A stretch of DNA of 64,000 nucleotides from Octopus vulgaris (lineage: Eukaryota): contig OX597816.1 in assembly GCA_951406725.2 (NCBI GenBank), positions 85,436,001 to 85,500,000 on the forward strand. The letters run 5' to 3'. The position numbers and the translations under genes are program-made. The notes below the pieces were generated by a model that worked only from the letters and a program-made list of their open reading frames with translations, had not been told where the DNA came from and ran no database searches. Positions 1-64,000 of this stretch are shown here, piece by piece. How positions within the stretch are numbered: position 1 is the first letter of the stretch; every line of letters starts with the position of its first letter.

Positions 1-530
1 GATAGTATATTTAATTGACATATTTGATTGTAATAAATTTATTATATCGTTGTATGAAACGCGTTTTGTACTTGACTGCCGAAACAGCATGAATGAGAAT
101 TATAGGGAATCAAAATATACTAATTGAATACGGAATCTTGGTGTGCATGACTGTACTATTATTACCAATAAAGACATCTAACGTAAACAGAAAACCACGA
201 TAACAATCAATTTAGAGTGCCAAAGGTCACGTAATTTGCCGAATGTTCGGTTGAGTTAAGAGCCCTATTGCTTTTATAGAACTAATTTCAAAACCCGGCA
301 AAATTTGTTGTAAGACTTTACTCTTCAGGGAGTTGTGCTGCTGATGATTCTGCTACGATGAAGGTGCCTGCCGTTAGACCTTTCGGCATAATCCATTGGC
401 AGAGGATAACTAGCTCAAGAGACTCATTTAAAGAGGTTGGCGAAGAGCTCATCTGAATATGTAATTGTAGCACCATTTCGTTGCTCTCAGCATCTTTCAG
501 CGTATTCCTGTCTTGTTTTATTTAATTTAA

Positions 531-795
531 TTTTTATTTTTTACTTGCTTCACTTATTAGACTGCGGCCACGCTTGGGCACCACTATGAAGAATATTAGT
601 CGAAGGAATCTGTTGCGGTATCTTCTTAACCCTGCTACATATTTTATTAGTCTGTTGGCCTAACTGTTAAGTTACGAGGGCACAAACACACGGATATCCG
701 TTGTTAAGTGGTGGTGGAGAGCAAATTGCAGCAAAAAGACACTCAATCAGGAAAGGACACACTCACATACACGCACATATATGTGTGCGTGTCCA

Positions 796-887
<92 letters not shown>

Positions 888-997
888 AAACATTTTCTTC
901 TACCAAATTCTACTCACATGAGGCAATAGTAGAAGGTACCACACTGGAACTGAATCTGGAACCATGTGGGAAAAAAATTTCTTACCACAGAAGCACA
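531..997 (-). mobile_element. tRNA-derived SINE family A (degenerate copy) with internal (CT)n(TA)n microsatellite
   Basis: Collinear with better copies at 45604-46021 and 52078-52522: TTACTTG..GACTGCGGCCA tail, central microsatellite (797-885), TCTACCAAAT..CTCAC block and tRNA-like head at the right end. Confidence 0.75.
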
Positions 998-1004
998 AGG
1001 TTTC

Positions 1005-2160
1005 CCGTCATTGCCCCTGGTGGTACAACCAATTTATGGATTTCCGCAATAGTCACCATCCCGAAATTTCCGGAACAAACATGACAAGCAACTTCGTTAT
1101 CCCTGTATACTGATTCCTTAAAAACCTGGCCGCATTTCTTCTAGAAATGAACTTCTTTATATTTCTAACGCGTAGTTTTCTCCGGCTTCTTACTCTAATT
1201 GTCCGATATAAAATATCAGACACCAAGTTTCCACCTATACTATTTCATGTTTAGTCAGAAATATCGAATCATCAAAGAGACGTGACTTACCAACGAATAC
1301 CCACACTCTTTCATCGTTCACGAATCTCTGCAATCTGCCTTCACTTAATGCATGGGCTTTTTGATGTTGCCCGTCAAAATGTATTTGCGTCACCAGGAAG
1401 CAAATTGCAATCTCACTAATTTTCTCAGATTTATTGGGTTGTCCGGAAAGTTCGTGCCGATTTATAGTAGCTTAACTTTCGACTAATTTTAGAACATGGT
1501 TGTGTCCATAAAATAGGATTTGACTACACCTCCATTTAGGGCTCAGTTTAAGCTATCTTTTTGTGGAAGAAGGTTTATGATCCTATAACCCGTGTTAATT
1601 CTGTAACCGTTTAAAATGTAAGATATGAAAGTTCATTTGCGGCACTTGATGCTATGGGAACCAGACAAGAATTGATGCAGCTCGGTCTTACCCCATCCTC
1701 CATATTCACCAGATATTGCTTCGGATTTCCACTTGTTCAGGTCTCTGCAGAATAGTCTTAATGGTAAAAATTTTAATTCCTTGGATGACGTAAAATGGAT
1801 GAATTCTTTGCCATAAAACGACAATTCTGGGAAGAGGGTATTTTCAGATTAAAGGAAAGATGGAGACGCATTGTGCAAGAAAATAGTTCATATTTGGTTG
1901 ATTAAAAATGTAATGGCAAGTATTTATTGACCTTTTTCGTTCTTTTAAAAATCGGCACGAACTTTCTGGACAACCTAATATTTTGCTTCCTGTTACCGTC
2001 TAGTTTTCTTTTTAGAATGTTACAGACCAGCTCCACCTCTGATGTGCTCGAGACCATAAAACTGGTATCGTCCATATACGTAGATACACTTTCCCTACGT
2101 CTAAACCTCGAAGGTCCGCCCTCAGCTGTTTGAGCATCTGTATGCAATGGTTCAATTAGC
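1005..2160 (-). pseudogene. Decayed Tx1/L1-clade LINE ORF2 remnant interrupted by a mariner element
   Basis: Minus strand reads VSTYMDDTSFMVSSTSEVELV (RT YxDD region). It continues across the mariner insertion as a GAKIN..LVRLQFASW-like segment typical of this clade. Confidence 0.6.
1434..1978 (+). mobile_element. Internally deleted (MITE-like) mariner transposon
   Basis: 30-bp TIRs TTGGGTTGTCCGGAAAGTTCGTGCCGATTT (2 mismatches) with TA on both sides (1432-33, 1979-80). The transposase N-terminus (MKVHLRHLMLWE) is fused directly to the C-terminus (LPHPPYSPDIA.SDFHLFRSL). Confidence 0.92.
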
Positions 2161-2682
2161 TGAGAAGAATGTTGACGTATAGAAAGATTATAGAAGATGT
2201 ATACTTTGCATAATAAACCCATGATCTCGGGAAATAACGCAAATTTTCTGCTTACAATAATTTACGAAGATAAATTTGTGTGTTTTGATAAATGAATAAT
2301 GTGAGTAAAAGATCTCAAACAATTTAAATTCCTGTGAAGCTAGAGTAAGCAAATCCGTAGCAGACACATTGTGGTGTCTCTGAGTGATTTTAAAAGCGAA
2401 TGCTACTGTATTCTTTGTGCAACAGATTAGAGCATATGTATGCAGATCATTCAGTACATCATCGCTAAATATTTATCAAAATCTATTCCACTGGGCCAAA
2501 TGAGATATGTTTTATTAGTTCAGTGTATTGTTTCATTTAAACTTAGTATGTTGTGTTTTCTCATTTTAAATAAAACAGTGCAAAGTCTAAACTGATTTAC
2601 TGGTTTAGCAGCTTTCGTACAGATTTGGGCCGATTACCCTCTGATCTAGTAGAGAGGCTGCTGATAAAAGCGATTCGTTATA

Positions 2683-3974
2683 CGAGGGACGTTCAATAAG
2701 TAATGTCCCTGACCCACTTGCAGTTGCTTGATCTAGCTGAAATTTAGCATGTGCAATCATTTATATCTCTATAGATTAAGTGGTGAATTACAGCTCTGAA
2801 CTAATTGAGGTTTCTGATTTACAGGTGTTTGAACAGAGTCAAGTGTGAAATGGAGCCTGTTGAGTGTCGAGCAGTGATCCGGTTTTTGTATTTGAAAGGA
2901 CGCACACCACGGGAGACTTTTGATGAAATGAAAGTAACTTATGGTGATGATGCCCCATCATAGGACCTTGTAAAACGCTGGTATCGGGAATTCAAACATG
3001 GTCGGAACTCTGTGGAAACAGCTCCCAGATCTGGTCGCCCCGCTTCTGCCATTGATGAGGCATCTGTCCATCAAGTTGAGGCTGCCATTTTGGAAGATCG
3101 ACGCATAATTATTCGCCAAATAGCCCATGAGGTCAAGACTAGTACCGGGTCTGTGGAAACTATCATTCATGACCATTTGCATATGCAAAAGGTGTTTGCC
3201 AGATGGATTCCCAGGTTGCTCACGCCTTTCTAGAAGCAAGAACGCGTCGAGTGCTCGAGGATGAATTTGGAGATGTGCCAACAAGATGAGTCAAATTTTT
3301 TCAAAAGACTGATTACACAGGATGAAACCTGGGTCCATCACGATGATCCAGAGACCAAAGCCGAATCAATGCAGTGGAAGCACCGTGACTCACCCCCTCC
3401 AAAGGAGACAAGGGTGCAGCCCTCCGCTGGCAATGTCATGCTCACAGTCTTCTGGGACCAGGACGGAGTAGTGATGACAGATTTCCTGGCAAAGGGTACC
3501 ACAATTACAGGAGCCTATTATGCTTCACTTTTGAGGAAATTAAGAGAAGTTATCAAAATCAAGAGGCGGAGCAAGATCAGCAAAGGCATCCTCCTCCTGC
3601 AGGACAACGCTCCGGTCCACAACTCGCTTGTCGCCAGATCAGAAGCACAGGCGTATGGCTATGAACTCCTCCCCCATCCCCCTACTTTCCTGACCTTGCA
3701 CCCTCTGATTTTCCCCTCTTCCCAGTCATGAAGTTGTTTTTGAAAGGAAAGCGTTTCCCAGATGATGCAACCTTGATTTCTGAAGTCACGTTCAGGTTGG
3801 AGGACCAAGCTGGGGTCTTCTACAAAAACGGTCTCCAGAGCTGTATCAAACGATGGGAGAAATGCGTGACTCTGGGTGATTCCTATGTAGAAAAAGACTA
3901 ATAACTGTGCCAAGTTACGTTGCTCTACTGCTATGGGAAGTGGGTCAGGGGCATTACTTATTGAACGCCCCTCG
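2683..3974 (+). mobile_element. Full-length mariner (DD34D) DNA transposon, 1292 bp
   Basis: TIRs CGAGGG(A/G)CGTTCAATAAGTAATG(T/C)CCCTGACCCACTT at both ends, flanked by TA at 2681-82 and 3975-76. Confidence 0.96.
2850..3901 (+). pseudogene. Mariner transposase pseudogene (~350 codons)
   Basis: ATG at 2850 (MEPVECRAVIRFL), WIPRLLT, ITQDETW, LLQDNAPVH and PDLAPSDF motifs. In-frame TAGs at 2961 and 3231, and a 1-nt deletion near 3680. Confidence 0.93.
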
Positions 3975-4255
3975 TAATATCTTGCTAACAGCCAATTTAT
4001 AGTTGGAACTGATGTATGAATGCTTACCTCTAAAATCTAACCTTTAGATTAAGTGGGTGTATAAAAAAGTGTTTTTCTCCTGTAAAAAGTTAGGGAAAAT
4101 GTTGCGAAGGAGATAATAGTGAATAAAATTACATTATATGGGTGACTATGGATCTGTGAACATAATTTTGGACAAGGTTCTGATTCTCGATGCTGTACCA
4201 TGTATATTTATTTTATCATTTTCATATGATTTTATTTAAACGCCTACAATTTAAC

Positions 4256-4291
<36 letters not shown>

Positions 4292-4394
4292 ACCCTTCAT
4301 CTATATGTATTGTTACCCTTCATGTATATGTATTGCTACTCCTCATTGGCCAGCTGGGAGAGTGGCTAGTGAATCGAAGAAAATGCACAGAACC

Positions 4395-4535
4395 ATTTTT
4401 CAGGTTTTTTACGTTCTACATACTAATCCCATCGCAGTCTGCTTTTCGTGTCATCCTTTTGTGGTCGATAAAATAAAGTACCTGAGAAGCATGGAATTCC
4501 TCCCCGTAAAATTGCGCACCTAGTGTCAAAGCTTT
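4395..4535 (+). mobile_element. SINE family B, degenerate fragment
   Basis: Contains the TCATCCTTTTGTGGTCGATAAAATAAAGTACC core shared with 10083-10282. Confidence 0.55.
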
Positions 4536-4610
4536 TAAGTTTTCCATTGAGCGTAACCAAACAAACACCTTTTGTGAAGCGGTGGTGGAGACAATTCAAA
4601 CTCAGCGTAC

Positions 4611-4611
4611 A

Positions 4612-4678
<67 letters not shown>

Positions 4679-4752
4679 GTATCTATCTATTTATCTATCT
4701 CTTTATATATATATATATATATCGAGAGAGAGTGTGTGAGAGAGAGAAAGAG
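4611..4752. repeat. Compound (TCTA)n/(TA)n/(GA)n microsatellite
   Basis: Seen directly. Confidence 0.95.
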
Positions 4753-4866
4753 AGGTGGGGAGAGATGTATATCCAGTATCCAATCACGAGGAATCGATGT
4801 TAGATGGGTAGAAATAATTGTAGTGACCAATAAAGATTCTCGTATTTTCCATCTTCCATCTCTACT

Positions 4867-4990
4867 CGACGATTTACTTTCCGTCTACCAAATTATTTCG
4901 CATGGCTATAATTGAAACCCCTTACACAAGGTGCCAAGCACGGTGACTGGACTCAAAACCATGTAGTTGGAAAGCAAGCTACGCCTACAC
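4867..4990 (-). mobile_element. SINE family A, 5' part, A-box segment missing
   Basis: TTTCCGTCTACCAAAT...CAAGGTGCCA...AACCATGTAGTTGGAAAGCAAGCTA, then a jump to CGCCT. Confidence 0.65.
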
Positions 4991-5929
4991 TTATTATTTT
5001 TGTTTATATACAATTGTATAGCCGTAGGTAGATATAGCAAAATGATTAAACATGCTGAAGTGGATATGTAGCGGCCTATTTGTTGAACTACATATTTTCC
5101 TTTTGATTATCATACTGTAATACCCATGTAACACCCTTGATTAAATATATTTGGGCTAGAGGCTGCAGAAAATGATTGGTATTGTATTTTAACGACCCCG
5201 AAAAATAAAACGCAAATATGATCTCAATGGGAGATCAAACACAAATTTGACCTCAGTGAGACGTCAAATGCAAATCTGACCTCAACATAAAGACCTGGAG
5301 TAGTTAGTTCAATGCACTTTGTCTGATTCTGCCAATTAATCGGCCTTTTACGAAATATAATTAATAAAAAGAGCTAACAGACTACAGGCTTTTCTTAATT
5401 GAAAATAAAAAGAAATCAATATATAAAATGAAGTATAGATTGTGCAGAAAATATACGTAAACCCTCGAGGCATAGCATGGAGCGACATAAATGCTAGCTA
5501 AATATTGCCAGAAAATGCAGCATAGAAAAAAAATGGGAGAAAAAGTAATGCATATGGTTTTTATTAGCCATTAAATTAACGGCATCTATATCTATAAAAC
5601 TGAATATTCCCATAATCTAGGATGCATGCTCATTCTGCAAAACTTTACAATGGCTTCAGGATATGGACTAATTTGTGTTTCCTCTCGTAAAATGGCAGCA
5701 AAGTGTCTGTATTCAATGAAACGAAAATTCAGCTCATCAGCTCTTCCAACCAGAAACCTTTCTTTGTTAATGGCGTATTAAACCAATTATTATTAGTGAA
5801 GATTACGAAATTTGTCACGGCACTCAATTGTTCTTCCTAAATGAATTTCGATAAGTAGCCACACAGCTTACCAACGTGCCTTGCTATAATTTAGATAAAG
5901 TCTCTATAGATTTGGCTTCAATTTAAAGA

Positions 5930-6067
5930 CATTGTTATTAATAATGCATCATCATGATCGTAGTCATGATCATCATGATTATCATCATGATCACCATGAT
6001 CATAATCATGATCATCATCATTATTATCATCATCAATATTATGAGGCCTTGTGCCTATTGAAGGTAT

Positions 6068-6117
<50 letters not shown>

Positions 6118-6122
6118 TAATA

Positions 6123-6164
<42 letters not shown>

Positions 6165-6302
6165 ATGGTCGTTATTCCCACAAAATATCTTGTGCTCCTA
6201 AATTAAAAGCAATCATGATGATGATGATGATGATGATCGTCATCAACATCATAATCATCATCATCGTCGCCGTCGTCGTTGTCATCATCATCATTATTAT
6301 TG
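5930..6302. repeat. (ATC)n/(AAT)n/(ATT)n microsatellite cluster
   Basis: Seen directly. Includes an AAT-to-ATT strand switch near 6123. Confidence 0.9.
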
Positions 6303-6304
6303 GA

Positions 6305-6475
6305 GGTAGTATTTGGTCTGCCGCTACGTTCTGAGTTCAAATTCTGCCGAGGTCGACTTTGACTTTCATCCCTTTTGGGGTTGATAAAATAAATACCAGT
6401 TACGCACTGGGGTTGATGTAATCTACTTAACCCCTCCTCACAAATTGCAGGCCTTGTGCCTATAATGGAATGTAT
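6305..6475 (+). mobile_element. SINE family B, 5'-truncated
   Basis: GTTCTGAGTTCAAATTCTGCCGAGGTCGACTTTGACTTTCATCC...GATAAAATAAATACCAG...GGCCTTGTGCC. Confidence 0.8.
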
Positions 6476-6777
6476 TATTATTATTATCATCATCATCATC
6501 ATCATTATTATTATCATGGACGCCATACAGTATAGTCACGGAAATTAGGATCTCCGTAAGTTGAAAAAGTGCTTGTAATATTTTCGGCCTTCTAAGGCTA
6601 CGTGTTGTCATTTTTATTGTTACCATTGCAATTATGAGATTGTCTGAACTGCGCAGATACTAATTTTGTGTGGAAACACCACTTATTTTGCAGGGGGTGC
6701 GCATCAATATATTTTTTTAATTTTGACTATTCACGGCAAAAGCAAATATTTGGCAATTTTCTGTATTTATTTAAAGA

Positions 6778-9700
6778 TGGCTGATAAACAAACCATTATA
6801 ATGTCCGTGAAAGGAACATGCTCGTTGCGGAAAAATTGAGGAGGAGGAAAAAAATGTGAGAATAAGAACGTCGAATAGCCTAAGCTTCATGACGTCACTG
6901 AGGTGAATGATGTTTCGTCTCTGAACAACAAAAGTTTCGGCGTCGGCAACGAGAACAATAACAGCAGCAGCAGTGACAACACCACCAACAACAACGACGA
7001 CGACGATGACGACAACAAAAACAATGGTAACAACAGCAACATTGACACACAGCAACAACAATAAGAAAAAAATGAAACATAAAAACGCAAATATCGCCCC
7101 CGCTTCTTTTGTGTTTGCGGTGGGAAATATGGAAAGTTTACACATAGATGAAGAAGAATTAAAATTAGCTAGAAAGATTGTAAAAAGAGATGGAAGAAGG
7201 GTAGATCTAAACCACCCAACCGACATGATAAAAAATACCGCAAGATGCACGGTAACATACCGTTGTATCGGAGTGAAGTCTCGGAGGGTGGAAAATGCTC
7301 CTGAGAGCGAAATACAAAAATGCCTTGGGCGCATGTGGGATGCCTTGGGCGCATCATCAGAGGAAAGAAGTTTGGAACTCCAGAGGTGAGATTTGGGAAG
7401 GAAGAAGAAGTTAGATGTGATTCCGCGACAACTTTCAGGAATGACAACTTTTTCTTAATCCCCAGCTATCCGAGCCAACGCCTTGCCAAGATTAGGGCGC
7501 TGAATGTGCCGCCAAAAATAGTGGCGGCCTTCGTAGCAGATTTAGAATTGTACGAAGTCACGATATTGGAGGCCTAGAAAGTACCTAAACAAATCTGGTT
7601 AGGTATATATATGGAACTGACTTTGGAATGCAAGCAGGACCGTATCGACCCCTTGCCCGATCTAATCGATCTTCCAGATGGTACTCACCTGTTAGTGTTA
7701 GTGGTGGGTAGAATGCCAAGATGTCGCATATGTGGATCTGTAACCCACCTAATGGTTTTCTGCCCTGAAACAAGAAAAAATAAAGTCTCACTGCTACCAA
7801 ACATTACAACCACCACAAATGCAAAATCATTAAAAAAGGTGTTCAAGACTCCTACACATATTCCCACACTCATGCACACTCCCAAACCAAGAACAAGAAG
7901 GCGTATCCTCCCGGTTGCCACTGAAAAGCAAGTTTCACCTGAATACTCTTCCTCCCAAACCAACATCAACTACAATGACATGGAGAAAGAAGAATCGTAC
8001 GGTCAATGGATCAAAGTGACAAACGGTGTATGCAAAAAGGGAGGAAAGTACACATCCATTCTCCAAGAAATCAACAAAACTTATTCTGGAATTACAACTG
8101 TAACACAATTCACAGACACGCCACCAAAAACAACACGAACAAGAAAAACTCAAAAAGAGCATCATCACAAACAACAGCATGAAATCACCGAAACATAGAA
8201 ACAAACAATTACAAAAATATTCATCAAACTGTAGACGAAATGTATCCATCAAAAACTGTTGTGGGGAAGTGTAACAGTGAATTGATGGATTTTGTAAGTC
8301 AAAACAAAAACAAAATAGAGACAGAGAGAAAGGAATATGGGGATTTCATCCTCAAAATTCCCATGGACAGACTTCGTCAGATGCTTATGAAGCTATAAGA
8401 GAAAAATTACCTGGTAGTGTCGGGATTTAAAAGCTGTTGGAAGGGCTTTGAAAAAAGAAATTCGCCAGTACAGAGGCCCGGAACTACCGGGGTACTCGAA
8501 AATCAAGATGAGTAATTGGAGGATCAGTTAAACTGCTCGGGTTCTGGTTTAGTCCTGACCTCCAGGTAGATAACAATTGGGAAAAGGTGACGAACAGGGT
8601 GACCTTTCTTAGCAAAAAATGAGCAGAGAGGAAATTGTCCTTGAAAGGTCGGGAAGAGGCAGCGAATTCCTACATCGTCTCTGCCATTAATTATCGTATG
8701 GCCGTCGTGCCTTGAGCCAGTTGCTGCTTGATTAGATCGGAGCGTATTCTTTTCATTTTCTTGTGGAAGGAACGGGTTGCTATGGTCTGGTGGTCGGTCT
8801 GCTGCCAACTTCCTCTGCGTAGCGGCATAGGCATGCCATGACTTTGAATGCGCAGACACGCAGCCCGGTTGCGCAAACTGTAACGATTTCTAGAAGCAGA
8901 ACGTTTGTGCATCTTTCTGCATCTTGTCTCCTTGATGGAGCTGTAATCTTGGGTAAAGGATAGGCCAAGACTGGGATCCTGGAACTTAGAATGTTGTCAG
9001 GTGCTCACTGTCTTCTACAAATCGGGTAATGAGATCGGTGGTTATTCCACGTTAGCTATATACAGATGATTAGTAGCGGGTAAGTGCGACGACGTCCTTG
9101 GAGAGAAACTAGGCGTCGATGAAGACGAACTGGTAAGTTTATTACGGAGGACTTTCCGATCGAGATCTACTATGGATAATTTCCAGATGTCGTTGGCGTG
9201 GCAGTGCTACCGGGGAGTGCCGCCGGTTCGAAATAAACTCTACAAGCACGGATGTGCTCTCAGACGGGCTTGTGCGATTTGCTCGCAGAGCGACAAAACC
9301 GTTCTGTATGGACTCATCTAATGTCCGGGAATTACTGACTTGTGGAATTATGTCGAACAGCTGCGGTCGCGTGTGGGACGGATACGTCTGTCAGTTGAAT
9401 CCATAATGATGATTGATGCGCCGCCCCCTTTAATCGGGCAGGCAAAGCAATTTTCCTTTGTCTGGTGGCTGTGGAGAAAGAGGTTGTCTGTTTGACGAGG
9501 CTGAAAGGAATGAGGATAGATACATTCCTCTTTGGAAAAACCCTCATAGACTTCTGAAAGTTTCACTTGAAAAGGAAAGTGAGGGTGGAGAGGGAAGTGC
9601 TGTCCTCGAGTAAATTTATGAAAAGGTGGGTGAAAATTGCGAAAATGATAAGAGTGGATGGTACTGCACTCAGGGTAGACATTTGAGTCGAAAAAAAGAG

Positions 9701-9965
9701 TTGGAGACCCTTCTCGTCGTTGGTATTCAGGGTGGACTTGGATGGCGAGGTTCCTCGATTATACCTAGAGGTCCTGCTGTATCGGAGGGACCCCATCACA
9801 ATCACTTTCCCCTCTTTTTCTAGTGTCGTATATTATGTATACTTCTCTTTTGTATACTGTGTATGCTTTTTATTTTAGCATTACATTATACGTAACCCCC
9901 CACACTTTATGTCTATCTTTGTATTTTCCCCTTCATCCTTCGTCCAGGTGTGAACGAAATGAAAT
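6778..9965 (+). mobile_element. Tx1/L1-clade LINE: disrupted ORF1 plus ORF2 C-terminus, endonuclease and RT core absent
   Basis: ORF1 pieces carry a CCHC knuckle (PRCRICGSVTHLMVFCP). ORF2 resumes near 8525 (VKLLGFWFSPDLQVDNNWEKV) and includes a zf-RVT-like SLAWQCYRG...CAICSQSDKTV segment. The 3' end runs into (ATC)n. Confidence 0.8.
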
Positions 9966-10039
9966 CATCATCATCATCATCATCATCGTCATCATTATTA
10001 TTATTAATATTATCATTATTATTGCAGTTGTTGTAGTAG

Positions 10040-10079
<40 letters not shown>

Positions 10080-10082
10080 ATA

Positions 10083-10282
10083 AAGGCGGCCAGCTGGCAA
10101 AATTGTTAGCACGCCGGGCGAAACGCTTACCGGTATTTCGTCTGTCATTTTGTTCTGAGTTTAAATTCCGCCGAGGTCGACATTGCCTTTCATTATTTCG
10201 GGGTCGATAAATTACGTACCAGTGAAACACTCAGGTAGATGTAATCGGCAAGTCCCCTTCCCCAAATGTCAGACCTTGTGCG
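10083..10282 (+). mobile_element. SINE family B, near full length
   Basis: GGCGGCCAGCTGGCAAAATTG head (A-box-like), GAGTTTAAATTCC (B-box-like) and conserved GCCTTTCAT..TTTCGGGGTCGATAAA core. At least eight related copies occur in the window. Confidence 0.85.
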
Positions 10283-10739
10283 TTAGCAGCTGGTGGGACG
10301 AAATTGGTATTTCAAGATTTCTAGGACAAAGATTTTCGATATTGGTGGTGGGGCCGGGATTAGGTGGGTGCTTCATGTGCAAACAAGTTTCTAACACCAA
10401 AGAGAAAGAATGAAAAGAAAAAAAAAATTAATAAATCCATTATTATTTAAATGCCAGTAATTTTAAAGTTGCATTTCAGTTGTGGTCAATATCTCATGTC
10501 AAAGTATGGTCTAATGTTCAATATATAGTATGTTAAATGCAGGTTAAAACATTGGTTCTTCTTCTTCAACAACGTTAGTTTAGATATATACAGTATTTTT
10601 TTCTCTCATAACTTTATAATAATGGAAATATTTCAATTTTTATTTGCTCTAAAATGTTACTAACTTGTTTTATAATAGCAAATATCGAACTTATTACCCG
10701 ACTAATAGAGAACAGTATGCGCCTGATGATATTCGAGAT

Positions 10740-11225
10740 GCCAGTCGTTGGAATGCCGTCAGAAGCTCACTGCTCTCTGCCAGTCGGGCAATTCAGTCGG
10801 AGGAAGGCCTACAATAGCAATATATAAAAACTAGTAGACGGTAAGAGTGATTATATTCTCGGGGAATCTCTTGGCTTCGATGAATATGAAATATTTTCGA
10901 AGACTTTCAGGCCTGGAACTACTATAGCTAACTTCTAAAGATCCCTGACATGGGAGTGCTACCGCGGAACACTGTCAGTTCAAGACAAACTCTTCAGGCA
11001 CGGAAGTGCTGTCAGACAGGATTTCCGAGGTGCACGAAGATGGACGAAACCGTTCAGTATGTACTCGTGCAGTGTCAGAGTATTACTAAGATATGGAGGT
11101 ATGGGACTATTGGTTGAATCCATTGTGTGGATCGCCTTACCACCCATCTTTAGCAAGGCAGTGCGGACATTGTTCCTCTGTCTAGTGGTCATGTGGTAGA
11201 GGAAAGGTTTCAAGAAAGACACTGT
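10740..11225 (+). pseudogene. Tx1-like ORF2 C-terminal (zf-RVT) remnant
   Basis: RSLTWECYRGTLSVQDKLFRHGSAV..DETVQYVLVQC, homologous to 9190-9330 and 36580-36660. Confidence 0.75.
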
Positions 11226-12286
11226 AATGGTAATAATTATTATTAAACTTCACTGCACAGTATAGATAGAAACTGTTGCTTTTTGTTGCTTTTTTCCTCA
11301 TATTTAACAACTGTCAAGACTTTTCAATAAATAAATAAATAGGCTTTCAGACAGACGATTGCTTGCGGGTGTATGAGCTGCACGAAGAAAAACGAATTTT
11401 GGATCTCACATATATCTGTTTCGTGTTCAATTTTTGGCGGATTACACTAAATATTCAGATGTTGACGGTTAAATTTTTCACTTCGCTACTGCACACCCAT
11501 GCAATTAGATCAATATATTTCGGGATATTTTCTATCTACTTGTCTGCTAACTTTCTCTCTAGAAGTTTTGCAACTTCATTTCAAAGTCTCTCTTTTTTTT
11601 TTATCATGTCAAATGATACCTGATCTCACACTTGGAGATAGATGGACCCCAGTGGGTTTAGATGTCTTGACACTGCAGATTGTGACGCCGTTGCTAGCAA
11701 TTTATTAGGAGATGGAAGAACACCAAATCACAGATCATATGACATAAATATTAGAAATTTGGAACAGAGATCAGAAATAAAATCCGGGAATGTCTTGCCG
11801 GTCGCTTAACCGTGTTATTGGTTACTATCAAGTTCCCTGCAAAATTTAATTTATAATGTTAAACGTATAAATTGATCGATTTCTTAATCGTATTTTTTAT
11901 AATCTTTCTTAATTGTACTGCTTCTATTTAGTAATCATGATATTAAAGCATAAACGTGTATTATTTACATGGAGGTGAAGCGATCTCATTGACAAATCAA
12001 TGATTAGAGCGATATATAACACACTATTTAATCCGTATTATTTTTGATTATATGAGATACTGTCATTTAAGATGCTACTATGGCTGGATTGAACACCCGA
12101 ACACATACTTTGTTACATATGCTGTTAAATATAGAGCACTTTTTCGAAGCGATATTTCCAACAAAACATATGCAACGAAGAACATCCGACACAGGGACGG
12201 AATTCCATTTTACATGACTTCATACACTAAAATCAGAAATCCAATTGCACTATCCTTCCTTTCAAAGCAAGCTAATAGCAGAATAT

Positions 12287-12359
<73 letters not shown>

Positions 12360-12878
12360 CTAAGAAGGAATATATTCACAGACATGACAGAGTTGGAACC
12401 TACATACACTGTAAGCTATGCCAACATTATGGAATCACAACAGAAAAGAGATGGTATAGGCACACACCAGAAAAGGTCACAGAAAACGAGCAAGCAACCA
12501 TACTCTGGGATATGCCGATACACACAGATAAAGAAATTAAGGCCAACAGACCAGATATAGTTGTCTGAGATCATGAAGAAAAAAGTGCTTCCTAATTGAT
12601 GTATCAATACCGGCAGATGACAACGTGTCTAAAAGAAATGGAGAAACTTTCAAAATACAAAGACCTGGAAATAGAGGTAACCAGAATGTGGAATCTAAAA
12701 ACAGAAACAATCCCTATCATAGCAGGTGCATTAGGCATGATAAAAAAATATTCAGACAAATACATAACAAAAACACCAGGACTTACAAACACATAACATA
12801 CAGAAAATTGCACTACTAGGCACTGCACACTTTCTACGCAGAACACTTTCCATACAATAACCATCAGAGCATCACAAC
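12360..12878 (+). mobile_element. 5'-truncated R4/Dong-like non-LTR element (RLE endonuclease end) inside (TAA)n
   Basis: ILWDMPIHTDKEIKANRPDIVV, EKLSKYKDLEIEVTRMW, IPIIAGALG, QKIALLGTAH. (TAA)n tracts lie on both sides (12290-12359 and 12880-12995). Confidence 0.9.
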
Positions 12879-12882
12879 TAAT

Positions 12883-12938
<56 letters not shown>

Positions 12939-12963
12939 TAATAATAATAACAATAACAACAAC

Positions 12964-12997
<34 letters not shown>

Positions 12998-13634
12998 CCT
13001 AAACTTGTAAACACACATGTAAACATACTATTATGTATGCATACACAGATAGAAAAACTTGTATACAGACACCGTTGTATACGCACCAACATACATATGT
13101 ACACATAAACATATTTCCATTTATACACATTTATATACATTCATGTTATAAGCACATGTTTTCAGCTTCGCCGTTATAGTCATCAACCCTCTTGTAATAT
13201 AAATTCAAATTCACCGATTTCAAGGAAATTGCTGCAAATTTCTGTTAACGAATATGGAACTAACATGACGTAAGATTTAAAAATAAGCCTTTATATCTCT
13301 ACGGCATTTGTTTCCTATTCTAGTTACATATAATCAACCAGAAAAGTAAAATACAGAATTTATTCAAATTTTATGGTTTCTTTTGTATCAAAAATATAAT
13401 TAGTCTGCAAAGTAGGATATTTTCATATCTCCAAATCTCCTCTATATAGCAGTCTGTCTGACGTTCATTCGATTTTCACTCCAAAAATGATACATTTGAA
13501 TATAATTATGTATTAATTTCTAGATTCATTTATCTGAAAATATTTCCATGTTTTCATGATTATCTTTTTGTTTCTAGAAAATAAATCTCCAATTATTTAT
13601 GATATCATAACGGGACAAATTCTACTTACACACA

Positions 13635-13716
13635 TGTATGTATGTATGTATGTATGTATGTATGTATGTATGTATGTATGTATGTATGTATGTATGTATG
13701 TATGTATGTATGTATG
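13635..13716. repeat. (ATGT)n microsatellite
   Basis: Seen directly. Confidence 0.95.
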
Positions 13717-14321
13717 CATGTATACAAACATACATACGCACATATATGATTGTGCATATGCATATATATATGTGTGTGGTTATATGCATGCCAGTGTGTA
13801 TGCTTGTGCATGTGAATTTGAGTACACGTAGATGTGTATATACAAGGACACACTGCATATACATGCTTATCTTTGTTTTTGCGGCCTGTTTCCCTGTGAA
13901 CAGTGATATCCCATTTTAAAATCATTTCTGAAGAACGGCTACATTAGCAAGTAACGAATGAAAAAATACATAAATGTATGCGCGTTTGGATAGTATACAC
14001 GAATGAGCTGTGACGCAATTTTCCCCAGTTCCTTTTAATGTTAGCAATGAAGATTAACTCATTAACCAGACACTCAAAGTTGAAAAGTACCTATGTATTG
14101 AACAACATTAACTCAAATTTGAAATGGAAAAACAGGCAACAATACTATTGTATAGATGCTTACCACGAATCTAGCACTTTGTTGGGAATCGTCCCTTCCA
14201 TAACACTACTGAACGTATGATTTTATGAAGTGTTGTGTCTATTTTTATGTCTACAAGGTAATTACATACCTGGGATGTTGCTTTTCTTTATAAAATGAAT
14301 TCAACCACATAATGATTCCGA

Positions 14322-14535
14322 ATTCTGGCAGAAGGCCAGTAATCTCGGGGAGGCAAGTCAATTGCATTGGTCCCTGGACTCAACTAGTACATGTTTTATC
14401 GTCCGCGAAAGGAAGGAAGGCAAAGTCGACCACTGCAGAATTCGAACTCAGAACTCGAAGGATGAAATGCCGCTAAGCATTTTGGCTTGATAATGATTCT
14501 ATGAGCGTGATAATGATTCTATCAGCTCGGTGTCT
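14322..14535 (-). mobile_element. SINE family B
   Basis: Reverse complement of the family B core (GAAGGCAAAGTCGAC...GAACTCAGAAC...GAAATGCCGCTAAGCATTT). Confidence 0.75.
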
Positions 14536-15317
14536 TATTCAGACCACCTATGGAAATCCATTTGATATCATATACACTAATGCTCATCATACTAATGTGC
14601 CTGAAATCCATTCCATCTTTACAACAAGAAACGATATACATATAATTTGCCACGCAAGTAGCCTATTCATTACATGAGAAAATGGCTGACATTTTATTTT
14701 AAATTAGAGAAATGACTTCTAGTATATAATTTTATTTGTTTTTATATATCCAGGGATTTAGCAATTTCTGCAAGGTAGAAAAAAGGTGAAACCCAATACA
14801 TGAATATATTATTATATACTTTAGAAGTATCCAAATTGCCAAGATATATCATACCCACATCGATTCCATGAACAAGAAGAAGGAAACCTAATGATTTAAC
14901 TCTTAGTCAATTAACTACTACTATTTCAACTTATAATGATATTAAAATTTACGTCTTTTGCAACAATAAACGCTTCTATCGTGTCCAGTAGCTTGGGAAG
15001 TAAATTGATTCAATCGATCTAGATATCACTAATAAAGTCCAGTCAATTTCAAATTTTAAAATTTAACAGACCAGTTCTAAAATTAACACATTAGGAACAT
15101 TATTTCCTGTATGTCATGTATTTATTCATCGTAGCCAATATTTGCCTTATTTCTTCGATTTACTTAATGCGTTATCGGTGTTGGCTTGACTATTGTAATC
15201 ATTCTTTACACGATAATTAAACATCTAGATCCACAGGACTCGTTAAATTCTTTATTGAGCAATATATATTATATATACTCCCATAATCGTAAAGGCTTCT
15301 TGTATTACTTCCGGTTC

Positions 15318-15462
15318 CTTACGTTCTAAGTTCAAATTCTGCCAAGGACAACTTTGCGTTTCATCCCCATAGTTTCGATAAAATAGGGGACCAGTCTAGT
15401 ACTGCCACGCACGATATCGAACATCCAACCCTAGTAAAAAATCCTAGCCTTCTGCTTAGATG
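15318..15462 (+). mobile_element. SINE family B, partial
   Basis: TTACGTTCTAAGTTCAAATTCTGCCAAGGACAACTTTGCGTTTCATCC...CGATAAAAT. Confidence 0.65.
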
Positions 15463-16319
15463 AAAAAATACTCTAGTTTCCAAATTACTACTGTGTCTAG
15501 CAAAGATCCATGGTGAGAATATCAGAGTGCATGTATCAGACGTTGTGAATCCATATCAAACTCCATGTGGTTTGCTTACAAGAAATCGCACGAGCATAAC
15601 ATTGTTTGATTTAGTGTATCAAAGGTCATATTAAACAGTGACGCTGCCTTCTTTGAAGACGACTTAATTTCAAGTGCGCCAGAGACATTTATTTTATGTC
15701 GTAGGTTAGCGACCATGTAGGTTTTACAGGTCAGTGACCAGATTGTTACTCCATTTACTGGTGATAATAATACTATTTGTTGCAGAGATCCTCATAAATC
15801 TGTTTAATATTTAAGATTTGTATAGAATTATATCGTTGAAGTTCACGAGGATCTTTTAGTTGGTATTGTTACTAACATTGAAAATAGAATTGCGTTTGGA
15901 GTATATTCCCAATGCAAATGCTATTTGGATTGCTTGTGAATTTATCTTAAGTCTCCTACTAATATTCAGAGAAATATTATCACTATTTCCAACATAACCA
16001 TTTCGAAAAAAGTTTGTATTACAAGAATGTAAAAATAAACATTGGATAAGAAAGTCGGTTAAGCCAAAACGGAAAATATACTTGTAAAACTTAATATTTT
16101 ACCTATTTTCACAGTATAACGATATTAAGTGTAACAACAACAAACACAAAAGGAACTAAAATAATATTATCAGTTTTTGTACGTAAACTTCTAAAGTTTC
16201 ACAAAACATTAAATAGTTTCCCCTTCTCAGCTGCAGGTGTTCTTCACAACATTTAATTTTGCTTCGTTATTATGGAAGGACTTGATGCTTTTTTATTGTA
16301 TTCTATGACCCGTCGTAAC

Positions 16320-16720
16320 GTTTCTATTTTCTTCTGGTCTTGGAGTGTTTCTTCTCCTAGGCTGCCTGCCTGCCACCCAACGCTAACGTGTACAGCCTAC
16401 ACGGGTTACTGGTTATTTGGAGGCGCCAGACACTCACCTTTTCTCAAACATCTCCTGTTGGTTTAGCGAAGGAGTCCGGCTTGCCCACTGTGACTAATGA
16501 ATCATATCTACACCCGTTTTGAAATCAGAGTATTCCTCCTAGACAGACTGCCAATTAAGGCTCACGAGTGGCCAGTGACTCTTTTAAGTTCCTCTGCCCT
16601 TTGCTGGGCTTTGATTTTAATCACGTGGCGTGTCGAAAATCACCCCCTCACCAAGCAAGATTAGTGGGGATGCCGGTTTAGTCGCCGACGACTCGACTGT
16701 TTCACAACACCACTTGTTAA
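16320..16720 (-). mobile_element. Probable RTE-clade LINE 5'-UTR remnants (two related pieces)
   Basis: GC-richer island with two TTC(T)CCTAG...CTGCC...AAGGCT-like motifs and ACTGGTT..GAGGCGCCAG. Resembles RTE leader sequences as recalled; not verified. Confidence 0.35.
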
Positions 16721-17326
16721 TCATTCTGTGTACTTATTGCTCATTATTATAATTTTTGTATTACTACTATAATCCCTATCTTATTATTTACTTGTTCTCT
16801 ACTATATTTTCACTATTATTACTGTAATTATATTATTACTAGAAAGCCGAGTGGTCCTAATATTGTCTCCTCTGATTTCTTTAGACAACGACTGATGGCA
16901 AATTCACGACTGAAAGACAATTCACGAGATTTTAGGCGTATCTACGTCAAGTTGGGACTATCATAGCTAAGATATCGAAGCTTATACACATCTTACAGTT
17001 TTAATAAGCTGTATAGTATTCTATCTATACACCCTTCATTGTATTTAAGATATTATGTCTATAGACATAACAAGCTCAAAGTTTTAGTAAATATAGAAAG
17101 TACTAGAAAAAACTTACTCATTTGTGTGGGGAGCTGTTAATTGACCATGTCATCGTATGAATGATTTCTGCACCCATTGGAAGAAGAGGGAAAGGGGAAG
17201 GGAGAGAGATAGAGAGAGAGAGAGAAAGAGAGAAAGAGAGAGAGAAGGAGAAACGAAGAGGGAGGCATGTAAGCGTGCTAAAATTCCAGCGAGTGGACGA
17301 ATTTATGTATAGAACTATATATCTTT

Positions 17327-17626
17327 ATGAAAGGACCTAGCTACCAGGAAACAACAATGAAAGGACCTAGATACCAGGAAACAACAAAGTGGCAGAAATT
17401 CAAAAGATAATGCTCACAGAAACTATCCATATGCTACGTAAAATACAGCTTATGTAATCTCAAATTTTAAAACAACTCATAATTTTCTTATGTTTTTCTA
17501 AATATTCTGTAGAAAAATACGAAGTGGAAAACCAATATATGGCACCCTACGCATAATACCAACATGAAACTTCTAACTTGTTGTCTCTTGAGTGAACTTG
17601 TACAAATACAAAGCAAATGTCAAACA

Positions 17627-17627
<1 letters not shown>
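17327..17627 (+). mobile_element. R4/Dong-like extreme 3' end plus 3' UTR
   Basis: IPGNNKVAEIQKIMLTETIHMLRK matches the C-terminus of the other Dong pieces. It ends in (TAA)n and has a 30-bp tandem duplication at its 5' junction (17327-17386). Confidence 0.7.
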
Positions 17628-17697
<70 letters not shown>

Positions 17698-17706
17698 TAA
17701 TAATAA

Positions 17707-18546
17707 TCCCAAGTGTACAAAAAGGATGTAGGAAGAGTCCTCAGGGAACCAAGTATCACGTGGTTATCGGTAACATAGTGATGCATTGTAAAAATACCAT
17801 ACAAAGATGCCTATGGCTTGGATTGACTGTAAGAAGGCATATGATACAATGCCTCATTTATGGATCGTCGAATGCATGCATATGCTAGGTGTTGCTGACA
17901 GCATCACAAATTTTCTGATGCATAGCATGAAAGAGTGGTAAGCCAAATTCTACTCAAGTAATATAAACCTTGTAGAAATTATTATGAAAAGGGTAATCTT
18001 CCAGGGTGACTCGTCTTCTCCGTTACTATTTGTAATTGTACTAATGCCCATAACAATAACACTTAGGAAAGTTAAGGTGGGTGAACGATGTGAGGAGAAA
18101 GGCCCGTCGTTGATCCATTTTCTGTTTATGGATGACCTGAAATTGTTTGGGAAATCTGATAAGCAAATAGATTTCTTAAACAAAGCAATCCAGAGGACTA
18201 ATTAGTATAGGAAACGGTATATAAAATGAAAGGAGAACGCTTAGCGAATATTTGATAAATAGTGCTGAAGACCTGCTGCAATATGCCTCAAAAGATATGG
18301 GTATAAATGCAAATGACATGATGGCCAAGGCAGATTTAAACCAAAGAGCTGAGGAGATGTGATACCAGTGGTGATCAGTGCGTTGGAGTCAATCCCATTG
18401 AAACTTCAAAACTTCTTAAGGCAACTGGAAATCCCAAGCAAGATTGATGTCTAGCAAAAAGCAGCTTTATTGGGCACACTGAATATCTTAAGGAAAGTAT
18501 TATCTGCCTGAGGTCCTTGTTGTGACTTGACAGATGACTAAAATCT
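17707..18546 (+). mobile_element. R4/Dong-like element, multiply deleted (RT pieces plus 3' end)
   Basis: QKGCRK, MAWIDCKKAYDTMPHLWI, IFQGDSSSPLLF, HFLFMDDLKLF, QKAALLGTLNILRKVL. Flanked by (TAA)n and (CAA)n/(TAA)n. Confidence 0.88.
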
Positions 18547-19170
18547 CAACAACAATAACAACAACAACAACAACGATAATAATAATAACGATGACATTGA
18601 TAATGATGAAGACAACAATGATGATTATTTATGACGATTATGATGATGGCAACAATGGTGATTATTTATGACGATTATGATGATTGTAGGAATGAGGATG
18701 GGTGTTGCCCCAAATGCTCGTTATAGGTGGGTCAGTGCTTCAGATAATTCAAATTTAATATTACACAAAGAGAACATAACGAACAAGTCGGAACGATATG
18801 ATTAAAAGATATAAAACAAACAATCTTACAACGTACATTTAGATAACTTATGGAAAAATTAAAAATTATTTTCGCCCTTACGGAGAGTATTGAAATTCTC
18901 CAAAGCTGAGAATTTTAGTTATCAAAGCTAGAAGTGGAAACTGCATTGTGTTCCTATTTATTTCATAATGCTGGAATGAGATATAGTGATGGTAGTGATG
19001 TTGGTAATTGATAGCAATAATAGTACTATGGTTGTTGACACTGTTATAACAACAATAGTGCCGTTGACAATACCAATAGAGTATTCTTCTCAGATAGGAA
19101 ATCTGATCTCTTTGTGGCTTCCGGAATTCGGCAACATTCCACAGCAGCGAAGTAAGAAGACTATGACGTA

Positions 19171-19224
<54 letters not shown>

Positions 19225-19365
19225 CTGTCTGTCTATATATGTGTGTCTGTGTATATGTATGTATACATATATACATATACAGACACACGCAAGCACACAC
19301 TTACACACACACACATATATATGTACGTATACATGCATACATACATACATACATACATACATACA

Positions 19366-19398
<33 letters not shown>

Positions 19399-19559
19399 CA
19401 GCAAGTTACTAAAAGACTTGCAGCAGACCAAAGAAGCTCCCGTGAATCCTGGAATTGCAGATATACGTTTGAAACGGAAAGACAAATATAGAATGAGGAA
19501 TGCTATTAGCGCGTATTAGATGTATGACAAATTAAAGCATTACGCTTGTTAATTCTGTT

Positions 19560-20260
19560 TCCTATGTCAACATTTCAACAATTTCCTATACACTTTCATA
19601 CAGATAACTATGAAAGATGGTTGTGAAAATAAATTATGAGTCCTTTCAAAAAATTGAAGAACTAACCGAATATACCGAACTTTATATGTAAATTAGAGCA
19701 CGGAAAATTTATTCTATATATGGGAAGTTAATAAAATTACCCTTATGGAAAATGTAAAAAAGCAGCCGATTTAACGAGAAAGTTCGATAAAGCCGCTGGT
19801 TTAGTACACTAATGAGGAAATGTAATACAGGAGCACGAAATATGCGCCTTCTCTAAATATACGGATACAAGGAAAGCTTAAGAGACTGAACATGAATAAC
19901 GAAAAAAGAATAATTTGACGGATTACAAAATGTATTAAAATATCATTTTTATACCAAGTAATCCGTGCTTTCAACGCGTTTACATTATTAGTTGTATCAT
20001 ATGGTTTCGTGCTACTGAATTTCATTCTGGCACTACTAAATACTGTAGATATTAATCAAAATACGTTATCAAAATAGAAGTTAAATACTGTACCATTGAT
20101 AGGATGCACAACCACTGTGGAATCCCATTGACAATTTTAGAACAAAAAATGAAACATGAAGAATCGCTACATTTGCAAGTCATAAGAAGGTACAAGACAG
20201 TCGTGACCTTTGCCGGATGCAATTTCAAAAGCCTCAAACTGCCTATGTCTATAGCGGAAT
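19560..20260 (+). pseudogene. Old, decayed R4/Dong-like RT/thumb remnant
   Basis: VIRAFNAFTLLVVSYGFVLLNF aligns with VLAINSLAVLVVTYSYNVLNW of ORF 37526-38743. RMHNH lies downstream. Confidence 0.45.
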
Positions 20261-23127
20261 AATTTTCAAATAAATTCACTTTAGACTTCTAAAAGATTAA
20301 GATTTATTCTAGCGAGGAGAATAAAAATGCTCATTCCTATGATACACGTATCAACCATGTTCAACAGCCATAACAATAGCTTTCTGTATTTGACCAATTA
20401 TTTGAAAAGTGCATATTCAATGTAGAAAATGTCTTTCTCTAATATACAATCCTAGAAGTCTACTGAAGCCTGAATTTGGTAGAAGAAGAAAAATGATTTA
20501 GATATATTGAACCAAATAAACTCTGAATGATGTTTTGAGAGTATTATACGTAATTTTGTTTCTCATTCTATTAAGGAGGACATGTATGTGGCCCAGATGG
20601 AGAGGTCGACAATGTATGTTAGGTCTTACTTTTTCCGTTTTCATACATTGGGAACGAAACTCGAATAAAATCGTCCGTCTTAAAAAGAACAAATAAGACT
20701 TGTTGGATTTTCCTTGGACATGGCATGAAAAATCACCAATGTCTCAAAGGAGTGAGTGTCGTGGAGTTTAGATACATCCAACAAACACTAAAGTTTTTCC
20801 TAAAATCCAGGGTTTTTATAACTGCTCAACTTGACTTAAAAGAATCGAAATCACATACATATATTCTTTAAGTAACTTCTATAATCTCTATATGAGCAGT
20901 TATATTAACCAATGGAAAAACGACAATAATATTTCTTCGGCAATACGACATTACGTCATATTGCCAGCTAACACAAATTGGTGCGTTGTTTTAAAATGGC
21001 TAATTGCAACAGAGAGATCGACGTTATATGTTAGGTCTTACTTTTTCCGTTTTCATACATTGGGAACGAAACTCGAATAAAAGCGTCAGTCTTAAGAAGA
21101 AAACGCCTCCACGATTTTCTCTTCTCCGTAAAACTATTTGTCTCTTAGAATATTTTTTGTAGAACGATGCGCATTGGTTTATATCCGCAATAGGTTTGTT
21201 TCTCAGAGTATGTATAAATTTAGTAGGTTTCGGTGGCTGAGGAAGAGGTTTCAAAATTTGTTAGAATATTATTCCTTTATAGTCATATATAGCCATTTGA
21301 TGTGTAATGTACCCTTCTGATTTGGATTCTTTTCTCTTTTTGTTTGTGTTAATATTTTGTTTGTTTATAACAGAGCAGTGTAGTTGTCATATATTGTGCT
21401 ACCACCACCTACACATCTAGTAGGTGAGTTCATATATAAATATGAATGACAAAACTGGGTGCAAAATAAAAATGAAATACACAAGACAAACCTTACTTCG
21501 TCAATCCCTAGGCATATGATCCGGAGAACACAAATATTTCAAAGCTTTCGAGGGGTGAAATAATTTTTAAGATACTCCTTTTGCATGAAATTAAGCAAGC
21601 TAATAAAAAGATTCTGTGACATCAAAGAGAACAACCCACTCATACCCAACAGCAAATAACAAATAAAAAAAGAGAAAATAATTTTCTCTCATCAATAACG
21701 CCTTCAAATATAAATAAATTGGTGAATTCGCAGTGAGTAACAGCAGAAAAGGAATCCAGAAATCCAACGGAATTTATAAAATAGTTAAAAACTAAGCAAA
21801 AATGGCGCTACAGCATGTGATACTGAAGTGATTTCAAGTAAATCTCTGAATGGACAAAGGAAAACTGAGGAAGAAAAAACGCAAAATTGCCGAGTAACAT
21901 AACACTCAACGCGGAGAATGATAGGTTACTGAATGCGGCTCAAATTCAATGCTTTACTCAAGAAACTATCAACAACATTTTAGGGAACTGAATATATTAC
22001 ATTAGATAATTGCAGAATATGTAGATGATGCAGAAACACTTAACCACATCGTTTCCAGTTGCTTTATATAAATAAAATGTAGAATACATAATGGGTTTTG
22101 CATAAGAAGGTGTTAAACTGAGGTACGCTTGAATTGAAAATGACATCAGTTCACCCGCTTTCGCCGGCGTTCCTTGTTCACACTTTAAAAGAATCTCTAC
22201 ACGTATTAGACTACTTAGCTCGTTGTGCAATCACAACTTCTCCACATGGGGATCGATGGGCGAATGACACTTATAGGTACGATTTATTTGGAGTTTTAAT
22301 AGATTATAGGATTCGCCAGCCAACATTATGAGGCGCCAAGTAGTGATGGTATAAATATAAATCATAAAAATATTAAACGACAAAGTCACAGTATTCTGCG
22401 ATAGCTAAGCTATATATGCCCTGACATGAAGTTTAAGTAGCAACATATTCCAGGAATCTAGCTCGATTGAAAATGTTTACTTATTAAAATATCATTCCAG
22501 CAAACGATAACATAATTCCAAAATCATTCAGAAATTTACTTAAATGAAAATATATGAGAAAAAAAGGAAATATCTGAACACATACATAATTTGAATAATA
22601 ATATAATCTATGGGAATCATTAAAAAAAGTAGGAAAACAAATATTTACATTAACAAAGTTTTAGGGAATATATACAATTTAAAGAAATTGTTTTGCTAGT
22701 TCTGCACGTTCATTACTTAGTGCATATTTACAAGAATGAAAATTACAAGACGGAACAAATACAGTTTACCCGTATAATACAAATAAAGAAGCTGTTTAGT
22801 TTATTAAATAAATCGTCGAATTAGATCTGAATTCGAATGTAGTCGCGCTCAGTTTTGCCTTTCATCTTTCTCACTTAATTACGCCAATTTTCAAAATAAT
22901 TAAAACATTTCGTGGCATGCAGCTGAATTTCACGCATTGTTCACCATTATCAAAAACGTTTTGCATGTATTAAAGATCACTCATTATCTTAAAGAGAAAA
23001 CCAATGAAAAACTATATAATTATAAGGAAAAAATTAAAATATGTTTACAGGCAAACTAATAGATAGAGGAACATCTAATACACTTAAAACAGAATATGAA
23101 AAATGTCATTTATGTTATCAGTTACAG

Positions 23128-23311
23128 GAACAACAAACAACTGTAACGACAATAATAATATCTATCATATTAATTCTGATTTAGATTTGAAAATACTAAG
23201 AATCAAACATACCCGTCCGATATCTGTAACATCGGACAAACTATGCCAGACACCCAGTACTAGCGAATCCAAAAATACGAATGAGATCTATTATTCTCCC
23301 TGTCCGCCCAC
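23128..23311 (+). CDS. Candidate isolated host-gene exon, product unknown
   Basis: TTATCAGTTACAG acceptor, GTGAGT donor, and an open non-repetitive frame (..RPISVTSDKLCQTPSTSESKNTNEIYYSPCPP). No homology recognised. Confidence 0.25.
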
Positions 23312-23417
23312 GTGAGTCATAGAGCATTCCATTTCTACAGAGGTAAAAACTGCAGTTTAAATTCTTGGAGAGAAAGCATTATATTGTTATGAAAAAAGGG
23401 GTAAATCAGAAGAAATC

Positions 23418-23479
23418 TCTGAGCTGATGAAGGAAAAGTGGCGTTTTACCCACAAATCCAGAAACAGACTGTCCTCGGG
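23418..23479 (+). ncRNA. Type I hammerhead ribozyme motif (probable solo PLE pLTR relic)
   Basis: Stem I UCUGAG/CUCGGG, core CUGAUGA, stem II GGA..GUGG-loop-CCAC..UCC, GAAAC, stem III ACAG-A-CUGU, GUC cleavage triplet at 23471-73. Confidence 0.75.
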
Positions 23480-23898
23480 TATCGTATATGGATGTGATCT
23501 TTCATTGTTTTTCCCTTATTCCTATGTGAGTTATTTTTCTGAGTATGCATTGTCTGGAGACTTTTATTTGCAGTTGAAGAAATAGCCAAATTTTTGGCTG
23601 CTATTTCTGAAAAGTTCGGTGTGTGGTAAAGTGAATTCTTTTATATATATACATACGTATATACATGTATCTATATACATACATATATATATACACACAT
23701 ACACACACACGCATATATATATATTTATATACACAGATACAATCATGTGTAGGTATGTATAAATATTCATTATACTTTTTATATGTCTACCCCATGTATG
23801 TATGTATGCATGTATGTATGTATGTATTATATGTATACATGCATACAAACACACATAAATAAACATTCATAAATACGCATTCGAACATATATATATAT

Positions 23899-23933
<35 letters not shown>

Positions 23934-25894
23934 CAGACCGTGGGACAGACAGATACAGATACGATATATTATTTATGTGTCTATGTATGTTTACTGTGAC
24001 ATATGAAAATATGTGCGTATATTTCTTACTTGTTAGATATTCTATATTAATAAGAGTACATAAATTAATAATTCTGTCATCATTAGTATACGAACCACGT
24101 TCTTCTTATTGCATAGTCTACTTTCCTACTTAGTTGCCTCATGGTCATTCTCATCTCTCTTTTGCTGACAATATTTGCCTAATATACTTGTACTGAAACG
24201 AATCTTTCTAGCACTAACTTAATTCATTATATTCTCATTGATTTGCCTTGTTCCGGATTATATTTCGACCACTTAACGATCTCTGGTAATGATACACTGG
24301 CACACGTTGAATTAATGAAAATATATTGGATACTTTTCATGTGGATCACGATCCATCTCATTGATTTACTACTCCATTGTTGGCTTTTGATGAAAGAAAC
24401 CACGTATAGACGTTTGAGTAAATGTCTAATTACACATGATAGATTCAGCTGTGCTTTGGTGTACCATAATACAATATGATTTAAGGACATGGCAAATTTC
24501 GCTTCCAAAGGTTATGTATTCATTGTTTGTAATTACATCACAGAATTAGTATTCGAAATACGAAATCAGCGCCGTTAATATATTCATTGTATGTAGAAGC
24601 AAATCTATGGCGATTGGTTGGCATAATTAATGAGCGAAGGAAATCCCGGCAACGAGCACGTGAAAGTTAATTTTAGTTGTATTTACTATTACAATTGATA
24701 TCATCTATATTACAACCAACGCCACAAAAACCACCACCACCACCACCACCATTGTTATTATTCTTGTCGTTATCATCATCATCATCATTGATATTTTCGT
24801 TAATATTATTATAGGAAATATGAATTCCAATCAGTGCAGCGCCAGTATATTCAGTGCATATAATGAAGTTATTCAATATAGGCAAAACATGAAAACTTAT
24901 CTAATGACATTTATTCCAGACACTCTTTCCAAAGAAAAAGATTAATAAAGTGAGTAATAAATGCAATGAGAAACATTCAATGATTATCGTTTGAAAGCCA
25001 TATTGCGATATTGTTGGTAAACAGTGACGAAATATCGTAGTTGGATAACCAATAAATAGTTTCTTATGTGAAATCGAAGTAATAATGTTCTTGGTTCCAA
25101 CTGTGTGCAGTTAAATTAAATGGGGATTCCATCGTAACTGAACAATATCAGCAGAGTTTAAATAGCAGCAGATGTGATGCAGATATTCCATTAAATTTAC
25201 AAAGATTGCATCTAAAGCAATATGAAAATTGTATTGGATGAATACGACTAAAGCGTGGTTAAAGCAGATCCGAAGATTAGCTGCTAAGAATAACAGAACG
25301 AAAAGTTTGCTACCACATATATGTAATATTTATCGGCTGGCAATTTGTGCATACAAAACTATTTTCAGTTAATTGCTATACAGTCCTTTATGCTTATGAG
25401 ATAAGCAATGGTGAAATGTATCCTACAGTTGAAGCAATAACTAATCTTATGTCAAGTGATTTTGGAGAACATTTTTAATGATGAAATGAGCTAATGGCAA
25501 CCAATGTTTTATGAATAAAAATAAGCGGTATCAAGGAAGAGATATACTGATGTTATTCTTATATTCTTATTTAAGCTTCTTTTAGAGTGCGATGAACAAA
25601 TATCAACGTTAATATATCGGTATATTTATCTCAAATATTTTTTTATAATACACAATTACTTACCTTAAGAGTTAGGATAGTAAAGTATTGTTTTGAAGCA
25701 AGAAATAAATACACACGATATTCTTCATACTTATATTCTACTAACCTGTGGTAATAAGTAATATTGTATTAACCAGACTATATTTTAATAAACTGTGGTA
25801 AACTCAGATTTTTTAAAGCAACATAAGCTTAGAAAGTTGGTTTAATTTCTATGAATGCTACCTCAGGTTAATAGAAAATAAATTTCGTAATACC

Positions 25895-26125
25895 TATTTC
25901 TTTATTACCCACAAGGGGCTGAACATAGAGGGGACAAACATGGACAGACATAGGTATTAAGTCGATTATATCGACCCCAGTGCTTAACTGGTACTTAATT
26001 TATCGACCCCGAAAGGATGAAAGGCAAAGTCGACCTCGGCGGAATTTGAACTCACAACGTAACGGCAGACGAAATACCGCTAAGCATTTCGCCCGACGTG
26101 CTAACGATTCTGCTAGGTCGCCGCC
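25895..26125 (-). mobile_element. SINE family B, full length, young, with TSD
   Basis: Complete head and core. 16-bp TSD TAAATTTCGTAATACC at 25879-25894 and 26139-26154. Confidence 0.92.
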
Positions 26126-27270
26126 TTTCGTAATACCGTAAATTTCGTAATACCGTTTATTATTATGACAGAAGAACAGATTCAAGAAACTGTGAGTCAG
26201 GGTCAAAATGATAAATAATTGGTTGCATTATTCTTGATTGACTCGATGCAACATCAAGAGATAATAATAGCAGCAATTAAGATGATTGGGAAGATGTAGT
26301 GTTACATATATCCTCAGTAATTATAATGTTCACTTATACAAATAATCATTAGTTTCTTAGAAGTTGAAGCCAATATTTTGACATTTTAAATGCACTCAAG
26401 CTTTTTTTCTTTTTAGGAATCGTTAACAGCTCTTTGACATGACGACAACATTTTCTTTCTGCGCAAGCAAAATATGCCTTACTTTGAAATAAAAATTCCT
26501 AAATTATTTAATTTATCTCTTGTTGAATTTTGAGCAGAAAATTGTTTAAAATTGTGGATTTGAAGATACAAAAGTTTCTTCTTCAAATCTAATAATGTTT
26601 TGTTTAAAAGTAAGCACATTGATATGTCATAATCATATAATAAGATTAACCAAATAAAAAATTCTTTGCTGCTGAATTCAGTGGAAATATATTTACGGTT
26701 CAGTTTTTGTTTTAAAATGACGGCCACAAAGTACTGTATATAAACGTATTTCTGTAAAACAACTCGAACATATTGCAGACAATATATTAAAATTTCGTAT
26801 TGCATAGATATGTTCAGTCACCGAAAGTAGATACTGAAGTGGAAGAGAATTACACACGCAAGCACACGCGCATGTGCGCATACACATATACACAAACAAA
26901 TACATATATACGTATATATATATATATATATATATATATTTAGGTAGTGGGTAGCGATTTTATTCACTAATTCAGTGAATGACGACCCTTTCTGACACGA
27001 GTTCCGGGTTCAGCTGGCTCCGGCTGACAGTACCCGGTATGGGCCCTTATCAAGGGTTACGGAAAGGAGACAACTTTCAAAGAAATCCGGAGTGGAGTCC
27101 CGCAGGCGGTTTAGTGTTCGACTCGACACTCTTCCGACAGCTCCTGCAAACAAGCGAAAATTGTCGGGCTGTAGAAAACTAAGAGAGAAAATGCTCCAAT
27201 GCTGTAAACACATATGACTTAAAATATCTACACTAACAGAGACCATAATTTTCCTGAAAATGCCGCGAAA

Positions 27271-27322
27271 GAATTCTGACTGACATCAGTTTCGACGATA
27301 TCCGTTGCCATCATCAGTGAAG
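27271..27322 (-). ncRNA. Minimal type I hammerhead ribozyme motif in the inverted segment
   Basis: Minus strand reads UUCA-CUGAUGA-UGGCAACGGAUAUCGUC-GAAACUGAUGUCAGUC-AGAA. Stem III is near-palindromic and stem I has one mismatch. Confidence 0.75.
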
Positions 27323-27507
27323 TGAGCTCGGTGTTCATCTTTTTCTGGACCTACTTCTCAGTTGGTATATATGTTTATGTCATACAAATTAATGGATGAT
27401 TTAGCGATTTGCTAATGTGTGTACACAAAATTAATATCAACAGCAGGTTGCGATGTTTCACCAAAAAGGAGAATTATGTTAAGGTTAATTTTTTTAATTA
27501 GTATATC

Positions 27508-28778
27508 CAATACATTTTACCGTAAAAAATCCGGAATTGCTATGGGTACAAGGGCAGCACCAGTCATTGCGAACATAACAATGGGCTACCTGGAAATAAT
27601 CATTTACCAGGAATCTTTATCAATCTTTGGAAACCCCCTTTCTCAATACATAAAAGAGAATTGGAAACGATTCCTAGACGATTGTTTTATACTCTGGAAT
27701 GAAAACACAGATAAACTCCTAAAATTTAAAAACCTATTGAACAGCATAAACCCAAATATACAGTTCACAATGGAATACAACCAAAAGGAGCTCCCGTTCT
27801 TGGATATACTAATTAAAAAAATTAACCTTAAAATAGAAACAGACATTTTTTTACAAAGCCACAGACGCCAAACAATACCTTCTTTTTAATTCATGCCACC
27901 CAAGACACACTAAAACAAACATCCCCTTCAACCTTGCAAGAAGGATATGCACAATAGTGTCAGAACAAAATACCAGGAACTTTAGACTGCAAGAACTCAA
28001 AAACACCCTAATTGACAGACATTACCCAGCTCAACTCATAGAGGATGGGATCAGACGTGCAACAGAAATCAACATAGAAACTTTAAGAAAAGTTCAACAC
28101 AACAACAGACCTTCCCCGAAAATACTACCTTACATATCTACATACAACCCCAGAAACAAAGAAGCCTTCACCATCATCACCCAGAATTTACCAATACTTC
28201 ATAAGGACCCCAAATTAAAGGAAATTCTAAACATACACCAAATCATTAAAAGCTACAAACAACCTAAATCACTTAAAATGATTCTCACAAAGGCAAAATT
28301 GTCTTCTGAAATTACGGATGCAAAAGTAAAAAATTGTGGTAGATCGAACTGTGCAACATGTCCAAACCTGCTAGAAGGATCCGAATTCCTCTTCAAAGAG
28401 GGACAGAAATTCAAGATCAAATCTAACTTTACTTGTGCCTCTGAAAACATAATTTATGTCATAAAATGCTCGGGCTGCCAGCAAGACTACGTGGGATCCA
28501 CGGGACTATCACTCAGACGTAGATGCACACTGCATCGACAACAGATTGCATTCCCAGAATACAGAATGATACCTTTTAGTGAGCACATTGAGAAATGCGC
28601 AAAGCAACTACTACCACAATTTTAAATCTTTCCATTTTACCAATGTGCTATCAGATCATCAACAAAAATTAGACTAAACAAGGAAACATTCTTCATTGAA
28701 AAGTACAAGCCCAGTCTTAACCATTCCAACATAATGATACTGAGAAATTCACACCAAGGGAAACGCAAAAAATTTTAA
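27508..28778 (+). pseudogene. PLE RT-GIY-YIG polyprotein, C-terminal part
   Basis: ORFs 27419-27889 and 27957-28625 are joined by a frameshift near 27850. There is an in-frame TAA at 28623, followed by IFPFYQC..RLNKETFFIEKYKPSLN. Confidence 0.9.
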
Positions 28779-28888
28779 GCGATTATCTCCCTTACACCGG
28801 AAGAAATCACTCATTACCTCCCCTTATTTAGAACTCTTTTAAACATAAACATAACGATAACTCTGTTCAACATAAATATAACGACGTT

Positions 28889-28925
28889 AGAAATTTGAAA
28901 AGCTAAACGCGAAACCGGTCTTTCT
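28889..28925 (+). ncRNA. Degenerate minimal hammerhead-like motif in the PLE 3' pLTR
   Basis: AGAAA-U-UUGAAAA-GCUAAACGC-GAAACCGGUC-UUUCU. The core deviates from CUGANGA at two positions. Confidence 0.5.
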
Positions 28926-30193
28926 TCTAAACTATGTCATTGTAAGAAAAAAGTTTTTTTAATTTCTTCAGACATATTGACTCAAATATATATTTTTTAA
29001 CCTTTAAGCCTTCTGTAGTTTTTTCACTTTTTACTATTTTCTATATATTCAACCACGTGCTTTCACAAACCAACTTTCTTATATATATATATATATTTAA
29101 TATTTATTTATTTATTCGTAAACACAGACATATACGCATACATAAATGTTTAGCGTTTCAGGTTGTTGAAGAAAATTATTTTCTGCATCGATTATACACT
29201 TGTATGATATTAGTGGGAGATTATCAAGACGTTAGAGAGCAACGACTAAACCTAGCATTATGTCGAATGCTAGTGAATTCACCTTATTTTCATTGTTTAT
29301 CTAGTACATAACACTCATCGTTTTCGAATTGATAAAACAATGTACCACCCCTATACTGGAATCGATGTTATCGAGTACTACTCTCATCCTAAAACTGCTG
29401 ACCTTCTGTTTATATTAGACATTATTATCCATACGACAAATGAAAACAAATCCACTTAGAAAAGAAAAACCCTTCTATATAATCCTACAATTTGTACAAT
29501 CTATTCAAGCTTTACAAACTCTTTAATTCTCATATAATACTTATTTCCATGATAAATTGTTACGTTCAATTAACTATTGTTTTGAGCGTCTACAATTAAT
29601 TTTTGAATTGTTAACTTTATGAATTTCAAATTTAATTTTAATCTCATCAATATGGCATTATTGTTCACTTTTTCTTCAATGTTCTAATATTTTGAAATTA
29701 GTTCTCAGAAAACAAAACAATACTAAAGTTAATCATCTAATAGAGAATATGTTTGTTCTAAGTCATTTATAATTATTTTCAATGAAATCCACACCGACAC
29801 TGCACTTCGTAAACAAACACCTGACATAATTCTTCAAAGAACACGCAGATCGTTGTATTATATAAATGGCGTATGCATTACAAACGTAATTAGAGTTTGA
29901 AAGTAAACTAAAATCATAACATATTAAAAGCATCACTTAAAAAGTATTATAAACCAAAATATATCTAAAACAAAAAGCATTATTCTCCATGACCGAACTT
30001 TAAATTTCCTGTATTCTTTTTCCTTGGAGAGACATAAGAATATGTATATGGGAGAATACTGGACCCTGTTGATCTTAATGATTTCAAAAATCCCTGGTAA
30101 TTGAAAAGAATGAACATCCTGTTCTACTTAATAGAACAATAACTATTTTTCAGGTGAATTATCTCAAATGCGTTTTTTACTAATCAGTAATCA

Positions 30194-30228
30194 ACACCAC
30201 CACCACCACCACCACCACCACCACCACC

Positions 30229-30293
<65 letters not shown>
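30194..30293. repeat. (CAC)n(TAC)n compound microsatellite
   Basis: Seen directly. Confidence 0.95.
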
Positions 30294-31649
30294 ACATTTT
30301 GTTCTACACTGCGGAACTTAGAAGAAATACAAGCAGTTTAAACATCAGAAAGCATTGCTCTAAGTAAACACATTCTTGGTGTGTCATTGATATGTGATAA
30401 GGAAAAGAGGGCAGCAATCTCCAGTTCTACTCTGTTTCCAGAAAAGAGAACACATGGTAGTACGGTCAGCCGGAAATATGAACTGCTGGGCAGTATATCA
30501 ATTAACCCGTATTCTGTGGGCCGTGACAATCACTGACATCGGTTCACGTAATCAACTCAGTGAGGAAAAGGAAAGAGCAAAAGTGTGGCGTGGAGATGTT
30601 TGTGCGTTTTTGTGGGAGAGATAGAGAGGGTGAGACAAAACGCAGATTAAAATGTTAAACTGAACTCAGATGACCCTGTTAATCCGTGTATATTAATGTT
30701 AAAGCTATCGTTTCCTTAACCACTCGGTATTTTTATCACTTATTCGCAAGTCAAGAGGGACCGCGAATTCTTTTAAATTCTTTTAAATTCGCCTCGATGA
30801 CAAAAAGCTATAAAGGGTATGTTTCGATACTGCGATCATAATTATGATTTGTTAAAGTATTATCAGTTACCAAGTTTCTACTATCTAAAGACCTAGGAAG
30901 ATGAAAAAAAGGAAAAAATAAAAGAGACTCGATGTAAATATTCAATTAACTTTAATCGTGAAAGATGAGGTCGATATTTAAAAAAAAAACATTATAAATT
31001 TATATTGAGTGTAATAAGTCAAGATGAAAAGTTTAAATTCAGAAAAAAAACCAAAAAAAAACCAAATAAAAATAACACTGACAATGATGGTGGTAGGTAA
31101 GGCGATATTTACTATAATGAAAGGAAGACAGTATCAGTGGCGAAAACAATGACAATGATGATGATGTTGATGATTCTGGCGGTGATGATGTTTTTGGTTA
31201 CGGGGAAAACAACGGCGACAACCGCAACGACCAGTATGGTGATGATGTTGTTGTGCAAGAGAGGTGAAGGAGAAAAACAAGGATAACTATATGCACGTGC
31301 AAGGTAAAAGATGGATAAACAATTCTGTATGAAAACAGAAAATGTAAATATGAAGAAAGAAGAATTATGTAAAAAGAAGTTCATAAAGAAGAGTTGATAA
31401 GAGAAAGGAAAGAAATGGAGAAAAAAGAGCAATGTGTTATGATGATGATGTTGATGATTACAAAGAAGAAAATGACTCCACTTGCAAAAGATGGAATAGT
31501 CACGTGGATGTTGATAAACGTCAAATAAACTCGAGATCTCTGGTTTACCCAAACTATGAGATAATTCACTTGAGTAATCTAAATATCAATGTTTAGTCAG
31601 CTACGCCAACAGCAAGGATTTATGACAATTGAAATACAGTAAGTATTCG

Positions 31650-32330
31650 GCGGCGTAAATGGAAAAGGTAGAAAAGATCGCTTAGTAAATGTTAAACAGG
31701 TTTTGTACAATAAGAATGTCAGAAAACAACGTTGATCATTGTTTAGCTTGAATAGCAAATGAATTGTGTTATAGTACATTCTGTTCAGATTTTACATTGA
31801 TCATATTTGAAATGGCGAATATCATTCCAAATTTGCTGAGATGAATGGATATTATCAATATCGATATTGTGCTTGATGTATATATCTTTCTTGGTGACAG
31901 GTGATCTGCAAATACCCTTTGTGATTTGTTTAATACAAATGTCCATGACTGTATCTGAAAGCCTAAATCGTAATGCAGTTTGTCGAAAGAGATCCACGCC
32001 AATCTGAACCGATTATTGTGCAATATATCAACTCGATCGATGCCGAAGTTATATGGTTAAGTCAATAGTAAATGCTCTCCAAAAATTTCTTGATGAGACA
32101 AGTGAATAGGATCAACATGAGCATTGAGTAATACAGGATTCAAAATGAACCGAATGTTGTTAATGAAAAGACGAGCCGAATGTTACGTTTTAAGGAATTG
32201 ATTTATCACATGCAGATCAAATATGTCAAGAGCAGACAATGTTGAGCTTTGGTAGTTCGGGGCATATTACAACTAGACTACATCACGAACAAAAGCATGA
32301 ATACAAAATTGATGAATACAGTTCTTAAAT
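31650..32330 (-). pseudogene. Decayed RTE-like LINE RT remnant
   Basis: NNRFRLAWISFDKL resembles the RTE post-RT RI..AW..F.KL motif. Otherwise heavily decayed. Confidence 0.35.
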
Positions 32331-32654
32331 CAAAACGGAACTGTCAGAACGGAGTCAGTTATATTCTAGAATGTTTTAGATATACTGGTTATGTACCATT
32401 GTAGATGACAGATTAAATTTGTCAGAGGCAGAAGTGAGAAATACACGAACGAAACATAATAGAACTAGTGTTTATAAAACAGGGATTTTATCAAATATCT
32501 GACGTTTAATTTCGCTGTATGTGTTTGGAATATAACAGTGCAAATATATAATTGGTAAGCCTTTACGTATATTGAAGAGATACAATAAAAGACGTTATAC
32601 GTAATTTTTAAAATCAATGCATTTATTATTAATAACGTGTGTATATCATACTAT

Positions 32655-33108
<454 letters not shown>

Positions 33109-34431
33109 AATTTGTTATATCTTTTATAATGTGATGCGTCTATAGTAGGAAGGTCAAGGAGCTTTCTACTTTTGCTTGTGGCTCTATTAACAACTATGAA
33201 AGTGCGGTACATCACAATTTATATAAGTTATCTATTCGTCACCGTATTCTAAATTTTATGATAAAGATGTCTGAAGCGAGAACATTAACGGCATGACGAA
33301 TTAAAGTGACTTCAGGCACTATAAGAACAATAATATAAACACGTAATATTAAGCAATTTATGGCTCTCAACTTGGCACCAGTGTGACTGATATGCATAAT
33401 GTGCACAGACGGAGAGATTCTATATTTCAAGAAAATATATAGACAAAGCAATGAAGTATTTGTACTCTTTGTAATGAAAACCAGTGCCACAGTTGATGCT
33501 CTTGATTACCGTCACATGGTCTGCATGTAAGCTTTCTTTCCAAAGAGATATCATTCTTCTCCGCTCCTGCCGGGAGGTTTCCTACGAAATTTTAGCAAAT
33601 TTCTTTCTTGCAACTCGTCTAAGAGGAAGGTTCAGCAAATAGAACTCATTCTGAAGAAGTCACCTCCTCGGCTTCCTGTTGTCATATTAATTATATACTA
33701 CACATAACCACATATACATACATTGTTTGAGTGCACACATACAAGCAGAGACACAGATACACATCAACACGTAAAACGAGTCGGGTTATTCGTGCAATGA
33801 AAGCTGCTCAGTAATGGTTAGAAAGAGGCAAAAGAAAATAACTCTACAACTAGCTCTTAATATTTATTGTCTTCACATAAATATTACCTCTCTCTATTTA
33901 ACAGAATAACTACACTCAAATAAACTTTAAAATGAATCGGAAAATACATATATACATACACAAGTAAACGTATTTTACATATGTGTTTCCATGTCTGCAT
34001 GTGTATGTGCGCTCGCGCGTGATGATATAAGTAGTTTTGCAATGATATTCCCATCTCTCAATATATACAAACATCATATAATCATGAATAGTAACATATA
34101 TACAAACATATGTATGTGTGCGTACGTGTGTGTATGTGTTGTGTGTGTTTGTGTGTATATAAATACATCCATATGTGTCAGTGTGTCCGTGTGTGAGAAT
34201 TTTTTCGAATATATGTCATGAATAAACGCTGGTGAATCTGCTTAGCGTTGTGTCGGTATATCTACATATCTTTTCATCTATATATGTGGGTATATATGTT
34301 TGTATGTTTTTCTCTCTCTTTCTCTCTCTCTTCTCTTTTCATCTTTCACTACTAACTATTGATACCCGTATAAAGTGATAGATAAAATCATTTGATTATA
34401 TATGCATGCATTCATAAAACGCGCACACATA

Positions 34432-34473
<42 letters not shown>

Positions 34474-34525
34474 ATATAGATTGATGATTGATAGATACAT
34501 AGGTACGTTAATAAATAGCAGGATA

Positions 34526-34565
<40 letters not shown>

Positions 34566-35098
34566 CACACATACACACACAGAGACACACACTCACGTAT
34601 ATCTAGGTGTGCAAATGGATATACTTATATATTCCACAATATTACATGACAAACATGACAATAGTGAATTAATAAATGACATAGCAACTTGAAAGGCTGT
34701 GTAAGTTCATGCAGAATCCAGCAGAGACGTTAAAGAATTACGGAAAGAATGCAATAGTTTTAAAATCAATGCAGTATTTAAGTAATGTGTCTAATATGAT
34801 TTCCAAGTGCAACAGCTGGAATTGCACAAGTCGGTATCCTAAGGATGCACAGAAATGATGAATGAAAAGAGGTAATGGCGAAATGTAGAGAACTGCAACA
34901 ATACGACCTCTGTATATCACTAGAAATTCTTTTCAAAAATTGTGGGTATTATGAAATTACTTATTTAATGCTTATCTAATAAGGCAGGGGTTTTATCATT
35001 CGCTGAAACGAAACATATGGCATCATAGTGACATATATGTTATCGCATGTCATCGTGAGCCATGCTTTTGAATGATGTATAAACTTCACAGTAATCAG

Positions 35099-35445
<347 letters not shown>

Positions 35446-37282
35446 TATACGCTATCCCGAAAAGATCTATCCAGGACAACCTTCACTTCACGCGCAACAT
35501 CATAGAGAGGGTAAGGAAGGAACCTGGCATGGGGGAGGCTTTGATCAATCCAAAGCTTTTGACAGGATCAACCATCAACACTAGGGGGCTGTCTTCGCGG
35601 CGGCCAGCTTCGGTCCTATTTTCTGAGGTTGGATCGCTGCAATGGAGACCGGCATCTACTCGGTGGTAAAAAAAAACGACCATCTATCAGAATCGTTTAG
35701 AATTGCTTACTCGGTCCGTCAATGATGCATACTCCCACCCTTCAGTACGTGGTAGCTCACGAGCCACTACCGAGTAAACTGGCTACTTCGACGAGCATCC
35801 CAAGTGATCTAGGATGCGGAGAGTTCGTGTCGGTTTGTGCGGATGTTTTCGGCTCTAACTTAATGGAGTAAGAAGCGGTGAAATGTCGGTGGACCTGCTA
35901 GAAAGGCAGATGCATGCCCACCGACAGCGTTGTCTGGCCCAGGACCGGTAAAATTGCACGGGGTCTGGTCCAGGTGCACAAGAACTGGGGAGATGTGACG
36001 AGAAGGGTAGCCAGCCTCACATAGAAATTGGGAGAGAGAAAGCTGTACATGAAAGGTCGGGTGGAGGTGGTGAATGCGCACATTGCTGCCGTCATCTATT
36101 AGCGTCTGATCATCGTCCCTTGCACTGCTTCATAGCTGACCAACCCGGAGCGCTTGCTTTTCAGCTTTCTGTGGGAGGTCCATCTGCTGTCTTAATAACC
36201 ACTGAGTGGAGGAGTGGGTGTACCATGGCTAATGATGCGCAGATACGCGCTGAGGCTACAGCATTTTCGTACGGGAGAACAGGTGTGGTCACCGTTTATC
36301 GAGGAGGATGTTCCGGAGCTCGTCTCATTTACGGAGCTACAGTCATGGATCAAACGTAGACCAAGAAATAGAGCATGACACCTGGAGTGTCGGCAAGCGA
36401 TCACGGCTTTCTGCAAGTCAGGCAACGTGGTCGGTGAAAGTTACACTATGGAGTACTACAGGGGAGTAGTGGAGGATAAGAGAAACGTCCTTGGGGAAAC
36501 TCTGGGCGTCGGGAGGGATCAATTAATTGATCTCTTTCGGAGGACTTTCGGGCGGGGGACTATGGATAACTTCCAGAAATCCCTGGCCTGGCAGTGCTAC
36601 TGGGGAGCACTGAGTGTTCGAGACAAGATCTACGGACACAGAAGTACAGTCAGACAGACCTGACCGAGGTGTGTACAGGGCAGCTTCGTGGAGCTTTGTT
36701 GAACAGCTGTTATCACCTGTAGGATAGATCCAGTCGTCAACCGAGTCTATCGTGAAGATCGCCCCACCACCTTCCATTGGTCGGGAAGGAAAGGCAGTTT
36801 TCCTCTGTCTGGTGGATATGGCAAAAGACGTAGTGTGGTGAACGAGACCAAAGAGACAGAAAACAGATACTTTCTTCTTCGGCCAAGCCCTCATCGACAT
36901 TTTCAAGTTATACTCGAAAAGGAAAGTGGGAGTAGGGAGGGATGGCCTAGTTCCCATCAGTAAATTTGTTGAAAGGTGGGTGCACGTGACGAGGATGGCC
37001 CTGCAAATGGGCCCACTCTGAAGTTGCGTTTGTAAACCGGAGGAGATGAGAAGGAGACAAGGGCATGTTGAGATGCACCTGGCGATCGAGATAACGGGGT
37101 TGTGTGAGTTTTTGCAATTCTCACTGTGTGGAAATCACCATTTTCGGGAATTTCTGTTGTTAATTTGTTTTGTTATTTTTTCTTGTTATTTATTTTATAC
37201 ACGGCATTATTCAACGCCCAACTTGCCGCTTGTATCGTCCCTTTTGTTATTGTGTTGGGCACTTGTGGCCAATAAAATTAAG
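35446..37282 (+). mobile_element. 5'-truncated Tx1/L1-clade LINE (decayed RT plus zf-RVT plus 3' UTR)
   Basis: RSIQDNLHFTRNII, DQSKAFDRINH, MDNFQKSLAWQCYWGALSVRDK. The 3' end GGGCACTTGTGGCCAATAAA is followed by (TTA)n. Confidence 0.85.
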
Positions 37283-37344
37283 TATTATTATTATTATTAT
37301 TATAATTATTATCATTATTGTTATTATTATTATTATTATTACAT

Positions 37345-40300
37345 TTTTTTTTCTTCTTTCAAATTTTCTTCCATTTCTTGCTGAGTGTCTTCCCGACTCC
37401 TAGGGCAAAGAAACTCATAGTGTATATTGGTAGGCCATTAAACCAAACTCAGTAGTTCGTTCATTTTTTATTTTTTATTTTTTTATTTTTAAAGTTAAAT
37501 TAAAATACATGAGCAGCAACAGTTCTCACATCGACAATGCTCTTCTCAATACGTGTGATGTACCAGTTAAGACAATCTTTTGCACTTCTTGCAGGGATGG
37601 TAAGCCAGGGATCATTCTCATATAATTTTCGGTTCCCTTCTTGATCATTCCTAGTGCTCCTACGATCACTGGTATTGTAACCGCCTTGAGATGCCACATT
37701 TTCTCAATTTCAATGAGTAGGTCTTTATATTTTCTGAGCTTGTCAAACTCTTTCGCTGAGATATTATGATCACAGCGGATGCTCATGTCGATCAATAAGC
37801 AAACTTTATTGTTTTGGTCTTTCACAACAATATCTGGTTTATTGGCCTTGATGGTTCGGTCTGTATGTACTGGAAAGTCCCACAGAATGGTTACATTTTC
37901 TCCTTCAGTTACAGCCTCAGGGTGGTGATTATACCACTTGTCGGCAGTTTTGATATTGTAATGCCGACGTATTAGCCAGTGGAGATATTGGTCAACTCTG
38001 TCATGTCTTAATTTATACTCCACTGGTGCTAAGACTTTACATCCAGAGATTAGGTGGTCCACTGTTTCAATCATGTCGTTGCAGAATCGGCATTTTGGGT
38101 CTGCTCCATTTTTCATCACATTGGCCTGGTAGTTCCGGGTTAATAGGCTTTGGTCTTGAGCAGCCAGGATGAAACCTTCGCTCTCTGCTTTTATCCCTGA
38201 GCTCCGCAGCCACTGATGGGTTTGCTTCTGGTCAACATCAGCTTGTTTGCTGCGGGTCACATATTTGCCGTGCAGAGGTTTCTCCTCCCACCTATCAGCC
38301 AATTGCTCGTGCGCTTTTTTCATTGCCATCATTTTCACCTTCTTTGCAACAATAGTTGCCGTACTTCCCTCGGGTTGTTCAGTTTGGGTATCCTGCACGA
38401 GATCAATAGCAAATTTTTTGCTTTCCTTGATGATAGAATGAAGCTTCTTTCGTCTCTCGTGATTTTCCACGAGCTTTAGCATCCAGTCATTCGATATTTC
38501 GAGATATTTGGCCAGTCCAATTGTGGTTGTTTTGTAAGCTAGTTCAAATTGGATCAGGCCTCGACCTCCTTGGGCTCTGGGAAGGTAAAGGCGATCTACG
38601 TCTGCCTTTGGGTGGTGCATCCTATTACAACTCAGCAGCTTGCGTATTTTTCTATCTATATTCTTTACTTCACTCATATTCCAGTTCAACACATTGTAGC
38701 TATAAGTAACAACTAGAACTGCTAAGGAATTTATAGCTAACACCTTGTTACGTGCATTTAGTTCAGATTCAGGACTGCACGAACTCTCCTATAACATTCC
38801 TTCCTGATTTTCTCTTTCATTTCATTGAGCAGCTGAACTAGCTTACCGTGTGCGCACGGGAGCGATGCGAGCCAGAAATTCGGCACCCTATCTTTACCGG
38901 GGGATTTCCAATTATGGGCCTTCGTGAGTGCCTTTCTTAGGTCTGCTATTGTGATGTCTTCCCATGCTTGTTGTTGTAAATTTTGGTAGGATCCTTCAGT
39001 TTGTATAATCCAGTCTGCATTTATGTTGTACGTCTTCTTGTCACTCCAAATCCTTTCCCAAAAGTTTTGAACTTCTTCCATGGGAGGGGGTCTTTAACGG
39101 TTACTTTCTCCTTCCCTATTTCTCTGTAGAATTTTTTGGCATTGGATGTGAACAGCTTATTTTGCTTGTAAAACTTGTTTCTCTTCTCAAATCTTCGTAT
39201 TCTTTGGGCTTTTGCTTGGACTTTTTGTTTCAGCGTTTCTTTTATTGATATCAGTTCTTCTCTTGGTGAGGATCCAAATTTTCTCTTCATCTTTCTTCCT
39301 GTTCTGGATCTTACATCATTTCCACATATTAGTTCATTTAATATTGATATTTCCCCTCTCATAAATTCAATCTCTTTTTCAATTTTACTTCTCCAGGTTT
39401 GATTTCTTCCCAGGTTTTGTTTTCCTTTGTTTTTTCGGGGGCATACAGCTGGTTTCAATTGCCCTAGCAGAATCGTAAATAATTTCATTTAACTCAGTAA
39501 AATCAGGTTTTAATTCTCGTATTATTACATTTGTTACATAGTTGCCAATTTGGATTTGTTTTTTATTTTGGTTTGTATTTGAGAGTTTATGAAGCGGTTC
39601 TCTATCATTCATACTTGTATGTCTTACAACTTCAAGCGTATTCAGGATTTTCTGCCTCATTTCTGCCATAGACTCTCTGTGTTCTTCAGCAAATGCGAGA
39701 TCTTCAGTTACTGTTGTTTTTTCGTTTTCCTGGCTATCTTTAACAGGTACAATAGAATTTCTTGTATCTTCAGGCCTTTGCGTACTTTGGTCAGATGGCA
39801 GTCTTTCAATTAAGCCTCGTGGCGGGCTATACTGTTCATGTGATTCTTCATTTCCTTTGTGTCTTATATTTATGTCATTTTCCGTTGCGTGCTTGATCGC
39901 ACTTATTTCACTGTCTGTGAGTCTGTTATTTCTAAAGATATCCCTCCTCACATTTGCTAATTTGTTCTCGTCCAAATAGGGCCTACTGTCTTGATTCCGT
40001 GTTCTCCATATACTGTAAGAGTTTGCGGTGTGTCTCTCTTGAGATGACCTACCTAATGCATAGTAATAAGCGTATATTACTTCTTTATACTCTTCTCGGG
40101 TCCATTTGTTCCGCTTACATTTTTCTTTCTGTGGTGGTTGTGGTGGTGAACTTGGAGGGCTCGAGTTGGGGGATTTCCCGTTCAAGTGACCATCCATGTC
40201 CGTATTCGGAGAAGAGTTTGTGCCAGTTGATGACTTTTCGATCCCAGGCTGGCTCTTCCCTGGGGGACGCGCTTCCAGATTAACCATAGGACAAACGATT

Positions 40301-40345
40301 TGGTATACTGATTTAGTTTTCCTTTTAGTTTCCAAAAACATTTTG
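37345..40345 (-). mobile_element. R4/Dong-like non-LTR element lacking the RT core
   Basis: Four overlapping ORFs (39385-40341, 39021-39488, 38758-39081, 37526-38743) give N-terminus (KWTREE..NKLANVRR), RT domain 0 (KSPGKDRVPNFW), then directly the thumb and RLE. The 3' end abuts (TAA)n. Confidence 0.92.
37526..38743 (-). CDS. 405-codon open frame: RT thumb, CCHC knuckle and restriction-like endonuclease of the Dong-like element
   Basis: RLYLPRAQGGRGL, AAQDQSL, CRFCNDMIETVDHLISGC, RHD, KPDIVV..LIDMS..KLRKYKDL, IPVIVGALG. Confidence 0.85.
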   Translation of the reverse strand: MLAINSLAVLVVTYSYNVLNWNMSEVKNIDRKIRKLLSCNRMHHPKADVDRLYLPRAQGGRGLIQFELAYKTTTIGLAKYLEISNDWMLKLVENHERRKKLHSIIKESKKFAIDLVQDTQTEQPEGSTATIVAKKVKMMAMKKAHEQLADRWEEKPLHGKYVTRSKQADVDQKQTHQWLRSSGIKAESEGFILAAQDQSLLTRNYQANVMKNGADPKCRFCNDMIETVDHLISGCKVLAPVEYKLRHDRVDQYLHWLIRRHYNIKTADKWYNHHPEAVTEGENVTILWDFPVHTDRTIKANKPDIVVKDQNNKVCLLIDMSIRCDHNISAKEFDKLRKYKDLLIEIEKMWHLKAVTIPVIVGALGMIKKGTENYMRMIPGLPSLQEVQKIVLTGTSHVLRRALSM

Positions 40346-40719
40346 GTGCTACGGTAATGTTATCATTTTTTAGCTCGTGGGGAGACGGCCATCATTGCCG
40401 TTACAATTATAATCGTACCATTATAGCAGCCGTAGTCGGCTTATTATTGTTATTATCTTCACTATTACCATCACTATCATCATTATCACCACCATTACCA
40501 TCATCATTATCATCATCACCATCACCATCACCACCATCATCATCAATGATATTGTTTTATGTGTAGTCACAGCAATATCTTATTATTGTTATTTTTGTTT
40601 TTTTATCATTATCACCATCACAGTAGTGTCTGTCTGTCTCGTTGGCTGGCTTGGTGGTTGGCTGGCTGACTGTCTTCAATGCCAGAGTTCTTCTTCTTCT
40701 TCTTCTTCTTCTTCTTCTT

Positions 40720-40810
<91 letters not shown>

Positions 40811-40811
40811 T

Positions 40812-41010
40812 CATTGCCTTTGAATTGCTTCTAACACTTGAGATATAATACGATGTCTGCTGTTCAATACCAGTGAACTAAGGTAACACCCCTTATTTTC
40901 GAGCACCTTCCGGAGTATTCAAGCGGTTCCAAGCAGTGCTGTCTTCTGCAAATGCTTCACCCTTATTGTAGCCCCTATTTGTTCCATATATTTCTCAAGA
41001 CTTTTATTCA
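40812..41010 (-). mobile_element. R4/Dong-like extreme 3' end
   Basis: LEKYMEQIGATIRVKHLQKTALLGTA*ILRKVL plus a short UTR running into (TAA)n on the minus strand. Confidence 0.8.
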
Positions 41011-41042
41011 CTTCTTCTTCTTTCTCTTCTTCTTCTTATAAC

Positions 41043-41213
<171 letters not shown>

Positions 41214-41224
41214 TATTATTATTG

Positions 41225-42735
41225 CATTGCTCAAGGTTTGCGGCATTTTGAAGTAGGTATTTTTGCAGTCATATGGAGGTTATTTTTTAATAGTGTTCCA
41301 GCTGTATAAGGCCTCTACCACCTTCTATACGTTGTTATATATAGCCTTTCTATGTCAGATTTTGGGTGGTGCATCCTAGATGTTGTTATTATTTTACTTG
41401 TTTTCCTATCTATTTTGGTTAGCTCATTTAGTGTCCAGTTAGTATAAGGACGATGTAACTTATAACTAGGGCGGCTAAAGTGTTAATACCTATTATCTTG
41501 ATTTTGGCATTGAGCTTTGTTTTTAGTATTGATCTAACTTGTCTATAATATTCTTTCTTTATTTTCTATTTCATTTGTGTGTGCTGTATCATATCTAGTT
41601 CATGGATTCCTAAATATTTATGTCTGGGTTTGGTTTAATTCACTTATTTCATTAGTTTTATCCAGTGTGATGTTGCTACTCTTAACTAGTTTTCCTCTTT
41701 GCAGGGTTGCTTTGGCGCATTTTTCTAACCCCTATGTCATATTTATTTCTTTGGTAAATCCATGTACAGTCTGTAGTAGTGTTTCCAGCTGTTTATCATT
41801 TGTAGCGTATAGTTTTAGTTCATCCATATATAAAAGATGGCTGATCGTTTTGCGGTAACATTTGTATTCGCATCCAGTTCTATTTAACATGTCATATAGA
41901 TGTTTCAGTGCCAAGCAGAAAAGGAGTGGAGAGAGCGTGTCTCCCTGGAATATTCCTTTCCTAATGGCGATAGCTTTGGTTTTCACGAGTCCCTCTTTTG
42001 TTTGGAGCAGTAGCACTGTCTGCCATTTATTCATAGAGTATCTTAGGTATTTTATAATTATTGGGGCTACCTTGTTAATGGCTAGTTTCAAGGATCCACG
42101 TGTGGGGAATACTATCAAAAGCCAATCGGTAGTCGATCCATGCCATACTGAGGCCTTTCTTCTTTCTGCAGATGTCTTCAGTTATGACTTTATTGATCAT
42201 TAGTTGATCATTACAGCCATATGAGCCCTTGCAGCATCCCTTCTGCTCTTCTGGAAACAGGTTTTCTTCCAGATGTTTGCTCAATCTTTGCGATATTATT
42301 GCAGTAAAGGCTTTGTACATTGAAGGGAGACAGGTTATAGGTCTGTAGTTTGTGGTTTTGCCGTTTCATTGGATTTGGGAATTATGATATTTTTCACTTT
42401 CGTGAGTCATTCAAGCACTGTCTCTGGCTCTGCTAGTATGCCGTTAAAGTTTTCAGCCAGCTCTTTGGGTATTCCTGCGAAATATTTTAACCAGAAATTG
42501 GGGATCTTGCCGTGCCCAGGTGCCTTCCATTTGCTTAGTCTTTGCAGTGCCTGAGTGGCCTCTTCAGTTGTTATTGGGGGCCAGAGTCGCTCAGGTGCAA
42601 AGTTCGTTGTTTTAATAGTCCTTTTCTGAGGTTGTTCATTCGCCGACCATATTTCTTTCCAAAATTCTGCTCCTTCTTCTGCTGTTGGTGCTGCAGTGAT
42701 GTCTATTTTATTTTTGCCAAATTCTTGGTAGTTAT
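41225..42735 (-). pseudogene. R4/Dong-like RT-domain fragment bounded by microsatellites
   Basis: NYRPITCLPSMYK, FPEEQKGC, MAWIDYRLAFDSIPH, GIFQGDTLSPLLF, LLYMDELKLY (YMDD changed to YMDE). Contains frameshifts. Confidence 0.9.
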
Positions 42736-42771
42736 TATTATTATTTTTAGTGATAGAAGTAGTAGTAGTGA

Positions 42772-42816
<45 letters not shown>

Positions 42817-42819
42817 CAC

Positions 42820-42910
<91 letters not shown>

Positions 42911-42939
42911 TCAGTGCAGATGAAGCAGTAGTGACAGCG

Positions 42940-43420
42940 GCGACGCAGATGTTTGTGGGCCTGTAGCTTCCAATGTAAACAGGCCAGAGCGTGCTGTAGG
43001 ACTATGTTGTAAATGACGGGATACAGGGATTGGCATTTAATTCAACATTCTTTGGACACTGCACGAAGGCGTGCGTAATTGCTTTTCCACCCAGCTAATC
43101 TCTCAGTCATTCCTCTCTGTTACCAATTCTCTAGATGTTCAACCGGTAGTGCCCCATGGAAATACTAGGAAACTAAAATATATTTCTTGAATTTATCCAT
43201 AGTAATTCCCAAACCGTAAGTACTCCCGGGCATACTAGACAACACGATCTTGTTAATTCTTAGAGTTTTCCCAAAGACGTCATCCCTCTTGTCTGCCGCT
43301 AGTGCGGTATATATTTCTAAATTTGGAATTCCTCTGAGGATATTACTTGACTGTTAGTGATCATCTGGTGATATTATAGGTATTGATGCATTTCAAACAT
43401 TTCGTTACCAAGAAATGCTA
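42940..43420 (-). pseudogene. Decayed Tx1-like ORF2 C-terminal remnant
   Basis: TMDKFKK..YFHGALPV..ITHAFVQCP, homologous to the other zf-RVT pieces. Confidence 0.5.
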
Positions 43421-43649
43421 CTCCGTCAAAAAAATATTCCATTCTCTCACCGTCCAACAATTTCAACAAGTGATTTCATCTCAAAACATGTCTCTTTGCG
43501 TGTTTCAGCAGCTCTAAAACACTCAGCATAAATCGCTAAGGGGGTGGTGAGCAGCTGGAATCCCTCAGAGCGAGAATGACTTCTGTCTACCTCAATTGGG
43601 TTAGCAGACACATAAATCTGGTCTGACTAGAATTGGTCAAATGTTGACA

Positions 43650-44020
43650 GTCTAATAGAAAGCAAGGATAAACGCGATATAGGTATTCACCTGTCCAGTT
43701 CAATCCTTAGACTATTGGCAAAATGTGTTCTTAAGAATGTCCTGCTTTATCATTGGTGGCTGACTGGAATGTCATTTTAAATGCCTCTTCGATATGTTGG
43801 GTTAGCTGATAGGTTAGGGATGACATGAAAGATCGAAAGTTGATAAGACGTTAGCAATTTTGTGAGAGGTCATGAATGTGCGAATATGAACATTGCTAAA
43901 TTGCATTGCGGAGCTCAGACAATAGGCTAGAATATAAGGGGGACGTAGGTTGTCCAAAATTTAGAATTGTAAGCTAAAGATAAAAAATTTGTGATCGATA
44001 GGGTCGACATTGATAAGCTT
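43650..44020 (+). pseudogene. Decayed Tx1-like AP-endonuclease remnant
   Basis: LVADWNVILNA (GDWN-like) and VGCPKFRIVS..D.KFV (the SDH region). Confidence 0.45.
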
Positions 44021-44204
44021 CTTGTATAGAGAACAAGTTGCTGGAAGCGGAACACTTCATTCTCGGGCGCCAATCTTTGCCTTCCACCTCTCCGTAGTAG
44101 ATAAAATAGAATACCATTCTTCTACTAGCGTCACTCTAATCGACTTGCCATCTCCCGTTAAACTTTTAAACTGTTAGTCACAATATTACTCGCAGTAGAA
44201 AGAG

Positions 44205-44400
44205 CAGCGACCTGGCAGAATCGTTAAGCACGCCGGACAAAATGCTATGAGGTAGTCGGTTCTCTTTACATTTCGATTGCAAATTCCACCTAGTCGGCTT
44301 TGCCTTTTAGCTTTCCGGGGTCCATAAAATAGCTAACAGTCGAACACTGTATTCAACTTACTCTATTCGAAATTGCAGGCCTTTTGCTAAACTTTGAGAT
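44205..44400 (+). mobile_element. SINE family B
   Basis: GCAGCGACCTGGCAGAATCGTTAAGCACGCCGG head, TTTCCGGGGTCCATAAAAT core, AATTGCAGGCCTT tail. Confidence 0.75.
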
Positions 44401-45142
44401 CATTATTACTCATAATGCTAATAAAGGGAAAATAATATCAATACAGGAAGCTAGTCCGTTAGAAAATGTCTTGATATAATCAGTATCAACAGTCTTATTA
44501 TAAATAAGATGGTTATTCTAAACACTCACATTACTAGTAATAAGAATATCGATTATTATTTATATAAACAATAGTATTTATTACTACTAATTGTTTTTGG
44601 TTCTGTTGTTATTAACAGCTCATCAGAACCGTGAAATTGATTGCTTTCTACATTTTACTTTTCTTTCTTAATGTGTGTTAACCACATAACATAGCTAGAA
44701 AATCCACGAGTGATAATATTGTACTCAAATAGTATTAAGACATTCTGGCTGTCAAATTCAGTTAGAAAATACTAGATGTAGCTTCACCTGTCAATTAAGG
44801 TAGCAAATAAATAGAAAGACGCAAATAAGAGGAATATTTATAAAATATTTTGTAGAAAAAACAGCGAAAAAGAAGCTATAAACAATTTAATGAACGAAGA
44901 AAACTAACAAAAACACTCTGGCAAACAGATATATAAAATTACGTTATAACACAAAACTAAATTCTTATTCGTGGATAAATACAAGAGATTTCTTCATCTT
45001 CCTTAATCCTCTCAAGGCTAAAGAAATTTAATCCGACGACTGCCAATCATATCTCTAATAATATTTTTATACAATTCTGAAATTTCAGCATGTTTCGAGA
45101 TTTTGATATGTTGCGTGGTTATGTGTGTATGTGTGTGTATGC

Positions 45143-45181
<39 letters not shown>

Positions 45182-45603
45182 TGTATGTGTGTGTGTGTGT
45201 GTATGTGTGTGTATACAAGTACGTTTGTACATATCTATTTATGTCTGGGTGTATATATATATATATATATATGCTCAGACATATTTCCATATATGTATTT
45301 CTTTCATAATTATATGTTATTCATAGATTTTTGCTTCATTTTCTTTTATTTTTAATTGAGTTTTTGCTGTCTTTGTTTATATAGTTAGGCCTTTCCTCGT
45401 TTTCTGTTCAAAGTCAGCGTGTTATTCATTCATCTACAAAGTTTGATTGACAGCATTCGGCTATGTAGGCATTTATCTTTAAACATACGTGTACATTCGG
45501 AGTTGTATATAAAAGTCTTATGCAAGTGATTGCATGTAAATATACATAGGCAGGGAATATAAACAAGGAAGGATAAATCTGTGTGTGTGCGCATATATAT
45601 ATA

Positions 45604-46021
45604 TTTACTCTTTCTTTTACTATTTTACTTGTTTCAGTAATTTGACTGCGGCCATGCAGGAGCACCGCCTTTAATCGAGCAACTCGACCCCGGGACTTAT
45701 TCTTTGTAAGCCCAGTACTCATTCTATCGGTCTCTTTTGCCGAACCGCTAAGTGACAGGGACATAAACACACCAGCATCGGTTGTCAAGCAATGCTAGGG
45801 GGACAAACACAGACACACAAACATATGCACACACATTCATATATATGTATACATATATACGACGGGCCTCTTTCAGTTTCCGTCTACCAAATCCACTCAC
45901 GAGGATTTAGTCGGCCCGAGGTTATAGTAGAAGACACTTGCCCCTGGTGGCACGCAGTGGGACTGAACCAGGAACCATGTGGTTCGTATGCAAGCTACTT
46001 ACCACACAGCCACTCCTGCGC
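45604..46021 (-). mobile_element. SINE family A, full length
   Basis: Minus strand shows A box TGGCTGTGTGG, B box GGTTCAGTCCC, a GGGCAAGTGTCTT block, an internal (TG)/(TA) tract and a CATGGCCGCAGTCAAAT.ACTGAAACAAGTAAAA tail. Confidence 0.92.
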
Positions 46022-46039
46022 TATATATGTCTGTACGTA

Positions 46040-46640
46040 TATTACTTAAAACACTTTGATTCGGTTCAGCACTACTTCCCTTATCCTTCTCTATCTTACC
46101 CCAGCCCATCACTTACACCCACTCCAACATACCACAATCTCGCCTCCACTACTTCCCAACAACATTACACCACACCACACACCACTACACCTTACACCAC
46201 CATACCGCACAGCACATTACATCTCAACACACCACCACGCACACTCCAGTACTGACCACTTCCCAGACCCACATTTTCACACCTACACATAAATACACGT
46301 ACACGTCAAGATCACCAGCTATCTTCCACACGCACATACAAACTCGCTTATAAATACGCACGCGCAGCTTCGTTTTTGGGATCACCACTACTTTATTAAC
46401 TATCCTTCTCCCCAGCTTTCCTGTGTGACCCTTCTGCCCGGCATTCGCCAAGATAGATTGCTAGCCACTACACATTCTTTTTTTTCTCTCCTTGTTTTTG
46501 TTTGTTTTCCTTTCTGTGGAAGAGCGTAAGCTCGAAACGTTGAAGTCCTTTGCACCTCCCGGACGTTATACTTATGCATCTGTTTTTTGTCTACACCATC
46601 TGTCTTTGTCTTTTGTTTTTATTGTGAATTCTCCCTATAT
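46040..46640 (+). mobile_element. Probable PLE 3'/pLTR relic with a hammerhead-like motif at 46508-46546
   Basis: CUUUCUG-UGGAAGA-GCGUAAGCUC-GAAACGUU-GAAG (degenerate core). The relic ends next to a TA-rich tract. Confidence 0.45.
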
Positions 46641-46664
46641 AAACTCACATATGTATATGTATAC

Positions 46665-46701
<37 letters not shown>

Positions 46702-46788
46702 GGTATATGTATATACACGCACATATACATATGTATACATACATACGTTCATAACCACATAATATATATATCTATATATATATATAAT

Positions 46789-46830
<42 letters not shown>

Positions 46831-48594
46831 TACATATATATATATTCATATATCATTATTTCTATGTATTCACCAATTAAACGAACATGTGTGTATGTTT
46901 ACGAGTACAAGCGAATAAGTGCCTTCTATGTGGTAGAATATGTTAATGACTGATAAAGCGACAGTGGTAAGAACCCAGAAGAGCTAAAATTAAGTTTACG
47001 AGTAGTCTTGCAGGCGAGTTGGTATCCCGCTGGAATAATTACTTGGCCACGCGTAAATGACTTCCTTTGAAGTAAAGCACTTTGAGACCAAAGAGATAAG
47101 GAAAACCTCCAGTTTATGTTTTAGCAAAATTATCATCTTAGAGTGGTCATCGATTTTCATAAAAGGCGAGACACTTCTATGTTAAAGAACGTATTAAATA
47201 AGAGGTTTTGTTAATTTATATTTCTATACTTTTGATTTTTGTTAATTATCATTCATTAATTTTGGTTTATTTGTTTTATAATTTACAATTTTTATTTTCC
47301 TTTCCATTAATTTATTATGGTATTTTGGTAATTTGTGTCTATTTGAATCTACGTGCTGCTCTTTGTCATGGGAAAGATAAGTATAAAATAGAGGCAAGGA
47401 AAAATGGGAAAATACTGGTTGTCCAACAGTGCTCTCAATCTAATGACGTGCAAATTACACACCTACTGCTGGATCAGATTTATTTAACATTCATAAACTA
47501 ATACGTATATATGAAACTCTTAGCAACTAGCAGCTGATTCTAACGCACTGAAACAAGTGTTGTAATTAGGAGCAAAGTATCTCCATTCCATCTCCTTGTA
47601 TCATAAATTACACACAGAAACACATACACACACACACACACACACACACGTGAACAAAAGCAATAAGGAGAGGTCAGATTGAAGAGGGATCTTAAGATTA
47701 CCAGAAATGTTTTATATGTTTAATAATTCACTGAGAATAACATCATCTGAGAATAACACACACATACAGTTATAGAGATATACACATAAGTATTTATCCA
47801 TCTATATATGTAAGTATATGCATATATATGTACGGATGTACACATTATATACTGTGTGTGTGTGGTTGTGTATGTATACATAATATGCGCTCACCACCTG
47901 ATAAGGTGTATTATTTTAGACATCGGATGGATGGTAACGATTATAATATATACATACATTTGGATACACGTATATGCATACGCGTGCATAAATTTATACT
48001 ATGATATTTGGAATGGAAAATACTACACCGTTAGAACCATCTAGGCGGAATGCCTCACAGAATCTGTTAGAGTGCATTAGAACAACATTTATTCATCTAT
48101 ACGCGTTCTGGTGTAGAAAGCATATTGGAAAAATTAATATCCCATGCGATAATTTATCAATGTAAGACAAAACAGTTAATGGCAAATAGACAGTTCCACA
48201 CAGTTGATAATATCAGTTATATACAAAACCAAATGAAAGAAAGGATGGAACGAATTGATATACTTCAAGGATATGGAGGTGTGTAAAAATCTGATGTTTG
48301 GGGACGAATATAGGTACAACTAAGAAATAGTCAATGTGCAAATACGAAAAACATTCACGCATAAATAGCTGCAAAATGGAAAGTCGTCTTGCGTGTACGT
48401 TCTTATCAACTGGTAAGTATTCACACACACAGATGTGTCCGATCCCTTTACATAGCAAGCAAATGTTCCCACATATACACGCATAAGTACAAACCATCCC
48501 CAGCGATATATCTAACGTTATAATATCTAGCCACATAGAAATACAGGTACCCAGTTTCTAACAAGCGTATGTGTGTACACACACACTCATATAT

Positions 48595-48888
48595 TACAGA
48601 GATGTACGGGCATGGCAAGCGACTTGATCTGAGATCCTGTGCGGAAGCAAAACCAATTTGGAGGTTGCTGTGTCCTAACATATGTCCCACTTCTTTTAGT
48701 TTTCGTGTTTTCCAGTGGTGTTCTCTATTATTTTAACTTCATACCACAGGAGGGTGTAGTCTCCATTGTTCCATACATGATCAGCTATATTCGATTTATC
48801 AATATATCCTCGTTTCACAGCTTTGCGATGTTCGTCTACCCTTATTTTGAGGGGGCGGCATGTGTCGTCTTTGTATAACCTACCATGT
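48595..48888 (-). pseudogene. PLE (Penelope/Poseidon-type) GIY-YIG C-terminal remnant
   Basis: GRLYKDDTCRPLKIRVDEHRKAVKRGYIDKSNIADHVW..W.EVKII..HHWKTRKLKE. Confidence 0.8.
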
Positions 48889-48899
48889 TGTGTGTGGAG

Positions 48900-49525
48900 T
48901 TCATGAATGAACTATTCAACAATTAGAAATAGCTAAGGGAAGGTAATTGGTTATTGTTATAATTGTTGACAGGGGAGATAATTATTCCGTTTTCGGTAGG
49001 GGATGTGATATACACACACAAATTCGGTAGGGCGTGTGATATACACACACAAATTCAATAACTAGAGTAATGGAGACAAATATGTACAGTGATGGGTATG
49101 TAATCGTGAATTAAAATATGTTTAGAGATCAAAGTTGATTATGCGTGCATATTTAGACGTCTTCTGTAATTTTCGATGAAACAATTTTCTTTATTTAAAC
49201 GTTCTTGTAAAGAAATTGTATCATTGTACTCGTAGAAGGGGAACGTTGTGAAATTTGGTTTAATGGTACCTGCACATATCTCTTTGCGTTCACTAAAAGG
49301 AATTTGCCTGTATTGCGGGAATCGGATCTGCTCTTTATGTAGATATGTTCTCGCCTGTACTATATAGTAATGTCCACAACTTAAGCAGGATATTACATCA
49401 ATTATATTCTCGGAGGCACAAGTGATGTTGGTTTTAATTGTGAACCTTTCTCCTTGCTTGAAAAGGAAATCCGAGCCTTCAAGTAGATTGGAGCATGTTC
49501 CACAGTTTCGACCTCCGCATGTGTG
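48900..49525 (-). pseudogene. Second Neptune-type PLE GIY-YIG remnant plus 3' region
   Basis: CGGRNCGTCSNLLEGSDFLFKQGERFTIKTNITCASENIIDVISC...FPQYRQIPFSE, clearly homologous to 28330-28720. Confidence 0.88.
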
Positions 49526-50514
49526 AATACATGCGCTAACCTAACATGCATATATACACATAAACATGTCTAGACACACATACACACATAATCTTATTGA
49601 AAATATCAATATACACTTATATATGATAGGCGCGTACACTTGTATTTGAATAGCAAATATAAAAGCGAATCTGAACTGATGAATAATTTTGTGTATATGA
49701 GTACATGTATATTAATGCAAAATCTATTCTTTAACAATTTAAATTTCTGCTCAAAATTAGGCAGAACAATAATTGTATGTCCATTCACAAACCAAGAGCG
49801 TACGTTGCAATTCATATATTTAACTGTATTAACTAATCAGTTATTTTCATTTCCATTGCATCCACATGTTACATGGTATTTTGACGTTCTCAAACGGTGC
49901 AATATGTAAGTATGCAAATTGATCACATTTACAAGCTCGTTTTCTTACTGCCAAGACTCACATTTTCTAAAATATTAACATCTAGGCTACGCAAATCATT
50001 AAAACAGACAGATCCAGTATACGTGTATAAAATCAGCTGACAAAATAATTATAATCCAAGTTTAACTTCAGATTCTAGTGCATTAAATAAATTAGAAATT
50101 TACGTTTACGAAATCAGAATCTTGAGGCGTGCAATATAGAATTTAAAGGAAAATACGAAATATAATTTCAAGTAACGAACAAATAAAAGCCGATAAAATA
50201 TACTGGATGAAAATAAGACAGTTACAATAAAAACTCCATTAAAATATATAACAAAAATAGAAATAGTAAAAAATCACACAAAATACATAAAAGCTTAAAA
50301 AAGACTGAACACATCTATATACACACACGTTCATAAATACACACAAGACACCTAGATATGTGTGTATGTATATATATATATATATCAATAAGAAAATGGA
50401 GGGGGTCAATAGGTGGTTCACCAACTTTTAGATATTATATTATGATTCACTTATTTATTTTGGATAGATATTATCCCTTAGTTGGTTGGATTCACAACCT
50501 CTAACTTTTTGGAG

Positions 50515-50553
<39 letters not shown>

Positions 50554-50756
50554 AGTAGTTGAATGAATTATCTTATTAAGGATAATTCGAAAGATAACCG
50601 ATACTTGGGTAGCAAATTCACATCAGAAAGAACACGGTTGAAGTTACGTCCCTTGGGCATAGACTACGTGCTTTCGTGCGGAAATTTGTATGTTTATTTT
50701 AAAAATATAGGTTTATGAAAGAATGGAGTTGAATGACTTGTTAACAAATTTCCTTT

Positions 50757-50841
50757 ATTTTCGACATATATTTCGAAGGCTGCATATTCCTAATTCCGAA
50801 GGAATAAGGAGTACATTATGTAGATTTCTCATCAGGAAAGG
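50757..50841 (-). ncRNA. Mirror-copy hammerhead on the minus strand
   Basis: Reverse-complement arm reads CUGAUGA...CUUC-GAAAUAUAUGUC-GAAA. Confidence 0.72.
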
Positions 50842-50883
50842 CAAGGAACTTATGTCGACATCAAAATGCACAAAAGTTCCTTG

Positions 50884-50968
50884 CCTTTCCTGATGAGAAA
50901 TCTGCATAATGTACTCCTTATTCCTTCGGAATTAGGAATATGCAGCCTTCGAAACATCTGTCGAAAAT
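50884..50968 (+). ncRNA. Type I hammerhead ribozyme with extended stem II
   Basis: UUUC-CUGAUGA-GAAAUCUGCAUA...UAUGCAGCCUUC-GAAACAUCUGUC-GAAA, GUC at 50960-62. Confidence 0.8.
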
Positions 50969-51013
50969 AAAGGAAATTTGTTAACAAGTCGTTCAACTCC
51001 ATTCTTTCATAAA

Positions 51014-51124
<111 letters not shown>

Positions 51125-51184
51125 TAATATGACCACAAGAGAATGGATGGGACCTCGATATTATATAGAGGAATTCATCATTAA

Positions 51185-51290
51185 TATGTGACAATTAGTC
51201 GGTTGCCATAATAAAATTCAGAGTTACGGATGTCGGGGCGGAAGACTGCTGCGGCATCTCCTCAGATATTAAGCCAAACAAAAATGTTAT
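51185..51290 (-). repeat. Inverted, diverged copy of 51955-52062 with a degenerate hammerhead (CUGAGGA...GUAAC)
   Basis: Its reverse complement aligns by eye with 51955-52062 across about 105 bp. Confidence 0.75.
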
Positions 51291-51713
51291 GAAAATGACC
51301 GTTATTAAAGGGAAATTACTATGAAGATGACCGTTATTAAGACAAACAAAAGAGCTATGACAATGACCGTTAAATAATGAGGCACACATGTCTAAATATT
51401 TGTTCCGGTTTTTGTCCTCCCAAGATCATAGAAAGAACCTGATTTTATATTGAGTCCACGTACAGGCATTTCATTTCTTATTTATATTTTTATATTTTCG
51501 CATATTTTAGTATTTTTATATATTCTATTGCTTTACATATTTATATATTTTTATCTGTACATTACCTTTCACTCTGCATATTTGTGCATGTGCGTATAGA
51601 GACGTGTATATGAATATAATTGTGCGTGTATGGGTATATATACGTGTGTGTGTGCGTGTGCGCGGCTTTGAATATGTGTATGTTTACATATGTATGGATG
51701 CATATATATATAC

Positions 51714-51763
<50 letters not shown>

Positions 51764-51971
51764 CTGAGTGTGCATGCATGAGTTTCACACGAGTGTGAGT
51801 GAGTATATGCATATATGCACATGCACGCGGGTGTGCGTGTGCGCATGTGTATCTATATACATGCGAGTATACTCGGATCCCATGAACGTGGTTTTACCTT
51901 CGAGTAATTTTACTTTCTCCCTATTCGGGTAATTTCCTTTTCTTTCACGTTCATAGTATTTTTGTTTGCCT

Positions 51972-52034
51972 TAATAACTGACGAGATGCTGGAGCAGACT
52001 TCCGCCTTGACATCCGAAACGCTGAGTTTTAGTA
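51972..52034 (+). ncRNA. Type I hammerhead ribozyme motif (PLE pLTR relic)
   Basis: UAAUAA-CUGACGA-GAUG...CAUCC-GAAAC-GCUGA-GUU-UUAGUA. Confidence 0.62.
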
Positions 52035-52077
52035 TGGAAATCGACTAATTGTCACATCTAACATATACATATATATA

Positions 52078-52522
52078 TTCTTTTATTTGTTTCAGTCATT
52101 TGACTGCACCCATGCTGGGGCGCCGACTTTAGTCGAGCAAATCGACCCCTGAATTTATTCTTTGTAAACCTAGTACTTATTATATCCGGCACTTTTGCCG
52201 AACCACTGGGTTACGTGTACATAGACACACCAACATCAGTTGTCAAGCGATGTTGGGGACAAACAGACACACAGATATACACACGCACACACACATACAC
52301 ACGCATACACACACACGCACACACACGCACGCACACTCACACACACACAAACATATATATATATAATAGACGGGCTTCTTTCTGTTTCCGTCTACCAAAT
52401 CCACTCACAAAGCTTTGGTTGGCTGAGGCTAGAGTATAAAATACTTACCCGAAGTACCACGTAGTGGGACTGAACCCTGAACCATGTGGTTGTTAAGTAA
52501 ACTATTTATCACACACCCACTC
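52078..52522 (-). mobile_element. SINE family A, full length
   Basis: Collinear with 45604-46021, with a longer internal (CA)n. Confidence 0.9.
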
Positions 52523-52864
52523 ATAGATATATGTGTGTGCGTGTGTGCGTGTGTGTGTGTGTGCGTGCGTGTATGTGTGTGCGCACAGAATGCTTATCAA
52601 CAACGACAGAATCAAATTTAGACTATTCGAATTTTGAATAAAATTGAATAGATTATCAGACTCAAGGATGGACATTCTGAAATACGGCTAAATTAATACT
52701 TTATATACTTTAATGATTAAAGTCAAAGGGAGACGCTTTCCTCGTGAAAGTAAAATATAATCCAAAACTAGCAAGATTAATCAAATACTGTAAGTAAAAA
52801 TCCCATACGTTAGAAAAGAAATGGATTTTGGAAAAGAAATGCACTACAAAATCACTATCTATAG

Positions 52865-53250
52865 ACATACATACATGCATACATACATACATACACACAC
52901 ACATACATACATACATACATGCATACATACATACATACATACACACATACACACATACATACATACACACACATACACAATTACATACATACATACATAC
53001 ACACATACATAAATACACACATACATACATACATACACACATACACACATACACACATACATACATACATACACACACACATACACACATACATACATAC
53101 ATACATACATACATACATACATACATACACACACACATACATACATACATACATACACACACACACATACATACATACATACACATACATACATACATAT
53201 ATACATACATATATACATGTATACATACATACACACATACCCACATACGT
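52865..53250. repeat. Long (ACAT)n/(AC)n compound microsatellite
   Basis: Seen directly. Confidence 0.95.
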
Positions 53251-53339
53251 ACATATAGGCAAAAGACATAGTGAAGCTCTTGGAGTTCCAAGATGCAACC
53301 GAAAATGTAGATTATATTATATTTCTGTTATAGATTATG

Positions 53340-53825
53340 TCATATCTCAGTCATGTATGATTAGCAGCTACTCGAAATCCGGAAAAAAAAGAGTAAATAT
53401 GGAGAATCCACCTGTTAGTAAAAACGTACACAAATACCAGCACAAGGAATACTAGCGGAACCTCTTATCAAAACATCTGTGGAGTGTAAGCATATCAGGC
53501 CGGATATTGTTGATTAAGACACAGAAGAAAATGTATGTACCATGACAGGGATCAGCTGTCCTGCTGAAGTGAGTATCTCATTGAAAAATCAATGAGATCG
53601 AAAAGAACTGTTGACAGCTCCAGATTTTATATCCGGATTACAAACTGATATCTATATCAATAATAAGTGGAATACTTGGTTTTGTAATTAAATACCTAAC
53701 CATCAGTAATGGATCAGCTTGGATTTTCAGGAAAAGAAATCAACCAACTGATTAGCACATTATTAATACAATCTGTAAACGGAAAAGCAAAACTATGCAA
53801 GACGTTTTTTTCAAGCTTCAAAAGG
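53340..53825 (+). pseudogene. Decayed RLE-type non-LTR element 3' end (a different family from the Dong copies)
   Basis: IKTSVECKHIRPDIV..ISCPAEVSI..YPDYK..IISGILGFV..QLGFS..LCKTFFK. Confidence 0.65.
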
Positions 53826-54035
53826 TGTTATTATTTTCATTATCCACATTCCAACGATGAAGCTTTGTAGCTTTGTTACAAACCAGCTCCTCCCTCAAAG
53901 TAAGAATTTAAATAGTCAAAAGCAGAAAGGAACATACATACATACATGTTTACACACACGCACACACACATACACACGGGAACACATGCACACACAGGCA
54001 CACACGCACACGCACGCATACACACACCTAATATA

Positions 54036-54825
54036 TCAGGTCATCTCATAAGTTCTGTCCGAAATTTGAATAAGGAAAACAAGTGATCAAATGTTATATT
54101 TAATTGAAATTTAATCATCAATGTTCTTTGCCTGATTATCTATGACTTCCTTCCATCTATTTACAAGCTTTTTAATTACATCAATGTAAAATTATTTTGG
54201 TTTCAAAGTGAAAAACTCTGAAATGTCAATCTCGAACTCCTTCTAGCTTGCGAAAATTATGTCCCCCAAATGATTCTGTAAACTATGAAACGAATAATAG
54301 TCCGAAGGAGCAAGGTTGTGAGAATAAGGTGGATGAGGAATATTTTCCCAACCAAGCTCTTCGCTCTTCTGTGATGTGATCTTTGCAGTGTTGTGTCGAG
54401 CATTGTCCTGATGAAACATCACTCCTTTTCGATTCACTAAAGCAGGTCTTTTCTCTTGAGAGTTTGATTCAAACGTTTTAATTGCTGACAGTAGACGTGA
54501 GCATTGATTGTTGCATTAGGCGGTAACTATTCAAAGTAAATTACTCCTTTGCAATCCCACCAGATAGAGAGCAGAAACTTTTTTCTCATGAAGTTTCCTT
54601 CTCGGTTGTGGTTGAGCTTTTTCCCTTTTACCAACCCATTGCTTACGACGTTTAATATTTCGATAGAAACCTATTTTTCGTCCCCAATCACAAGTCTATC
54701 CAAAAAGGGTCAAATGAGTTTATTAGAATGGATAGAAGAGCAGATGTTAACTCGAGATTTGCGGTTGCTTTCGGACAATTCATGAGGCACCCATTTTCCA
54801 AGTTTAGCCAATTCTTCAACTGATA
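54036..54825 (-). mobile_element. 5'-truncated mariner transposon
   Basis: WVPHELS, LVIGDEK, FHQDNARH, PHPPYSHNLAPSDY. One terminus (TA-TCAGGTCATCTCATAAGTTCTGTCCG) is at 54034; no partner TIR was seen. Confidence 0.88.
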
Positions 54826-54914
54826 ACAGGCTGCAACAAATAAGAAAATATTCAAAAATGGATTCGAATCTTAGAAGACTTCTGACCTAGGAATTCTGAA
54901 AATATTGGTTTAAC

Positions 54915-55118
54915 ATTTTAGCACAAGACCAGCTACTTCGGGTGAGGAGTTAGTCGATTACACGACACCAATGATCAGTTGGTATATATTGTCTCGACCT
55001 CGAAATTGTTAAAAGTATAATCGACTTCGTTGGAATATAAACTCAGAAAATAAAGACGGAGGAAATGCCGCTAAGTATTTTGTTCGGCGTTCTAACAATT
55101 CTGCCAGCTCACCGTTTT
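54915..55118 (-). mobile_element. SINE family B
   Basis: GAAATGCCGCTAAGTATTTTGTTCGGCGTTCTAACAATTCTGCCAGCTCACCG is the reverse complement of the family B head. Confidence 0.75.
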
Positions 55119-55822
55119 AGGATTCCGGAAATATTACTCACGTATAAGTTAGTCTCAATTATAAAGAGATTTTTGAAAGTGTTACAATGAAGTAACAAAC
55201 AATTTTACAGATACAAAGAACAAGGGAATTATAAAACTAAAATCTCATCCTTTTCAGAATTCGAGTGACTCAAGACACCGCCATCTCCCCAACATATGTA
55301 ACCCTGGTTTTAACAGTTGTAACCAACATGACAATATCAGCTGCGTCAAGGATACGAATGTAATGGAAATCAAATATCGTTTGTAATTGGTTAAATTGAA
55401 CTTGAAGGTGAAGATTAAAAATAACTGGAAGTAAAGCTATATGCACTATGCGGATTCAGTAGAGGAATAATATTAAATATCTAAAAATGCGTTAAGACAG
55501 TTAACCGAGAGAAAATGAATAAATAAATTATTTCTGTCATGAGATATATAGAAACAGAACATAAGTAGACCAAAGACATATATCCGAGAATTTAAGCATA
55601 AATGAGAGATAAAGTGCACTGCAGACGGTTGGAGGAAAGTTTAGGAAGGAATATTATAGACGCATTATACTAATACTCAAAGTGCAAAAAGATTTGGTAC
55701 TAGGCATCACTATTGATGTCATCACTGAGCACTTCACACAGAAACACATACACATGTATATATCTGTATATATCTGTATACTCACACACACATATACATA
55801 TGTATATATATATATATATATA

Positions 55823-56388
55823 TTTATTGAAATGGATAATTGAATTATCTTGTTACGGATTATTCAAATTATAACCGATACCTGGGTAGCAAAAATCACA
55901 ACAGAAAAATCACGGTTGAGGTTACGACCATGGAGTCTCAAAACCGTGCCTTAGTGCGGAAATTTGAAGTTTTATATATTTAGTGAGGGAAGAAATGGAG
56001 CTGAACGAAGATTTTACAAAATTCCTTTTTATTATTTTCTACATATGTTTCAAAGGCTGCAAAGTCCCTAATTCGGATTGAATAAGGAGACCATTTTGCA
56101 GGTTTCTCTTCAGGAAAATCCAGGAACTTAAATCTCCAACAAAATGCGCAGCAAGCTTTTCGACAAGCGCTCTCTAGGAGCCCATGGTATGAATGGCACA
56201 AAACTGTCTCTCAAAATGCGTTGACGTCGGGCTGGGTAAAAGCCGACTTTTTCGTTGGCTTTCACCCAGCTGCAAAATGGTCTCCTTATTCAATCCGAAT
56301 TAGGGACTTTGCAGCCTTTGAAACATATGTAGAAAATAATAAAAAGGAATTTTGTAAAATCTTCGTTCAGCTCCATTTCTTCCATCAC

Positions 56389-56392
<4 letters not shown>
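55823..56392. mobile_element. Fold-back PLE-like cassette 2, homologous to cassette 1, between (TA)n tracts
   Basis: Arms at about 55973-56101 and 56270-56397 with one mismatch seen. It shares the GAATTATCTT..TAACCGATAC.TGGGTAGC..GTGCGGAAATTTG leader with 50551-50700. Confidence 0.85.
56034..56118 (-). ncRNA. Type I hammerhead ribozyme with extended stem II
   Basis: UUUUC-CUGAAGA-GAAACCUGCAAA...UUUGCAGCCUUU-GAAACAUAUGUA-GAAAA, with palindromic stem III ACAUAUGU. Confidence 0.8.
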
Positions 56393-56483
<91 letters not shown>

Positions 56484-57349
56484 AATATATATATATAAGT
56501 ATATCTGTGTGTGTATAATTTTTGCGTTTTGTATATGTGCATATAGTACGTACCTTGTCCAGTTTGTAATTTTTGTGGCAGTATATTTGAGGGAAATTTA
56601 GCAGCTGAGCCGAAAGGAAGTTGCTAGAAATATGGGCTACATTTCGCACCAATTTTCTTGCAGATCATACGAGAGTGATGAACTGTTTCTTTCACGACGG
56701 AATAAATGGGTGTTGAGATGAAATGGTAGAAATGAGCTTTTCCATAAATATTTACACATACTTTGATAAGAAGTATTTTAACAAGGATTGTCCAGTGAAA
56801 ATTATGAACATTATCAGGGAAAATGTATAAAATAATATCTGCATTTACAGCACACCACCCCAATTCCACTGAGAAAAAAAGTTTTGTACGTGACTTTTAA
56901 TGAGACGGAATTCTTCAAGAACTATACATTTTCAAAAAATATTTATGCTATAAATACAGTATCGAAAAGTGAACTAATACGAAATAGACTGAGAAAGGAA
57001 TAAGAATAACTAGAAATAAAGAACATAACAAAACTATTCTTCGATCATGAAAGAATCTCCCAAAATATAAAACTGAGTATGAGTTAGTAGCTGTCAGGAG
57101 AATTGACTAGAAAAATCTATGGGAAATTTAAGGAAAAGAGCGGGAAATGGGATTAAAGGATGTCGTGTTGCATACTAAGACGTTGACAGATATCATTCGA
57201 ACTTGGGTAACATGTGACAGCTAGAAAAGTGAAGAGATGTATAACAACAACAAGATCAGAAATGGCCAAGAAAGAAAGATACTTTTTTTTGCAGCAGAAG
57301 AGCTTACTACCAGAAACTATTGAAATCACACAAGTTAACAGAATACCAG

Positions 57350-57395
57350 CCCTAACTAACTACCTACCTACCTACATTCCTTCCTACCTACCTAC

Positions 57396-57479
<84 letters not shown>

Positions 57480-57545
57480 ATATATATATATATGTACATA
57501 TACCAATCTCTTTATCTCTATCTCTTCTCATTTTTTCTCTCTCTC
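57350..57545. repeat. (CCTA)n/(TCTA)n/(TA)n microsatellite
   Basis: Seen directly. Confidence 0.93.
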
Positions 57546-59722
57546 TCACTCACCTTCATGCTCACCCTTAGAAAGGTTTTACATTTAACTTTACATATAT
57601 TGAATGATTATTATATTTATCTTTGCATATATGCACATACGCACATACACACAAGCACGCCCGAGCACACACACACACACATGCACGCCTCCCCACACAC
57701 ACAGACAGACGTACACGCGCGCACATACACACACATTCACATACAAATTCATACACACAAACATACACGGAATTTTTTTTGTAAGTAGAACAGACATAAA
57801 TACGAACATTAAAATGCGGAAAATCTTAAATATAAAAGAAAGCATAATGTTTAATTCAGTCTAATGTTATTTGCGGCCATAACAGTTGAAAGGTATCTTT
57901 TCCGCAATTGTTCATACCAGCTGCATAAGAATTTTACTATTACCTGCGAAGGGCCTGACTTTTATGTCTGTTGGGGATGGGCGTTTACATTTTCTTACCT
58001 AGCAACATTTATATAGGGCTGCACATGAAATCAACTAAAGGGGTTAATTATCAGATAGCTGGTTAATTTTTGATGCACCGGAGTTCATTCACTTTATCTG
58101 CGTTATATATTATTGAACGACAAAAATAGAATAGTAAAAGATTTTGGAGACAAGGTATGTTTCTTGGTAACTGGTGTCTATTATGATTCAATTCATTCAA
58201 CAAACTTTTACTGATTGAAATGTATACATTAGATAATCTGACAAGCTGATAAATAATCAGAGGAAATCCGTAGTGCTTTCAATAAACTGTATCCATACAT
58301 CACTCGAATGAAAGTAAATAGCGGGGTAAATAGTACCAAAACAAGGTTTCTTATCCTTCCAAACAGTTCGTATAAAGATATAATATTTTTTGTTTGAATG
58401 ACTATATGAAAAGGAAGTTCAAGAAGAGCTCCCTATTTTGATAGATAAATACATCAAACATTCATTGCAAACATTAAAATGATTTTACTGAAGATAAACT
58501 TTGGAGAATAGAGAAACTGAAATACTTCAAATTTCCTAAAGTTTGAGTAACAGAGTACAACAGTGTAGAAATTAATCTGTTAGAAGCAATAAGATTTGGA
58601 TGTTAACGATTACAGCAAAAGCTTAAAACCACTATCATAACACGAAGTATGAAGTAGCAGTAATCAAATATTATAGAACGCAGCCCAATGAATGAAGAAG
58701 AAAAATGTTTTACTCTGATTAGAAGTTGAAAACATATGGTCTCAAATCACTTATAATATATCTGGTGTATTACATTATGCTTGTGATGCCTTATGAAATC
58801 GTGTTGTGTGTTTCTGGAAGATATCGGCTAAGATAACCGTTATCATGTTCGAACCAGCTAATAAAAGCTAGAAATTTTCGTTCCATTTGGTGTAATACAA
58901 GTAACGAACGTCACTGGAAAACATACCAGGATGTTGCTTACAAATACCTGATAATATCTTCCATTATAGATTATAGAATTTATCGGTAAGTTAGGGATAA
59001 CTGTGATTAAACCAGTTAGTTTTCAAACGTTGAGTTCACTTAGCACAATGTACGCACTGCAGGTCTTATACTTCACGGCTTGTATTCAACGAACCTCCTG
59101 CAGAATAGATTGCTACTTCCTTAGCACGTACTTCTGATGACAATTTCTCAAAGAAAGAAGATATATGTCTGCCACAACATTAGATCACAAAGAGATTTTA
59201 GCGCTACAGAAATTTGCACTTAGTTGTTCGTTATGTACCAGTGGTTATATCCTCTTGAACACTTGTATTTATTTGCTTTGCAATAATGAGTGAGATTTAA
59301 ATAATCGGTATGAATGCACAAATGTTTCAATCGTAGCGATTATTTTTAATCGCTGCAAATTGAAGTTGGATGAGTGAGCAAGTCTCTTACTATACTGATT
59401 TCTGCCTTTAACGTTATTCACGTCATTCATTTTATATAGGCATGATATGAGTAAGTATTCATAAAATGTATACAGATGTCCAGTCACTGGGTTAAAATTC
59501 ATTAAAACAGACATTTCATTAATTCATGGATAAGATTTCCTGTTGAGGTTATAATTTAAACAGCGACCACAGCGGCACAGTAAAACGTATCATAGTCTGA
59601 TCACAACATGATTACACCCGAATTCTGTACGGAGTTCTTTTACCTTCTGAGGTTATATGCAACGTACATATATGTATACATATAGAGATAGACAGAGACA
59701 AAGATATGTACAGGTATACTCA

Positions 59723-59759
<37 letters not shown>

Positions 59760-60654
59760 GTGTTTATATATATATATATAAACACGCGCGCGCACACACA
59801 CACACACATACACAATTCTGTCCATGTTTTCGCGCGTGTGCTTACGTAAATGTATATGTGTGCATTGTTGATTTTAAATTGCAACATCTATAATTACTTT
59901 TGCTATTCATCTTGAATGTATTGAAAATAATCTCACAGTGTACTATGTGAAAATACCATGGTTCTATTAAACTCAAAACTATTGTTATTCAATTAACTTT
60001 ATTTATTTTTCGTAATTGATCAATGTATTTCTCTCATACAAATCACAAGTTATAAATTTGTAAATTCTTATATCGTATCTAAATTGTAGAAACAAGTAAA
60101 TTCAAATTATTTTCCTAATTCAAATATATGAATCTTATTATAAACTTTTTAACTATACTTTGTTTCTTGCTATCGTTATCTTTTTAGTTATATTTTATAA
60201 TTTCGCGTTTACACTTCATATAAATAACGATTTATTTCAATGATGACAAGTTACAAACCTTCTCATGAAATTTAATAATATATCTAATAGTTGGAATTCT
60301 GATATAAATCAATAAGTAAGTGTTTGTAAAAGATCCGTATACAATTAAACTATGTACATTTGAAAATTTTAGAAACTATTATATCCAATTCTGTGTTTCC
60401 TATTATGGTTTTGATATTTATTTCACATCTCAGTTGGAATTGGAAAGACACATCCGCAATTGTCGTACAAAGTTCGAGACTGTTTGGTGGAAAGGAAGGC
60501 GGGATTTTATGATCGATAGTCTATTGTTGTTTCACTTATCGTTGAGAGGGAGAAACCCATTTTTATGAATGCACCTTTATGCATAAGAGGCTCATGAAGA
60601 TATAATATTTGAAGTATACAGGTACAGTCTATCGGGCTTTCCCATAGTTTCCTT

Positions 60655-60991
60655 GTATTCTTTTATTCTTTTACTTGTTTCTGTCATTTGACTGCGGCCA
60701 TACTGGAGCACCGCCTTTAGTCGAAAAGCCTAGTACACATCATATCGACTCTTTTTTGCCGAACCGTTAACTTACGGGGACGTAAACATACCGCAGACAC
60801 AGACACACACATACACACACATACACACACATACACAAACATACACACACACATACACACACATATACATATATATAAATACGACGGGCCACTCACCAGG
60901 ATTTGGTCGGCCCGAGGCTATAGTAGAAGACACTCGCCCAAGGAAACACGAAGTGGGACTGAACCCAACCATTTGCTTGGAAAGCAAGCTA
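60655..60991 (-). mobile_element. SINE family A, body and B box (head displaced to 62941-62976)
   Basis: Collinear with 45604-46021 up to AAGCAAGCTA. Confidence 0.9.
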
Positions 60992-62940
60992 ATTTATTTT
61001 ATTAAATTTGCCATAAAGGCCGTACACAGAGTAAAATAGCTTTGCGGGATGGACACGGACATTAATGAGATGAATGATAATGATACAAGGATGATAAGGA
61101 TGGAGAAGACAGAAAGCGCCAGCTGACCCTCTGGTTCTCTATAGCATTGATTTTTCACAGCCATACATTTGAGGTATTAAACCTCTTACAATTTTTCGAT
61201 ATTTACAATTCATTTGGACTAAAAAGTCCATTACATTTAAACACACACTTGAGGCAAAAAACCTCTTATACTAAGTCTTTCTTTCACCATCCCCGATTAA
61301 CCCTCTTGCAATCTGCAGGCAATCCCGCATCCGCAACTCTGTGCCCCACAAGAGAATTCTGTAATCCTCCTTAAAGGAGTCCGTTATATGGACTAATTCC
61401 ATTCTTTCCTGTACCAGAGCAGCCATCTGCGGAGGCCCCTCTGGACTGTCAATATAATCCGAGTCCATCAAAACCCGACTATCTAGAGAATTCGCCACAA
61501 AGTTCTCAATAGCCCCTCCCTTGCGATAGAAGAACACAAATTCATCTCTTTCACCGGGAGGGGCCTCAAATTGCTCGCTCGGTGGCACGCTCGGAGGCAC
61601 CATTTCCTCTAGCGAAGCCACGCGACATGCCGGCAGTGCATTACAAACCGACGGTACTGTCCGGTTTTTATTTGTCTTCTCCCTCCTCCAGCGGCAAACA
61701 TCCTACCGAATGTGTTACGGGACATACTACCAGTACACAGCAACCGTCGGCAATGCCCCGTTTTTCTTCTTCTTCCTTTTTACCTTTACGATGGGAGGGC
61801 GGAGTTCCTCCGACTTGTCCGGAGGTTTCTCCTTCCCTCTCGCCGCCTTAGGATCCGTCAGTGGGCAACCATTGCCCACCTCCTTTCATTTTATTCCTTT
61901 TGTATTCGAGGAGGTTATCTCCTCCTCGCCTTGCTCCCTATCTCCCTCCAATGGGAGATCAGGGGCTCCTCAACAATTATCTGTTCCAGGACATTTGCCT
62001 TGTTCCTACGACAGTTTTTCTTTATGTTCCCCGATTCTAGGCACAGGTGACACTTTGGGGGCGTCCCTCAAGGATCACCAGGTACCTGGAACCGGCCATC
62101 GTTAAGTAATCTTGTAACACCAGATCATCGGCTGATTGGGTCCATAGGGTCAAAAGCAACTTTGACCCCACCCAATCGGCCGCAGGCAGAACTTTTACAT
62201 GCAGAACTTTTACATGCAGAAGCTTGACGGTGCTGCCACACAGCCCCCGACGGATAGAATCCTCTATCCATTCGGGCTCCATATCGGGTGGAGGCCCACA
62301 CACCCAAGCTCTTTTCAGTTTTTGCCCACCGTATGTGGGGAGAAACAAAATTTTCTCCCCTTTTACAGGTTGGCTTGCGAATTTTTGCGCCTCCGCAGGT
62401 GTGTCGAAAAGCACACACACAGTTGTGTATTTCGCACGCCTGCGGATAAACATGAAAGTTGGCAGGAACCCTGCCTGCTCATTTTCAATATCATTGCGAG
62501 AGAAAACCGTAATGGTGTCGAGAGATCTACAATAGGTTCTCAACACCTCGTTGAAATCCTGCAACCACTTTACTACTTTCATCCAACTCTAGCCGACTCC
62601 GTAAATGCAAGGTAAATCCAATGGTAAATCTAATGGTAAATCCAGGGTACGAATAGAAGACAATTTTCACAATAATTTTTCCGGGGTTATATGCTTCACA
62701 AAAAGCACAATTCTCAAAACCCAGTGAGTCTTTTCACACGACAACAGGCAGACAAATGTTTGAAACCCAGTGGAGACCCTTGATCGACACAAATTATTAC
62801 ATACAAAAAATAGACCCCACTGAGCCCCCCCCCCCAAAAAAAAAATCGCCTTACTTGTAGTTGTGCTTCAATTTTTCAATATTTCAACATCGAACGACTT
62901 GACTCCCAAGCATGAAAAAACACGCACACTCCTGTGAAGT
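60992..62940 (-). mobile_element. ORF1-only (HAL1-like) Tx1/L1-derived element with TSD
   Basis: ORF 62037-62582 is homologous to ORF1 at 7320-7800, with a frameshifted knuckle PKCHLCLESGNIKKNC. The frame ends at 61271, followed by a ~280-bp UTR ending GGCCTTTATGGCAAATTTAATAAAATAAA. TSD AAGC(A/G)AGCTA. Confidence 0.8.
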
Positions 62941-62976
62941 AAGCGAGCTACTTACCACACAGCCACTCTTGCGCCT
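62941..62976 (-). mobile_element. Displaced 5' head (A box) of the SINE A copy at 60655
   Basis: AAGCGAGCTACTTACCACACAGCCACTCTTGCGCCT matches 45992-46021. Confidence 0.88.
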
Positions 62977-63399
62977 GTAGTCAAAGAATTTTATATAAAA
63001 ATATAATGTAATGCAATGGTTTCGAATATAGATGTTCTTGAGTGTTAGAACGTGGAGTACAGTGAGTCCAGTTTGACATTAGTGTTGGTGTTGCAAGTGT
63101 CTGTTTGTGTTTACCCGCAAAATGTATGGCTGTGTGACTTATGCTAAAAACCATTAGATATATTTCCCTAGTTAGAATACTGGAGGATAGATGAAAAGCA
63201 GAGATATTCAATTACGACAACTTACGTACTTAAATCCCGATATAGTTAATTGAAAGAAGTAACAGACAAATTATTCTACCAATATATTTGATAGTGAGCT
63301 CTTAGAAAATATGTCAGAAATCACAAAGTTTTAAACACCTATATATCTGAAAGATTTACGCGTTTCAATGGAAAAACCGAATATCATTCCAGTTCTATC

Positions 63400-63960
63400 T
63401 CATTTGATACAGCTTCTACTTCTTCAAGTGGTCGTAAACTAGATCCTTAGTTTCATGTTATGTGTATTTTCAGATAACGTTAATGCAGTTGATTAGTTTC
63501 CACTTCTTAGGATATGGATGTCTACCAAATATAACAGCAGATATTATTTTTGAACGATCTTAATGTTGAGCTTGGCCTTCATCAAAGATTTCCTAAATCT
63601 ACGGGCTAGTTTGTCATGAGCTGTAGCCTCTCCAAACATCATTCCTTGATATTTGTCGGTCTTGTTCTACGTGTTCAACCTGTTTGCTTTGTCACAAACT
63701 CTTTGTCTTCTATCTCAGTCTTTACATCTATATCTAGGACAGGTACCACTAGTTTTATTACATATAATGATAACTTCTTTCTAGCACACCTGTATACATG
63801 AATCCTATCTTTCTGATCATATCCAGAATATTGCATGCGGTGCATGAAGTTCTATATACGTTTTTTGTTTCATAGGTTCTGCATATTGGGGACACCTTGT
63901 TCACTATCCTAAGTCTGCTAATAGTATGTTGCTTTTCCTGATGTGTGACAAAGCTGAGCT
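63400..63960 (-). pseudogene. Very decayed R4/Dong-like RT remnant
   Basis: DKYQGM..LARRFRKSLMKAKLN resembles the YKYLG..RRVR.VL.SELN segment. Weak match. Confidence 0.35.
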
Positions 63961-64000
63961 CTTCTGAACAAGATATTTAGAAGCTATGGACTTTATATCA

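What the first reader, a model, noticed from the sequence alone, without database searches (positions are those of the whole stretch)
60655..62976. ORF1-only LINE derivative inserted into the tRNA head of a SINE
Seen: a SINE A copy is split between its A and B boxes, with a 10-bp duplication AAGC(A/G)AGCTA (60982-91 and 62941-50). The 1949-bp insert has a 5' UTR, one frameshifted ORF1-like frame, and then only ~280 bp before a terminal hairpin plus AATAAA resembling the Tx1 3' end at 37255-37280. No ORF2 trace is visible. Established: HAL1 elements are ORF1-only non-autonomous L1 derivatives, and several Tx1-clade families target small-RNA genes or repeats. Inference: this is a HAL1-like family in this lineage, possibly preferring tRNA-like targets.
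Basis: partly seen in the sequence, partly recalled or inferred. Interest (0 to 1): 0.72.

Follow-up and report, generated by a model that had tools for sequence, protein, structure and literature searches.

The report
ORF1-only retroelement homing into SINE heads
This is a decayed copy of a jumping-gene family that carries only an RNA-binding protein gene and no copying enzyme; nearly all sampled copies sit at one 13-base spot inside a very common short repeat, where the family likely borrows a site-specific enzyme from full-length partner elements found at the same spot.

Summary
Window 60992-62940 is a 1.95-kb insert on the minus strand. It splits a SINE between its A-box-like and B-box-like motifs and is flanked by the stated 10-bp repeat.

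It is one decayed copy of an old family of about 2 kb whose members carry only ORF1. No sampled copy has ORF2. The protein has two RRM-like domains, a CCHC knuckle and a C-terminal domain of its own. dN/dS is 0.20-0.47 between subfamilies. A young subfamily (95-99% identity) has copies with open 414-416 aa frames.

The site preference is strict. 23 of 24 sampled 3' ends and all 22 sampled 5' ends abut the same 13-mer, GTAGCTYGCTTAC, in the same orientation. SINE flanks do not co-vary with the inserts, so these are independent insertions.

Two full-length LINEs with endonuclease, reverse transcriptase and zf-RVT (L066, L067) sit at the same site. They share only the roughly 45-nt tail, and their ORF1 is 28% identical. 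The L067 family is young (98% identity).

A C variant of the 5' 13-mer is found in 8 of 26 copies against 0.4% of intact SINEs. This suggests the RNA carries that 13-mer.

The tail resemblance at 37255-37280 is weak. Earlier notes of this scan describe the same family on other DNA.

The parts
62952..62976 (-). SINE head (5' part of the host SINE, with the A-box-like word TGGCTGTGTGG)
   Evidence: Sequence; aligns with the head of the intact SINE at window 45986-46020
62939..62951 (-).
   Evidence: The C variant is in 8 of 26 5' copies, against 236 of about 59,600 intact SINE heads
62583..62938 (-). 5' UTR of the ORF1-only element (starts TTCACAGGAG...)
   Evidence: 5' ends of L002, L005, L022 and L027 start at the same base; frame map
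62040..62582 (-). ORF piece A: N-terminal part, two RRM-like domains, with a 15-nt tandem duplication
   Evidence: The fold was predicted on the homologous 205 aa of L007
61918..62067 (-). ORF piece B (shifted frame): CCHC knuckle, with His changed to Asn (CHLCLESGNIKKNC)
   Evidence: family alignment A1
61730..61969 (-). ORF piece C (second shifted frame, with an internal stop): acidic and basic linker with a KKKK run
61271..61702 (-). ORF piece D: C-terminal domain specific to the family, plus the stop codon
   Evidence: No counterpart in the partner LINE L067
60993..61270 (-).
60992..61036 (-). 3' tail shared with the ORF2-bearing LINEs: ...TCTNTGTA-NNGCC-loop-GGCAAAT-N6-7-AAATAAA, with a 4-bp hairpin
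   Evidence: Alignments A3 and A5. 94.4% of hairpin cells are paired and 2 of 4 pairs show compensatory change
60980..60992 (-).
60655..60979 (-). Rest of the host SINE (B-box-like GGTTCAGTCCC, microsatellite, tail)
   Evidence: Aligns with positions 21-405 of the intact SINE at 67% identity

Best explanation
The 1.95-kb insert is a decayed member of an old, multi-copy, ORF1-only non-LTR retrotransposon lineage whose copies sit at one fixed 13-bp site in the head of an abundant SINE, and it was likely copied in trans by L1/Tx1-type LINEs that occupy the same site and share its roughly 45-nt 3' tail.

Shown:
- the family and its ORF1-only build;
- the fixed site and fixed orientation;
- independent insertion into different SINE copies;
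- head-to-tail arrays;
- ORF2-bearing LINEs at the same site with the same tail and a distantly homologous ORF1;
- purifying selection on the ORF;
- a young subfamily with open frames.

Inferred:
- The partner's endonuclease nicks the bottom strand opposite TAA|GTAGC of the SINE.
- Its reverse transcriptase recognises the tail hairpin and AAATAAA, and primes there.
- The element's own RRM-RRM-knuckle protein coats its RNA in cis.
- The RNA starts at or upstream of the 5' 13-mer. The 5' repeat would then often be copied from the donor rather than duplicated from the target, and would help form the 5' junction by annealing to the target 13-mer. The apparent TSD would be at least partly carried by the element.
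- Each insertion separates box A from box B of the host SINE, so it would disable that SINE copy's Pol III promoter.
For: Family. One search gave 91 matched pieces and 2746 candidates; copies are collinear over about 2.0-2.3 kb.

Site. 21 of 22 sampled 5' ends follow the SINE head plus the 13-mer; the other follows another copy's tail plus the 13-mer. 23 of 24 sampled 3' ends abut the 13-mer; 20 run on into the SINE body and 3 into another element in tandem. Genome-wide, the tail motif has 1099 exact matches (control 14), and 701 of them are followed by GTAGCT (control 0).

Independent insertions. A Mantel test of insert distance against SINE-flank distance gave r 0.11, p 0.25 over 16 loci. 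The closest insert pair differs by 6.4%, while their SINE flanks differ by 20.4%.

Partner.
- L067 runs from SINE head and 13-mer through ORF1 (zf-CCHC, 1.5e-5) and ORF2 (Exo_endo_phos 4e-9, RVT_1 1.3e-23, zf-RVT 9.5e-8) to the tail, the 13-mer and the SINE body.
- L066 has the same layout.
- 5 of 30 sampled junction loci have an ORF2 C-terminus upstream, 17 have the ORF1-only protein and 8 have neither.
- L067 ORF2 is most like human L1 ORF2p among solved structures (E 6.6e-63).
- All 40 scored copies of its RT region are 98% identical.
- The tail is the only shared DNA, apart from 30 nt at the 5' end of L020.

ORF1. It is 28% identical to L067 ORF1 over 161 aa (E 5e-15). The AF2 model of aa 1-205 has pLDDT 87.9. 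The top structural matches are almost all RRMs, covering residues 14-102 and 100-185 with Z up to 8.6.

Selection. Median dN/dS is 0.32 over 55 pairs: 0.20-0.47 between subfamilies and 0.4-0.99 within them.

Young subfamily. 7 of 8 sampled loci hold copies of about 2.25 kb at 94.6-99.1% identity. Two have open frames of 414 and 416 aa.

5' 13-mer carried by the element. The C variant is in 8 of 26 5' copies and in 0 of 54 3' copies or intact heads (Fisher p 5e-5). It is in 236 of about 59,600 exact intact heads.
Against: - No experiment or read data shows mobilisation, the nick site or the RNA ends.
- The partner's ORF1 is only 28% identical and the UTRs are unrelated. No autonomous element with a close ORF1 was found, so the actual helper may be another family.
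- The samples are small and biased: one search gives the 30 best-scoring loci, and searches give exact-motif matches only.
- L012 has a 3' end that is not at the 13-mer.
- The structural Z scores (7-8.6) lie in the range the tool itself calls middling.
- The first whole-protein model failed (pLDDT 40).
- The 13-mer variant GCTAAC, seen at both ends of young copies, is as common in intact SINEs as GCTTAC (29,729 against 29,603). It therefore says nothing about RNA tags at the 3' end.
- dN/dS was computed only on copies chosen because their frames were open, which may bias it downward.
Confidence: 0.8

Rival explanations
1. Composite amplification. One SINE that had received the insert was itself copied many times as a unit (head, insert and body together) by the SINE's own partner. 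The shared flanks would then be inherited and would not show targeting.
For: Every copy has the same flanks. The C variant in the 5' 13-mer shows that at least those few bases are inherited with the element.
Against: SINE-flank distances do not follow insert distances (Mantel r 0.11, p 0.25). Flanks differ by 20.4% where the inserts differ by 6.4%. 3 of 24 3' ends run into another element after the 13-mer instead of into the SINE body, and different families share one SINE in tandem. Unrelated ORF2-bearing LINEs use the same site.
Confidence: 0.05
2. The family is targeted, but not by the L066/L067-type enzymes. The helper would be an unsampled LINE with a close ORF1, or the homing would be done mainly by homology between RNA-borne 13-mers and the SINE rather than by endonuclease specificity.
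For: The partner's ORF1 is only 28% identical and only about 45 nt of tail is shared. The 5' 13-mer travels with the element.
Against: L066 and L067 have the same site, the same orientation and the same tail hairpin. The L067 family and the young ORF1-only subfamily are both recent (98% and 95-99% identity). In target-specific Tx1 elements the endonuclease is held to set the target (PMC4494074, Introduction passage).
Confidence: 0.12
3. One-off deletion: this copy is a full LINE that lost ORF2 after insertion.
For: None beyond the absence of ORF2 in this copy.
Against: All sampled relatives have the same junction from ORF1 to UTR at about 2 kb. Subfamilies down to 52% protein identity share this build.
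Confidence: 0.01
4. Host gene with processed pseudogenes: a cellular RRM-knuckle gene whose mRNA was retro-copied many times.
For: Gene models exist for relatives in Octopus sinensis, O. vulgaris and O. bimaculoides. An Atlas lead points to ZCCHC3-like clusters (score 0.90).
Against: The copies have a fixed insertion site, a fixed non-poly(A) tail shared with LINEs, no sign of a parent locus with introns, and homology to a LINE ORF1.
Confidence: 0.02

Closest known systems
HAL1 (half-L1) of mammals
   Same: [quoted passage not shown]
   Different: HAL1 belongs to mammalian L1 and is not reported there as site-specific. Here the lineage is octopod. The ORF1 is of the RRM-RRM-CCHC kind with an extra C-terminal domain, the tail is a hairpin plus AAATAAA rather than poly(A), and insertion is at one 13-mer. 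The original HAL1 paper (Bao and Jurka 2010) was not read.
Tx1-Mar LINEs with SINEU in crocodilians; Tx1L into Tx1D in Xenopus
   Same: These are target-specific L1/Tx1-type LINEs that land in another transposon. Non-autonomous elements share their target. Copies are found flanked by other copies at the target, and some carry target-derived sequence at their 5' ends (PMC4494074, passages read).
   Different: There the non-autonomous riders are short, non-coding SINEs, and the targets are DNA transposons. Here the rider encodes a selected ORF1 protein, and the target is the promoter region of a SINE.
HeT-A with TART and TAHRE at Drosophila telomeres
   Same: [quoted passage not shown] Head-to-tail arrays mixed with the partners are recalled, not read.
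   Different: Those elements belong to the Jockey clade (recalled), the target is a chromosome end rather than an internal DNA word, and the system is domesticated for telomere upkeep. No host function is indicated here.
R2 and R1 (rDNA-specific LINEs)
   Same: Co-transcription with the target, and target-derived RNA ends that sharpen integration (PMC4494074, Discussion passage citing Eickbush and Fujimoto). This is the model for the 13-mer that the element carries.
   Different: R2 uses a restriction-like endonuclease. Both are autonomous and target rRNA genes.

Membership tests
Non-LTR retrotransposon, ORF1-only non-autonomous derivative (HAL1-like kind) | Encodes a homologue of a LINE ORF1 protein | tested here: met
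   28% identity over 161 aa to the ORF1 of APE/RT-bearing L067, E 5e-15. Two RRM-like domains plus a CCHC knuckle.
Non-LTR retrotransposon, ORF1-only non-autonomous derivative (HAL1-like kind) | No ORF2 (endonuclease or RT) in any family member | tested here: met
   No RT or endonuclease match in the window copy or in P0001. Copies are about 2-2.3 kb with the same junction from ORF1 to UTR in the 30 loci, 17 junction loci and 7 young copies.
Non-LTR retrotransposon, ORF1-only non-autonomous derivative (HAL1-like kind) | Shares the 3' end with an autonomous LINE of the same genome | tested here: met
   A tail of about 45 nt is shared with L065-L068 (A5). Hairpin covariation.
Non-LTR retrotransposon, ORF1-only non-autonomous derivative (HAL1-like kind) | ORF kept by selection during the family's spread | tested here: met
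   dN/dS is 0.20-0.47 between subfamilies, median 0.32 over 55 pairs. Caveat: the copies were chosen for open frames.
HAL1 proper (mammalian L1-derived) | Derived from mammalian L1, with L1-type ORF1 (Transposase_22) and a poly(A) tail | tested here: not met
   No Pfam match to L1 ORF1 families. The tail ends in AAATAAA without poly(A). Named relatives are only octopods. It works like HAL1 but is not a member.
Tx1 clade (partner LINEs L066 and L067) | RT-domain phylogeny places the element inside Tx1 (RTclass1 or Repbase references) | not testable with these tools
   No reference Tx1 sequences were on hand, and the protein search returned no named relatives. Only L1/Tx1-type architecture (APE, RT, zf-RVT) and best likeness to L1 ORF2p are shown. 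PMC13282606 lists 'L1-Tx1' families in Octopus vulgaris (passage).
Target-specific LINE systems | Most copies lie at one sequence, in one orientation, as independent events | tested here: met
   (counts in the For line).
Target-specific LINE systems | The element-encoded endonuclease cuts that sequence | not tested
   This needs biochemistry.
tRNA-derived SINE (host element) | The head is recognisable as a tRNA | tested here: inconclusive
   A-box-like and B-box-like words are present (the consensus boxes are recalled). ARAGORN finds no tRNA, and Rfam finds none at E up to 1.

The most novel reading that the evidence does not exclude
The ORF1-only elements and their LINE partners form a guild that homes into one 13-mer of the SINE promoter with the help of RNA-borne copies of that 13-mer. 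Each transcript carries the landing word from its previous site: at its 5' end, as shown by the inherited C variant, and perhaps at its 3' end by read-through. Target choice would then be partly RNA-guided. Every copy rebuilds a fresh landing site, which would give the head-to-tail arrays, and every hit splits a SINE's Pol III promoter. On this reading a protein-coding parasite of a LINE acts as a hyperparasite of a SINE, and it is still active.
Probability: 0.3. Interest if true: 0.75.

Novelty: new variant of a known kind. Interest (0 to 1): 0.6.

Why it matters
Three habits known separately are joined here in one abundant system that seems recently active:
- ORF1-only 'half' LINEs;
- Tx1-like landing inside another transposon;
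- riders that share the partner's target.

The target is the promoter region of the genome's major SINE.

The system offers a natural case for asking three questions. What does an ORF1 protein contribute when the enzyme comes from elsewhere? How do the tail hairpin and target-derived RNA ends set the precision of integration? Do transposons limit one another?

It also matters for annotation. These nested arrays will be mis-split by repeat maskers, and the open frames are already annotated as 'uncharacterized proteins' in octopus gene sets.

I found no description of this system in my searches. The main text of the 2026 O. vulgaris repeat paper holds none of the words 'ORF1', 'target', 'nested' or 'non-autonomous'. 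Its supplementary tables and Repbase were not seen and may list these families.

Tried and rejected
- Pfam on the window ORF pieces and on P0001 gave nothing above noise. A PDB sequence search with P0001 also gave nothing.
- The word-index protein search with P0001 found one relative only.
- The whole-protein AF2 model with the shallow alignment A1 had pLDDT 40 and was not used.
VIA-align wide was used instead.
- The protein search with L067 ORF2 gave no named relatives, so no clade could be assigned.
- The idea that the GCTAAC variant marks RNA-borne 3' tags was dropped. That variant is as common as GCTTAC in intact SINEs.
- RNA evidence: no RNA holder is listed. Contigs of four runs whose RNA nature is only guessed cover most of a young copy, in pieces of up to 590 nt at low word depth. 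The joints that skip about 2250 nt are simply uninterrupted SINE copies. None of this is counted for or against expression.
- The ESM Atlas gave ZCCHC3-like and zf-CCHC clusters at 0.89-0.92. This is a lead only.
- The C-terminal domain of the protein has no match in the partner LINE.
Full report
WHAT IS THERE

Window 60400-63300 holds a SINE on the minus strand. Its head is at about 62952-62976 and its body runs from 60991 down to about 60655. A 1949-bp insert (60992-62940), also on the minus strand, interrupts it.

An intact copy of the SINE in the same window (45600-46020, minus strand) carries that word once, so the duplication is real.

The insert reads, 5' to 3' on the minus strand:
- a 5' UTR of about 356 nt;
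- a broken reading frame (pieces 62040-62582, 61918-62067, 61889-61969, 61730-61885 and 61274-61702);
- a 3' UTR of 279 nt that ends ...GCCTTTATGGCAAATTTAATAAAATAAA.

The frame has at least two frameshifts and several stops, a 15-nt tandem duplication, and the knuckle histidine changed to asparagine. No RT or endonuclease signal is present.

IT IS A FAMILY, AND THE FAMILY HAS NO ORF2

The own-genome search gave 91 matched pieces from 2746 first-look candidates. The 30 loci returned are collinear copies of about 2.0-2.3 kb at 66-85% identity. The longest open frame among them (L007, 404 aa, P0001) shows the build of the protein:
- an N-terminal region of about 190 aa;
- a CX2CX4HX4C knuckle;
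- an acidic and basic linker;
- a C-terminal domain of about 100 aa.

In a second sample, taken by the 3' junction alone, 17 of 30 loci have this protein upstream with the same gap of about 300 nt to the tail.

A third sample, taken by one tail variant, gave 8 loci. Seven hold copies of about 2.25 kb that are 94.6-99.1% identical to one another. Two of these have open frames of 414 and 416 aa. The eighth is a mini-copy of about 95 nt. This young subfamily is 52% identical in protein to P0001, so the ORF1-only build is old and shared by deep branches.

It is not met.

IS THE FRAME AN ORF1?

Sequence libraries are silent. A profile search of 1.84 billion proteins found 77 relatives at E up to 0.001. 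The ten looked up that carry names come from Octopus sinensis, O. vulgaris, O. bimaculoides and Argonauta hians, and several have zf-CCHC.

The decisive comparison is with L067, described below. Its ORF1 lies upstream of an ORF2 with endonuclease and RT, and it aligns with P0001 over 161 aa through the knuckle at 28% identity (E 5e-15).

The first whole-protein model failed (pLDDT 40). A model of residues 1-205 made with a 46-row alignment reached pLDDT 87.9 and pTM 0.73. A search of 48,161 solved chains returned almost only RRM domains. Some covered residues 14-102 (La RRM1, 1zh5, Z 8.3, rmsd 3.0, 83 aligned). Others covered residues 100-185 (Mip6 RRM3, 5d78, Z 8.6, rmsd 2.4, 76 aligned). The tool itself calls these Z values middling. 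The weight lies in the uniformity of the list.

Nei-Gojobori dN/dS was computed over the first 188 codons of 11 copies, chosen because their frames were open. The median is 0.32 over 55 pairs: 0.20-0.47 between subfamilies (dS 0.5-1.4) and 0.4-0.99 within them. This is the pattern expected if the master lineages were under protein-level selection and the copies then decayed.

THE INSERTION SITE IS FIXED

Among the loci, 22 show the 5' end. Of these, 21 follow GGAGTGGCTGTGTGGTAA plus the 13-mer GTAGCTYGCTTAC. One follows the tail of another copy plus the 13-mer.

24 loci show the 3' end:
- 23 abut the 13-mer;
- 20 of those run on into the SINE body from the same SINE position;
- 3 (L007, L019, L021) run after the 13-mer into another element, forming head-to-tail arrays inside one SINE;
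- 1 (L012) is not at the site.

Genome-wide, the tail motif ATGGCAAAT-N6-7-AAATAAA has 1099 exact matches (control 14). Of these, 701 are followed at once by GTAGCT (control 0).

TARGETING OR COMPOSITE AMPLIFICATION?

If one interrupted SINE had been copied as a unit, SINE-flank divergence should track insert divergence. It does not. The Mantel test gave r 0.11 and p 0.25 over 16 loci and 120 pairs. The closest insert pair (6.4%) has SINE flanks that differ by 20.4%. Together with the tandem arrays and with unrelated LINEs at the same site, this favours repeated independent insertion.

THE PARTNERS

I took the ORF2 C-terminal peptides of the window's own L1/Tx1-like remnants by coordinates and used them as probes. 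Junction loci with an ORF2 C-terminus just upstream of the same tail-13-mer junction then appeared. Extending four of them gave two elements bounded on both sides by the SINE 13-mer.

L067 is about 5.47 kb. In order it holds the SINE head and 13-mer, ORF1 of 311 aa with zf-CCHC, ORF2 of 939 aa with Exo_endo_phos and RVT_1, a further 196 aa with zf-RVT after one break, then the tail, the 13-mer and the SINE body. L066 has the same layout.

Among solved structures, L067 ORF2 is most like human L1 ORF2p (E 6.6e-63). The clade (Tx1 or L1) could not be tested, because no named relatives came back.

With the half-elements L067 shares only the last 45 nt or so, plus 30 nt at the 5' end of L020. The shared tail contains a 4-bp hairpin. 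It is paired in 94.4% of cells, and 2 of 4 pairs show compensatory change across 27 tails.

All 40 scored copies of L067's RT region are 98% identical (4820 candidates). Several lie about 1.4 kb upstream of listed tail-GTAGCT matches. The enzyme-bearing family and the young ORF1-only subfamily are therefore both recent.

In the junction sample of 30, ORF1-only copies outnumber ORF2-bearing ones 17 to 5, and 8 loci have neither.

THE '10-BP TSD' IS PARTLY PART OF THE ELEMENT

At the seventh base of the 13-mer, the 5' copy has C in 8 of 26 cases. These cases come from several subfamilies and include the window copy. The 3' copies and intact heads have T in 54 of 54 cases (Fisher p 5e-5).

Among exact 30-mers of intact SINE heads, the C form numbers 236 against 29,603 plus 29,729 for the T forms, which is 0.4%. 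In the same element the 5' copy can be C while the 3' copy is T (the window copy, L009, L013).

A duplicated target cannot give this asymmetry. The simplest reading is that the RNA begins at or upstream of the 13-mer and the 5' copy is reverse-transcribed from the donor. The C sits in a CpG, so the T forms can be decayed C forms or copies derived from the target.

This is inference. It matches what is described for R2 and for 5'-extended Tx1-Mar and SINEU elements (PMC4494074, passages). A similar argument for the 3' copy failed, because the GCTAAC form seen there is simply a common SINE variant.

MECHANISM PROPOSED

Steps marked 'inferred' are not shown by any search.
- A partner LINE encodes an endonuclease that nicks the bottom strand opposite TAA|GTAGC in the SINE head (inferred).
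- Its RT recognises the tail hairpin and AAATAAA, and primes there (inferred from the shared, covarying tail).
- The half-element supplies its own RNA-binding protein in cis (inferred from the fold and from selection).
- The 5' junction forms by annealing of the cDNA end to the target 13-mer (inferred from the C variant).
- Each insertion leaves a 13-mer at both ends, so later insertions stack into arrays (arrays shown, cause inferred).
- Each hit parts box A from box B of the SINE, so it would silence that copy (inferred).

COMPARISON WITH WHAT IS KNOWN

- HAL1 is the named precedent for ORF1-only L1 derivatives (PMC5753468, passage). This family works like it but is not a member.
- Tx1-type LINEs landing in other transposons, with non-coding riders that share the target, are described in crocodilians and Xenopus (PMC4494074, passages).
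- HeT-A is a Gag-only element dependent on TART Pol (PMC4467039, passage).
- The 2026 Octopus vulgaris repeat paper lists 13 L1-Tx1 families with 421 recent insertions. Its main text does not mention ORF1-only elements or targeting. Its supplements were not read.

None returned a description of this system.

EARLIER NOTES OF THIS SCAN

Notes found describe the same family and habit on other DNA of this genome and of another octopus genome. They include arrays, an enzyme-bearing partner and RNA tags. I treated them as leads, and the counts above are my own.

OTHER POINTS

The likeness to this element's tail is slight.

No RNA holder is on record for the young copy, and the laid contigs settle nothing about expression.

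Noticed in passing
window 6925-8198 (+), 9070-9406 (+), 10939-11199 (+): A second, distant ORF1 homologue (29% identity to P0001 aa 61-200, with its own CX2CX4HX4C knuckle, in three frames). About 0.9 kb downstream come pieces like the zf-RVT region of ORF2, and a tail ending ...GAACGAAATGAAAT before (CAT)n(ATT)n near 9960. This may be an internally deleted L1/Tx1-like element that lands in a microsatellite.
   Followed up: partly
window 35450-37330: A 5'-truncated L1/Tx1-like ORF2 on the plus strand ends at 37280. A different LINE on the minus strand (RVT_1 at 41732-42181, C-terminal ORF at 37526-38788) ends at about 37290-37330. The two meet tail to tail on one (ATT)n/(AAT)n microsatellite.
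   Followed up: partly
L070 (G000:C1:39261150-39263650), about 2339-2432: A mini-element of about 95 nt made of the first 50 nt or so and the tail of the young ORF1-only subfamily. It sits at the same SINE 13-mer and looks like a SINE-like internal-deletion derivative.
   Followed up: no
L034 sense 54-1141; L033 sense 43 onward; L031 sense 45 onward: Tandem arrays inside one SINE. They include an ORF-less element of about 1.1 kb with the same tail (L034), an element with an L067-like 5' UTR downstream of the L007 copy (L033), and a 68%-identical half-element (L031).
   Followed up: partly
G000:C1:2101842-2102772: Six exact SINE-head 30-mers spaced 167-189 bp apart on one strand (list). This looks like a satellite-like tandem array derived from the SINE head.
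   Followed up: no
window 62190-62225: A 15-nt tandem duplication inside the ORF of the window copy. It adds LHVKV to the protein and is absent from the other copies in alignment A1.
   Followed up: no
L072:884-2125 (protein): The ESM Atlas places the intact protein near clusters named ZCCHC3-like (RBD_ZCCHC3_1st and 2nd, score 0.90) and zf-CCHC clusters of molluscs and arthropods. Pfam itself does not match these families in P0001.
   Followed up: no
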